Below are positions 1-64,000 of a stretch of DNA of 64,000 bases, piece after piece. Numbering within the stretch: the stretch's first letter is position 1; each line of letters opens with the position of its first letter. Source of the stretch: Anaeromyxobacter sp. (lineage in GTDB: Bacteria > Myxococcota > Myxococcia > Myxococcales > Anaeromyxobacteraceae). The stretch spans positions 96,001 through 160,000 of the forward strand of contig JASGJN010000017.1 of NCBI GenBank assembly GCA_049840735.1. Reading direction: 5' to 3'. The notes beneath the pieces were generated by a model, which saw only the letters and a list, made by a program, of their open reading frames with translations, did not search any database and had not been told where the DNA came from. A program made the position numbers and the translations under genes.

Positions 1-178
1 GCGCGCCCGGGGCGTTGTGGACGCCCAGGATGCGGGTGCGGGTGGTCTGGGGACGGGGCGAGACGATGGCCACGTGCTCGCCGAGGATCCGGTTGAGCAG
101 CGTGGACTTGCCCACGTTGGGCCGTCCCACCAGCGCCACGAAGCCGGCGCGGATTGGGAGCTTCTTCTTGCGTGCCAT
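1..178 (-). CDS. era: GTPase Era, N-terminal part (runs off the window edge)
   Basis: Manual translation from ATG at 178: [52 protein letters not shown], with the Era G1 (GRPNVGKS) and G2 (PQTTR) motifs. Not in the ORF track. Confidence 0.95.
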
Positions 179-247
179 GGAGGTGATCGCGCCCGCTCCG
201 GCCGTGGCCGGGCGGGCGCCTGGGTTCGGCGGCGGGCCCTCGAGGGG

Positions 248-748
248 CTAGCCGCGGGTGATGACGACCTTGTCCAGCTTGACCTTGGCGTTTCCGGTCC
301 GGGCGATCTTGGCGATCAGCTCCAGCCCCTTCACGACCTCGCCGAAGATGGTGTGGCCGCGGTTGAGGTGCGGCGTCGGCACCTCGGTGATGAAGAACTG
401 CGAGCCGTTGGTGTTGGGGCCGGAGTTGGCCATGGCGAGCAGGCCGGGCCGGTTGAACTGGTTGTCCGGGCCGATCTCGTCGGCGAAGCGGTAGCCGGGG
501 CTGCCGGTGCCGGTGCCGGTGGGATCGCCGCCCTGGATCATGAACTCCGGGATGACGCGGTGGAAGAGGGTGCCGTCGTAGAGCGGCACGCCCTTCCTGG
601 CCGACCCGTCGCGCGGGTCGCGCCACTCCTTGGTGCCCTCGGCCAGGCCGACGAAGTTCTCGACCGTCTTCGGGGCCTTCTCGGGCAAGAGGTTCACGAC
701 GATCTCGCCGAGCGAGGTCTGGAAGGTGGCGGTGATGTTCTCGGCCAT
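248..748 (-). CDS. Cyclophilin-type peptidyl-prolyl cis-trans isomerase (cytoplasmic)
   Basis: FHRVIPEFMIQGGDP, LAMANSGPNTNGSQFFIT and HTIFG motifs. Confidence 0.95.
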   Translation of the reverse strand: MAENITATFQTSLGEIVVNLLPEKAPKTVENFVGLAEGTKEWRDPRDGSARKGVPLYDGTLFHRVIPEFMIQGGDPTGTGTGSPGYRFADEIGPDNQFNRPGLLAMANSGPNTNGSQFFITEVPTPHLNRGHTIFGEVVKGLELIAKIARTGNAKVKLDKVVITRG

Positions 749-809
749 GGGGTGCTCCTGGTGCGGGCGCTGCGGCCCGGCGTTCCGCTCGGCTCGCGAG
801 CGGGTGGGA

Positions 810-1478
810 CTACTTGCAGGTGGGCGGCTCCGACTGGATGGTCACCTTCTCCAGGCGGGTCTGGGCGTTCCCGCCCTTGGCGATCAGGTGGACCAGGTCG
901 CAGCCGCAGACGCCCTTGCCGAACCGCGTGTAACCGCACGCGCCGCTGGGCGAGTTGCAGGGGCGCGGCTCGAGCTGGGGGACCTGGTTGCCGGCCCCCT
1001 CGGTGATGAAGAACTGCGAGCCGTTGGTGTTGGGGCCGGAGTTGGCCATGGCCAGCACACAGGGCTTGTCGAACAGGATCGTGCCGGGCTTGGGCAGCTC
1101 GTCGGCGAACTTGTAGCCGGGCCCGGACATGCCGTACGTCACGCCGCCGGCGGCGCTGGACCCCAGCGGCTGGCTGCGGGTGACCGGGTCGCCGCCCTGG
1201 ATCATGAAGCCCATGATCACGCGGTGGAAGAGCGTGCCGTCGAAGTAGGCGCCCTTCTTCTGCTCGCCGGTGAGCGGGTCGCGGTAGGCCTTCTTGCCGG
1301 TGGCCAGCTCCACGAAGTTGGCCACGGTCTTGGGGGCCTCCTGCGGGAGGAGCTGCACGCCGATGGTCCCCTTGGACGTCTTGAAGACGGCGTACACGGG
1401 CTTGCCGTCCGCGGCGAAGGCGGCGGCGGGGGCGGCGAGGCAAAGCGCTGCGGTGAGCAGGATGGCCGGTCTCGTCAT
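810..1478 (-). CDS. Exported cyclophilin-type PPIase
   Basis: Signal peptide ending AAAFA; FHRVIMGFMIQGGDP and AMANSGPNTNGSQFFIT motifs. Confidence 0.92.
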   Translation of the reverse strand: MTRPAILLTAALCLAAPAAAFAADGKPVYAVFKTSKGTIGVQLLPQEAPKTVANFVELATGKKAYRDPLTGEQKKGAYFDGTLFHRVIMGFMIQGGDPVTRSQPLGSSAAGGVTYGMSGPGYKFADELPKPGTILFDKPCVLAMANSGPNTNGSQFFITEGAGNQVPQLEPRPCNSPSGACGYTRFGKGVCGCDLVHLIAKGGNAQTRLEKVTIQSEPPTCK

Positions 1479-1526
1479 GCGGCGGGATGCTAGTCGGGCC
1501 CCCCCGGGGCGGCAAATGGAAACGGC

Positions 1527-2594
1527 TCAGCGCTTGCGGCGCCGCCCCGCGGGGGCCGCCTTGGACCGGGCCTTGGCGGGATGTGCCCGCGCCGGCTTGG
1601 TGCGCGCCGCCGGCTTGCGGGTGCGCTTGGGCCGCGGGGCGGCGGCCTGCTCCGGCTCCCCGGCGGGCGCCTCCTGGGCAGCCGCGCTGGGCGCCGGGTC
1701 GGCGGCGACCGGCGCCTCGACGCGCGGCGCCTCGGCCGGCGCCGCGACGGATGGCGCGGGGGATGGCGCGGGGGCAGGCGGCGGCGCCAGCGAGGCGGCG
1801 GGCAGCGGGAAGGGCTCGGCGGGGGGCGGCGCGGCCTCGGCGAAGCGGCGCCCCAGGGCCTCGATGGCCAGCTTCGCGGCGGCCTGCTCGGCGTCCTTCT
1901 TCGAGCGGCCCACGCCGCGCCCCAGCACCTCGCCGCGGAGATCGACCTCCACCTCGAAGGTCTTGGAGTGGTCCGGGCCGTGCTCGGCCACCACGCGGTA
2001 GCGCGGGGAGGCCCGCATCCGGCTCTGCGCCAGCTCCTGGAGCTGGGTCTTGAAGTCGCGGTCCAGCGTGCCGGCGGCGGCGCGGGCGCAGGCCTCGCCC
2101 AGGAAGCGGTCGATGAGCGCGAAGACCGGCGGCAGCCCGGCGCCGAGGAACAGCGAGGCGATCACCGCCTCCATGGCGTCGGCCAGCAGCGAGGGCTTCT
2201 CCCGCCCACCGGTCAGCTCCTCGCCGCGCCCGAGCCGGAGCAGCGGCCCCAGGTCGAGCGCGCGGGCCATCTCGCAGAGCCCCTGCTCATCCACCACCGC
2301 GGCGCGCATCTTGGAGAGCTCGCCCTCGCGCGCGGCCGGGAACTGCTCCATCAGGCGGTGCGAGACGGCCAGGTCGATGACCGCGTCGCCCAGGAACTCC
2401 AGCCGCTCGTTGTCCTGCAGGCCGGGGTCGTCCTTGTGCTCGTTGACGTAGGACTTGTGCGTCAGCGCCGCGAGCGCCATGCCCCGCGCCACGACCGGCA
2501 TGGCCAGCCGCTGCTCCAGCGCCACGACCGGATCGACCGGGCCGCCCGCCAGGCGACCGCCGCCCGCGCCAGGTGACGCGCCCTCGCCGCTCAT
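1527..2594 (-). CDS. rnc: Ribonuclease III with Pro/Ala/Lys-rich C-terminal tail
   Basis: NERLEFLGDAV signature, LLADAMEA, dsRBD (DFKTQLQE...GRSKKDAEQAAA). ATG at 2594 overlaps the meaB stop. Confidence 0.95.
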   Translation of the reverse strand: MSGEGASPGAGGGRLAGGPVDPVVALEQRLAMPVVARGMALAALTHKSYVNEHKDDPGLQDNERLEFLGDAVIDLAVSHRLMEQFPAAREGELSKMRAAVVDEQGLCEMARALDLGPLLRLGRGEELTGGREKPSLLADAMEAVIASLFLGAGLPPVFALIDRFLGEACARAAAGTLDRDFKTQLQELAQSRMRASPRYRVVAEHGPDHSKTFEVEVDLRGEVLGRGVGRSKKDAEQAAAKLAIEALGRRFAEAAPPPAEPFPLPAASLAPPPAPAPSPAPSVAAPAEAPRVEAPVAADPAPSAAAQEAPAGEPEQAAAPRPKRTRKPAARTKPARAHPAKARSKAAPAGRRRKR

Positions 2595-3625
2595 CTGGAC
2601 TCCGCGTGGGCGCGCAGGCGCGAGGCCAGCTCCTCCGCCAGGCCGTAGGGGTCGGCCTCGCGCGCCGCGATGCGCGCGGCCACCGCGTCGAGCCGTCCCA
2701 TCTCCTCCTCCAGCCGCGCCAGCGCGCCGGCCAGCAGCCGCTCGCGCAGCACGGTCACGAAGACGGCCCGGGCCCGCTCCACCGCCCGCCGCTGCCCCTC
2801 GGCCGTGGAGGCCAGGAGATCGCGGTGCCGCTCGAGCGCGGCCACCAGGTCGTCCACGCCCTGGTCCCTGACCGCCACCGTCCGCACGATGGGCGGCTCC
2901 CACTCGCCGGGCGGCGGGGCGCCCTCGCCCTCCCCGTCCATGCGGTGGTCCGCGTCGTGCTCGAGCGGTCGGCCCAGCACCTGCCGGCGCAGCTCCAGCA
3001 TGACCTGCAGGTCGCGCACGGTCCGGTCGGCGCCGTCGCGGTCGGCCTTGTTGACGGCGAAGACGTCGGCGATCTCCAGCACGCCGGCCTTGATGGCCTG
3101 CACGTCGTCGCCCAGGCCGGGCACGGTGACCACCACGGTGGTCTGCGCCAGCGAGGCGATCTCAATCTCGTCCTGGCCGACGCCCACCGTCTCGACCAGC
3201 ACCACGTCCTTGCCCATGGCGTCCATCACCGCGACCAGCTCGGCGGTGGAGCGCGACAGGCCGCCCAGGTGGCCGCGGGTGCCCAGCGAGCGGATGAACA
3301 CGCCCTCGTCGGTGGCGTGCTCCTGCATGCGGATCCGGTCGCCCAGGATGGCGCCGCCGGTGAACGGGCTGGACGGGTCCACGGCGATCACGCCCACCGT
3401 CTTCCCCTGCCTGCGCAGGTGGGCGATGAGCCGGTCGGTGAGCGACGACTTGCCGGCGCCGGGGGCGCCGGTCAGGCCGATCACCCAGGCCTTGCCGGTG
3501 TGGGGAAAGAGCTCGCGCAGCACGGCCTCGGCGCCGGGGAGCCGGTCGTCGAGGTCGCGCATCAGGCGGGCGGCGGCCCGCACGTCGCCGGCGCGGACGC
3601 GCGCGGCGAGACCGTTGGTGGCCAT
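2591..3625 (-). CDS. meaB: Methylmalonyl-CoA mutase-associated GTPase MeaB (ArgK/MeaB family)
   Basis: GLTGAPGAGKS, AVDPSSPFTGGAILGDRIRM, ETVGVGQDE, VNKAD. Confidence 0.93.
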   Translation of the reverse strand: MATNGLAARVRAGDVRAAARLMRDLDDRLPGAEAVLRELFPHTGKAWVIGLTGAPGAGKSSLTDRLIAHLRRQGKTVGVIAVDPSSPFTGGAILGDRIRMQEHATDEGVFIRSLGTRGHLGGLSRSTAELVAVMDAMGKDVVLVETVGVGQDEIEIASLAQTTVVVTVPGLGDDVQAIKAGVLEIADVFAVNKADRDGADRTVRDLQVMLELRRQVLGRPLEHDADHRMDGEGEGAPPPGEWEPPIVRTVAVRDQGVDDLVAALERHRDLLASTAEGQRRAVERARAVFVTVLRERLLAGALARLEEEMGRLDAVAARIAAREADPYGLAEELASRLRAHAESR

Positions 3626-4947
3626 CAGTACGCCGCCGCCTCCGGCACGAAGTTGGCGACCAGGATGGCCGCGGACATCTTCCGCGGCGCGCCCATGGGC
3701 TGGCGCTGCCTGTCGAGCTGCCGGTAGATCACGTGTCCTTCCTGCACCTGGTCGATCTGGACGAGGAGGCGCCAGCCGCCCCGCTCCTGCGTGAAGACCG
3801 CCTCGAAGTCGGCCCGCTTCAGCACGCGGGCGGCGCCGTAGGGGCGGCCGTCGATGTCGGTCCCGACATAGCGCACCTCGTCCGGCCCCGCCTGCTCCAG
3901 CACCACGTTCATCACCCAGACCTCGCTCGGGTGGGGCAGCAGGTGGCTGGGCACCTCGCCGGCCGGGGCGCCGCCGTCGTCGGGCGCCAGCGAGACCTCC
4001 GGGGCGTCGGGCGAGACGCCCAGCGCCAGGGCCACCACGGCGCGCGTCCCGGGGAACGACGCCAGGTCGAAGCGGTCGGACCAAACGTCGCCGCTGGGGC
4101 CGATGAGCCGCCCCTTGAACCGCGTGCCCATCTCGCGCGAGGCCACGAAGCGGTAGCGGGTGTCGCCGTGCACGAACTCCTGCAGGAGCTCGAGCATGGC
4201 GTTGGGGGCCAGGATGGACTCCTCGCCGAAGACCTTGGCCAGCGTGGCCAGCGTGAGCGCGTTGCGCGGCGGCGGCGTGGCCTCGAGGTGGTGCCCGGGG
4301 GGCCCCTCGGCCCCGCGCGCGGCCGGGGCGCCGGCGGGGCTCCCCACCGACATGCGCGGCACGGCGTTGACCAGGTAGATCTCGAGGTCGGTGGGGCTCG
4401 GGTACTCGGCCAGCTGGAGCGCCGGGAACTCGGCCGCCACCTCGAAGGGCTTGCCGCCCACCGGCGCCACGCGCGAGACCCGGACGCCGTCCACGCCGCC
4501 CATGATCTCGAAGGCGTGGGTGGCGGTCTTCACCACCGCGCGCGCGACCAGCCGGTCGGGATCGACCGCGACCTCCAGCCGCAGCGCCCGCATGCGCATG
4601 GCCACGTCGCCCAGCGCCGCCGCCAGGCGGGTCAGGGCCTGCCCCACCGCGGCCTCGAGCGCGCCCAGCCGCTCGTGCTCGTAGAAGTTGAGCGGGCCGA
4701 GCGCGGAGAGCGGCGGGTCGGTGAAGCGGAGCCGGTCGTGGCCGTCCACCACGAAGCGGCCGCGCGTGACCGGCTGCCCGCCGAGCGGGTTGACGGGCCG
4801 CTGGGTGAAGGCCAGCTCGCCCTCCAGCGTCTCCCGGTCGGCGCCCAGCCGCACCGGCACGCCCAGCGCGGACAGCTTCCGCGACGCGATCTGGTTGAGC
4901 CGCTCCCGCGGGATGCGGCCGATGATGGTGTGTTCGCCTTCGGACAT
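3625..4947 (-). CDS. Hypothetical protein (440 aa)
   Basis: Long ORF with typical codon usage; stop overlaps the meaB start (TGATG). No motif recognised. Confidence 0.8.
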   Translation of the reverse strand: MSEGEHTIIGRIPRERLNQIASRKLSALGVPVRLGADRETLEGELAFTQRPVNPLGGQPVTRGRFVVDGHDRLRFTDPPLSALGPLNFYEHERLGALEAAVGQALTRLAAALGDVAMRMRALRLEVAVDPDRLVARAVVKTATHAFEIMGGVDGVRVSRVAPVGGKPFEVAAEFPALQLAEYPSPTDLEIYLVNAVPRMSVGSPAGAPAARGAEGPPGHHLEATPPPRNALTLATLAKVFGEESILAPNAMLELLQEFVHGDTRYRFVASREMGTRFKGRLIGPSGDVWSDRFDLASFPGTRAVVALALGVSPDAPEVSLAPDDGGAPAGEVPSHLLPHPSEVWVMNVVLEQAGPDEVRYVGTDIDGRPYGAARVLKRADFEAVFTQERGGWRLLVQIDQVQEGHVIYRQLDRQRQPMGAPRKMSAAILVANFVPEAAAY

Positions 4948-4959
4948 CCGGCGGAGAAT

Positions 4960-6099
4960 CTACCGCAGAATCTCCCGGGAGATGACCATCCGCTGCACCT
5001 CGCTGGTCCCTTCGCCGATCTCGGTCAGCTTGGCGTCACGAAAGTACCGCTCCACGGGGAAGTCGCGCGTGTACCCGTAGCCGCCGTGGACCTGGATGGC
5101 CCGCGACGTGGCGCGCATGGCCGCCTCGCTGGCGTAGAGCTTCGCCATGGAGGCCTCCTTCCCGAAGGGTGCGCCTGCGTCGCACAGGGCTGCGGCGCGG
5201 TGTACCAGCAGCCGGGCGGCGTCCACCTCGGTGGCCATGTCGGCCAGCATGAACTGGATGGCCTGGAACCCGGCGATGGGCTGCCCGAACGCCTTGCGCT
5301 CCCGCGCGTAGGCGCGCGCCTCCTCCAGCGCCCCCCGGCCAAGCCCCACGGCCAGGGCGCCGATCGAGATCCGGCCCCGATCGAGGATCCGGAGCGTGTC
5401 CAGGAACCCCTCCCCGACCGCGCCCAGCCGCCGGTCGTCCCCGACCTCCACCTCCTCGAGCACCAGCTCGGCGGTATCGGAGCTGCGCATCCCCAGCTTG
5501 GCGTGGATGGCCCGCTGCGTGAACCCGGGCATCCCCTTCTCCAGCACGAACGCGGTGATGCCGCGCTGCTTCCGCTCCGGGTCGCTCCGGGCCAGCACCA
5601 CGAAGGTGTCCCCCACGGTGCCCTGCGTGATGAAGGTCTTGGCGCCGTTCAGCACCCAGCCGTCGCCGCGCCGGACCGCGGTGGTCTGCATGCCGGCCGC
5701 GTCCGAGCCGCTGCCGGGCTCGGTCAGCGCCCATGCGGCGAGCCGCTGCCCGCTGGCCAGCCCCGGCAGCCAGCGCTCGCGCTGGGCGTCGCTGCCGAAG
5801 CGGAGGATGTGGCCGGTGCCCAGCCCGTTGTGGCTGGCCACCGTCAGGGCCAGCGAGCCGTCGAAGCGGGCCACCTCCTCCACCACCACGGCGGCGGCCA
5901 GCGCGCCCATGCCGGCGCCGCCCCAGGCCTCCGGGACCGTGATGCCCAGGAGCCCCATCTCGCCCAGCTGGCGCACCACCTGGTGCGGGAAGGTGCCGCC
6001 CTCGTCCCAGGCCCGGGCGTGCGGCTTCACCTCGGCCTCGCAGAAGGCCCGGACGGTCCGCTGGATCTCGCGCAGCTCCTCGGGCAGCTCGAAGTTCAT
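4960..6099 (-). CDS. Acyl-CoA dehydrogenase, probably isovaleryl-CoA dehydrogenase (LiuA-like)
   Basis: [29 protein letters not shown]; lies in the liu-type cluster. Confidence 0.9.
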
Positions 6100-6112
6100 G
6101 GGGTCCTCCGGG

Positions 6113-7693
6113 TCAGACCGGGGTGATGGCGCGCTTGCGCTCGCGGGGCGGCTCGTAGCCCTCCGCCGCCACGGCGAGGCGGCGGGTGAGCTCCTCGCGC
6201 AGCGCGTGGCCGGGCACCACCGCGTCCACCACCAGCTCGCTGGCCAGCTTCAGCAGGTCGATGTCCTGGCGGTACTCCTCCCGCAGCGCGGCCACGTAGG
6301 CGGCCCGCTCGGCCTCCGGCCTCTCCTGGATCTTGTTGAAGTAGACGGCGTTCACCGCCGCCTCCGGCCCCATCACCGCGATCATGGCCTGCGGCAGCGC
6401 CAGCGTGGCGCTGGGGGCGAAGCCGGGGCCGTCCATGGCGTAGAGCCCGGCGCCGTAGGCCTTGCGGACCACCACGCACATCCGCGGCACGGTGGCCTCG
6501 GAGACGGCGCTGATCATCTTGGCGCCGGAGCGGATGATCCCCGCCCGCTCCACCTTGGTCCCGATCATGAAGCCGGGCACGTCGGCCAGGTAGAGCAGCG
6601 GCACGTTGAAGGCGTCGCAGAGCCAGATGAAGCGGGCGGCCTTGTCGGCCGAGTCCACGAAGAGCACGCCGCCCTTCACCTTGGGCTGGTTGGCGACGAT
6701 CCCCACCACCCGGCCGTCGATGCGGGCCAGGCCGGTGACCAGCTCGCCGGCCCACAGCTTCTTCACCTCCAGGAACGAGCCCTCGTCCACCACCGCCTCG
6801 ATCAGCTCCTGCACGTCGAAGGGCTTGTTCTGGTCGCGCGGCACGATCTCGGCCACGGGGCGTCCGGGGCGCGGCGGGCGGGCCGGGGCCGCGGGCGGCA
6901 GCTCGCGGTGGCTCCGCGGCAGGTAGGAGAACCAGCGGCGGGCCAGCTGCAGGGCCTCGTCCTCGGTGGCGACCAGGAAGTCGCCGCAGCCGGAGACGGC
7001 GCAGTGCATGCGGGCGCCCCCCAGCTCCTCCAGCGTGACCTTCTCGCCGATGACCATCTCGGCCATGCGCGGCGAGCCCAGGTACATGGAGGCGTTGCCC
7101 TCCACCATGACGACCACGTCGCAGAAGGCCGGGATGTACGCCCCGCCGGCGGCGGACGGGCCGAAGAGCAGGCAGATCTGCGGCACGCGGCCGGAGAGGT
7201 GCACCTCGTTGTGGAAGATGCGCCCGGCGCCGCGCCGGCCCGGGAACATTTCCACCTGGTCGGTGATGCGCGCGCCGGCCGAGTCCACCAGGTAGAAGAG
7301 CGGCAGCCGCTGCGCCGCGGCCACCTCCTGGATGCGCAGGATCTTCTCCACCGTCCGCGCGCCCCAGCTCCCGGCCTTGACGGTCGAGTCGTTGGCCATC
7401 ACCGCCACGGCGCGCCCGTCGATCCGCCCCACGCCGGTGATCACGCCGTCGGCGGGCAGCTCCGGGTCGACGGCGTTGGCCAGCGCCCCGTCCTCCACGA
7501 ACGAGCCGGGGTCGAGCAGCCGGGCCAGCCGCTCGCGCGCGAACAGCTTGCCGCTCTCGGCGTTCTTGGCGTGGTAGCGCGGCGCGCCGCCCTGCTCGAC
7601 CCGGCGCAGCGCCTCGTCGAAGCGCTGGTCGGGCGAAGCCTCGGCCGCGCGGTCGCCGCCGGCGCCGGGGCCGGCCTCCCTGGTGGTGGTCAC
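6113..7693 (-). CDS. Acyl-CoA carboxylase carboxyltransferase subunit (methylcrotonyl-CoA carboxylase beta, LiuB-like)
   Basis: [33 protein letters not shown]. Confidence 0.9.
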
Positions 7694-7700
7694 TCGAGCC

Positions 7701-8477
7701 TCACTCTCCGGTGAAGACCGGCGGCCGCTTCTCCGCGAAGGCGCGCAGCGCCTCGGTCCGATCGCGCGTGCCCAGGCACGCCTGGTACAGCTGGTGCTCC
7801 AGCGCCAGCGCCTCCTCCAGCGGCAGGTGGAAGGCGCCGTCCACGGCCCGCTTGGCCTGGCGCAGCGAGATGGGGGCGTTGCGGGCGATCCGCTCGGCCA
7901 GCGCCAGCGCGTCGGGCACCAGCCGCTGCGGCGGGGCCAGCTGGGTCACCAGCCCCATGGCCAGCGCCTCGGCGGCGCCGGCGCGGCGCGCGGTCAGGAT
8001 CAGCGCCTTGGCTTGGGCCACGCCCACCAGCCGCGCCAGCCGCACGGTGCCGCCGCCGCCGGGGATGATGCCCAGCGAGACCTCCGGCAGCCCGAGCTGG
8101 GCCGCGTCGGAGGCGATGCGCAGGTCGCAGGCCAGCGCCAGCTCCAGCCCGCCCCCCAGCGCCGCCCCGTTGAGCGCGGCCACGAAGACCTGCGGCGCCT
8201 GCTCGATGGCCCGCAGCGCGTCGCGCAGCCCGCGGTGGAAGGCGTGCACCTCCGCCTCGGCCATCCGCGCCCGCTCCTTGAGGTCGGCCCCGGCGCAGAA
8301 GGCCTTGTCGCCCGCGCCGGTGATCACCACGCAGCGCAGGTCGCGGTCGCCGGCGGCCCGCGCCATGAGCTCGTCCAGCTCGCGCAGCATGGCCTGCGAG
8401 ATGGCGTTGCGCCGGTCCTCGCCGTCGATGGTCCAGAGCTCGACGTTGCCCTGCCGCTCCACCCTGAACTCGGCCAT
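7701..8477 (-). CDS. Enoyl-CoA hydratase (methylglutaconyl-CoA hydratase, LiuC-like)
   Basis: [38 protein letters not shown]; start MAEFRV at 8477. Confidence 0.9.
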
Positions 8478-8487
8478 GCGTGCTCTC

Positions 8488-9426
8488 CTAGGTCGCCGCC
8501 GCAGCGGCCTGCCCTGCCAGCGCGGCCTGCAGCGCCTTGCCCGGCAGCCGCCGCGCCACCAGCCGCTGCGCCAGCGCGCCGGCCGCCACCAGCCGGTCCC
8601 AGTCCACGCCGGTCTCGAGCCCCATGCCGTGGAGCAGGTAGACCAGGTCCTCGGTGGCCAGGTTGCCGGAGGCGCCCGGCGCATAGGGGCAGCCGCCCAG
8701 GCCGCCCACTGCCGAGTCGAAGGTGGTGATCCCGGCCTCCAGCGCCACCACTACGTTGGCGAGCGCGGTCCCGCGGGTGTCGTGGAGGTGGAGCGCCAGC
8801 TGCTCCGGCCTGGCCCGTTGCAGGGCGGCCGCCACGATGCGGCGGGTCTGGTTGGGGGTGCCCACGCCGATGGTGTCGCCCAGCGACACCTGGTGGCAGC
8901 CCAGCGACAGCAGCCGCGCAGCGATCTCCACCGCCCGCCCCTCGTCCACGCGCCCCTCGTAGGGGCAGCCCCAGACCGTGGAGACGTAGCCGCGGACCTC
9001 CAGCCCGGCGGCGAGCGCCGCCGGCACCACCGTGGCCAGCTCGGCCAGCGTCTCGTCGATCCCCCTGTTGACGTTCTTGCGGCAGTGCGTCTCGGACGCG
9101 GAGAGGAAGACGGCCGCGGCGACCGGCGGATGGCCAGGACCGGCCTGCGCCAGCGCCCCCTGCAGCCGCTCCAGGCCGCGGGTGTTCGGGACCAGCACCA
9201 CGTACGAGAGGCCCGGGCGCGCCGGCAGCGCGGCCGTCACCTCGGCGGCGTCGGCCAGCTGCGGAATCCACCTGGGCGAGACGAAGCTGGTGGCCTCGAT
9301 GCGCGGCAGCCCGGACGCCGAAAGCGCCTGGATCAGCGCCAGCTTTTCCGACGTGGCGAGCGCGGTGGCCTCGTTCTGCAGGCCATCGCGCGGGCCCACC
9401 TCGTAGACCGTGATCCTGGGCGGCAT
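8488..9426 (-). CDS. Hydroxymethylglutaryl-CoA lyase
   Basis: [35 protein letters not shown]. Confidence 0.93.
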
Positions 9427-9438
9427 CGGGCCGGATCA

Positions 9439-10866
<1,428 letters not shown>

Positions 10867-11057
10867 TCACCTGCCCGCCGCTGGAGGGAACGGCAAGCTA
10901 GTGAGGGCACCCCAGGCTGTCAATTTGCTGGGGCAACGGGACGCGGCGTTCCCGCACCCCGCCGGGATCGCGCGCTGCGGCGCGGCGTGAAAGGTCCTTG
11001 CTCGCGGCGCCCCGTCGGTGGAAGAACGTCGGGCACTCGCGCGCGCACAGGAGCCCC

Positions 11058-12398
11058 ATGACCACCGAAGCCACCGCCGTCCCCACCGCCGAAGCGCCGC
11101 TGACGCTGCTGGAGCAGCCGCCGCGGCCGCTGGGGCTGGCCGACCAGGCCGTGCTCTGGGGCAACCTGGGCATCACGCTCACCATCCCGGTGGCGGCGGC
11201 CTTCGTGCTGCAGCCGGTGGCCGGCGCCGAGCCGCTCACCCTGGCTGCGGCGGTGACGGCGGTGCTGGTGGGCGTGGGGCTGGGCACGCTGGTGCTGGCG
11301 CTCGCGGCGGTGCCGGGCGCGGAGACGGGCGCGCCGGCGATGGTGCTGCTGCGCGGCCTGGTGGGCGCCCGCGGCTCCTGGGTGCCGACGGCGCTCAATC
11401 TCGCGCAGTGCGTGGGGTGGGCCGCGGTGGAGGTCTTCGTGATCGCCCAGGGCGCCTCGCGGCTCCTGCCAGGCGTGCCTCGGCCCATCTTCGTGCTGGC
11501 GGCCGGCGCGGTGGCGACGCTGCTGGCGCTCTGGCCGCTGGGGTTCGTGCGCCGGCTGCGGCGCTACGCGGTCTGGCTGGTGCTGGCGGCCACGGCGGTG
11601 CTGTTCGTGGAGGTGCTGCGCCGGGGCGTGGTGGCGCCGCAGGGCGGTTCCTGGCGCCAGTTCTGGCTGGCGGTGGACGTGGTGGTGGCGCTCCCCATCT
11701 CCTGGGCGCCGCTGGCGGCCGACTACGCCCGCCACTCCCGCACGCCCGGGGCGGCCTTCGGCGGCGCGATGGGAGGCTTCTCGCTGGCGGCGGCGGCCTA
11801 CTTCCTGCTGGGCGTCTTCGCAATCACCGCCTCGCCGGAGGCCGGCGCCGATCCCATGGCCGCGCTGCTGGCGCTGCCGGCCGGCGCGGTGGCGCTGGCC
11901 ATCCTGGTGGTGGACGAGATCGACGAGGCCTTCGCCAACCTGTACTCGACCGCCGTCTCGGCCCAGAACTTCCGACCGTCGCTGGACCGCCGGGCGGTGG
12001 CCGTGGCGGTGGGCGTGCTCGCCACGCTGCTCGCCCTGGGCACCGAGATCGTCCAGTACGAGGGGTTCCTGTTCCTGCTGGGCTCGGTCTTCGTGCCGCT
12101 CTACGCGGTGCTGCTGGTGGACTACTTCCTGCTGCGTCGCCGCCGCTGGGACGTGGGCGACCAGGCGCCGCCGCGCCCCCTGATGATGCTCCCGTGGCTG
12201 GCGGGCTTCGTGGCCTACCAGCTCCTCAACCCCGGCAGCGTGCCCTGGTGGTCGGAGGTCTGGCAGCGCGCCCAGGGCGCGCTGCACGTCGCCCCGCCCA
12301 GCTGGCTGTCGGCGTCGATCACATCGTTCGTGGTCGCGGCGCTCGCGACGCTGCTGGTGGCGCCGCTGGAGGGGAAGCGGGCGGCGGCGCAGCGCTGA
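11058..12398 (+). CDS. NCS1-family transporter, probably hydroxymethylpyrimidine transporter CytX-like
   Basis: About 12 hydrophobic segments, ISWAPLAADYAR and ANLYS motifs; divergent from thiC. Confidence 0.8.
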   Translation: MTTEATAVPTAEAPLTLLEQPPRPLGLADQAVLWGNLGITLTIPVAAAFVLQPVAGAEPLTLAAAVTAVLVGVGLGTLVLALAAVPGAETGAPAMVLLRGLVGARGSWVPTALNLAQCVGWAAVEVFVIAQGASRLLPGVPRPIFVLAAGAVATLLALWPLGFVRRLRRYAVWLVLAATAVLFVEVLRRGVVAPQGGSWRQFWLAVDVVVALPISWAPLAADYARHSRTPGAAFGGAMGGFSLAAAAYFLLGVFAITASPEAGADPMAALLALPAGAVALAILVVDEIDEAFANLYSTAVSAQNFRPSLDRRAVAVAVGVLATLLALGTEIVQYEGFLFLLGSVFVPLYAVLLVDYFLLRRRRWDVGDQAPPRPLMMLPWLAGFVAYQLLNPGSVPWWSEVWQRAQGALHVAPPSWLSASITSFVVAALATLLVAPLEGKRAAAQR

Positions 12399-12440
12399 GG
12401 AGTGGCGCCTGGGAACCGGGTCCCGGCCGCCGAACCCCGC

Positions 12441-13661
12441 TCACCCGCCGCGCCGCAGGTCGCACCCCAAGGGCGCATTCGCTGGAGCAAGTGAAAGGGA
12501 CGGAACGAAGGCGGCCATCTTCTCGCGCCCGAAAGCCTGCACCGCTGCCCAGAGGTTGTGCCCGCGGCAGCGAAGGCGAAGGTTGAGGGCGGTGGGCGGC
12601 CCGCCCATCGCCTCAGGGTCGATGTGGTCCAGCTCCAGCTGCCAGCGGCTGCAGCAGCGGTGGCCTTCGGGCGAGATGTAGGAGCAGCAGCCGCCATCGC
12701 GCGCCCAGACAGCGCGGCGGACCCCGGCGGTCACGGTGCGAGGGTCGAAGCGGTAGGCCGTGGCAAAGACCGGGAGCGGGTCGCCGGAGGGAGCTGGAAC
12801 CGGCGCTACCTGGGGGGCCGCCGCCGGGATCGAGGCCTCGGGCGAGGGATCAGCGGGAGCCGCCGCCCTGGCCAGCTCCACCGCACCCTTTCGCTTGGCA
12901 TGCTTCTCGACCGCGCAGCGAAGCGCCTCCTTGAGGACGTCCGCCAGGTTGCCGTCGGGCACCTTGTGCGAGAGGAGCTCGCGAAGCGTCTCGAGGTCCG
13001 CGTGCGCAGCCTCGTCGAGCGTGACGCGCATCGACCACTGCTCCGCGTTGATCGGGTGAAGCTCAGGGCGGCCGGGAACGGGGGTGGGCGCAGTGAGCGC
13101 GAATGCGGGCTCCGAGAAGACGCCCGGTTCCTGAGGCTGCGCAGGGGCCACTCCGGCCGGCCCCATCGCCGGTGCAGTCGCACCCTTCGGATCCACCTGG
13201 CGGGGCTGGGGGAGCGGGGGCGAGGAAGGGAGCCGGCGCAGACCGTCCTTGGCCGCCTCGCGCGGCCTGATGGTCACGACCAGCCGCTCCACCTCGGACT
13301 TGGACTTGAAGGTCGCCTGCCCTACCAGCTCGTCCAGGTTCTCCTCGGTCATCACCTCGCGGAGCATCCCCAGGGTGGTCAGGGAGAGCCGGCCCTCCCG
13401 CAGCGGCGCCTCGAGGGAGGGGAACCGGGAGAGGAGCCGCATGGCCGCGATGCGGCGGTACGCGCCGCCTTCCGGAAGGTGCAGCACCTCACGGCAAAAC
13501 GCCCAGAGGGAGGGATAGCCCAGGTCCAGGTAGAACTTCCGCCGCTCCACCTCCGCCAGCGCAAGCAGGGACTCGACCTTGATGCCCCGCTCGTCCGCTG
13601 CGAGCGACTTCACGTGGGCGATGAGGGAGCTGTTGTCCAGCGCATCGAATCGAACGACCAT
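12441..13661 (-). CDS. HNH endonuclease domain protein (helical DUF222-like N-terminus, ribbon-helix-helix-like middle, Zn-binding HNH C-terminus)
   Basis: C-terminal RRAVWARDGGCC...RCC...LELDHIDP...GG...NLRLRCRGHN. GGAGG 8 nt before ATG at 13661. Non-HNH domain labels are by resemblance only. Confidence 0.85.
   Translation of the reverse strand: MVVRFDALDNSSLIAHVKSLAADERGIKVESLLALAEVERRKFYLDLGYPSLWAFCREVLHLPEGGAYRRIAAMRLLSRFPSLEAPLREGRLSLTTLGMLREVMTEENLDELVGQATFKSKSEVERLVVTIRPREAAKDGLRRLPSSPPLPQPRQVDPKGATAPAMGPAGVAPAQPQEPGVFSEPAFALTAPTPVPGRPELHPINAEQWSMRVTLDEAAHADLETLRELLSHKVPDGNLADVLKEALRCAVEKHAKRKGAVELARAAAPADPSPEASIPAAAPQVAPVPAPSGDPLPVFATAYRFDPRTVTAGVRRAVWARDGGCCSYISPEGHRCCSRWQLELDHIDPEAMGGPPTALNLRLRCRGHNLWAAVQAFGREKMAAFVPSLSLAPANAPLGCDLRRGG
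12471..12494 (+). repeat. HNH-associated repeat, copy inside the last codons of the HNH gene
   Basis: GGGCGCATTCGCTGGAGCAAGTGA matches 14130-14153 at 23/24 positions. Confidence 0.85.
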
Positions 13662-13901
13662 GGCGTGCACCTCCGGCAGATGCAGCCATGCTAACCGCGG
13701 ATTTCGAGGCGCTTGCCGAGGCCCCTGGCGCCTCGCCAGAGGCGAGATCTCGAGAGCCCATCTCCGCTCCCTCACGCGCCTCCGGGCGCGCCGCAGCGAT
13801 CACGCGGAGGCCTGCAGGAGAACCATTTCCTGCCACAGCGCACCGCGGGGTCCGTGCAGCGGCCAAATCGCGTCAAGCGAAGAATCGCTACGCCCCACTT
13901 G

Positions 13902-13921
13902 CGCTTGCTCCAGCGCGGGCG
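13902..13921 (-). repeat. Inverted copy (anti-repeat) of the HNH-associated repeat
   Basis: CTTGCTCCAGCG (13904-13915) is the exact reverse complement of 12480-12491. The reverse complement of 13902-13921 matches 14047-14066 at 17/20. Confidence 0.75.
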
Positions 13922-13938
13922 ACTGACTTCCGGTGCCT

Positions 13939-13988
13939 GGGCTTCGACTCCGCGAGCCCTGCGGGCTCGCTACGCTCAGCCCGAACGG
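13939..13988 (+). repeat. Palindromic REP-like element, copy A
   Basis: GGGCT-TCGACTCC-GCGAGCCC-TGC-GGGCTCGC-TACGCTC-AGCCC-GAACGG. Confidence 0.9.
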
Positions 13989-14008
13989 ACGCCTCGACCC
14001 TCCCTGCA

Positions 14009-14178
14009 ATGACCTGACCCAGTCCCCGTCCTGCTCACTCCTTGGGCGCACGCGCTGGAGTAAGTGAGCGTGAACAAGAATGACCTGCCCCCACCCTGCC
14101 CCCACCCGACTCGCATCGTCCCCCTCCTTGGGCGCATTCGCTGGAGTAAGTGAGCGTGAACACGCATGACCTGACCCC
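14009..14178 (+). repeat. Mini-array: two ~54-bp direct repeats plus a partial third, with unique spacers
   Basis: CTCCTTGGGCGCA..CGCTGGAGTAAGTGAGCGTGAACA.G.ATGACCTG.CCC at 14038 and 14124 (period 86). Partial ATGACCTGACCC at 14009. Confidence 0.85.
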
Positions 14179-14440
14179 CCCCACCACCCCCCCCACCACG
14201 CCCCCCACCACGCCCCCCACCACGCCCCCCACCGCGCTCCCCACCACGCTCCCCACCACGCTCCCCACCACGCCCCCCACCACGCCCCCCACCACGCTCC
14301 CCACCACGCTCCCCACCACGCTCCCCACCACGCACCCCACCACGCACCCCACCACGCACCCCACCGCGCTCCCCACCACGCACCCCACCACGCACCCCAC
14401 CACGCACCCCACCACGCACCCCACCACGCACCCCATCGCG
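14177..14440. repeat. 12-bp tandem repeat (VNTR), 22 copies of CCCCACCACGC(C/T/A)
   Basis: Directly visible; unit variants occur in blocks. Confidence 0.95.
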
Positions 14441-14561
14441 CTCCCCAGCCCCACCCAACTCCCCTCAGCACAGCGCCGCCCACGGCGCAGGGGCAGGGGC
14501 TCCCCTGCGCCCTGTCCCCACGGCAGGATCCCTGCGCCCCCGCCCCCCAGCACGCCCCCCC

Positions 14562-14600
14562 AAACGCAAATCGGCCGCCGATTCCGCGATCGACGGCCGA
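14562..14600 (-). terminator. Probable intrinsic terminator of eno
   Basis: Stem TCGGCCG.CGAT / ATCG.CGGCCGA followed on the minus strand by TTTGCGTTT, 20 nt after the eno stop. Confidence 0.65.
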
Positions 14601-14621
14601 CTTGAACGACTCCGCTCTTCG

Positions 14622-15989
<1,368 letters not shown>

Positions 15990-16125
15990 TCAACGCTTTT
16001 CCTGGGCGGCGGATCGCCGCTCGGAGCGCCGCAAGACGTGCGTGGCGCCATAAGAAATTCGCGCGCCGGGGATGCGCCCTGGCGCGCGTTCGAGGGACGA
16101 CCTGGGGGGCGTGCTGCGCGGCGAG

Positions 16126-16302
16126 CTAGCTGCCGTAGTCGATGATCACCACGCCGCGATCGTTGTCGTCGCCGCGGTCATCCGACCGGTCGGTCGGGCG
16201 CGCCGGGCCGACGGGAAGCGGCAGCTCGATCGCCGGGCGGTCGTCGCGACCCTTGTCGCGCTCCCGCCGCTTGATCTCCTCGATGACGTAGGCGTCCAGC
16301 AT
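16126..16302 (-). CDS. Small hypothetical protein (58 aa), below the ORF-track cut-off
   Basis: [70 protein letters not shown]3-rich codons. Confidence 0.75.
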   Translation of the reverse strand: MLDAYVIEEIKRRERDKGRDDRPAIELPLPVGPARPTDRSDDRGDDNDRGVVIIDYGS

Positions 16303-16467
16303 CGCTCTCTCCTGGCCTCGTCTTCGCCGCCTTCTCCTCGGGGTGCAAACCGCGTTCCCCTGCCGGTCCTTCCCTCCTGACGACCGTGGAGCAACCCTGA
16401 TTCTCTCTTAACGGCCTCTTCCCGCACCTTCCAGTGGCCCAAACCCCTGAACGGGCCCGCCCATTTT

Positions 16468-16496
16468 GACGTAACACCCACCCATGGGCGGGTCAA
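16468..16496 (-). promoter_or_regulatory. Putative sigma70-type promoter for the small ORF
   Basis: Minus strand TTGACC-N17-TACGTC in a lower-GC intergenic patch. Confidence 0.4.
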
Positions 16497-16608
16497 GGTA
16501 GGGACGGAGGGGACCCTGTCGACCCGCGGCCAAGCGCGCACGCCCGCTGGGAGACCGGGGCGCCGGCGCCACGGTGCCGTGGAGTTCCGGCGACGGGAAC
16601 GCGGCGCG

Positions 16609-17058
16609 TCAGGCGCGCTTCTTCTCCGCGCGGGCCTTGAAGGCCTGCAGGTTGCGGGGGAGCGAGACGCGGGTCATCTCGTCGCTCACGCGGTCGATCA
16701 GCGACTGCGGGACGAGCGGCGGCTTGGTCACCTGGATCTCGACGGCGTAGCGCGCGCGCGTGGCGTTGCCTTCCGCGGCGAGATCCCAGGAGCCGTTCGA
16801 GACCTTCATCATGTCGCCCGAGACGAGCGACCAGGTCACGCGGTGCGGCCGCTCCTCCTGGTGCCTGAGCACGTAGGTGATGCGCTTGATGCCCAGGTCC
16901 AGGTCGTACTGGACTTGGCGCTCCGGCCCCTCGCGGATCACCCGGCACGCCTTGATGCCCGGGACGAACTCCGGGTAGCGCGCATAGTCCACGATGACCT
17001 GGAACACGTGCTCCAGCGGGGCAGCGATGACGATCTCCTGGCTGTGCCGGTCTGCCAT
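16609..17058 (-). CDS. SRPBCC / polyketide cyclase-dehydrase family protein
   Basis: IAAPLEHVFQVIVDYARYPEFVPG and NGSWDL; typical START-fold pattern. Confidence 0.85.
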   Translation of the reverse strand: MADRHSQEIVIAAPLEHVFQVIVDYARYPEFVPGIKACRVIREGPERQVQYDLDLGIKRITYVLRHQEERPHRVTWSLVSGDMMKVSNGSWDLAAEGNATRARYAVEIQVTKPPLVPQSLIDRVSDEMTRVSLPRNLQAFKARAEKKRA

Positions 17059-17087
17059 CCGTCGGTCCTAGCGCGGCCGCCTGCGGC

Positions 17088-18063
17088 TCACCAGCCGTAG
17101 TTGGGGCTGCGGGTGAAGTGGTGGATGGAGTCGATGAAGCGCAGCGTGGCGGTGCGCGAGCGCATCACCACCGAGTGGGTCCGGCCGCCGTCGCCGGTGA
17201 AGACCACGCCGCGCAGCAGGTCGCCGCTCGTCACGCCCGTGGCCGCGAACATCACGCTGCCGCCGGCCAGCTCCTCGGCGGTGCGGATCCGGTCCGGCTC
17301 GGCCAGCCCGGAGGCGCGGGCCCGCTCCCGCTCGACCTCGCCCTTGAAGACCAGCCGGCCCTGCAGCTCACCGCCGGCGCAGCGCACGGCCGCCGCGGCG
17401 ATCACGCCCTCGGCCGCGCCGCCGGTGCCGAGCAGCATGTCCACGCCCGTCTCCGGGAAGCAGGTGGCCAGCGCGCCGGCCAGGTCGCCGTCGGTGAGCA
17501 GCTTGATGCGGGCGCCCGTCTCCCGCACCGCGGCGAGCAGCCCCTGGTGACGCGGCCGATCGAGGATCACCACCGTCAGGTCCTCGACGTACTTGCCCAG
17601 CGCGTCGGCCACGCGGCGCAGGTTCTCCACCGGCGGGCGGCGGAGGTCGATCGCGCCCTGGGCCGCCGGCCCCACGGCGAGCTTCTCCATGTAGGCGCCG
17701 GGCGGGACCCGCAGCAGGGCGCCCAGGTCGCCCATGGCCACCGCGCTCACCGCGTTGGCCGCGCCGGTGGCGCACAGGTGCGCGCCCTCCAGGGGCTTGA
17801 CCGCCACCTCGAGCTCGACGGGCTCCTCGCGCCGCCGCCCCAGCCGCTCGCCGGCCGGCAGCGCGGCCGGGTCGGCGCCGGCGGAGCCGCCCTCCCCCAC
17901 CGCGATTCTCGGCGGAGACGGCCATGTCGTTGAGCGCCCTGCGGGTGGCGTCGCGCGCGGCCTGCACCGCCGAGCTGCGATTGCCGCGCCCCATGAGCCG
18001 GGCCGAGGCCAGCGCCGCCGCCTCGGTGACCCGCACCAGCTCCAGCGCCAGGTTCCGGTCCAT
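17088..18063 (-). CDS. glpX: Class II fructose-1,6-bisphosphatase (GlpX) homologue with a degenerate active site and an apparent 1-nt insertion near 17906
   Basis: MDRNLALELVRVTEAAA N-terminus in one frame; YMEKL, LDRPRH, DGD, AEGV and FAATGVT in the next. Confidence 0.85.
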
Positions 18064-18067
18064 CGCC

Positions 18068-18488
18068 TCAGGGCTCCTGCGCGGCCTGCGCCTCGCCGTC
18101 GGAGAGCCGGGCCAGGAGCTCCCTGGGCATGCGCTGCACGCGGCCCTCCAGGTCCACGCAGGCGTGCACCGTGAAGCCGGTGGCGAGCAGCACCCCGTCC
18201 TCGCGCAGGATCCGGGTAGTCGAAGCGGGCCGAGGCGCGCCTCGCCTCCGAGAGCGCGATCTCCACCGTGAGCAGGTCGTCGTAGCGGGCGGGCTGCTTG
18301 TAGCTCACGCCCGCCTCCACCACCGGCAGGCGCAGGCCGAAGCTGGCCTCGAAGTCGCGGTAGCGCAGCCCCTTGGCACGGATGAACTCGTTGCGGGAGG
18401 CCTCGAAGAAGCGGAGGTAGTTCCCGTAGTAGACGACGCCCATCTGGTCCGTGTCCCCGTAGATGACCCGGATTTGGTGCCTGATCAT
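18068..18488 (-). CDS. Acyl-CoA thioesterase (YbgC/4HBT family), apparent 1-nt insertion near 18215
   Basis: RVIYGDTDQMGVVYYGNYLRFFE and PARYDD; continues RILREDGVLLATGFTVHACVD in the shifted frame. Confidence 0.88.
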
Positions 18489-18500
18489 GGACCGCCACCT

Positions 18501-18550
18501 CCGCTCATCCCGAGCGTAGCTCGCCCGCAGGGCGAGCGGAGTCGAAGGAC
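18501..18550 (-). repeat. Palindromic REP-like element, copy B
   Basis: Minus strand: GTCCT-TCGACTCC-GCTCGCCC-TGC-GGGCGAGC-TACGCTC-GGGAT-GAGCGG. Confidence 0.9.
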
Positions 18551-18552
18551 GC

Positions 18553-19875
18553 CTAGGCGCTCTCGATGCGGATGAGGCGCGTGGGGGCGAGCGTGGTGGG
18601 ATCGCGATTGATCTCGGCCACCGCCGCCTGCACGTCCGCCTCGCGCGCCTGGTGGCTGACGATCACCAGCGGCACCGGCTTGCCCTGGTCGTTCTGCTCG
18701 CGCTGCTGGACCGCGGCCACCGAGATGTTGCGCCGCGCCAGCTGGGTGGCGATGCGCGCCAGCACGCCCGGCGTGTCCTTGACCGAGAAGTTCAGGTAGT
18801 AGCCGCAGCGGATCTCGTCGTGGCCGCGCAGCGCCACCTGCGGCCGGGCCGGCGGCAGCGGCACGCGCCCCGGGCTGCCGGCCAGGATGTTGCGGGTCAG
18901 GTCGATGATGTCCGAGACCACCGCGCTGCCGGTGGGCATCGCGCCGGCGCCCTGCCCGTAGAGCATGGACGCGCCCAGCGCCTCGGAGCGGAGCACCACC
19001 GCGTTCATGGCCCCGCGCACGCCGGCCAGCAGCGAGCCGGCCGGGATGAAGGCCGGGTGCACCCGCGCCTCCAGCTGGTCCTGCCCGCCCTCCTCCGCCG
19101 CGCCGCAGCGCCGGGCCACCGCCAGCAGCTTGAGCGCGTAGCCGAACTCCTTGCCCCAGCGGAAGTCCTCCGGGCGCAGCCCCATGATGCCCTCGGTCAG
19201 CACGTCCTGCGGGCCGATCCGGGCGCCGAAGGCCAGCTGCGACAGCACGCAGAGCTTCTGCGCGGCGTCCCCGCCGGAGACGTCCAGCGTGGGGTCGGCC
19301 TCGGCGTAGCCCAGCCGCTGCGCCTCGGCCAGGGCGACGTCGATGGGCTGCCCCTGCTCCGCCATGGCGGTCAGGATGAAGTTGGTGGTGCCGTTGACGA
19401 TGCCGTGCAGGGCGGTGATCCGGTCCGAGGCCAGCGCCTCGCGCAGCGTGCGGATGATGGGCACGCCGCCGCAGACCGCGGCCTCGTAGTAGACGTCGAC
19501 GCCCTTCTCCCGGGCCAGGCGGAAGATCTCCTCGCCGCGCGCGGCCAGCAGCGCCTTGTTGGCGGTGACCACGTGCTTGCCGCGCTCCAGCGCGCCGCGC
19601 ACCAGCTCGAAGGCCTGGTCCACGCCGCCCATCAGCTCCACCACCACGGCGATGGAGGGATCGTCGAGCAGGTCCTGGGTCCGCGTGGTGAGCACGGCGC
19701 GATCGAGCTCCACCGCGCGCGCCTTCTCGCGGCTGCGCACGGCCACCCGCTTCACGACGATGCGGGCGCCCAGCCGGGCCTCGATGTCGGCCCCGTGGCT
19801 GCGCAGGATCGAGAGGACCCCTCCGCCCACCACGCCGAGCCCGGCGATGCCGATCTCCACCTCACGCATGCTCAC
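18553..19875 (-). CDS. hom: Homoserine dehydrogenase with C-terminal ACT domain
   Basis: GLGVVG, VVTANK, YEAAVCGGVP, NGTTNFIL, GYAEADP; start at GTG 19875 or ATG 19869. Confidence 0.95.
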   Translation of the reverse strand: MSMREVEIGIAGLGVVGGGVLSILRSHGADIEARLGARIVVKRVAVRSREKARAVELDRAVLTTRTQDLLDDPSIAVVVELMGGVDQAFELVRGALERGKHVVTANKALLAARGEEIFRLAREKGVDVYYEAAVCGGVPIIRTLREALASDRITALHGIVNGTTNFILTAMAEQGQPIDVALAEAQRLGYAEADPTLDVSGGDAAQKLCVLSQLAFGARIGPQDVLTEGIMGLRPEDFRWGKEFGYALKLLAVARRCGAAEEGGQDQLEARVHPAFIPAGSLLAGVRGAMNAVVLRSEALGASMLYGQGAGAMPTGSAVVSDIIDLTRNILAGSPGRVPLPPARPQVALRGHDEIRCGYYLNFSVKDTPGVLARIATQLARRNISVAAVQQREQNDQGKPVPLVIVSHQAREADVQAAVAEINRDPTTLAPTRLIRIESA

Positions 19876-20594
19876 ATCCTCCCGACGGGCGCCACCTTGT
19901 ACGACTGCAGCAGGTTCCTGGACTGGGGGGTGACCCGCCCGTCCACCACCACGAAGGTCTCGATCCGCACCGGCCCGACCAGCGGGGCGTAGGTGATCTC
20001 GAGGATGTGGTCGGTGGTGGGGCTGGCCCGGTTGTGCGACCGGACCCGCACGCAGCCCTCGAACCGGCCGGCCGGGACCTCCACCGTCTCGTTCACGGCG
20101 GCGATCTCGAACCGCTCCACCGAGCTGACCGAGACCACGGAGGACCAGGCGTTCCCCTCGGCCAGGGGGCGGCAGAGCAGCCGGCGCTGGCGGTCGTGGA
20201 CGCAGTCGCCGTCCACGCGCAGCTCGGCCCGCTGGTCGTCGCGGTAGTAGCCGTCGGCCATCCGCTCGATCACGCGGACCGTGTGCACCTTGCCGCGCGC
20301 GGCGGGGATGGCCGGCGACTGGTCCACGTAGCTCCACTCGTTGCCCACCGCCAGCGGCCAGAACTCGGCCGGGCCCAGCCCGTCGCCCCTGGCCGGCGGC
20401 CTGGGCGCGGGCGCGGCGGCGGCCTTGCCCGGCGCGCCCGGCTGGGCGGCCGGCGCGGGCGCCTTGGCGCCGGCAGGGGGCGTGGCCTCGGCGCGAGGGG
20501 CCGGGGCGGAGGTGGGCGGCGGCGGGGCCGGCGTCTGGACCCCGGCGCAGGCGAGCGCGAGGGTCACGGGGACGAGCAGGATCGGTGCACGCAT
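19872..20594 (-). CDS. Hypothetical lipoprotein
   Basis: Lipobox-like LALAC, Pro/Ala linker, then WPLAVGNEWSY and VPAGRFEGC. Confidence 0.75.
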   Translation of the reverse strand: MRAPILLVPVTLALACAGVQTPAPPPPTSAPAPRAEATPPAGAKAPAPAAQPGAPGKAAAAPAPRPPARGDGLGPAEFWPLAVGNEWSYVDQSPAIPAARGKVHTVRVIERMADGYYRDDQRAELRVDGDCVHDRQRRLLCRPLAEGNAWSSVVSVSSVERFEIAAVNETVEVPAGRFEGCVRVRSHNRASPTTDHILEITYAPLVGPVRIETFVVVDGRVTPQSRNLLQSYKVAPVGRM

Positions 20595-20638
20595 GTCAGG
20601 GCATCCTAGCGGAAAACCGGGGCGTCGCGGGGCCCGCG

Positions 20639-21526
20639 CTACTTCCCGTCGGCCACCCGGGCCGCGTCGCCCTCCCGGGCGTCCAGCTCGCGCATGGCCT
20701 CGGCCGCCGCGCCCTGGACGCGCGGGTCGGGGTGGCCGGTCCGCAGCGTGAACAGGAAGGCGCGCGCGTCGTAGCCGCCGATGTCCCCCACGATGCGGGC
20801 CAGCCGGGCCACGAAGGCCGGGTCCTGCCCCGCCGCGAGCTCCGCCAGCGGCTTCACCGCCCGCGGGTCGCGGAGCTGCGCCAGGGCGCCCACCGCCCGC
20901 TGCACCACCCGCGGGTCCGGATCCTCGAGGCGGCGGATCAGCGCCGGCACGGCGGCCGCGTTCCCCTCCTCGCCCAGCTTGCGGACCGCCCGCTCGCGGA
21001 CGTCCGGATCGCTGGAGTCGAGCTCGGCCAGCGGGCTGCCGCCGGGCTTCCGCCCCTGGGCGTTGGCGCGGGCGACGTTGCGGGCCGCCTCCGCCAGCGC
21101 CCCGTCCAGCGCGACGGCCCAGGCCGCGACCTCGTCGCCGCCCAGCGGCGCGGCGCCGGTGCCCGGCTCGGCGTAGGTCAGGCTCTCCGGCGCCTGGACC
21201 GTGGGCGCCAGCTCCAGCTCGGCCACCACCTCGGCTCGCGGCTGGCGGCTGCCCGGCGCGGGCGGCAGCACGCGCAGGGAGAGCAGGCGCACCCGCCCGC
21301 GGTAGGTCCGCTCCCCCTCGCCCAGCGGGAAGCCGGCCCTGCCCAGGGCTGCCCGGGCGGCCGCCTCGACCGCGGCCGGCTCGAGCCCGGCCTCGCGGAG
21401 GCCCGCCATTCCCGAGTCCGGCTCCACGCGCACGGAGGCCACGTGGATGGGGGCCGGCTTGCGGTCGCAGCCACCGGAGGTGGCGACGACCGCGGCCAGC
21501 GCGAGGACGGAGACGGCGCGGAGCAT
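20639..21526 (-). CDS. HEAT-repeat lipoprotein
   Basis: Signal ending SGGC; DPDVRERAVRKLG and DPRVVQRAVGALAQL repeats. Confidence 0.8.
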   Translation of the reverse strand: MLRAVSVLALAAVVATSGGCDRKPAPIHVASVRVEPDSGMAGLREAGLEPAAVEAAARAALGRAGFPLGEGERTYRGRVRLLSLRVLPPAPGSRQPRAEVVAELELAPTVQAPESLTYAEPGTGAAPLGGDEVAAWAVALDGALAEAARNVARANAQGRKPGGSPLAELDSSDPDVRERAVRKLGEEGNAAAVPALIRRLEDPDPRVVQRAVGALAQLRDPRAVKPLAELAAGQDPAFVARLARIVGDIGGYDARAFLFTLRTGHPDPRVQGAAAEAMRELDAREGDAARVADGK

Positions 21527-21535
21527 CTCGACAGC

Positions 21536-23314
<1,779 letters not shown>

Positions 23315-23458
23315 GTACGTCCTTGAAGGTGAAAGGTGTCGGAAGGTGTCGGGCGCCGCCGTCTGCGGGCGGCCTGCCACGGCTCTGCCATCTTCGGGCC
23401 GGTCCCCTGCCCTGTCAATCTTGAAAGTACCTGATTCCCTGATGATTCTTCCCATCAC

Positions 23459-25709
23459 ATGAATCCGGATCCGGACGGGCACGAGCTGGCGCGACGACCC
23501 CAGGGCCGGGTGGTCCTCCGGCCACACCGGGGCGGCCGCCCGGGCCGTGGCCGACGCCGTGGCCATCGAGGTGGACGGCGTGGACCTGGCGGCGGGCCAG
23601 GCCGAGGCCCCGCTGCTCCCGTCGCTGGAGGGGCTCCTGCGGGCCGTCTCCCGGGTGCTCTCCGGGGAGCCCAGCGGCGCGGTGGCGCTGGGCGACGGCG
23701 GCCTGGAGCTGATCATCCGCCGCCGCGGGGCAAGCGCGCTCCTGACCGTGGTCCAGCTCGGGCGCCCCTCGCACGTCCTGGCCCGCGACGTCGAGGTGGA
23801 GCTGGAGGCCCTGGCGGCCGCCGCGCTGGAGGCCGCCGCGCAGCTGTGCCGGGAGCTGGCCGAGGCCGTCCCGGGTGGAGCCCACGACGCGCGCCACCTC
23901 CGCGCCGCCGCCCGCGACCTGCGCCGCACCGAGGCCGCCCCGGCCCGGCCCCTACCCGCCGTGGCTACCCGGCGCGGGCCAGCTCCGGCGCTGGGTCGGG
24001 TCGCCTTCTCGATCGAGGTGGATGACCCGGATGGGGTGCTCCAGGGCTACGAGGGCGGGCGGCCGGACCTGGGCTCGCTGCTGCTGCCGGGCCGGCTGGT
24101 GCTGCACGGGCAGGACGGCCGTGAAGGCCTGGAGCTCGCCGGGTTCCCTTTCCTGGCGCTGCGCGACCTGGTGGCTGGGACGGACCGCGCCCTGGCGGCG
24201 GAGCGGCGCGGCGAGCCGGCGGTGGAGCTGCGGCTGGCCCGGCCGCGCCGCGGCGCCGTGCTGGTGCTGCGCCTGGACCTGGCGGCGGCGCGGACCACCG
24301 CGGACGGCCGGCCGCTCGCCTGCGCGCCGCGCGCGCTCCTCCGGGCGGTCTGCGAGGCGGCGCTGGATCTGGGGCGGCTGGCCCGCTCCCGCAACCCGCG
24401 CCAGGCCGAGAACGTCTACCTCACCGAGCTGGAGGCGGCGGCGGCGGAGCGGATGGCGGAGCTGGAGGAGCTGGTGGGCGGGGACATGCCCGCGCCCGGG
24501 CCGGCGCCGGACGCGGCCGTGCCGCCGGCGGCGGCGGTGGCCAGCGCGCCGCTCGGGCCAGGCCGCCTGCGCCGGCTCTCCTTCAAGCGCGTGGGGCTGC
24601 TGGAGGTCGGGCCGCCGGTGGGCGAGGGGCTCTTGCTGACCCGCGGGCGCGTGGTGGCGGCCGGGCAGCAGGCGGTGGCCGCGCTCGACCTGGCCACCGG
24701 CGCCCGGGCCTGGCAGGCGCAGGGCGGGCGGCTGGCGGCCTTCCTGCCTGGCGCGGTCCTGACCGCCGGCGACGGCCGGCTGCGGGCCGTCTCGCTCTCC
24801 ACCGGCCGGCTCCGCTGGGAGCGGCCGGCGCCGGGCGCCGAGCCCCGGGGCGCGGCGGGGCTGCGGCGCGGCCCCTGGGCGCTGGTGGAGCCCGGGGCCG
24901 TCACCGGCCTGGACCCGCGCACCGGGGCCACGCTCTGGCGGTTCGCGGCGCCGGGCGCCTCGCGGCTTTGCGCCTGCGCGTTCGGCGGGGTGCTGGTGGT
25001 GGCCGGCGACACCGGCTTCGTCCATGGCCTGGACGCCGAGGGGCGGCTGGTCTGGCGCGTGCGCGCGCCCGGTCCGGCGCTGGTGGGGCCGCAGCCGGGG
25101 GCCGGCAGCTGCCTGGTGGCCTGCGAGGCCGGGACGGCCGCGGCGCTCCTGGCGCTGGACCCGGCCACCGGCGTCCGGCGGTGGCAGGCGGCGCTGGAGC
25201 TGGCGCCGGCAGGGCCGGTGATGCCATGGGGCGCGCGCCTGGCCGTCCCGGGGACCATCGGCGGCGACGCGGCGGTGGCGCTGGTGGAGCGCTCCGGCGC
25301 GGTGGCCTGGACCGCCCAGCCGGCCCTGGGCGGCGCGCCCGCGCTGGCTGCCACCGGGGCGCTGCCGGCCGGCCCGGAGCGGCCCGCCAGCGGCGCCGGG
25401 CTGCTGGTGGTGCAGGACCGGACCGGCGCGCTGGTGGCCCTGGACGCGACCGGCGCGACCCGCTGGGCGCGGCCGGCGGGCCACGCCAGCCACGCCAGCG
25501 GGCCGCTGCGGGCGGCGCGCGGCACCGTCGTGCTGGGGGGCGAAGGGGTGACCTGCCTGGACGCCGCCACCGGCGAGATCGTGGGCGCCCTCCCCGCCGC
25601 CGCCGCCGCCCGGCTGGTGGTCGATCCGGAGCTGGGCATCGCCGCGCTGGATCTGGACGGCCAGGTGACCGCCTGGCGGCTGGGGCTGCACCTGAGCGTG
25701 GTCGGGTGA
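23459..25709 (+). CDS. PQQ-like beta-propeller repeat protein (probable start 23459, with a 1-nt insertion at 23462)
   Basis: Repeated ALDxxTGxxxW blades. ATG-(A)-ATC-CGG restores MIRIRTGTSWRDDP in frame with the 23547 ORF. Confidence 0.8.
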
Positions 25710-25716
25710 TCCGGGC

Positions 25717-26451
25717 CTACACGCCCAGGAACAGCCGCTTGCCGAAGTTCAGCGCCAGGTCGGCGTCGAAGATCTTCTGCGCCGAGGACTCCACGTCATA
25801 GGGGACGCGGTGGAACTCGACGGTCTTGGCGGCGCTGTCGTAGATGACGAAGCCGGCGCGGTTGTCGCAGTCGCGCGGCTGGCCCACCGAGCCGACCGAC
25901 ACGACGTAGCGGTAGCCCTTGCGCAGCGTGAAGCGGGTGGCCAGCACCTCCGCCACCTCGCCGTCCGGGTGGATCGCGAATGACTTGCAGAGGTGGGAGT
26001 GGCCCAGGAAGCTGATCTCCGGGAGCCGCCGGGCGTGGGGCACCAGCTCGCGCGCCTGCTCCAGCGCGAAGACGTACTCGTAGGCCTCCGGATCGACGGG
26101 GCTGCCGTGGCTGAACCCCGCCCCGTCCAGCGCCCGGGCGTAGGGCAGCGAGCGCAGCCACTCCAGGTGGTCCGGCTCGATGCGCGAGGCGGTCCAGTCC
26201 AGCGCGTGCCGGGCGGCGTCGTAGTAGAAGCTGTAGTCCATCCGCCCCGACACGGCGGCGTCGTGGTTGCCCAGCAGCGTGAAGGCGCAGGTCTTCCGGA
26301 TCAGCGCGCAGCACTCGTTGACGCTGGCGCCGTAGCCGACCACGTCACCCAGGCACACGATGGTGTCCGGGCGGTGCCGCTCCAAGGCGGCCAGCACCTC
26401 GGTCAGCGCCTCGATGTTCGAGTGGATGTCCGAGATGATCCCGATGCGCAT
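25717..26451 (-). CDS. Calcineurin-like metallophosphoesterase
   Basis: SDIHSN, LGDVVGYG, GNHD, HGS, GHSH, GSVGQPRD. Confidence 0.92.
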   Translation of the reverse strand: MRIGIISDIHSNIEALTEVLAALERHRPDTIVCLGDVVGYGASVNECCALIRKTCAFTLLGNHDAAVSGRMDYSFYYDAARHALDWTASRIEPDHLEWLRSLPYARALDGAGFSHGSPVDPEAYEYVFALEQARELVPHARRLPEISFLGHSHLCKSFAIHPDGEVAEVLATRFTLRKGYRYVVSVGSVGQPRDCDNRAGFVIYDSAAKTVEFHRVPYDVESSAQKIFDADLALNFGKRLFLGV

Positions 26452-26538
26452 GCGGGGCCTGGGCGGCGATGGTAGCCACCGCCGGTACGCCAGGTCAACC
26501 GCCGACGGCCACGGGGGCCGCCGCCGGCGGCTGCCCTC

Positions 26539-27480
26539 TCACGCCCCGGCGGCCGCCAGGACGTCCGCCTCGAGGTCGTCGAAGTGCGCCAGGCGCCGGG
26601 CGTCGGCGAACCGGGCCCTGATCTCACCGGGCGTGAGCGTGCGGAGCCGATCCAGCGAGAACTGCTCGACCGTGAAGCTGGCCAGCACCCCGCCCAGGAC
26701 GATGGCGCGGCGCATGGTGCCGTGGTCCAGCCTCCCACCCCGGGAGGCCAGGTACCCCATGAACCCGCCGGCGAAGGAGTCCCCGGCGCCGGTGGGGTCG
26801 AAGACCGAGGCCAGCGGCATGGCGGCCGCCGCGAAGACCTCGTCGCCGGAGAAGAACAGGGCGCCGTACTCCCCCCGCTTCACCACCACGGCCCGCGGGC
26901 CGAAGGTGAGGATCTTCCGCGCCGCCTTGATGACGTTGTGCTCCCCGGCCAGCTGGCGGGCCTCGGCGTCGTTCACGAAGAGCATGTCCACGCGCTTGAG
27001 CGTCTGGAGCAGGCTCTCGCGCTTGGAGGTGATCCAGAAGTTCATGGTGTCGCAGCCGACGAAGCGCGGGCTCTTCACCTGGTCCAGCACCGCCCGCTGG
27101 AGGTCCGGGTCGATGTTCCCCAGGAACACGAACTCCGAGTCGCGGTAGTGGGCCGGCAGGTCCGGCCTGAAGCTCGCGAACACGTTGAGCTGCGTGTCGA
27201 GCGTATGGGCGGTGTTGAGGTCGAACTCGTAGCGCCCCTTCCAGCGGAAGGTCTGGCCGGGCTGGCGCACCAGGCCGCCCAGGTCGATGCCGCGGGAGCC
27301 CAGGAAGTCGACGTGGGCCTGCGGAAAGTCCTCGCCCACCACCGCCACCACGCGGGTGGGGCCGAAGAAGCTGGCGCAGGTGGAGAAGTAGGAGGCCGAG
27401 CCGCCCAGCACGTCCTCGCGGCGGCCGAACGGGGTCTCGAGCGAGTCCAGGGCCACGGAGCCGACGACGAGGAGGGACAT
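26539..27480 (-). CDS. PfkB-family sugar/nucleoside kinase
   Basis: VVGSVALD, LGGSASY, DPTGAGDSFAGGF. Confidence 0.92.
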   Translation of the reverse strand: MSLLVVGSVALDSLETPFGRREDVLGGSASYFSTCASFFGPTRVVAVVGEDFPQAHVDFLGSRGIDLGGLVRQPGQTFRWKGRYEFDLNTAHTLDTQLNVFASFRPDLPAHYRDSEFVFLGNIDPDLQRAVLDQVKSPRFVGCDTMNFWITSKRESLLQTLKRVDMLFVNDAEARQLAGEHNVIKAARKILTFGPRAVVVKRGEYGALFFSGDEVFAAAAMPLASVFDPTGAGDSFAGGFMGYLASRGGRLDHGTMRRAIVLGGVLASFTVEQFSLDRLRTLTPGEIRARFADARRLAHFDDLEADVLAAAGA

Positions 27481-27545
27481 GTCCACCTTTCCTGGGCGGG
27501 GCGGATGGCCCCGCGCGCCGCGGGGCGGCCTTGGAGCGTTGACGT

Positions 27546-28673
27546 CTAGCGCGCCGGCTGCGGGCCGGTCAACGCTGCAGCGGGCCTGCGGCGCGGATCG
27601 CCCGGGCCGCCCTCGGCGGCCAGCTGGCCGCAGGCGGCGGCGATGTCGCGCCCGCGGTTCTTGCGGACCACCGCGGTCAGGTTGCGCGAGACCAGCAGGT
27701 CGAGGAAGGCCTGCACCCGCTCCGGCGCCGGCGCGGCGAAGCCCAGCCCCGGGTTCTCGTTGTAGGGGATGAGGTTCACCTTGGTCGGGATGCCGCGGGT
27801 GAGCTTCACCAGCCGCTCGGCGTCCTCCAGGCTGTCGTTCACGCCGCCCAGCAGCACGTACTCGAAGGTGATCCGGCGCCCGTTGCGGATGGGGAACTCG
27901 CGGCAGGCCTGGAGCAGCTGCGCCAGCGGGTAGCGCTTGTTGATGGGCATGATGGCGTCGCGCTGCGCGTCGGTGGTGGCGTTGAGCGACACCGCCAGCT
28001 TCACCGGGGTCTCCTCGCCCAGCCGCTTCATCACCGGCACCAGCCCGGAGGTGGAGACCGTGATGTGCCGGTGCGAGAAGTTGGGCCCGTCCTCGGAGAG
28101 GAGCACGTCCAGCGCCGCCTTCAGGCTGCGGTAGTTGGCGAGCGGCTCGCCCATGCCCATGAAGACCAGGTTGGTGAGCGGGCGGTCCCCCTCCCCGTCC
28201 CCCAGCTCCACGATCCGCCGGTTGGCGCGGTGGATCTGGTCCACGATCTCACCCGGCGTCAGGTTGCGCGCCAGCCCCATGGTGCCGGTCATGCAGAAGG
28301 TGCAGCCCACCGCGCAGCCCACCTGCGTGGAGACGCAGAGGGTCTTGCGGTCGGTCTCCGGCATGTAGACCGACTCGATCAGCTTCCCGTCGGCCGTCCG
28401 CCAGGTCCACTTGATGGTGCCGTCGGTCGAGCGCTGCTCGGTGTTGCGGGTGAGCGTGGTCAGGCCGGTGCGGGCCGCCAGCGCGGCGCGCAGGGGCCGC
28501 GACAGGTCGGTCATCTCGTCCAGCGAGGCGGCGCCCTTGCGGTGGAGCCAGCGGAACAGCTGGCGGGCGCGGAACGGCCGCTCCCCCAGGCTGGCCACCA
28601 GCGCCTCCAGCCGCTCCTGCGGGAGCGAGCGCAGGTCGATGACCTCGTCGTGCTTCGGGTCCAGCGTCTCCAT
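27546..28673 (-). CDS. rlmN: Dual-specificity rRNA/tRNA methyltransferase RlmN
   Basis: CVSTQVGCAVGCTFC, MGMGEP, DIAAACGQL. Confidence 0.96.
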   Translation of the reverse strand: METLDPKHDEVIDLRSLPQERLEALVASLGERPFRARQLFRWLHRKGAASLDEMTDLSRPLRAALAARTGLTTLTRNTEQRSTDGTIKWTWRTADGKLIESVYMPETDRKTLCVSTQVGCAVGCTFCMTGTMGLARNLTPGEIVDQIHRANRRIVELGDGEGDRPLTNLVFMGMGEPLANYRSLKAALDVLLSEDGPNFSHRHITVSTSGLVPVMKRLGEETPVKLAVSLNATTDAQRDAIMPINKRYPLAQLLQACREFPIRNGRRITFEYVLLGGVNDSLEDAERLVKLTRGIPTKVNLIPYNENPGLGFAAPAPERVQAFLDLLVSRNLTAVVRKNRGRDIAAACGQLAAEGGPGDPRRRPAAALTGPQPAR

Positions 28674-28685
28674 GTGGCGGTTCCT

Positions 28686-30029
28686 TTAAGGCGCCGGGGC
28701 CGGCCGCGCGACCCCGGGCTCTTCCGGGGCGCCGGCGCGGCGGGCGATCTCCACCCGCGTCACGCGCCGCTCGTCCCCGGCCCGCACCGTGAAGGTCAGG
28801 CCGTCCCAGGTCAGCAGCTCGCCGACGGCCGGCACCCGGCCGGCGGTGGCGGTGACGAAGCCGCCCAGGGTCTCGAAGTCGCCCTCGGGGAAGTGCACCT
28901 CGGCGGCCGGCGTCCCCTCCGGCGCGGCCTCGTCCAGCCGCTCGTTCAGGTAGGCCTCCAGGTCGTGCAGGGGGACGGCGGCGTCGGCCAGCCAGGCGCC
29001 CCCGGGCACCGCCTTGATCGGCGCGGCCTCCACGTCGGCCTCGTCCTGGATCTCGCCCACGATCTCCTCGATGGCGTCCTCCAGCGTCACCAGGCCGCTG
29101 GTGCCGCCGAACTCGTCCACCACGATGGCGAGGTGCGTGCGCCGCCGCTGCATCTCCTTCAGCAGCCGCGAGACCTTCATCCCCTCCGGCACGAAGAAGG
29201 CCGGCTTCACGTGCCGGTCCAGCACCACCGGCCGCCCGGCCACGACCTCCGGCAGGAGCTCCCGCACCAGCAGGATCCCGGTGACGTTGTCGATCGACCC
29301 CTCGTAGACCGGCATGCGGCTGAAGGGGTTCTCGGTGATGATCTTGAGGAGCGCCGCGGGGCTCAGGGCCCGGTCGATGGCCACCATGCGCGTGCGCGGC
29401 ACCATGATCTCGCGCGCCACGCGGTCGGCGAACTCGAGGACGCTGTTGAGCAGCTCCTCCTTGACCTCGTCGAGCACGCCCTCGCGCGTGCCCATCTCGA
29501 TCAGGTACTCGATCTCCTCGCTGGTCACCGCCGGCGAGGCCTGCTTGCCGCCGAAGCGCCCCACGAACCAGCCGCTGACGTGGGTGACCGCCACCGTGAC
29601 CGGCCAGAGCAGCAGGGTCACGGCCTGCACCACCGGGATGACCGCCACGGCCACGCGCACCGGGTGGCGCTTGCCCACGGTCTTGGGGATGATCTCGCCG
29701 AAGAAGAGGATCACCGCCGTGGTGACGGCGGTGGCGGTGGCCACCGCCGTGGCCTCGCTCCACCCGGCGGCCAGCGCCATGTCGGTGCCCATGGCCGCGG
29801 CCAGGGCGCCCGCCCCGACGTTCACCAGGGTGTTGCCGATGAGGAGCGTCGAGAGCACCCGCTCCGGGTGATCGACCCACAGCGTGAGCAGCCGGGCGCG
29901 CCGGCCGCCGGCGTCGCGCAGCTGCCGCGCCCGGGCGTCGCCCAGCGCGGTCAGCGCCGTCTCCGTCCCCGAGCAGAAGGCGGAGGCGATCGTGAAGACC
30001 ACCGCCAGGACCCAGTACCAGCCCGACAC
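28686..30029 (-). CDS. HlyC/CorC (CNNM-CBS-CorC) family membrane protein
   Basis: SGTETAL, GEIIPK, IMVPR, SRMPVY, VVDEFGGTSGLVTLED. Start codon uncertain (30029 or 30035). Confidence 0.9.
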   Translation of the reverse strand: MSGWYWVLAVVFTIASAFCSGTETALTALGDARARQLRDAGGRRARLLTLWVDHPERVLSTLLIGNTLVNVGAGALAAAMGTDMALAAGWSEATAVATATAVTTAVILFFGEIIPKTVGKRHPVRVAVAVIPVVQAVTLLLWPVTVAVTHVSGWFVGRFGGKQASPAVTSEEIEYLIEMGTREGVLDEVKEELLNSVLEFADRVAREIMVPRTRMVAIDRALSPAALLKIITENPFSRMPVYEGSIDNVTGILLVRELLPEVVAGRPVVLDRHVKPAFFVPEGMKVSRLLKEMQRRRTHLAIVVDEFGGTSGLVTLEDAIEEIVGEIQDEADVEAAPIKAVPGGAWLADAAVPLHDLEAYLNERLDEAAPEGTPAAEVHFPEGDFETLGGFVTATAGRVPAVGELLTWDGLTFTVRAGDERRVTRVEIARRAGAPEEPGVARPAPAP

Positions 30030-30196
30030 GCCCAAGCCGCGAAGCTCCTCTCCGGAAAATGCGAAGCCCGCCCCCGGGAGGGGACGGGCTCCGCCATCTT
30101 AGCCTGAAGGACGGCCGAAGCGGACGTCCGGCCGGGGGATGGACCGCCGCACCAGGACGCAACCCGCCGTCCTGACTGGCGATTCCCCGACCCGGC

Positions 30197-30616
30197 TCAG
30201 CCGATCTCGGTCTCGCGGAAGAAGTACGCGACCTCGATCTTGGCGTTCTCCGGGGAGTCCGAACCGTGGACCGTGTTCTTCTCGATGTTGGTCGCGAACT
30301 CCTTGCGGATGGTCCCGGGGGCCGCCTTGGCCGGGTCGGTCGCGCCCATGATCTCGCGGTTCTTGAGGATGGCGTTCTCACCCTCGAGCACCATCAGCAC
30401 CACCGGGCCGCTGGTCATGAACTCCACCAGGCTGCCGAAGAAGGGGCGGGCCTTGTGGACCGCGTAGAAGCCCTCGGCCTCCGCCCTGGAGAGGCGCTGC
30501 CGGCGGACCGCGACCGGCTTGAGCCCCTGCTCCTCGAACTTGGCGATGACCTTGCCGATGACGTTCTTCTCGACGCCGTCGGGCTTGATGATGGAAAGCG
30601 TGCGCTCGACTGCCAT
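30197..30616 (-). CDS. ndk: Nucleoside-diphosphate kinase
   Basis: [18 protein letters not shown]. Confidence 0.97.
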
Positions 30617-30648
30617 GGTTTGAACCTCCGTTGGAGCTCCGTTTGCGT

Positions 30649-30725
30649 CCGCTCGTGGTGAGCCCTTCGACTCCGCGCCCGCTGCGCGGGCGCTCCGCTC
30701 AGGGCAGGCGGAGTCGAACCACGAG
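30649..30725. repeat. Nested palindromic REP-like element, copy E
   Basis: Plus-oriented unit GCCCT-TCGACTCC-GCGCCCGC-TGC-GCGGGCGC-TCCGCTC-AGGGC (30662-30705) inside a minus-oriented shell CCGCTCGTGGTGAG...GGAGTCGAACCACGAG. Confidence 0.85.
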
Positions 30726-30729
30726 GCCG

Positions 30730-31773
30730 TTACCTGCGGCCGCCGGCCGCCTTCTTCTTCGCCTTCGCGCCGCCCCGGCTGGCCGGGGCCGCCTGCTTCG
30801 ACTTCCGGGCGGGCGCCGGCTTCACGCGCGCCGCCGCCTTGGCCGGCTTGGCCGCCTTCCTGGGGGCCGGCGCCAGCTTCTTCTTCTTCGCCGCCGGCCG
30901 GCTGGCCAGCATCTCCTTCATGGCCTGGCCCAGCAGGTGCGGCCCGTCCACCACCCGGATGCCCGCCTCCCGCATGGCCTTCATCTTGGCGTCGGCCGTG
31001 CCGGAGCCGCCCGAGATGACCGCGCCGGCGTGCCCCATCCGCTTGCCGGGCGGGGCGGTGCGACCGGCGATGAAGCCGACCACCGGCTTGGTCAGGTGGT
31101 CGCGGACGAAGGCAGCGCCCTTCTCCTCCTCGCTGCCGCCGATCTCGCCGATCGTCGATCACGGCCTCGGTGGCCGGATCGTCCTGGAACATGCGCAGCA
31201 CGTCGACGAAGTCGGTCCCGTGGACCGGGTCGCCGCCGATGCCGACCGCCGTGGACTGGCCCAGGCCGAGGTCGGTGAGCTGCTTCACCGCCTCGTAGGT
31301 GAGCGTGCCGGAGCGGGAGACCACGCCCACGCGGCCGGGCCGGTGGATGTGGCCGGGCATGATGCCGATCTTGCAGGCCCCGGGCGTGATCACGCCGGGG
31401 CAGTTGGGCCCGATGAGCCGCACGCCGGGGCGCGCCTCCAGCGCCCGGCGCACCCGGACCATGTCCAGCACCGGGATGCCCTCGGTGATGGCCACGATGA
31501 GCCGGACGCCGGCGTCGGCGGCCTCGAGGATGGCGTCGGCCGCGCCCGGCGGCGGCACGAAGATGGCCGCGGCGTCGGCGCCGGTCTCGGCCACCGCCCT
31601 CGCGACGGTGTCGAAGACCGGGACCTTCTCCTGGAAGCGGGTGCCGCCGCGGTTGGGCGTCACGCCCGCCACCACCTGCGTCCCGTACTCCAGCATCTGC
31701 CGGGCGTGGAAGCTGCCGGCGGAGCCGGTGATGCCCTGCACCAGCACGCGCGTCTTGGCGTCGACCAGGATGC

Positions 31774-31777
<4 letters not shown>
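30730..31777 (-). CDS. sucD: Succinyl-CoA ligase alpha subunit, apparent frameshift near 31155; Lys/Ala-rich tail
   Basis: [32 protein letters not shown] phospho-His motif in the shifted frame. Confidence 0.93.
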
Positions 31778-32955
<1,178 letters not shown>

Positions 32956-32974
32956 GGATCACCCCTGGAGGCTG

Positions 32975-33765
32975 TCACTCCTTGCGGATCCAGTCCTTGA
33001 TCGCCTGGACCGTGGTCTCCCGGAACATCTCCGAGATCGAGGTCGTCAGGGGGATCTTCTGGGGCAGACCTCGACGCAGTTCTGGCTCTTGCCGCAGTCC
33101 TGGATGCCGCCCTCGGCGGTGAGCGCCCGCAGCCGCTCCTCCTTGTGCATCGCGCCGGTGGGGTGGTTGTTGAAGAGCCGGACCTGGTTGATGGCGGCCG
33201 CGCCGATGAACGCGCTGTTCTCGTTCACCTGCGGGCAGGCCTCCAGGCAGCACCCGCAGGTCATGCAGGTGGAGAGCGTGTACATCCACTCCTGCGCCTT
33301 GGGCGACTGCTTGGGGCCGGGGCCCAGGTCGTGGCTGCCGTCGATCGGCACCCAGGCCCGGACCTTCTTCAGCGCCTCGAACATCCGCTGGCGGTCCACC
33401 ATCAGGTCCCGGACCAGCGGGAACTTGGTCATGGGCTCGAGCACCACCGGCTGCTCCAGCTGGTCGATGAGCGCGGTGCAGGCCTGCCGGACCCGTCCGT
33501 TGATCACCATGGTGCAGGCGCCGCAGACCTCCTCCAGGCAGCTGCAGTCCCAGACCACCGGGGTGGTCCTGGTGCCGTCGGCGGTCACCGGGTTGCGCTG
33601 GATGTCCTGCAGGCAGGCGATGACGTTGGTGTTGGGCCGGTACGGCAGCCTGAACACCTCGGTGCGCGCCGGCTGCCCGGGGGCGTCCTGGCGCTTCACC
33701 TGGATCTCGATGTGGGCGGGGGCGGGCTTGGCCGCGCCGGGCTTGCCGTTCGTGTGCGTGGTCAT
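32975..33765 (-). CDS. sdhB: Succinate dehydrogenase iron-sulfur subunit, apparent 1-nt deletion near 33060
   Basis: CLEEVCGAC, CMTCGCCLEACP, CGKSQNCVEVCP; continues KIPLTTSI in the shifted frame. Confidence 0.93.
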
Positions 33766-33778
33766 GGCGTCCTCCGTC

Positions 33779-35656
33779 CTAGTCGTAGTGCCGGGGCTCC
33801 GGCTCCAGCACGGGCGCGGGGATGTCGCGGTAGGTGATGTCCGGCCCCTTCTCCGTGTAGCGGGCCATGGTGGTCTTGCGCCACTTCTCCGTGTTGGCCT
33901 TCCACAGGGCCATGAACTCCGGGTCGTCCTTCGGGCTGCCGGTCTTGGGGCGCGGCAGCGCGAACTCGGGCTTGAAGTGCGAGCCGCGGAACTCGTCCCG
34001 CTGCAGCGCGCCCTTGGCGATGACCTTGGCCAGCTCGATCATGTTCCAGAGCTGGTTCACGAAGGCCATGGACTGGTTCATGGTCCGGCCGGTGTCGAGC
34101 ACGTTGACGTCGGCGGTGCGGGCCTGGAGCTCGTCGATCTTCTCCAGGGTGGCGCGCAGCTTCCCGTTCTCGCGCACCACCGTGCAGTTCTCGGTCATGA
34201 CGTCGCCGAGCTCGCGGGCGATGCCCCACGGGTTCTGCTTGCCGCTCATGGACTTGATCTTCTCGAAGCGGTCCTTCCAGAAGCCCAGCGCGCGGTCGAG
34301 CACCTGCTGCGGGACGGCGCCCGCGCCCTTCTGCGCGTTCTTCGAGTAGAGGGCCATGGCCGGGCCGGTGATCTGGCCGGCGTAGATGCAGGAGAGCAGC
34401 GAGTTGGCGCCCAGGCGGTTGGCGCCGTGGTACTGGTACTCGCACTCACCGGCCGCGTAGAGGCCGGGGATGTTGGTGGAGTGGTTGCGCGGCGACGGCA
34501 CGATGTTGGCGCGCCCGTCGGCCTCGTAGTCGACCCACAGGCCGCCCATCGAGTAGTGCATGCCCGGGAAGATCTCCATGGGCACGAAGCGCGGATCCAC
34601 GCCGCGGAACTTCTCGTAGATCTCCAGCACGCCGCCCAGCTTGCGCGTCAGCACGTCGGGCGGGATGTGGGTCATGTCGAGGTAGACGGCGTCGCGGCCG
34701 TCCACGCCCATCCGCATCTCGCGGCAGACCTGGAAGATCTCGCGGGTGCCGACGTCGCGGGGGACGAGGTTCCCGAACTTCGGGTAGCGCTCCTCCAGGA
34801 AGTACCAGGGCTCGCCCTTGGGCGGCATGGCCTTGCCGGTGACCGGGTCGCTGGCGCGCCCATCCGACGGCACCCACACGCGCCCGCCCTCGCCGCGCAG
34901 CGACTCGCTCATGAGGCGGAGCTTGTCGTCGCCCGGGATGGCCGAGGGGTGGACCTGGATGAACTCGCCGTTGGCGTAGACCGCGCCCTCGACGTAGGCG
35001 CGGGCCGCCGCCGACCCGGTGTTGATGACCGAGTTGGTGGAGCGGCCGAAGACCACGCCCGGGCCGCCGGTGGCGAGGCACACGGCCTCGGCCGGGAAGG
35101 CCTTGAGCTCCATGGTGCGGCAGTCCATGGCGACGATGCCGCGGCAGGCGCCGTCGTCGTCGAGGACGTTGCCCATGTACTCCCAGTACTCGTGCTTCTG
35201 GACCAGCCCCTCGACCTCGTAGCGGCGCACCTGCTCGTCCAGCGCGTAGAGCAGCTGCTGGCCGGTGGTGGCGCCGGCGAAGGCGGTGCGGTGGTGGAGC
35301 GTGCCGCCGAAGCGCCGGAAGTCGATGAACCCCTCCGGCGTCCGGTTGAAGGTCACGCCCATGCGGTCCAGCAGGTAGATGATGCCGGGGGCGGCGTGGC
35401 ACATGCCCTTGACCGGCGCCTGCTCGGCGAGGAAGTCGCCGCCCTTGAGCGTGTCCTTGACGTGGATGTCGGGGCTGTCGCCCTCGCCCTTGGTGTTCAC
35501 CGCGCCGTTGATGCCGCCCTGGGCGCAGACCGAGTGCGAGCGCTTGACCGGGACGATCGAGAAGACGTCGACGTGCTTGCCCGCCTCGGCGAGCTTGATG
35601 ACGGTCATCAGGCCGGCGAGCCCGCCGCCGACGACGATGTAGCGACCTTCAGCCAT
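33779..35656 (-). CDS. sdhA: Succinate dehydrogenase flavoprotein subunit
   Basis: GGGLAG, RSHSVCAQGGIN, HYSMGGL, HGANRLGANSL. Confidence 0.95.
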   Translation of the reverse strand: MAEGRYIVVGGGLAGLMTVIKLAEAGKHVDVFSIVPVKRSHSVCAQGGINGAVNTKGEGDSPDIHVKDTLKGGDFLAEQAPVKGMCHAAPGIIYLLDRMGVTFNRTPEGFIDFRRFGGTLHHRTAFAGATTGQQLLYALDEQVRRYEVEGLVQKHEYWEYMGNVLDDDGACRGIVAMDCRTMELKAFPAEAVCLATGGPGVVFGRSTNSVINTGSAAARAYVEGAVYANGEFIQVHPSAIPGDDKLRLMSESLRGEGGRVWVPSDGRASDPVTGKAMPPKGEPWYFLEERYPKFGNLVPRDVGTREIFQVCREMRMGVDGRDAVYLDMTHIPPDVLTRKLGGVLEIYEKFRGVDPRFVPMEIFPGMHYSMGGLWVDYEADGRANIVPSPRNHSTNIPGLYAAGECEYQYHGANRLGANSLLSCIYAGQITGPAMALYSKNAQKGAGAVPQQVLDRALGFWKDRFEKIKSMSGKQNPWGIARELGDVMTENCTVVRENGKLRATLEKIDELQARTADVNVLDTGRTMNQSMAFVNQLWNMIELAKVIAKGALQRDEFRGSHFKPEFALPRPKTGSPKDDPEFMALWKANTEKWRKTTMARYTEKGPDITYRDIPAPVLEPEPRHYD

Positions 35657-35674
35657 GGTGTGCGGCTCCGGGGG

Positions 35675-36391
35675 CTAGTGGGGGAGGACGGCGCGCAGCG
35701 TGTCCGCCGTGGCGTGGACGTGGACCATGAAGACGGTCGCGATCACGGCGGCGGCGAGGACCACGAAGACGATCAGGCCCAGCGTCTCGACGCGCTGCTG
35801 GGCCTTGCGCCCGACGGCGAGCCCCCAGGAGTACGCGAAGCCGAACAGGCCGTTGCCGAAGTGGAAGGCCGCGGCGATGCCGCCCACCAGGTAGAAGAGC
35901 GTCGAGCCGATGGGCGTGATGGCCCGGGCCACCTGCCCGAAGGTCGTCAGCGAGGCCTCGTCGGGGCGGGCCAGCGCCAGCGCGCCGTCCGGCATGATGC
36001 GCAGCTGCCAGACGTGGAACGCCATGTACGCGAAGGCGATGAGGCCGCTCCAGCGCTGCGCCGTGTACATCCAGTTGCGCAGGTAGCCGTAGCTGCCGGT
36101 GTTGGACTCGCCCTGGTACCAGATCCAGAAGCCGTACAGCGCGTGGAAGAGGATGGGCACCGCCAGGAGCCCGACCTCGATGGCGTAGAAGAGCGGCCGG
36201 GGCGCGATGTCCCAGAGGTGCCGGATTGACGTCTCGTAGGCCGCCGGGGACGTCCAGAGCTTGGTGTTCTCGAACAGGTGGAAGAGCAGGAACGCGCCCA
36301 CCGGGACGATGCCGGTCAGCGAGTGCAGCTTCCGGAGGAGGAACGAACGGTCGCTCGCAGGTGCGGCGGCGACGGCGGCGGACTCGGACAT
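35675..36391 (-). CDS. sdhC: Succinate dehydrogenase cytochrome b558 subunit (single five-helix anchor)
   Basis: RKLHSLTG, FHALYG, QRWSG, FHFGNG haem-ligand histidines. Confidence 0.9.
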   Translation of the reverse strand: MSESAAVAAAPASDRSFLLRKLHSLTGIVPVGAFLLFHLFENTKLWTSPAAYETSIRHLWDIAPRPLFYAIEVGLLAVPILFHALYGFWIWYQGESNTGSYGYLRNWMYTAQRWSGLIAFAYMAFHVWQLRIMPDGALALARPDEASLTTFGQVARAITPIGSTLFYLVGGIAAAFHFGNGLFGFAYSWGLAVGRKAQQRVETLGLIVFVVLAAAVIATVFMVHVHATADTLRAVLPH

Positions 36392-36461
36392 CGCGTCTCC
36401 CGGTTAGACGAGGGCCGGCCCTGCCCCAGGGCGGGGCGGGCCGGCCCGGAAACCTACTACA

Positions 36462-38765
<2,304 letters not shown>

Positions 38766-38902
38766 CTCGAACCTCGCGCGCAGAGAGGGGGGGAAGAGAG
38801 CACGGCTCTTACCACTGCCGCGCCGTGGCGTAAATCAAATCCCTGGGGCCAAGAGCCCGGATTCCGGGCACATATCTGCCAGGGCAGCGGGCCGGCGGCA
38901 GG

Positions 38903-39592
38903 TCAGGCGCCACCGCCTCGCCCCGGGGACGGCCGGAGCTCCGCATAACTGGTCAGGATGGTTCCGGAAGCGGCCAGCGCGGCGCGGGCGCGGGGGTCGC
39001 AGAGCGCGGCGAGCTCGGCCTCGCGCTCCACGCCGAAGGAGGTCCGGGCGTGGCTGGGGCGGTAGCCGGGGTGGGCCATCAGCTCGGTCACCCCGTCCTC
39101 CAGCGACGCCAGGGCGGCGAGGAGCCCCTCCGCGGTCCAGGCCGGCCGCCGGTCGGCGTCGCCCAGGAAGCGATCGGCGGTGGGGACCCCCTCGGCGCGC
39201 AGCCGCGCCCGCAGCGCGGCGTCCATGGCCCGCACCGGCAGGCCCGCCTCGCGGGCCACACGGATCACCGCCGGCAGCGCCTCGGGGCGGGCGTGGCGGT
39301 GCTTGTGGCCGTCGAGGTGGGTGGGCGCGGCGCCGCGCAGGGCCTGGAAGCGGTCCAGCTGCCGGCGGATCGCCCCCTCGAGCGCGGCCCCGCCCAGCCC
39401 CTCCTCCAGCACCAGGTGCAGCCCCAGCCCCAGCGTCCGGGGCGCGTCGCGCATGGCGACGGCCGCGAACGGGGTCTCCACCATGGCGGTGGCGCTGGTG
39501 ACGATCCCGCGGGCGTGCGCCTCCAGGATGCCGCGGTCGATCGCCGGGTCGTACCCGAGGTCGTCCGCGTTCACGATCAGTCGGCGAGGCAT
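38903..39592 (-). CDS. ChbG/YdjC-family carbohydrate deacetylase
   Basis: LIVNADDLG, GLHL, THLDGHKH, ELMAHPG. Confidence 0.9.
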   Translation of the reverse strand: MPRRLIVNADDLGYDPAIDRGILEAHARGIVTSATAMVETPFAAVAMRDAPRTLGLGLHLVLEEGLGGAALEGAIRRQLDRFQALRGAAPTHLDGHKHRHARPEALPAVIRVAREAGLPVRAMDAALRARLRAEGVPTADRFLGDADRRPAWTAEGLLAALASLEDGVTELMAHPGYRPSHARTSFGVEREAELAALCDPRARAALAASGTILTSYAELRPSPGRGGGA

Positions 39593-39650
39593 GGCGGGGC
39601 GCCGGCGAGCCGGCGGCCGAGGTATCGCGCCTCGGCCACCGGCGGTCAAG

Positions 39651-40784
39651 TCAGTGGACGTGCGGCGAATCGGGCTGCGCGTCCGTGTCCGCCGCCGCGA
39701 TGGCCGGCGGCGTCCGCGGGAGGCGGGCGGTGAAGACGGAGCCGGCCCCCGGCTGGCTGTCCACGCCCAGCGAGCCGCCGTGCCGCTCCACGATCTGCCG
39801 CGCGATGTAGAGCCCCAGCCCGAAGCCGCCGAAGTGGTCCACCGGCACCGCCCGCTCGAACCGCTCGAAGACGCGGGCCTGGTGCTCCTCGGCGATGCCG
39901 ATCCCCAGGTCGCGCACCACCACCAGCGCGTGATCCCCGTCGGCCGCCACCTCCAGCGTGATGGGCTTCCCCTCCCCGAACTTGGCGGCGTTGACGAGCA
40001 GGTTGGTGATCACCTGCCCCAGCCGGATCCGGTCGAACAGCCCCGGCACCGGCATGAGCCCCAGCCGCAGCTCCGACCCGGCCCGCCGCAGCTCCCCCTC
40101 GGCGTGCTGCGCCGACTCGCGGGCCACCTCGGCCAGGTCCACCGGCTCCCGGCGCAGCTCCAGGTGCCCCAGCCGCATGCGGGACACGTCCAGCAGCTCG
40201 TTGACCAGCTCGGCGATGCGCCGCGTCTGCCGGCCGAGCAGGTCCACCTTGTGCTCCAGCTGCCCCGGCAGCGCCGGGGCGGCGCGCTGGGCGCCGCGCA
40301 GGAGGAGCTGCAGCTGCAGCTGCAGCGCGGTGATGGGGGTGCGCAGCTCGTGGGAGGCGATGGAGAGGAACTCGTCCCGCTCGCGCACCTCCTCCTGCGC
40401 GCGCCGCGTGAGGCGCGCCTGCGCCTCGACCTTGCGCCGCTCGGTCACGTCGCGGACGGCCGCCACGGTGCAGGGGCGCCCGTCCACCCGCAGGGGCGCC
40501 AGGCTGATCTCGGCCGGGAACTCGGAGCCGTCCTGGCGCAGCCCGGACAGCTCCAGCCCCAGCCCCATGGGCCGGCGGCGCGGCGCGCCCTGGTAGCCGG
40601 AGCGGTGCACCTGGTGCATGGCCCTGAAGCGAGCGGGCAGCAGCACCTCCACCGGCCGCCCGAGCAGCCGCTCGCGCGGGTAGCCGAACAGCGCCTCGCC
40701 GCTCTCGTTCACGTACAGGATGGTCCCCGCCTCGTCGGCGATGACCAGGGCGTCGGGCATCGCCTCGAGGATCGCGAAGTCCAC
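39651..40784 (-). CDS. PAS-domain sensor histidine kinase (cytoplasmic, no cognate regulator in the window)
   Basis: PAS (LEAMPDA...FPAEISL), H-box SHELRTP, NLLVNAAKF, DLGIG, GFGLGL. GTG start estimated. Confidence 0.9.
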   Translation of the reverse strand: MDFAILEAMPDALVIADEAGTILYVNESGEALFGYPRERLLGRPVEVLLPARFRAMHQVHRSGYQGAPRRRPMGLGLELSGLRQDGSEFPAEISLAPLRVDGRPCTVAAVRDVTERRKVEAQARLTRRAQEEVRERDEFLSIASHELRTPITALQLQLQLLLRGAQRAAPALPGQLEHKVDLLGRQTRRIAELVNELLDVSRMRLGHLELRREPVDLAEVARESAQHAEGELRRAGSELRLGLMPVPGLFDRIRLGQVITNLLVNAAKFGEGKPITLEVAADGDHALVVVRDLGIGIAEEHQARVFERFERAVPVDHFGGFGLGLYIARQIVERHGGSLGVDSQPGAGSVFTARLPRTPPAIAAADTDAQPDSPHVH

Positions 40785-40880
40785 TCCTGCAAGCTGGGGC
40801 CCCGCCACCGGACGGGGAAGGACGGCGCGGCCGGCCTGGCGCCCGCTGCGCGCCGCGCGGAGGCGGCCCCAGATTGGAGC

Positions 40881-41435
40881 ATGCTCCGCGCCCTCCCCGC
40901 CGCCGCCGGCACCCTGGCCCTGCCGCTGGCGCTGGCGGCGGCGCTGGGCGGCCTGGTGGTGCGCGCCAGCGCCGGCCCACCGCCGGAGGGGCGCGTCGAG
41001 CTGGAGGTGGCGGGCGTGCTGCCGCTGCCGGAGGGGCAGAGCTGCATCCTGGTCCTGCGCGAGCGCGGGCGCTCCACGCTCCTGCCGCTGGTCCTGGCGC
41101 GGCAGGACCCGGAGGAGCTGCGGGATCAGCTGAGGGGCCACGCGCCCCAGGGGCTGGCCGTCGAGGCGCTGCTGCGACTGGGGGCCAAGGTGCAGGAGGT
41201 GGAGCTCGCCAGCGCCGACGACTCGCGCGACGGCGCCCGCGTGCGCCTGGCGCAGGGCGGGCGGCACGTGGACGTGCGTGCCCGGCCCGGCGAGTCGGTG
41301 CTGCTGGCGGTGGCGGCCGGGGCGCCCATCGTCACCACGCGCCGCCTGCTGCTCGAGTCCGGCCTGGAGCCGGAGGACCTGCACAAGGCCAAGCAGAAGC
41401 TGGACGGGCCGGAGCGGGAGCCGGTGAAGCTGTAG
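40881..41435 (+). CDS. Bifunctional nuclease (DUF151/BFN)-like protein with an N-terminal hydrophobic segment
   Basis: ILVLRE...LLPLV and DVRARPGESVLLAVAAGAPI, resembling the DaRPSDAialA motif. Confidence 0.65.
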   Translation: MLRALPAAAGTLALPLALAAALGGLVVRASAGPPPEGRVELEVAGVLPLPEGQSCILVLRERGRSTLLPLVLARQDPEELRDQLRGHAPQGLAVEALLRLGAKVQEVELASADDSRDGARVRLAQGGRHVDVRARPGESVLLAVAAGAPIVTTRRLLLESGLEPEDLHKAKQKLDGPEREPVKL

Positions 41436-41467
41436 GCCCGAGGGCCGGCCGGCGCGCCGGCCCCCGG

Positions 41468-44143
41468 TCACGGCCGCGCCAGGGCAGGCCGCGGGCCGCG
41501 GCGCGACCAGCGCCTCACCCCCTCGAGCACCGGCGCCATGGTCAGCGCGGCCCCCCAGGCGATGCCCCAGCCGGACGCCGTCAGGGCGACGGTGCCGAAG
41601 GCGCGGTGCAGGGCCGGGAGGTGGACGACCAGGAGGAGCAGCGCCAGCTCCCACGCCACCGCCAGGTCCAGCCAGCGGTTCGCCAGGGGCCGCCGCAGGA
41701 TGGAGCGGCTCTCCGCGCGGAAGCAGAACGCGTTGACGAACTGGATCAGCACCAGCGTGACGAAGCAGAGCGTCATCGCCTCCGCCGTCCCGCGCCCGGC
41801 GCCGATGGCCCAGGCGAAGACGGCGAGGTTGGCCAGCGCGGACCAGGCGCCGCCGGCCAGGATCGCCGCCACCACCGGCCGGGTGAAGATCCCGGCCCGG
41901 GCGTCCCGGGGCGGCTGCTGCATCAGGTCCTCGTCGGGCGGGTCGAGCGCCAGGGCCAGCGCCGGGAGCCCATCCGTCGCCAGGTTCACGTACAGGATCT
42001 GGACCGCCGAGAGCGGCAGCGGCAGGCCCGCCACGGCCGCGCCCGCCATGAGCCCCATCTCGCCGGCGTTCGAGGCCAGCAGGTAGGTCAGGTACTTCCT
42101 GACGTTGGCGAAGATGCGGCGGCCCTCCTCGACCGCGCCGACGATCGAGGCGAAGCTGTCGTCGGTGAGCGTCATCCCGGCCGCCTCCTTGCTGACGTCG
42201 GTGCCGGTCAGCCCCATGGCGATGCCCAGGTCCGCCTTCTTCAGCGCCGGCGCGTCGTTGACCCCGTCCCCGGTCATCGCGACCACGTGGCCGAGCCGCT
42301 GGTAGGCCGAGACGATCCGGAGCTTGTCGGCGGGCGAGACGCGCGCGAAGACGCCGATGCCGGGCGCGCGCCGCTCCAGCTCCTCCTCCGTGCACCGCGC
42401 CAGCTCGGGCCCCGTGACCACCTCGCCGCCCCCGAGCCCGAGCTCGGCCGCGATGGCGCGCGCGGTGAGGGGGTGGTCCCCCGTGATCATGACGACCTTC
42501 ACCCCGGCGTCGGCGCAGCGCCTGAGCGCGGCGGCCGCGTCCGGGCGCGGTGGATCGAGCAGCCCGGCCAGCCCGAGCAGCGTCAGGTCCCGCTCCGCCC
42601 CCTCGGCCCGCGCGGTCTCCTTGCGCGCCACCGCCAGCACCCGCAGCGCCCCGCGCGCCCAAGCCTCCACCAGCCCCTGCAGCCGGGCCCGCTCGTCCAT
42701 GTCCAGCGCGCGATCCCCGTCCGCACCCGCCACGCGCGCACACGCCGGCAGCACCACCTCGGGCGCCCCCTTCACGAACGCCACCGTCGGCCCGCCCAGG
42801 CGGTGGAGCGTGGTCATCCGCTTGGTCTCGGGGGTGAACGGGAGCTCGCCGAGGCGGGGGTGGCGCCGGTCGAGCGCCGCCTTCTCCGCCAGGCCGGCCT
42901 TCCGGGCCGCCACCAGCAGCGCGCCCTCGGTCGGATCGCCGCGCACCGCCCACCCCTCGCCCGGCGTGTGCGTGAGCTGCGCGTCCGAGGCGAGCGAGGC
43001 GGCGAGCAGGAGCTCCCGCACGGTCGTCCCCGGCGCGACGGCCCGCCCCTCCAGCTGCAGCTCGCCGGACGGGTCGTAGCCCGCCCCCGTGACGGTCACC
43101 GTCTCGCCGCCCGCGTGGAGCAGGCGCACCGTCATCTGGTCCTTCGTCAGCGTGCCGGTCTTGTCGGTGCAGATCACGCTGGTGCTGCCCAGCGTCTCGG
43201 CGGCGGCGAGCCGGCGCACCAGCGCGTTCCGGCGCACCAGGCGCTGGACCCCCATCGCGAGCGAGATGGTGATCACCGCCGGGAGCGCCTCCGGGACCAC
43301 CGCCACGGCCAGCGCGATCCCGAACACCAGCATCTCGACCAGCGGCTGCCCCCGCGCGAGCCCCAGCAGCACGACCACCGCCACGATCAGCACCGCGCCG
43401 CGCGCCAGGATCCTGCCCACCCGGTCCAGGCTCGCCTGGAGCGGCGTCCGGCTCCCCTCGACCGAGGCCAGGAGCTGCGCGACGTGCCCGAACTCGGTCG
43501 CCATCCCGGTGGCCACCACGACCGCCCGGCCGCGCCCGTGCGTGATGGCCGTGCCGCCGTGGACCGTGTTCAGGCGATCCGGGACCGGGACCTCGGCGTC
43601 GGGCAGGTCCCCCACCCGCTTCTCCACCGGGACCGACTCCCCCGTGAGCGGCGCCTCATCGGCCTGGAGGCTCACTGCCTCGAGCAGGCGCGCGTCGGCG
43701 GGCACCTTGTCGCCCGCGCGCAGGAGGACGACATCGCCGGGCACGACCTCCCGGGCCGCGATCCTCGCCTCCGCGCCGCCGCGGAGCACCGTCGCCTCCG
43801 GCGCGGCCATCCGCCGGAGCGCCTCGAGGGCGTGCTCGGCCCGGTACTCCTGCGCGAACCCGAGCCCCACCGCGAAGGCGACGATAACGGCGATCGCGGT
43901 CGCCTCCACCCCGTGCCCGACCGCCGCCGAGAGCGCGATCGCGACCAGCAGGACCAGGACCAGCGTGTTGCGCAGCTGCGCTCCGAGCAGCGCCAGGGCC
44001 CCGGCGCGCCTGGCTCGCGCCAGCTCGTTCGGCCCGTCGTGCGCGAGCCGCCGCGCGGCCTCCGCCGCGGTCAGCCCGTCGGCCCGCGAGTCCAGCGCCG
44101 CCAGGACCTCGTCGAGCGGCAGCGCGTGCCAGCGAGGAGCCAT
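41468..44143 (-). CDS. Cation-transporting P-type ATPase (type IIA, Ca2+-like)
   Basis: TGES, VPEALP, DKTGTLT, KGAPE, TGDGVNDAPALK, VNLATDGLPA. Confidence 0.93.
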   Translation of the reverse strand: MAPRWHALPLDEVLAALDSRADGLTAAEAARRLAHDGPNELARARRAGALALLGAQLRNTLVLVLLVAIALSAAVGHGVEATAIAVIVAFAVGLGFAQEYRAEHALEALRRMAAPEATVLRGGAEARIAAREVVPGDVVLLRAGDKVPADARLLEAVSLQADEAPLTGESVPVEKRVGDLPDAEVPVPDRLNTVHGGTAITHGRGRAVVVATGMATEFGHVAQLLASVEGSRTPLQASLDRVGRILARGAVLIVAVVVLLGLARGQPLVEMLVFGIALAVAVVPEALPAVITISLAMGVQRLVRRNALVRRLAAAETLGSTSVICTDKTGTLTKDQMTVRLLHAGGETVTVTGAGYDPSGELQLEGRAVAPGTTVRELLLAASLASDAQLTHTPGEGWAVRGDPTEGALLVAARKAGLAEKAALDRRHPRLGELPFTPETKRMTTLHRLGGPTVAFVKGAPEVVLPACARVAGADGDRALDMDERARLQGLVEAWARGALRVLAVARKETARAEGAERDLTLLGLAGLLDPPRPDAAAALRRCADAGVKVVMITGDHPLTARAIAAELGLGGGEVVTGPELARCTEEELERRAPGIGVFARVSPADKLRIVSAYQRLGHVVAMTGDGVNDAPALKKADLGIAMGLTGTDVSKEAAGMTLTDDSFASIVGAVEEGRRIFANVRKYLTYLLASNAGEMGLMAGAAVAGLPLPLSAVQILYVNLATDGLPALALALDPPDEDLMQQPPRDARAGIFTRPVVAAILAGGAWSALANLAVFAWAIGAGRGTAEAMTLCFVTLVLIQFVNAFCFRAESRSILRRPLANRWLDLAVAWELALLLLVVHLPALHRAFGTVALTASGWGIAWGAALTMAPVLEGVRRWSRRGPRPALARP

Positions 44144-44342
44144 GACTCCCTCCGGCCATCCGGACGAGAGCGCCTCCCGCCCGCGGCACCGCCGCGGCGC
44201 GGGACCTCCGGCTGCGAGGATACCGCGGCCGGTGGGCTGCGCGGCGTCACGGACGAGCGGGCAGGACCGGCAGGACCCGCCTGCCCGGCGTCCGCCCGGC
44301 TCGGGCTGGGCCGGCTGGCCGGCGGGACGCCCCCGCGAAGCC

Positions 44343-45049
44343 CTAGTCCGCGGGCGTGCCGCCGCCGGGAGGCGGGGTCAGCCGCGGCGTGATGGCCGCG
44401 CGCTGGGCCTCGCCGGCGAAGTCGTAGATCGACTCGAGCCGGACGTTCCGGTAGCGCTCCATCTTGAAGGCCATGCGCGAGAGCAGCGCCAGGAAGGAGC
44501 CCACGTCGGGCAGGTTGCCCTTGCCGGCCGCCTTCTTGAGCCGCTTCACCTCGGCCAGGATGGCCTTGCGCGCCTCCCGGGGGTGGTACAGGAACGCCCC
44601 GGAGAAGAAGACGTAGGTGCCGAAGGGGAGCAGCCGGGCCTCCAGCACGTCCCCCTTCTCCAGCCCCAGCACCGCGCGCCGCTCGGTGACGTCGTGGTCA
44701 CCGCCGGTGAACAGGTCGCGCAGGCGGACCTTGCCGTCGGAGATCTTCCGGACCTCGAACAGGCCGTGGACGTTGCCGGCCAGGCCGCGGTAGGCGGCCA
44801 GGTCGTCCGGCTCCAGCCCCGCGCCCTCGGCCTCGATGAACCGCTCGATGGTCCGCTGGGCGCCCTCGGGCGGCCGCCAGTCGTACAGGTAGAAGTCCAG
44901 CATCCCGTTGACGCGGACCTCGTAGCTGCGATCCTCCTCGTGAGGCTCGCCGTAGGCCGCGAAGTGCTCGCGCCGCGCGGCCAGGAGGTCGTCCTTGCGC
45001 GGCTCGGCCGTGGCCCACGAGAGCAGCCTCTCGTGGAGCTGCTGCAGGT

Positions 45050-45053
<4 letters not shown>
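44343..45053 (-). CDS. Hypothetical protein translationally coupled to carA
   Basis: MNLQQLHERLL...; ATGA overlap with the carA stop; typical codon usage. Confidence 0.8.
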
Positions 45054-46164
<1,111 letters not shown>

Positions 46165-46168
<4 letters not shown>

Positions 46169-47466
46169 CGATCTGCCCTGCCCTCCTCGTGGACCACGCG
46201 TCCGTCCACGATCGTGTGGGTGCAACGTCCGACGAGCCGCTTTCCCTTCCACGGCGTGTTCCTGCTCTTCGAGTGGAGCCGCGCCGGATCGACCACCCAC
46301 TCCGCGCCCGGGTCCAGGATGGCCACGTCCGCCGGCGCACCGCGCGCCAGCGTGCCGCCCGGCAGCCCGAAGGTGCGGGCCGGCCCTGCGGTGAGCGCCT
46401 CGACCAGCCGGCGCTCGGCCAGTCGCCCGCTGCGCACCAGCGCCAGGCAGACCGGGAAGGCCGTCTCCAGGCCGATGATGCCGTTGGCGGCCGCGTCGAA
46501 CTCGACGTCCTTCTCCACGGCCGAGTGCGGCGCGTGGTCGGTGGCGATGGCGTCGATGGTGCCGTCGGCCAGCCCCTCGATGCAGGCGGCCACGTCCTCG
46601 GCCGAGCGCAGCGGGGGGCTCATCTTGTAGTCGGTGGAGTAGCCCGCCGCGGCCAGATCCTCGTCGGTGAGGGCCAGGTGGTGCGGCGTCACCTCCGCGG
46701 TGACGTGGAGCCCGCGCCGGCGCGCCTCGCGCACCGCGCGCACCGCGCCGCGGGTGGAGAGGTGGGCCACGTGCAGGCGGCCGCCGGTCAGCTCGGCCAG
46801 CGCCAGGTCGCGGACCACCATCACGTCCTCGGCCTGGCCTGGGATGCCGCGCAGGCCCAGGCGCGTCGAGACCGCCCCCTCGTGCATGACGCCCTTGCCG
46901 GCCAGCGCCAGGTCCTCCTCGTGGACCGTGAGCGGCAGGCCGAAGGCCCGGGCGTACTCCAGCGCGCGCCGCATCAGGGCGGGCGACATGACCGGCTTGC
47001 CGTCGTCGGAGAGCGCGACGCAGCCGGCCGCCTTGAGCTCGCCGTACTCGGCCAGCTCCTCGCCGGCCGAGCCGCGCGAGATGGCGCCCACCGGGTAGAC
47101 GCGCGCCAGGCCGGCGGCGGCGGCCCGGGCCAGCATCAGCTCGGTCACGGCCGCGTTGTCGTTGACCGGCCTGGTGTTGGGCATGGGGCACACGGCGGTG
47201 AACCCGCCCGCCACCGCGGCCCTCGCGCCGGTGGCGACCGTCTCCTTGTACTCCTGCCCCGGCTCGCGCAGGTGCACGTGCAGGTCGATGAAGCCCGGCG
47301 TCACCCAGCGCCCGCGGGCGTCGATGGACCGGGCCTCGCGCGGGCGCTCCACCCGCTCCGCCACCTCGGCCACCCGCCCGTCGCGGATCACGACCGTCCG
47401 GACCGCGTCGGTGCCGGTGGCCGGGTCGATCACCCGGCCCCCCTCGATGAAGAGCAGCTCGGCCAT
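46165..47466 (-). CDS. pyrC: Dihydroorotase
   Basis: DLHVHLREPG, MPNT, EVTPHH, ATDHAPH. Confidence 0.95.
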
Positions 47467-47489
47467 GGGCTCGCCTCCCTCGGTCCGCT

Positions 47490-48437
47490 TCACGCCTTGG
47501 CCTCGCCGGTGAGCTCCGGGCCGCCCGCCAGCAGGTAGAGCAGCGCCATCCGCACCGCCACGCCGTTCTGGACCTGGTCGAGGATCACGGAGCGCCTCCC
47601 GTCCGCCACCTCCGGCTCCAGCTCCACGCCGCGGTTGATGGGGCCAGGGTGCAGGATCAGGCAGTCCGGCTTGAGCCAGGCGTCCGCCTTGCGCGCGCTG
47701 AGCCCCCAGAGCTTCGAGTACTCGCGCGTGCCCGGGATGAGCGGGTCGCCGATGCGCTCGTGCTGGATGCGCAGCATCACCACCGCGTCCGCGCCCTCGA
47801 CCGCCTCGCGCAGGTCGAAGTGGACCGTCGCGCCGAGCGCCTCGATGCCGGGCGGGATCATGGTGGGGGGCCCGCACAGCCGCACCGTGGCGCCGAGCCG
47901 GGTCATCCCGTAGACGTCCGAGCGGGCCACGCGCGAGTGGGTGATGTCGCCCACCACCGCGATGGTCTTCCCGTCGAGCGTGCCCAGCTTCTCGCGCAGC
48001 GTGAAGCAGTCCAGGAGCCCCTGGCTCGGGTGCTCGTGCGCGCCGTCGCCGGCCGAGATCACCGCGCAGCCGACGTGCTCGGCCACCAGCCGCGGCGCGC
48101 CGCCCGCCGCGTGGCGGATGACCAGCACGTCCGGGCGCATGGCCTCGAGGTTCCTGGCGGTGTCGATCAGCGTCTCGCCCTTGGAGACCGAGGAGGCGCT
48201 GGCGGTCCAGTTGAGGGCGTCGGCGGAGAGGACCTTGGCGGCGATCTCGAAGGAGCTGCGGGTCCGCGTGGAGGCCTCGAAGAAGAGGTTCACCACCGAG
48301 CGGCCGCGCAGGCTGGGCACCTTCTTGATGGGCCGCTGCAGGACCTCCTTCATGGAGACCGCCAGGTCCAGGACCTCGAGGATCTCCTCGCGGGAGTAGT
48401 CGGCCAGCCCCAGGCAGTGCTTGTGGCGCCCGATCAC
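47490..48437 (-). CDS. pyrB: Aspartate carbamoyltransferase catalytic subunit
   Basis: [23 protein letters not shown]. Confidence 0.96.
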
Positions 48438-48970
48438 GGCGTCCTCCTCGGCGTGACCACCACCGCGTCCTCGCCGGCGCCCGCCTCGGTCAGGCGGACC
48501 TGCACGTCGTCGGCGTCCGCCGCCTCCACCCGCGCGCCCACGAAGTCGGCGGCGATGGGCAGCTCGCGCCCGCCACGGTCCACCAGCACCGCCAGCCAGA
48601 CGCGGCGCGGGCGGCCGAAGTCCACCAGCTCGTCCAGCGCGGCCCGGACCGTGCGGCCGGTGTAGAGGACGTCGTCCACCAGCACGATGGTCTTGCCCGC
48701 CACCGGGAAGCGGACGTCGGTCGGGCCGACCACGGGGGCCACGCCCTTCTGCGCCAGGTCGTCGCGATAGAGCGCGATGTCGAGCGTGCCGACCGGCGGC
48801 TGGGCGCCGAGCAGCGCACCCAGCGCGGCCTGCAGCCGGCCCGCCAGGTGGACGCCGCCGCGGCGGATGCCGACGATGGCCAGGTCGCGCGCCGCGCCGG
48901 CCGCGCGGGCGCGGTCCGCGATCTCGCGCGCCAGGCGGTGGACCGCCCGTTCGAGCTCGGCAGCGTTCAT
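48434..48970 (-). CDS. pyrR: Bifunctional pyrimidine regulator / uracil phosphoribosyltransferase PyrR
   Basis: [33 protein letters not shown]. Confidence 0.93.
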
Positions 48971-48983
48971 GGCGCTCCCTCCG

Positions 48984-49457
48984 TCAGCGGGCCGGTCCCC
49001 AGTCCGGCACGTCGATGTTCTCGGTCATGTCGATCGAGAAGGTCTTCTCGGTGACCTTGTCCAGGAGGGGATACTTCACCTGGCGCGTGTACTCGAAGGC
49101 CACGTGGAGCGTGCGGTGCTCGGACTCGCGGTCGGCCTCCCAGGTCACGTCCTCGGGGCTCACGTCGACCGCCGGCACCAGCTCGACGCCGCCGTCCTCG
49201 CCCACGACCTCCTCCTCGGCGAGCACGCGGAGCTTGTGCGTCATGTTCCGCACCAGCTCGGCGTCGTTGGTGTTCTTGACCGCCTCGTTCATGTACATGT
49301 GGACGGTCTGCTTCACCGTGGCGTGGACCAGGTAGACCGGGATCCAGACCACGCCCAGGTAGCCGCCCCCCACCAGCACGCCCAGGATGAGGAGCGTGAC
49401 CCAGGAGACCTGCCCGCGCGCGCGGGCCCGGCGGGACGTCGACGTGGCGGGGGGCAT
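48984..49457 (-). CDS. Membrane-anchored hypothetical protein with a prepilin-like N-terminus (DUF4845-like)
   Basis: Basic leader RARARG followed by a hydrophobic helix; lies directly downstream of lepB. Confidence 0.65.
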   Translation of the reverse strand: MPPATSTSRRARARGQVSWVTLLILGVLVGGGYLGVVWIPVYLVHATVKQTVHMYMNEAVKNTNDAELVRNMTHKLRVLAEEEVVGEDGGVELVPAVDVSPEDVTWEADRESEHRTLHVAFEYTRQVKYPLLDKVTEKTFSIDMTENIDVPDWGPAR

Positions 49458-49473
49458 CGGCTGGGTTCTATCG

Positions 49474-50490
49474 CTAGTCGATCGGTTTGAAAAGCCGGTC
49501 GAAGCGGAGCCCGCCGCCGGACACCTGCGGCCATCCGCCCGTGCCCCAGCTCCAGAAGACCACGGTGGCGCGGCCCCGGATCAGCTCGACCGGCACCTGC
49601 CAGCCGCCCAGGCCGCGGCTGTCGGCCGAGAGGTCGCGGTTGTCCCCCATGACGAAGACGTGCCCTTCCTTGACGACCTCGAAGGGCCCCTCCCGGGAGG
49701 CCAGCCGGGCCCTGCGACACTGGAGGACCTCGTAGCTGGCCACCCCGGCGCGCGCGCCGGAGCGCCAGCTCGCCTCGGCGTCCCCGGGCAGGTCCCCGGA
49801 GGGCGGGGCCAGCGGGCCGCGGGCCAGCGCCTCGTGGTAGCGGCGGCAGCGCTCGGAGAGCTCGGCGCCGGTCTCCTCGTTGCGCTCGGCGTACGCGTAC
49901 TCCGGCCCGGGGGTGCGCGGCTGCGGCACGCCGTTGACCAGCAGCACCTGCTCGCGCAGCTCGATCACGTCGCCTGGCACGCCCACCACGCGCTTGACGT
50001 AGTCGTTGCCCGGGTCGCGCGGGCCGTCGAAGACGACCACGTCCCCGCGGCGCGGCGCGCCGGTGTCGGCCAGCGTCAGGCGCGTGAACGGCACGCGCAG
50101 CGTGTAGGCCGGTTTGTAGACCAGGATCAGGTCGCCGGGGACCAGGGTCGGGGCCATGGAGCCGGAGGGGATGTGGAAGCCCTCCAGCACGAAGCCGCGG
50201 ACCAGCAGCGCCAGCAGGGCAGCGGAGAGCGTCAGCTCCAGGATCTCGCGCCAGGCCGGCTTCTCGCGCCGGGTCAGGTGCTCGTCCCAGAGCGCGTCCA
50301 GCCGCTCCACCGCGCCGGCCAGCTTCGGCCCGTCGGCCGCCTCCGCCGCCGCCTCGACCTCCTCGGCGGCCCGGTCGATGGCCTCGCGGTCGGGGCCGAG
50401 CGCGCGGCGGTGGCGGCGCGCCATGCGGCGCGCCTGCCGGGCGAACCGCAGCGCGTCGCGCCGCGAGCGGTCCAGGCCGCCGCGCCCCAC
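49474..50490 (-). CDS. lepB: Signal peptidase I
   Basis: IPSGSMAPTL, YVKRVVGVPGD, MGDNRDLSADSR. Confidence 0.93.
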   Translation of the reverse strand: MGRGGLDRSRRDALRFARQARRMARRHRRALGPDREAIDRAAEEVEAAAEAADGPKLAGAVERLDALWDEHLTRREKPAWREILELTLSAALLALLVRGFVLEGFHIPSGSMAPTLVPGDLILVYKPAYTLRVPFTRLTLADTGAPRRGDVVVFDGPRDPGNDYVKRVVGVPGDVIELREQVLLVNGVPQPRTPGPEYAYAERNEETGAELSERCRRYHEALARGPLAPPSGDLPGDAEASWRSGARAGVASYEVLQCRRARLASREGPFEVVKEGHVFVMGDNRDLSADSRGLGGWQVPVELIRGRATVVFWSWGTGGWPQVSGGGLRFDRLFKPID

Positions 50491-50494
50491 CCGC

Positions 50495-52300
50495 CTACTC
50501 CTCCACCTTGAGGACGGCCAGGAACGCCTCCTGCGGGATCTCCACCGAGCCCACCTGCTTCATGCGCTTCTTGCCCTCCTTCTGCTTCTCGAGGAGCTTG
50601 CGCTTGCGGCTGATGTCGCCGCCGTAGCACTTGGCGAGCACGTTCTTGCGGAAGGCCTTGACCGTCTCGCGGGAGATGATCTTGGCGCCGATGGCCGCCT
50701 GGATGGCCACCTCGTACATCTGCTTCGGGATCACCTCGCGCAGCTTGGCGCAGAGGTCGCGGCCGCGCTGGTACGCGCGCTCGCGGTGGACGATCACCGA
50801 CAGCGCGTCCACCGGCTCGCCGTTGATGAGGATGTCCAGCTTGACCAGGTCCGCCTCCTCGTAGCCCTTGAGCTCGTAGTCGAGCGAGGCGTAGCCGCGG
50901 GAGACGCTCTTCAGCCGGTCGAAGAAGTCGAACACCACCTCGGCCAGCGGGATGTCGTAGGTGATCTGGACCCGGGTCGTGCCGGTGTACTTCAGGTCCT
51001 TCTGGATGCCGCGCCGCTCCTGGCAGAGCTTCAGGATGGCGCCCACGTCCTCGGTGCGCGCGTGGATGTGGCAGGTGAGGTGCGGCTCCTCCAGCTTGGC
51101 GATCTTCTGCACCGGCGGCAGCTTGGCCGGGTTGTCGATCTCCTCCACGCTCCCGCTGGTGTCGGTGATCCGGTAGACCACCGAGGGCGCCGTGGTGATG
51201 AGCGCCAGCCCGTACTCGCGCTCCAGCCGCTCCTGGACGATCTCCATGTGCAGGAGCCCCAGGTAGCCGCAGCGGAAGCCGAAGCCCAGGGCCTGGGAGG
51301 TCTCCGGCTCGTAGGTGAAGGCGGAGTCGTTGAGCGACAGCTTCTCCAGCGCGTCGCGGAGCTGGTCGTAGTCCTTGGCCTCGATGGGGAAGACGCCGGA
51401 GAAGACCATGGGCTTCACGACCTTGAAGCCGGGGAACGGCTCGGGCGTGGGGCGGTCGGCCTCGGTGATGGTGTCGCCCACCTTGGCGTCGTGGACGTCC
51501 TTCACGTTGGCGATGACCACGCCCACCTCGCCGGCCTGCAGCTCGGACACGCCCTTGGCGAAGGGCGCGAACACGCCCAGCTCCTGGACCTCGAACTCGC
51601 GCCGGTTGGACCAGAGCATGATCTTGCGCCTGGGCTTGAGCGTGCCCTCGAAGACGCGGACCAGCATCACCACGCCGCGGTACGAGTCGTACCACGAGTC
51701 GAAGACGATGGCCTTGAGCGGGGCGGCAGGGTCGCCGGACGGCGGCGGCACCTTGGCCACGATCTGCTCGAGGATGTCGCCGATGCCGATCCCCTCCTTG
51801 GCGGACGCGGGGACGGCGTCGTCGGCCGGCAGCCCGATGACCTCCTCGATCTCCTTGCGCACCGCCGGCACGTCGGCGCTGGGCAGGTCGATCTTGTTGA
51901 TGACCGGGACGATCTCGAGGTCGTGATCGAGCGCCTGGTAGACGTTGGCCAGCGTCTGCGCCTCGACGCCCTGGGTGGCGTCGACCACCAGGACGGCCCC
52001 TTCGCAGGCGGCCAGCGAGCGCGAGACCTCGTAGGCGAAGTCCACGTGCCCGGGGGTGTCGATCAGGTTGAGCTCGTAGTCCCTGCCGTCCTTGGCGCGG
52101 TAGCTCATCCGCACCGTCTGGGCCTTGATGGTGATCCCGCGCTCGCGCTCCAGCTCCATGTTGTCGAGGAACTGGGCCTGCGCCTCCCGCTTGCTCACCG
52201 TCCCGGTGTGCTCGAGCAGTCGATCGGCGAGCGTGGACTTGCCGTGATCGATGTGGGCGATGATCGAGAAGTTGCGGATGTGCGAGTTGTTTTCGGCCAT
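50495..52300 (-). CDS. lepA: Elongation factor 4
   Basis: [42 protein letters not shown]. Confidence 0.97.
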
Positions 52301-52475
52301 TCGGGCTCGGGGCTTTTAACACGCGCGAACCGGTGCAGCCATGCCCGCCCTGCCGCGCCTCTTCTTGCGAGTGATATCTCGCCTGGCATGCGAACGACTC
52401 TCAGTATGGCCGGCCGGGCCTCACGCATGCGGGCGTGACTGTCAAGCAGGCCCCCGATTGTCCGCACCCCAAGAT

Positions 52476-52523
52476 TATCAGCAGGTTGTGTGGCCACTGG
52501 GTGCGCCCCACAATACGTTGTGG
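52476..52523 (+). promoter_or_regulatory. Tandem NrdR boxes upstream of nrdJ
   Basis: Palindromic CCACAATACGTTGTGG (52508-52523) and weaker TATCAGCAGGTTGTGT (52476-52491), 32 bp apart. Resembles the acaCwAtATaTwGtg consensus and its usual spacing. Confidence 0.75.
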
Positions 52524-52531
52524 TTGCACTG

Positions 52532-52559
52532 TTGACACCGCACGGCCGCTTGGTAGAGT
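52532..52559 (+). promoter_or_regulatory. Sigma70-type promoter of nrdJ
   Basis: TTGACA-N16-TAGAGT with extended TGn, immediately after the NrdR boxes. Confidence 0.7.
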
Positions 52560-52831
52560 GCGACCTCGCTTTCGGGTGGAGGTCTTGGGCGGCGGGAGGT
52601 GGCGGGATGTACGGGAGAATTGCGACATCCGGGGTAGCAGCAGCACGGGGAAGTCTCTCGCCGACGCGGGTCACGCGTCGGCTCACTGTCAGATCCGCTC
52701 GGTAATCCTCCGGCACTGAACGCGGGCCGGCCGGAGGCACGTTCATGGTTGAGCGCGAGTCTCATCGCGCTCGGCAGGGGTAGTCATTTGCTCGCGCATT
52801 CCCTTGGAAGGATGCGCGCAGGACGGGGTGC

Positions 52832-55594
<2,763 letters not shown>

Positions 55595-55597
55595 TTC

Positions 55598-55684
55598 GCC
55601 TCGCGGCCGCAGGCCGCGAGGCCGGCTTCGACGGCCCAGGTCCGACGCGGGCTCCTCCCCGCCCGGCCTGGGCCGGTCGAGGCC
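55598..55684 (+). terminator. Two GC-rich hairpins directly after the nrdJ stop (no U-tract)
   Basis: GCCTCGCGGCC-GCA-GGCCGCGAGGC (11-bp stem), then TCGAC-GGCCCAGG...CCTGGGCC-GGTCGA. Confidence 0.45.
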
Positions 55685-55780
55685 GCACAGGATGAAGGTC
55701 CCGGCGCCCGGGGCGAGCGATCGCTCCGGGCGTCGTGCATCCGGCGCTCGCGCCGGCCGCCGCCAGGGTATCCTCGAGAC

Positions 55781-56107
55781 ATGGAGCCGATCATGCCGGC
55801 GTCCCCGCAGGACGCGGCCGAGCCCACCTTCGAGCGGGAACCGCGCGGGCGCGGCCTGACCGCGCTCGCGCTCTGGACGGCGATCGGGCTCATCGCGCCA
55901 CTGTCCCCCACGGTCGAGTCCCTGCACGGCTACCTCCTCTCGCTCCCGGCCACGCTGGCGCTGGCGTTCATCTGCGCGATCCACCTCACCCGGCTCTCCC
56001 GCGCCGCGAAGTGGTGCTGGTACGTCGCGGCCGGAGTGGTCGCGGCCACGTGGGTGGCGATCGCCCTCCTGCGCGCCCTGCTCGACCCCTGGCTGCGGTA
56101 CCTGTGA
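55781..56107 (+). CDS. Small membrane protein, hypothetical
   Basis: About three hydrophobic segments. Confidence 0.65.
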   Translation: MEPIMPASPQDAAEPTFEREPRGRGLTALALWTAIGLIAPLSPTVESLHGYLLSLPATLALAFICAIHLTRLSRAAKWCWYVAAGVVAATWVAIALLRALLDPWLRYL

Positions 56108-56197
56108 AGCGCCGCGGCGCCTTCTGACAGGCGCCCTCCCACCCCGCCCGGCCCTCCGTCTCTTCGGCGATCCGGGCCGGCCTGCTAACATCCAGGC

Positions 56198-56704
56198 ATG
56201 TCGCCTCCAGGCGAGAGCCGGCCCCCCAGCCGCGAGCCCGAGATCCCGGACCCGGCGCCGGAGCCGTCCGCCTTCGAGCTGCCCACCGAGCCGCCGCCCG
56301 GCTTCGAGCCGCGGCTGCAGGGGGACGAGCCGCCGCCTGGCGATGTGGCCGCGGTCGAAGAGGACGACGACCTCATCGACGAGACGGACGAGGACGACGG
56401 ACCCGAGGCGACCGCCGCGCCCGACTCCGCCCCCACCCCCTCCACAGCGCGCCCGTCCCACACCGCCGTCCGGCTCCTCTGGGCCGGCCTCGCGGCCGCC
56501 GCGCTCCTCTGCCTCACCGCCCTCTCGCTGCGCGACCTGCCCGCCGTGCTGTTGCTCACGCTCATCGCGGCCGCAGGCGCCGGACTGGCCGCGAGCCCCG
56601 CGCCGACCTGGCTGAAGGTGCTGCTCCTGGGGCTGCTGTCCGTGTTCGCCGTGCTGCTGGCCGTCCTGCTGGCGGCGACCGCGGTGCTCCGGTTGGCCGG
56701 CTGA
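56198..56704 (+). CDS. Membrane protein with an acidic, Pro-rich N-terminus, hypothetical
   Basis: Disordered E/D/P-rich first half followed by about three TM segments. Confidence 0.65.
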   Translation: MSPPGESRPPSREPEIPDPAPEPSAFELPTEPPPGFEPRLQGDEPPPGDVAAVEEDDDLIDETDEDDGPEATAAPDSAPTPSTARPSHTAVRLLWAGLAAAALLCLTALSLRDLPAVLLLTLIAAAGAGLAASPAPTWLKVLLLGLLSVFAVLLAVLLAATAVLRLAG

Positions 56705-57070
56705 TCCGGAGACCGCCAGGCCCCCCGAAGAGACATCGTCACACCTAGTCAACCACGAGCGCAGCGCACCCCTCTTGGACTATCGCCGGCGAGAGTGAAC
56801 CCGGGTCGCCACGAAAGGAGGGGACAGCAGCCACTTCGCCCGGCACAGCGAACTGCAGCAAATCCCGGCGCCTCCGGCCGGACGAAGCCGATGGCTTCGG
56901 TCGCCGCGAGCCGCCGCGACCACCTCCTCATCCACCTCGTTCTCCGGCGGCAGCCGCCCCAGGCCCAGCTTCAACTCGGCCAGCCAGCGCCGGCGACGCG
57001 GGCCTCCAGCCCGAGCCAGGCGGAATCCGGGAGCGTCGGCCCACCCTCCTCCGCCTTCCCGCGCCGCGAC

Positions 57071-60936
<3,866 letters not shown>

Positions 60937-60937
<1 letters not shown>

Positions 60938-62598
60938 CAGTCGAAGAACCCGTGGAGGTAGAGGCGGCCGTCGGCCGCGTCGCGGAACACCCAGCAGTCG
61001 CCCAGCCCGTCCAGCAGGATCCGGTAGTAGTCGCAATCGAACCGCTCCGACCACCACTCGCCGGAGAGCCGCTCCGGCCCCTCGAAGCGGAGCACGGCGC
61101 GATCGCGCCCGCCCACGCGCAGCGCGGTGAGCCGGCCGCCCTCCCCCTCCGCCACCACCGGCTCCGGCGCCTGCAGCAGGCGCGTGGGACGGCCCGCGGA
61201 CGCGAGGGCGGCAGCGCCTCCCGCCCCGCCCTCGCGCCGCGGCCCCAGCCCCGGCAGCACGCCGGGCCCTGGCGCTCGCGCCCCGTCGCGCCCCGCGCTC
61301 CGCCCCGGCGGCCGGAAAGCCACCGGCCGGTAGGCGCCCTCCGGCCGGTAGCGCTCCACCGGCTCGGCCGCGAAGAGCGCCCCGTCGCCCAGCCGCGCCG
61401 AGAGCCGGGCCAGCACGCCCTCGAGCGCGGCCAGCGCCTCCGGCCGATCGCCGAAGGCCAGCTGCTCGACCCCCACCACCGCCACCTCGACCGCCAGGAG
61501 CCGCAGGCCCACCACCGCCGCCGGCAGGCGCAGCGAGAAGAGGTGCTCCTTGAGCGGCGCCAGCCAGCGCGCCGCCGCGGCCGTGGGCGCCGCCAGCGGC
61601 AGGTCGATCCGCTCCTCGCCGCGCGGATCGAGCTTCAGCACCAGCCGCAGCCGGCTCGCGCCCAGCCCGCGCCCGGCCAGCCGCGAGGCCACGCGGTCCG
61701 CCAGCCGCTTGAGCGCGAACAGCAGCGGCTCCGCCGCCTCGGCCGGCCCCTCCAGCTCGAGGGCCTCCTCCGGCAGCGTCTGCGGGACGTAGGGCACCAG
61801 CGGCGAGGGATCCTCCGCGCGCGCCAGCCGCGCCGCCGCCACGCCCTCCTGGCCGAAGCGGTGGGCCAGCGTCCCCTCCGGCAGCCGCGCCAGCGCGCCC
61901 GCGTCATCGAGCCCGAGCGCCGCCAGCCGGGCCACCACCGCCGGCGGGAGCCCCAGCGCCGCGGGCGGCAGCGCGGCCAGCGCCGCCGCGGTGCCGCCCG
62001 GCGCCACCCGCAGGATCCGCCCGCCACCGCTCCCCCTGGCCTTCGACTCCGCCTGCCCTGGGGTTGCCGGGCCGGACGGAGCCAGCGCCACCTGCCCCGC
62101 CAGCGCCCGCGCCGGCGCCCGCCCATCGGCCAGCGCCGCGACGGCCGCGTAGCCCATCTCCGCCACCGCGGCCAGCGCCCGCTCCGCCAGCAGCTGCTCC
62201 CCCGCCGCCCGGGCGTCGGCCCCGCCCTCCGCCCGGCGACCCGCCAGCACGTGGGCCGCGCCGGCGTCCAGCAGCAGCGCGTCCGGCAAGGCGACCTCCA
62301 CCGCCGGCGCCAGCCCGAGCAGCACCTCCGCCAGCGCCCGGAGCGCCGCGCGGTCGGCCTGCCGGTCGGCCTGCACGGTGGCGAGCCGGCCACAGGCCGC
62401 GTGCGCCTCCGCCGCGCTCATGCCGCGCCGCACCCCCGCCGCCCGGGCGGCGGCGTCGCAGCAGAGCACGCGGCCGTCCTCCAGCACCGCCAGCCCCTCG
62501 CCCGGCGCCTCCTCGCGCGCCCGGCCACGCAGCAGCCGCTGCAGCGCCAGGTCGGGCAGGTGCAGGGCCAGCACGCGCGGCGTCCGCTCAGGCCGCAT
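60937..62598 (-). CDS. imuB: ImuB, inactive Y-family polymerase-like mutasome subunit
   Basis: ALHLPDLALQR, AARAAGVRRGM, GPERLSGEWW...DYY...LHGFFD; coupled to dnaE2 by TGATG. Confidence 0.9.
62038..62060 (+). repeat. Partial REP-like element, copy G (inside imuB)
   Basis: TTCGACTCCGCCTGCCCTG is the reverse complement of 30700-30718 in nested copy E. Confidence 0.65.
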
Positions 62599-63265
62599 GG
62601 CCCGCCCTCCTCGACGCCACCGGGACCAGGTGGCCCAGCCGCCGCTCCGGCCCCAGCTCCACCCGCGCCGCGGCCGGGACGCGCAGCCGCCCGCCCGGCC
62701 GCGACAGCCACACGCCCACCGCGCCGCCCTTCTCCGCCGCGGCCTGCAGCCGCCGGGCCGCCGCGTCCCAGCCGCGCGCCACCTCGGCCTGCGGCGCGTC
62801 GATGACCACCGCCGCGAACGCACCCGAGGCCAGCAGCGCCTCCGCAGCCCAGAGCGCCCGCGCCGGCCCTGGGGCCTCACTCGCCGTGCGCCGTCCGTCC
62901 GTGGTGGGCGCAGGACCGGCGGCGGCGCCGGAGTCGAACCACGGCCGGACGATGAGCAGCCGCGCCAGGTCCACCCCCATGGCCTCGGCCGCGGGCGGAT
63001 AGAGCTCGCCGCGCGCGTCCACCCATGCCGCCAGCGCGTCGGGCGGCAGGCCGGCCAGGAGGCGCAGCGCCACGCCGGTCTTCCCGCTGGCCGGGCCGCC
63101 CGTCAGCTCGGAGAGCGCGCCGCGCGGGAAGCCGCCGCCGGGCAGCGCGCCGTCCACCTCCGGCACGCCGCTCGGGACGTAGCCGTCGCGCCGCGCCGGC
63201 CGGTGCTCGATCTTCCGGATGGCGTCGCGCAGCTGCGCGATGACGAGGTGCTGTTCCTGCTCCAT
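62588..63265 (-). CDS. imuA: ImuA, RecA-like mutasome accessory protein
   Basis: SGVPEVDGALPGGGFPRGALSELTG, GKT, LYPP, ARRLQAAAE. Confidence 0.88.
   Translation of the reverse strand: MEQEQHLVIAQLRDAIRKIEHRPARRDGYVPSGVPEVDGALPGGGFPRGALSELTGGPASGKTGVALRLLAGLPPDALAAWVDARGELYPPAAEAMGVDLARLLIVRPWFDSGAAAGPAPTTDGRRTASEAPGPARALWAAEALLASGAFAAVVIDAPQAEVARGWDAAARRLQAAAEKGGAVGVWLSRPGGRLRVPAAARVELGPERRLGHLVPVASRRAGHAA
62895..62943 (-). repeat. Degenerate REP-like element, copy F (inside imuA)
   Basis: Minus strand: CGTGGT-TCGACTCC-(17 nt)-TGCGCCC-ACCACG-GACGG. Confidence 0.75.
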
Positions 63266-63294
63266 GGACCACGCGCTCCCCGGGGACAAGCTAG

Positions 63295-63311
63295 CTGCTC
63301 GGGTGTTCAGG
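63295..63311. promoter_or_regulatory. Putative LexA (SOS) box, Myxococcus type
   Basis: CTGCTCGGGTGTTCAGG matches CTRHAMRYBYGTTCAGS at 15/17 positions, 30 bp upstream of imuA. Confidence 0.65.
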
Positions 63312-63485
63312 TAGCAAGTCGGTCTGACAGGGCCGCGATTTCAGGGGGCGTCCCAGGGAGCGAGGGCCCAGGAGCGCGCCCGTGGGGTCACCCCGCTCCG
63401 GTTCCGGGCCGTTCCTACCCTTCCTCCTGACGAGCCCGGCGCGGGCCGGGCTCCGACCACCGAACCTCGAGGGAGGGAACACCAC

Positions 63486-64000
63486 ATGAAGCTGAAGCTC
63501 TATGGATGGGGAAAGATGGCGTCGCTGGGGCTCGCGGGGTTGCTCGCGGGCGCGCCGGCCGCGTTCGCGCAGTCCACCGCGAGCGACCAGACCAGCACCG
63601 GCTCGTCCTCCTCCGACACCACCGGCTCGTCCGGCGCCGGCAGCAGCAGCACCGGGTCGAGCGCCTCCGACACGGGCACCGGGTCGTCCTCGTCCGACAC
63701 CAGCAGCTCGAGCGGCACGGGCTCCTCGTCCTCCGGGATGAGCGGCTCCTCCGGCACCGGCTCGTCGTCATCCGACACCAGCAGCTCCACCGGCGGCACC
63801 GGCTCGTCCTCGTCCGACATGGGCGGCACGTCCGGCAGCAGCTCCTCCGGCACCGGCTCGTCGTCATCCGACACCAGCAGCTCCACCGGCGGCACCGGCT
63901 CGTCCTCGTCCGACATGAGCGGCACGTCCGGCAGCAGCTCCTCCGGCGCCGGCTCGTCCTCGGACACCGGCACCGGGTCCTCGGCCAGCAGCGGCATGGG
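63486..64000 (+). CDS. Secreted Ser/Gly/Thr-rich repeat protein, N-terminal part (runs off the window edge)
   Basis: GGAGGG RBS; MKLKLYGWGKMASLGLAGLLAGAPAAFA|QSTASD... signal peptide; open to the window end. Confidence 0.8.
   Translation, partial: MKLKLYGWGKMASLGLAGLLAGAPAAFAQSTASDQTSTGSSSSDTTGSSGAGSSSTGSSASDTGTGSSSSDTSSSSGTGSSSSGMSGSSGTGSSSSDTSSSTGGTGSSSSDMGGTSGSSSSGTGSSSSDTSSSTGGTGSSSSDMSGTSGSSSSGAGSSSDTGTGSSASSGM
63746..63947 (+). repeat. 96-bp tandem duplication within the Ser-rich gene
   Basis: Units start at 63746 and 63842 and are nearly identical (32 aa each). Confidence 0.85.

Follow-up and report, generated by a model that had tools for sequence, protein, structure and literature searches.

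The nearest described likeness to the locus reported here is found in the mycobacterial DUF222/REP13E12 genes, which share with it a DUF222-like N-terminus, an HNH domain and a dispersed, multicopy distribution, although the 406-aa protein of our locus falls below the Pfam cut-off. Nineteen copies of 13E12 are listed, and tied to inversion breakpoints, in PMC13157036, and 13E12/DUF222 genes are also treated in PMC10589994; the relevant passages of these papers give no operators, fold or mobility mechanism for the genes. The wider literature searched on the family, with subscription journals, the 1999 REP13E12 paper and supplements outside its scope, describes neither operators nor mobility. 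The family is already known as abundant dispersed repeats; the candidate operators, the domain map and the capture of the cassette by IS50-type ends set out below were not found in that literature.

Other systems share parts of this architecture. Ssn/NTS-SRM systems, proposed to be IS-like (PMC11893778), likewise have no transposase and consist of a single nuclease gene with its own repeat on its flanks, and our HNH gene is similarly flanked on both sides. Ssn proteins are, as described in PMC11893778, small single-domain GIY-YIG nucleases that cleave hairpins in ssDNA and whose repeats often number in the hundreds, whereas the protein here is a 406-aa HNH protein with two predicted dsDNA-binding domains whose motif stays beside its genes. 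The ISC/IscB/HEARO elements, as presented in PMC4810608 and PMC13565253, are also multicopy and non-autonomous, encode an HNH-containing nuclease and have a conserved 5' non-coding region; unlike them, our locus has no RuvC and no detected structured RNA, and the ends found in its relatives are of IS50 type with target duplications, not of IS605 type. CRISPR- and TIGR-type arrays combine constant repeats with variable spacers, whereas the repeats here differ by point changes only.

Relatives in three genomes (G032, G017 and G007) share ~18-bp inverted ends and 9-11-bp duplications with non-autonomous IS4-family (IS50/Tn5 group) elements; unlike such passengers, the copies in this genome have neither, and the passenger itself is a nuclease under purifying selection. 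ParB-parS and KorB-operator pairs resemble the locus in that a predicted helix-turn-helix fold would be matched to a 16-bp palindrome, parS being 16 bp long, and we take the palindrome here to be parS-like; unlike ParB and KorB, the protein has no N-terminal CTPase domain and no parA, and is fused to ribbon-helix-helix (RHH)-like and HNH domains. The locus offers a candidate binding site, a ParB-like/RHH/HNH map, a helix-to-base correlation and dated empty sites, so that binding, nicking and mobility are directly testable, and it points to a testable route by which a large family of bacterial repeat genes, so far unexplained, may spread.

The HNH gene, its neighbours and its predicted domains

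The window, a 64,000-nucleotide stretch of an Anaeromyxobacter contig, contains an ORF running from 13661 to 12441 on the minus strand that encodes the 406-aa protein. The block lies between a cytosine/purine permease gene and an enolase gene, both ending towards it, in agreement with the cytX-like and eno neighbours of the initial annotation, which had also correctly placed the intact HNH motif, four copies of a sequence motif, the ~54-bp direct repeats and the 12-bp VNTR. Its features are:

12441..13661, minus strand: ORF with DUF222-like helical, RHH-like and HNH domains; its last ~20 codons traverse the terminal unit
12459..12494, plus strand: left end common to all 12 copies, with the terminal unit; box A at 12476-12491
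12498..12752, minus strand: HNH domain, catalytic and zinc-ligand residues intact
12876..13079, minus strand: residues 195-262, predicted ribbon-helix-helix homodimer (dimer score 0.58)
13242..13661, minus strand: N-terminal helical domain, residues 1-140, predicted ParB/Spo0J/KorB-type helix-turn-helix DNA-binding fold
13668..13696, minus strand: ribosome-binding site (13668-13674) and predicted -10 box (~13688-13693), a putative promoter element, both read from the sequence and kept among copies
13872..13876, plus strand: GTCAA pentamer at a near-fixed distance from the start codon across the family
13904..13919, minus strand: inverted degenerate box A, where relatives have a symmetric palindrome
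13942..13988, no strand assigned: passenger REP, replaced by other REP types in some copies
14038..14177, plus strand: two ~54-bp repeats with box A at 14049-14064 and 14135-14150, each ending in an element-specific 13-mer
14179..14447, plus strand: C-rich 12-bp VNTR, 22.4 copies
14460..14526, plus strand: conserved right-end hairpin and terminus; 21 matches in the genome, 12 near HNH genes

The gene, initially described as lone, belongs to a set of 12 full-length copies (68-84% identical; over the set, 68-100% protein identity) in this genome, which also holds one internally deleted copy and two distant paralogues (41% and 29%). DNA homology among the 12 copies covers the gene and ~400 bp upstream; the left end at 12459 is common to all, the right-end hairpin occurs at 12 of 13 loci, and the shared element runs from ~12459 to ~14526, past the right-hand boundary first drawn for it. 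Matches occur in all 18 other genomes of the genus, relatives are mostly from Anaeromyxobacteraceae, and the family is a large one, its profile finding 6,880 clusters at E≤1e-30. At the level of codons, the protein is shown to be under purifying selection (dN/dS among the 12 copies of 0.12-0.29 in domains and 0.56-0.68 in linkers).

The structure model of the protein (mean pLDDT 80) has three ordered parts. Residues 1-135 align with the DNA-binding domain of ParB (Z 6.7, rmsd 8.4, 126 aligned), Spo0J (Z 6.1, rmsd 3.3, 108 aligned) and KorB (Z 5.6, rmsd 3.3, 109 aligned), and the best Foldseek match to the N-terminal domain had a probability of 0.99, but an E value of 0.14. No Foldseek match to this domain reached E≤0.001, all Z scores were under 8, both weak by the measure of the tools themselves, and the unrelated Raf1 domain scored Z 6.8; because the Z scores are middling and that of Raf1 is equally high, we treat the ParB-like fold as a prediction. 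The protein begins with the helical domain, the matches cover residues ~7-150, and a CTPase domain is absent from the N-terminus. DUF222 (PF02720) scored 14.9-17.3 bits on the protein (E 0.003) against a curated cut-off of 24.4, and was found at E≤0.01 in 29 of 99 relatives.

Residues 195-262 form a strand and two helices, and the predicted dimer pairs the strands across its axis with a score of 0.58 against 0.00 for the best control, the runs sharing at least 96% of contacts at pLDDT of at least 76. The mark for a dimer was calibrated on 30 solved pairs and 23 single chains, of which 20 and 1, respectively, reached it; since RHH dimers belong to the solved kinds, passing it shows likeness only. 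No named RHH family in Pfam matched these residues, which we take to be RHH-like. The C-terminus matches the HNH nickase of phage GVE2 (Z 7.3, rmsd 3.2, 85 aligned) and retains D345, H346, N360, C365, H368 and N369, plus C326 and C336, with conservation across the 99 relatives of 96 for H346, 93 for N369, 91 for D345 and 82 for N360. The searches turned up no RuvC, transposase or reverse transcriptase.

Several smaller features of the neighbourhood were evident. A 319-bp piece of the permease gene (window 11922-12239) recurs at 99% identity at G000:C4:76737-77055 in this genome, between an apparent reverse-transcriptase gene and a tRNA-like 3' half; this duplicate is either a capture or an assembly chimera. 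A thiC-like ORF at window 9436-10860 has an apparent frame change near its 3' end, and because ORFs near 17088-18498 show similar frame changes, single-base assembly errors are likely.

The repeated motif and a palindrome across relatives

The core CGCTGGAG[C/T]AAG is exact at 12480 (plus), 13904 (minus), 14053 (plus) and 14139 (plus), and with at most one mismatch it matched eight times in the window against 0.92 expected, a number reached by none of 100 shuffles. It constitutes the right half of a degenerate 16-bp pseudo-palindrome, box A, within a 41-bp unit; one unit overlaps the last codons of the gene and 1 to 12 units are arrayed ~380 bp upstream. Adjacent units are spaced 41 bp in 35 of 36 pairs, the exception being that of the window at 86 bp, where the two ~54-bp repeats begin at 14038 and 14124, in the region that the 41-bp array occupies in other copies. 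The units vary by point changes only, meaning that the arrays are without spacers, and as DNA the unit folds weakly (-3.8 kcal/mol). The inverted box A copy of the window scores poorly on the family matrix (-0.6 bits), and the element-specific 13-mer recurs at 14008-14020. We also considered a RAYT/Y1 mobiliser: the genome has six PF01797 matches, none flanked by the 13-mer.

Across the genome the motif keeps to its genes: 42 of 44 exact cores lie beside the 13 loci, as do 59 of 69 fuzzy matches within 1.5 kb, the remaining ten comprising six in four gene-less derivatives and four that are chance-like. It is thus not scattered independently of HNH genes. The palindromic element assigned to the block in the initial annotation is present but is part of a different system; it is a REP (~13935-13989) with 312 matches genome-wide, eight of them near HNH genes. 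This REP, the commonest of the genome, clusters densely around a 95-aa GIY-YIG gene on C21 (L188, G000:C21:262295-265510), likely an Ssn-type system. C-rich tandem repeats with differing units occupy the region equivalent to the VNTR in every one of the 12 copies, of 13 submitted, for which the repeat finder reported one, and tandem duplication of the right end is seen in several copies of this genome. At 74 of 84 family loci the GTCAA pentamer is found 150-260 bp upstream. At one copy (G000:C22:184867 region) the left flank repeats the 11 bp that precede the cassette's own GTCAA, which was not seen in the other 11 copies.

Relatives have a palindrome of 16 bp, of CTATCGCTGGCGATAG type, which lies ~240-350 bp upstream or else 10-40 bp beyond the HNH domain and often precedes a box B of TCAC-N5-GTGA type. 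A filter for the palindrome passed 13 of 106 downstream windows and, of the longer upstream windows, 25 of 85, compared with 3 of 990 controls, the loci not being independent, and a pattern drawn from the same genomes had an HNH match no more than ~300 bp away at all 15 of its sites in G017 and at 13 of 14 in G007. Read by eye, 15 of the 16 copies taken from G032 have the box. On this genome a matrix from other genomes was enriched near the genes, with 7 of 55 matches at 12 bits within 1 kb of them (0.7% of the genome), and also found perfect palindromes at the 41% paralogue and at six gene-less modules; two subfamilies in this genome differ in site variant. One of the six modules lies in the window (56780-56795), where a near-perfect family palindrome, accompanied by GTCAA and box B, stands between gene 3' ends and has no HNH gene.

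Box A appears to vary with the predicted recognition helix. In the near subfamily a site was found at 22 of 29 loci, seven being without one by the filter; half-site position 4 is A at all five loci with a proline in that helix and at none of 17 without, and the proline-helix loci are placed apart on a quick tree. The correlation is post hoc, comes from five loci in three genomes, and concerns a motif and gene inherited together. The palindrome pattern had no match in G006, G009 or G011 (the last 56% complete), which encode a distant subfamily with a different helix; since that subfamily spreads without box A, box A is dispensable for spread.

Insertion sites and IS50-type ends

Insertion sites differ between species, and comparison of flanks shows lineage-specific insertion of the cassette. 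At the loci around the cytX orthologue, 10 of 10 relatives have no HNH match, and the order in G038 is cytX-thiD-eno; thiD in this genome lies elsewhere (G000:C20:359858-360628), with no cassette remnant seen beside it. The cassette at L079 has an empty site in G002 and that at L080 in G006, the cassette replacing 30-50 bp between two stop codons in both cases, without duplication. The flanks of L145 are adjacent in seven of eight genomes and those of L164 in eight of eight; homologous loci are not syntenically fixed. Two loci had no empty site in the genomes searched: for L078 the corresponding site in G006 holds a copy that is partly deleted, and the flanks of L102 were not adjacent.

Target duplication was testable at 8 of 12 copies in this genome, where the longest shared word was 6.4 against 6.3 for mismatched flanks, and a wider search, covering the loci up to the last, revealed no consistent repeat. 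Flanking genes are convergent at 10 of 13 loci here and 36 of 57 elsewhere and divergent at 0 of 70, against a genome-wide background of ~15% each from our own gene caller, the loci being kin, partly duplicated between sets and not independent; this bias could reflect purifying selection rather than targeting.

The cassette in G032, G017 and G007 is bounded by inverted ends of ~18 bp that contain GATGTGAYGAAT and that we take to be of the IS50/Tn5 group, with duplications of 9-11 bp. Both ends were present at 27 of 54 loci examined (G032, G017, G007 and G012), with a direct duplication of at least 9 bp at 19 of these 27; the duplications in G032 are partly automatic because the flanks there are repeats, and outside the G032 microsatellite eight of eight loci have such a duplication, one of them at a unique site and the other seven within a single REP type. 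The end is found apart from the cassette as well: none of the 80 metagenome loci taken, of at least 119 matches, carries the HNH family, and at metagenome locus L287 the same end bounds the gene of an IS50-type transposase. The G032 microsatellite that houses the cassettes also contains two IS50-type elements whose ends are similar. PF14706 was found in one of seven genomes (G032), PF02281, silent in every genome and in the control alike, being uninformative. These data suggest that the family likely uses a borrowed transposase in one clade.

The picture in this genome differs: no IS50-type ends were found near its copies, neither PF14706 nor the L287 transposase (by tblastn) had a match in its 94% complete assembly, and its DDE elements with definable ends have other ends than those seen around the cassettes of the relatives. 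The end patterns also had no matches in G006 and G014.

Possible routes of spread

We favour, with a probability of about 0.58, a reading in which the block is a DUF222/13E12-like selfish nuclease cassette with cognate operators, whose HNH domain likely nicks nearby. The cassette and operator parts are highly probable; nick-and-copy as the route taken by the window copy falls somewhat short of even odds. The ParB/KorB-type helix-turn-helix of the DUF222-like domain is predicted to read the 16-bp box A, and the central RHH domain to dimerise and perhaps read the adjacent box B. Dimers bound on either side of the gene would repress its promoter, hold the ends together and position the HNH domain; nicks at the ends would trigger host repair, which would copy or restore the cassette. 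Repair of such nicks would explain the tandem duplications of the upstream end, namely the 41-bp arrays, the copy-specific VNTRs and the duplicated termini. In one clade of relatives the cassette has come to lie between IS50-type ends, and a Tn5-like transposase likely moves it in trans. Several points argue against this reading, among them that, where relatives have defined ends, their signature is that of a DDE transposase, not a nickase, and that the ParB-like fold is matched at Z scores no better than that of Raf1. Genome-wide linkage, the family-wide palindrome, the empty sites and the predicted DNA-binding domains support the earlier suggestions that the motif is a putative cis site of the protein and the block a selfish element.

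The main rival to nick-and-copy is that the cassette is a passenger moved only by transposases in trans, its boxes being autoregulatory operators and its nuclease favouring retention by cutting or nicking cassette-less alleles under protein guidance, much as IscB and TnpB serve IS200/605, with the transposon ends since eroded in this genome. We consider this unlikely. The paired ends and duplications in relatives, an end that is shared with a transposase gene and stands without the HNH family at the metagenome loci taken, and the IS50-type elements within the G032 microsatellite are all as it would predict; non-autonomous nuclease cassettes have a precedent in ISC elements (PMC4810608), and a nuclease that serves retention has one in restorative homing by TnpB (PMC13565253). 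Against it stand the copies of this genome, without such ends, duplications or either transposase match; G006 and G014, without the end patterns and with two empty sites where intergenic DNA was replaced without duplication; and the partly automatic nature of the G032 duplications. A host role, with the boxes as sites of a host regulator such as the SOS repressor and the genes as domesticated repair or recombination factors, as suggested for mycobacterial 13E12, is less plausible: PMC13157036 describes induction of 13E12 genes by DNA damage and LexA, and six palindrome modules here have no nearby HNH gene, but these modules contain other cassette motifs and those read sit at gene 3' ends, not at promoters, the motif follows the protein subfamily rather than the host, and insertion sites vary between species.

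The initial annotation had also proposed an RNA partner, and transcription of the upstream region or array into a guide RNA for the HNH domain, on the model of HEARO/IscB or array-guided systems, would fit the 400-600 nt of conserved non-coding sequence 5' of the gene; the best sequence matches among solved structures do include the HNH parts of IscB and a maturase. However, consensus folding in seven tests of upstream alignments, run beside two coding controls and reaching to -240 in this genome, gave no excess over shuffles (SCI 0.19-0.37, z -0.4 to +1.0), and the only Rfam match had an E value of 3.9. The 41-bp units contain no spacers, and the IscB model NF040563 scored 13.7 bits against a cut-off of 175, over residues 314-369 in the HNH part only; the split RuvC and bridge helix around the HNH domain are absent, the confidently modelled parts being three other domains. 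We therefore regard an RNA-guided nuclease as very improbable.

Returning to the selfish cassette with cognate operators, a broader version is that DUF222-HNH genes as a whole form a large class of protein-guided, transposase-free mobile elements, which we put forward as a doubtful extension. A ParB-type domain with a readable recognition code would bind operators at both cassette ends, the HNH domain would nick, host repair would copy the cassette into intergenic DNA at gene 3' ends, and some lineages would later hitch-hike on IS50 ends. If the protein does copy its own cassette, its mobility would need neither a transposase nor a guide RNA, and compact site-specific nickases would have a natural source here.

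A head-to-tail junction at L206 (G032:C1:1646015-1646064) connects a right end to the left end of an HNH cassette, with a short stretch of microsatellite between the two; it is either a tandem insertion or a junction relic. In metagenome contigs, L274 and L302 are gene-less elements of ~170-260 bp bounded by the same IS50-type ends.
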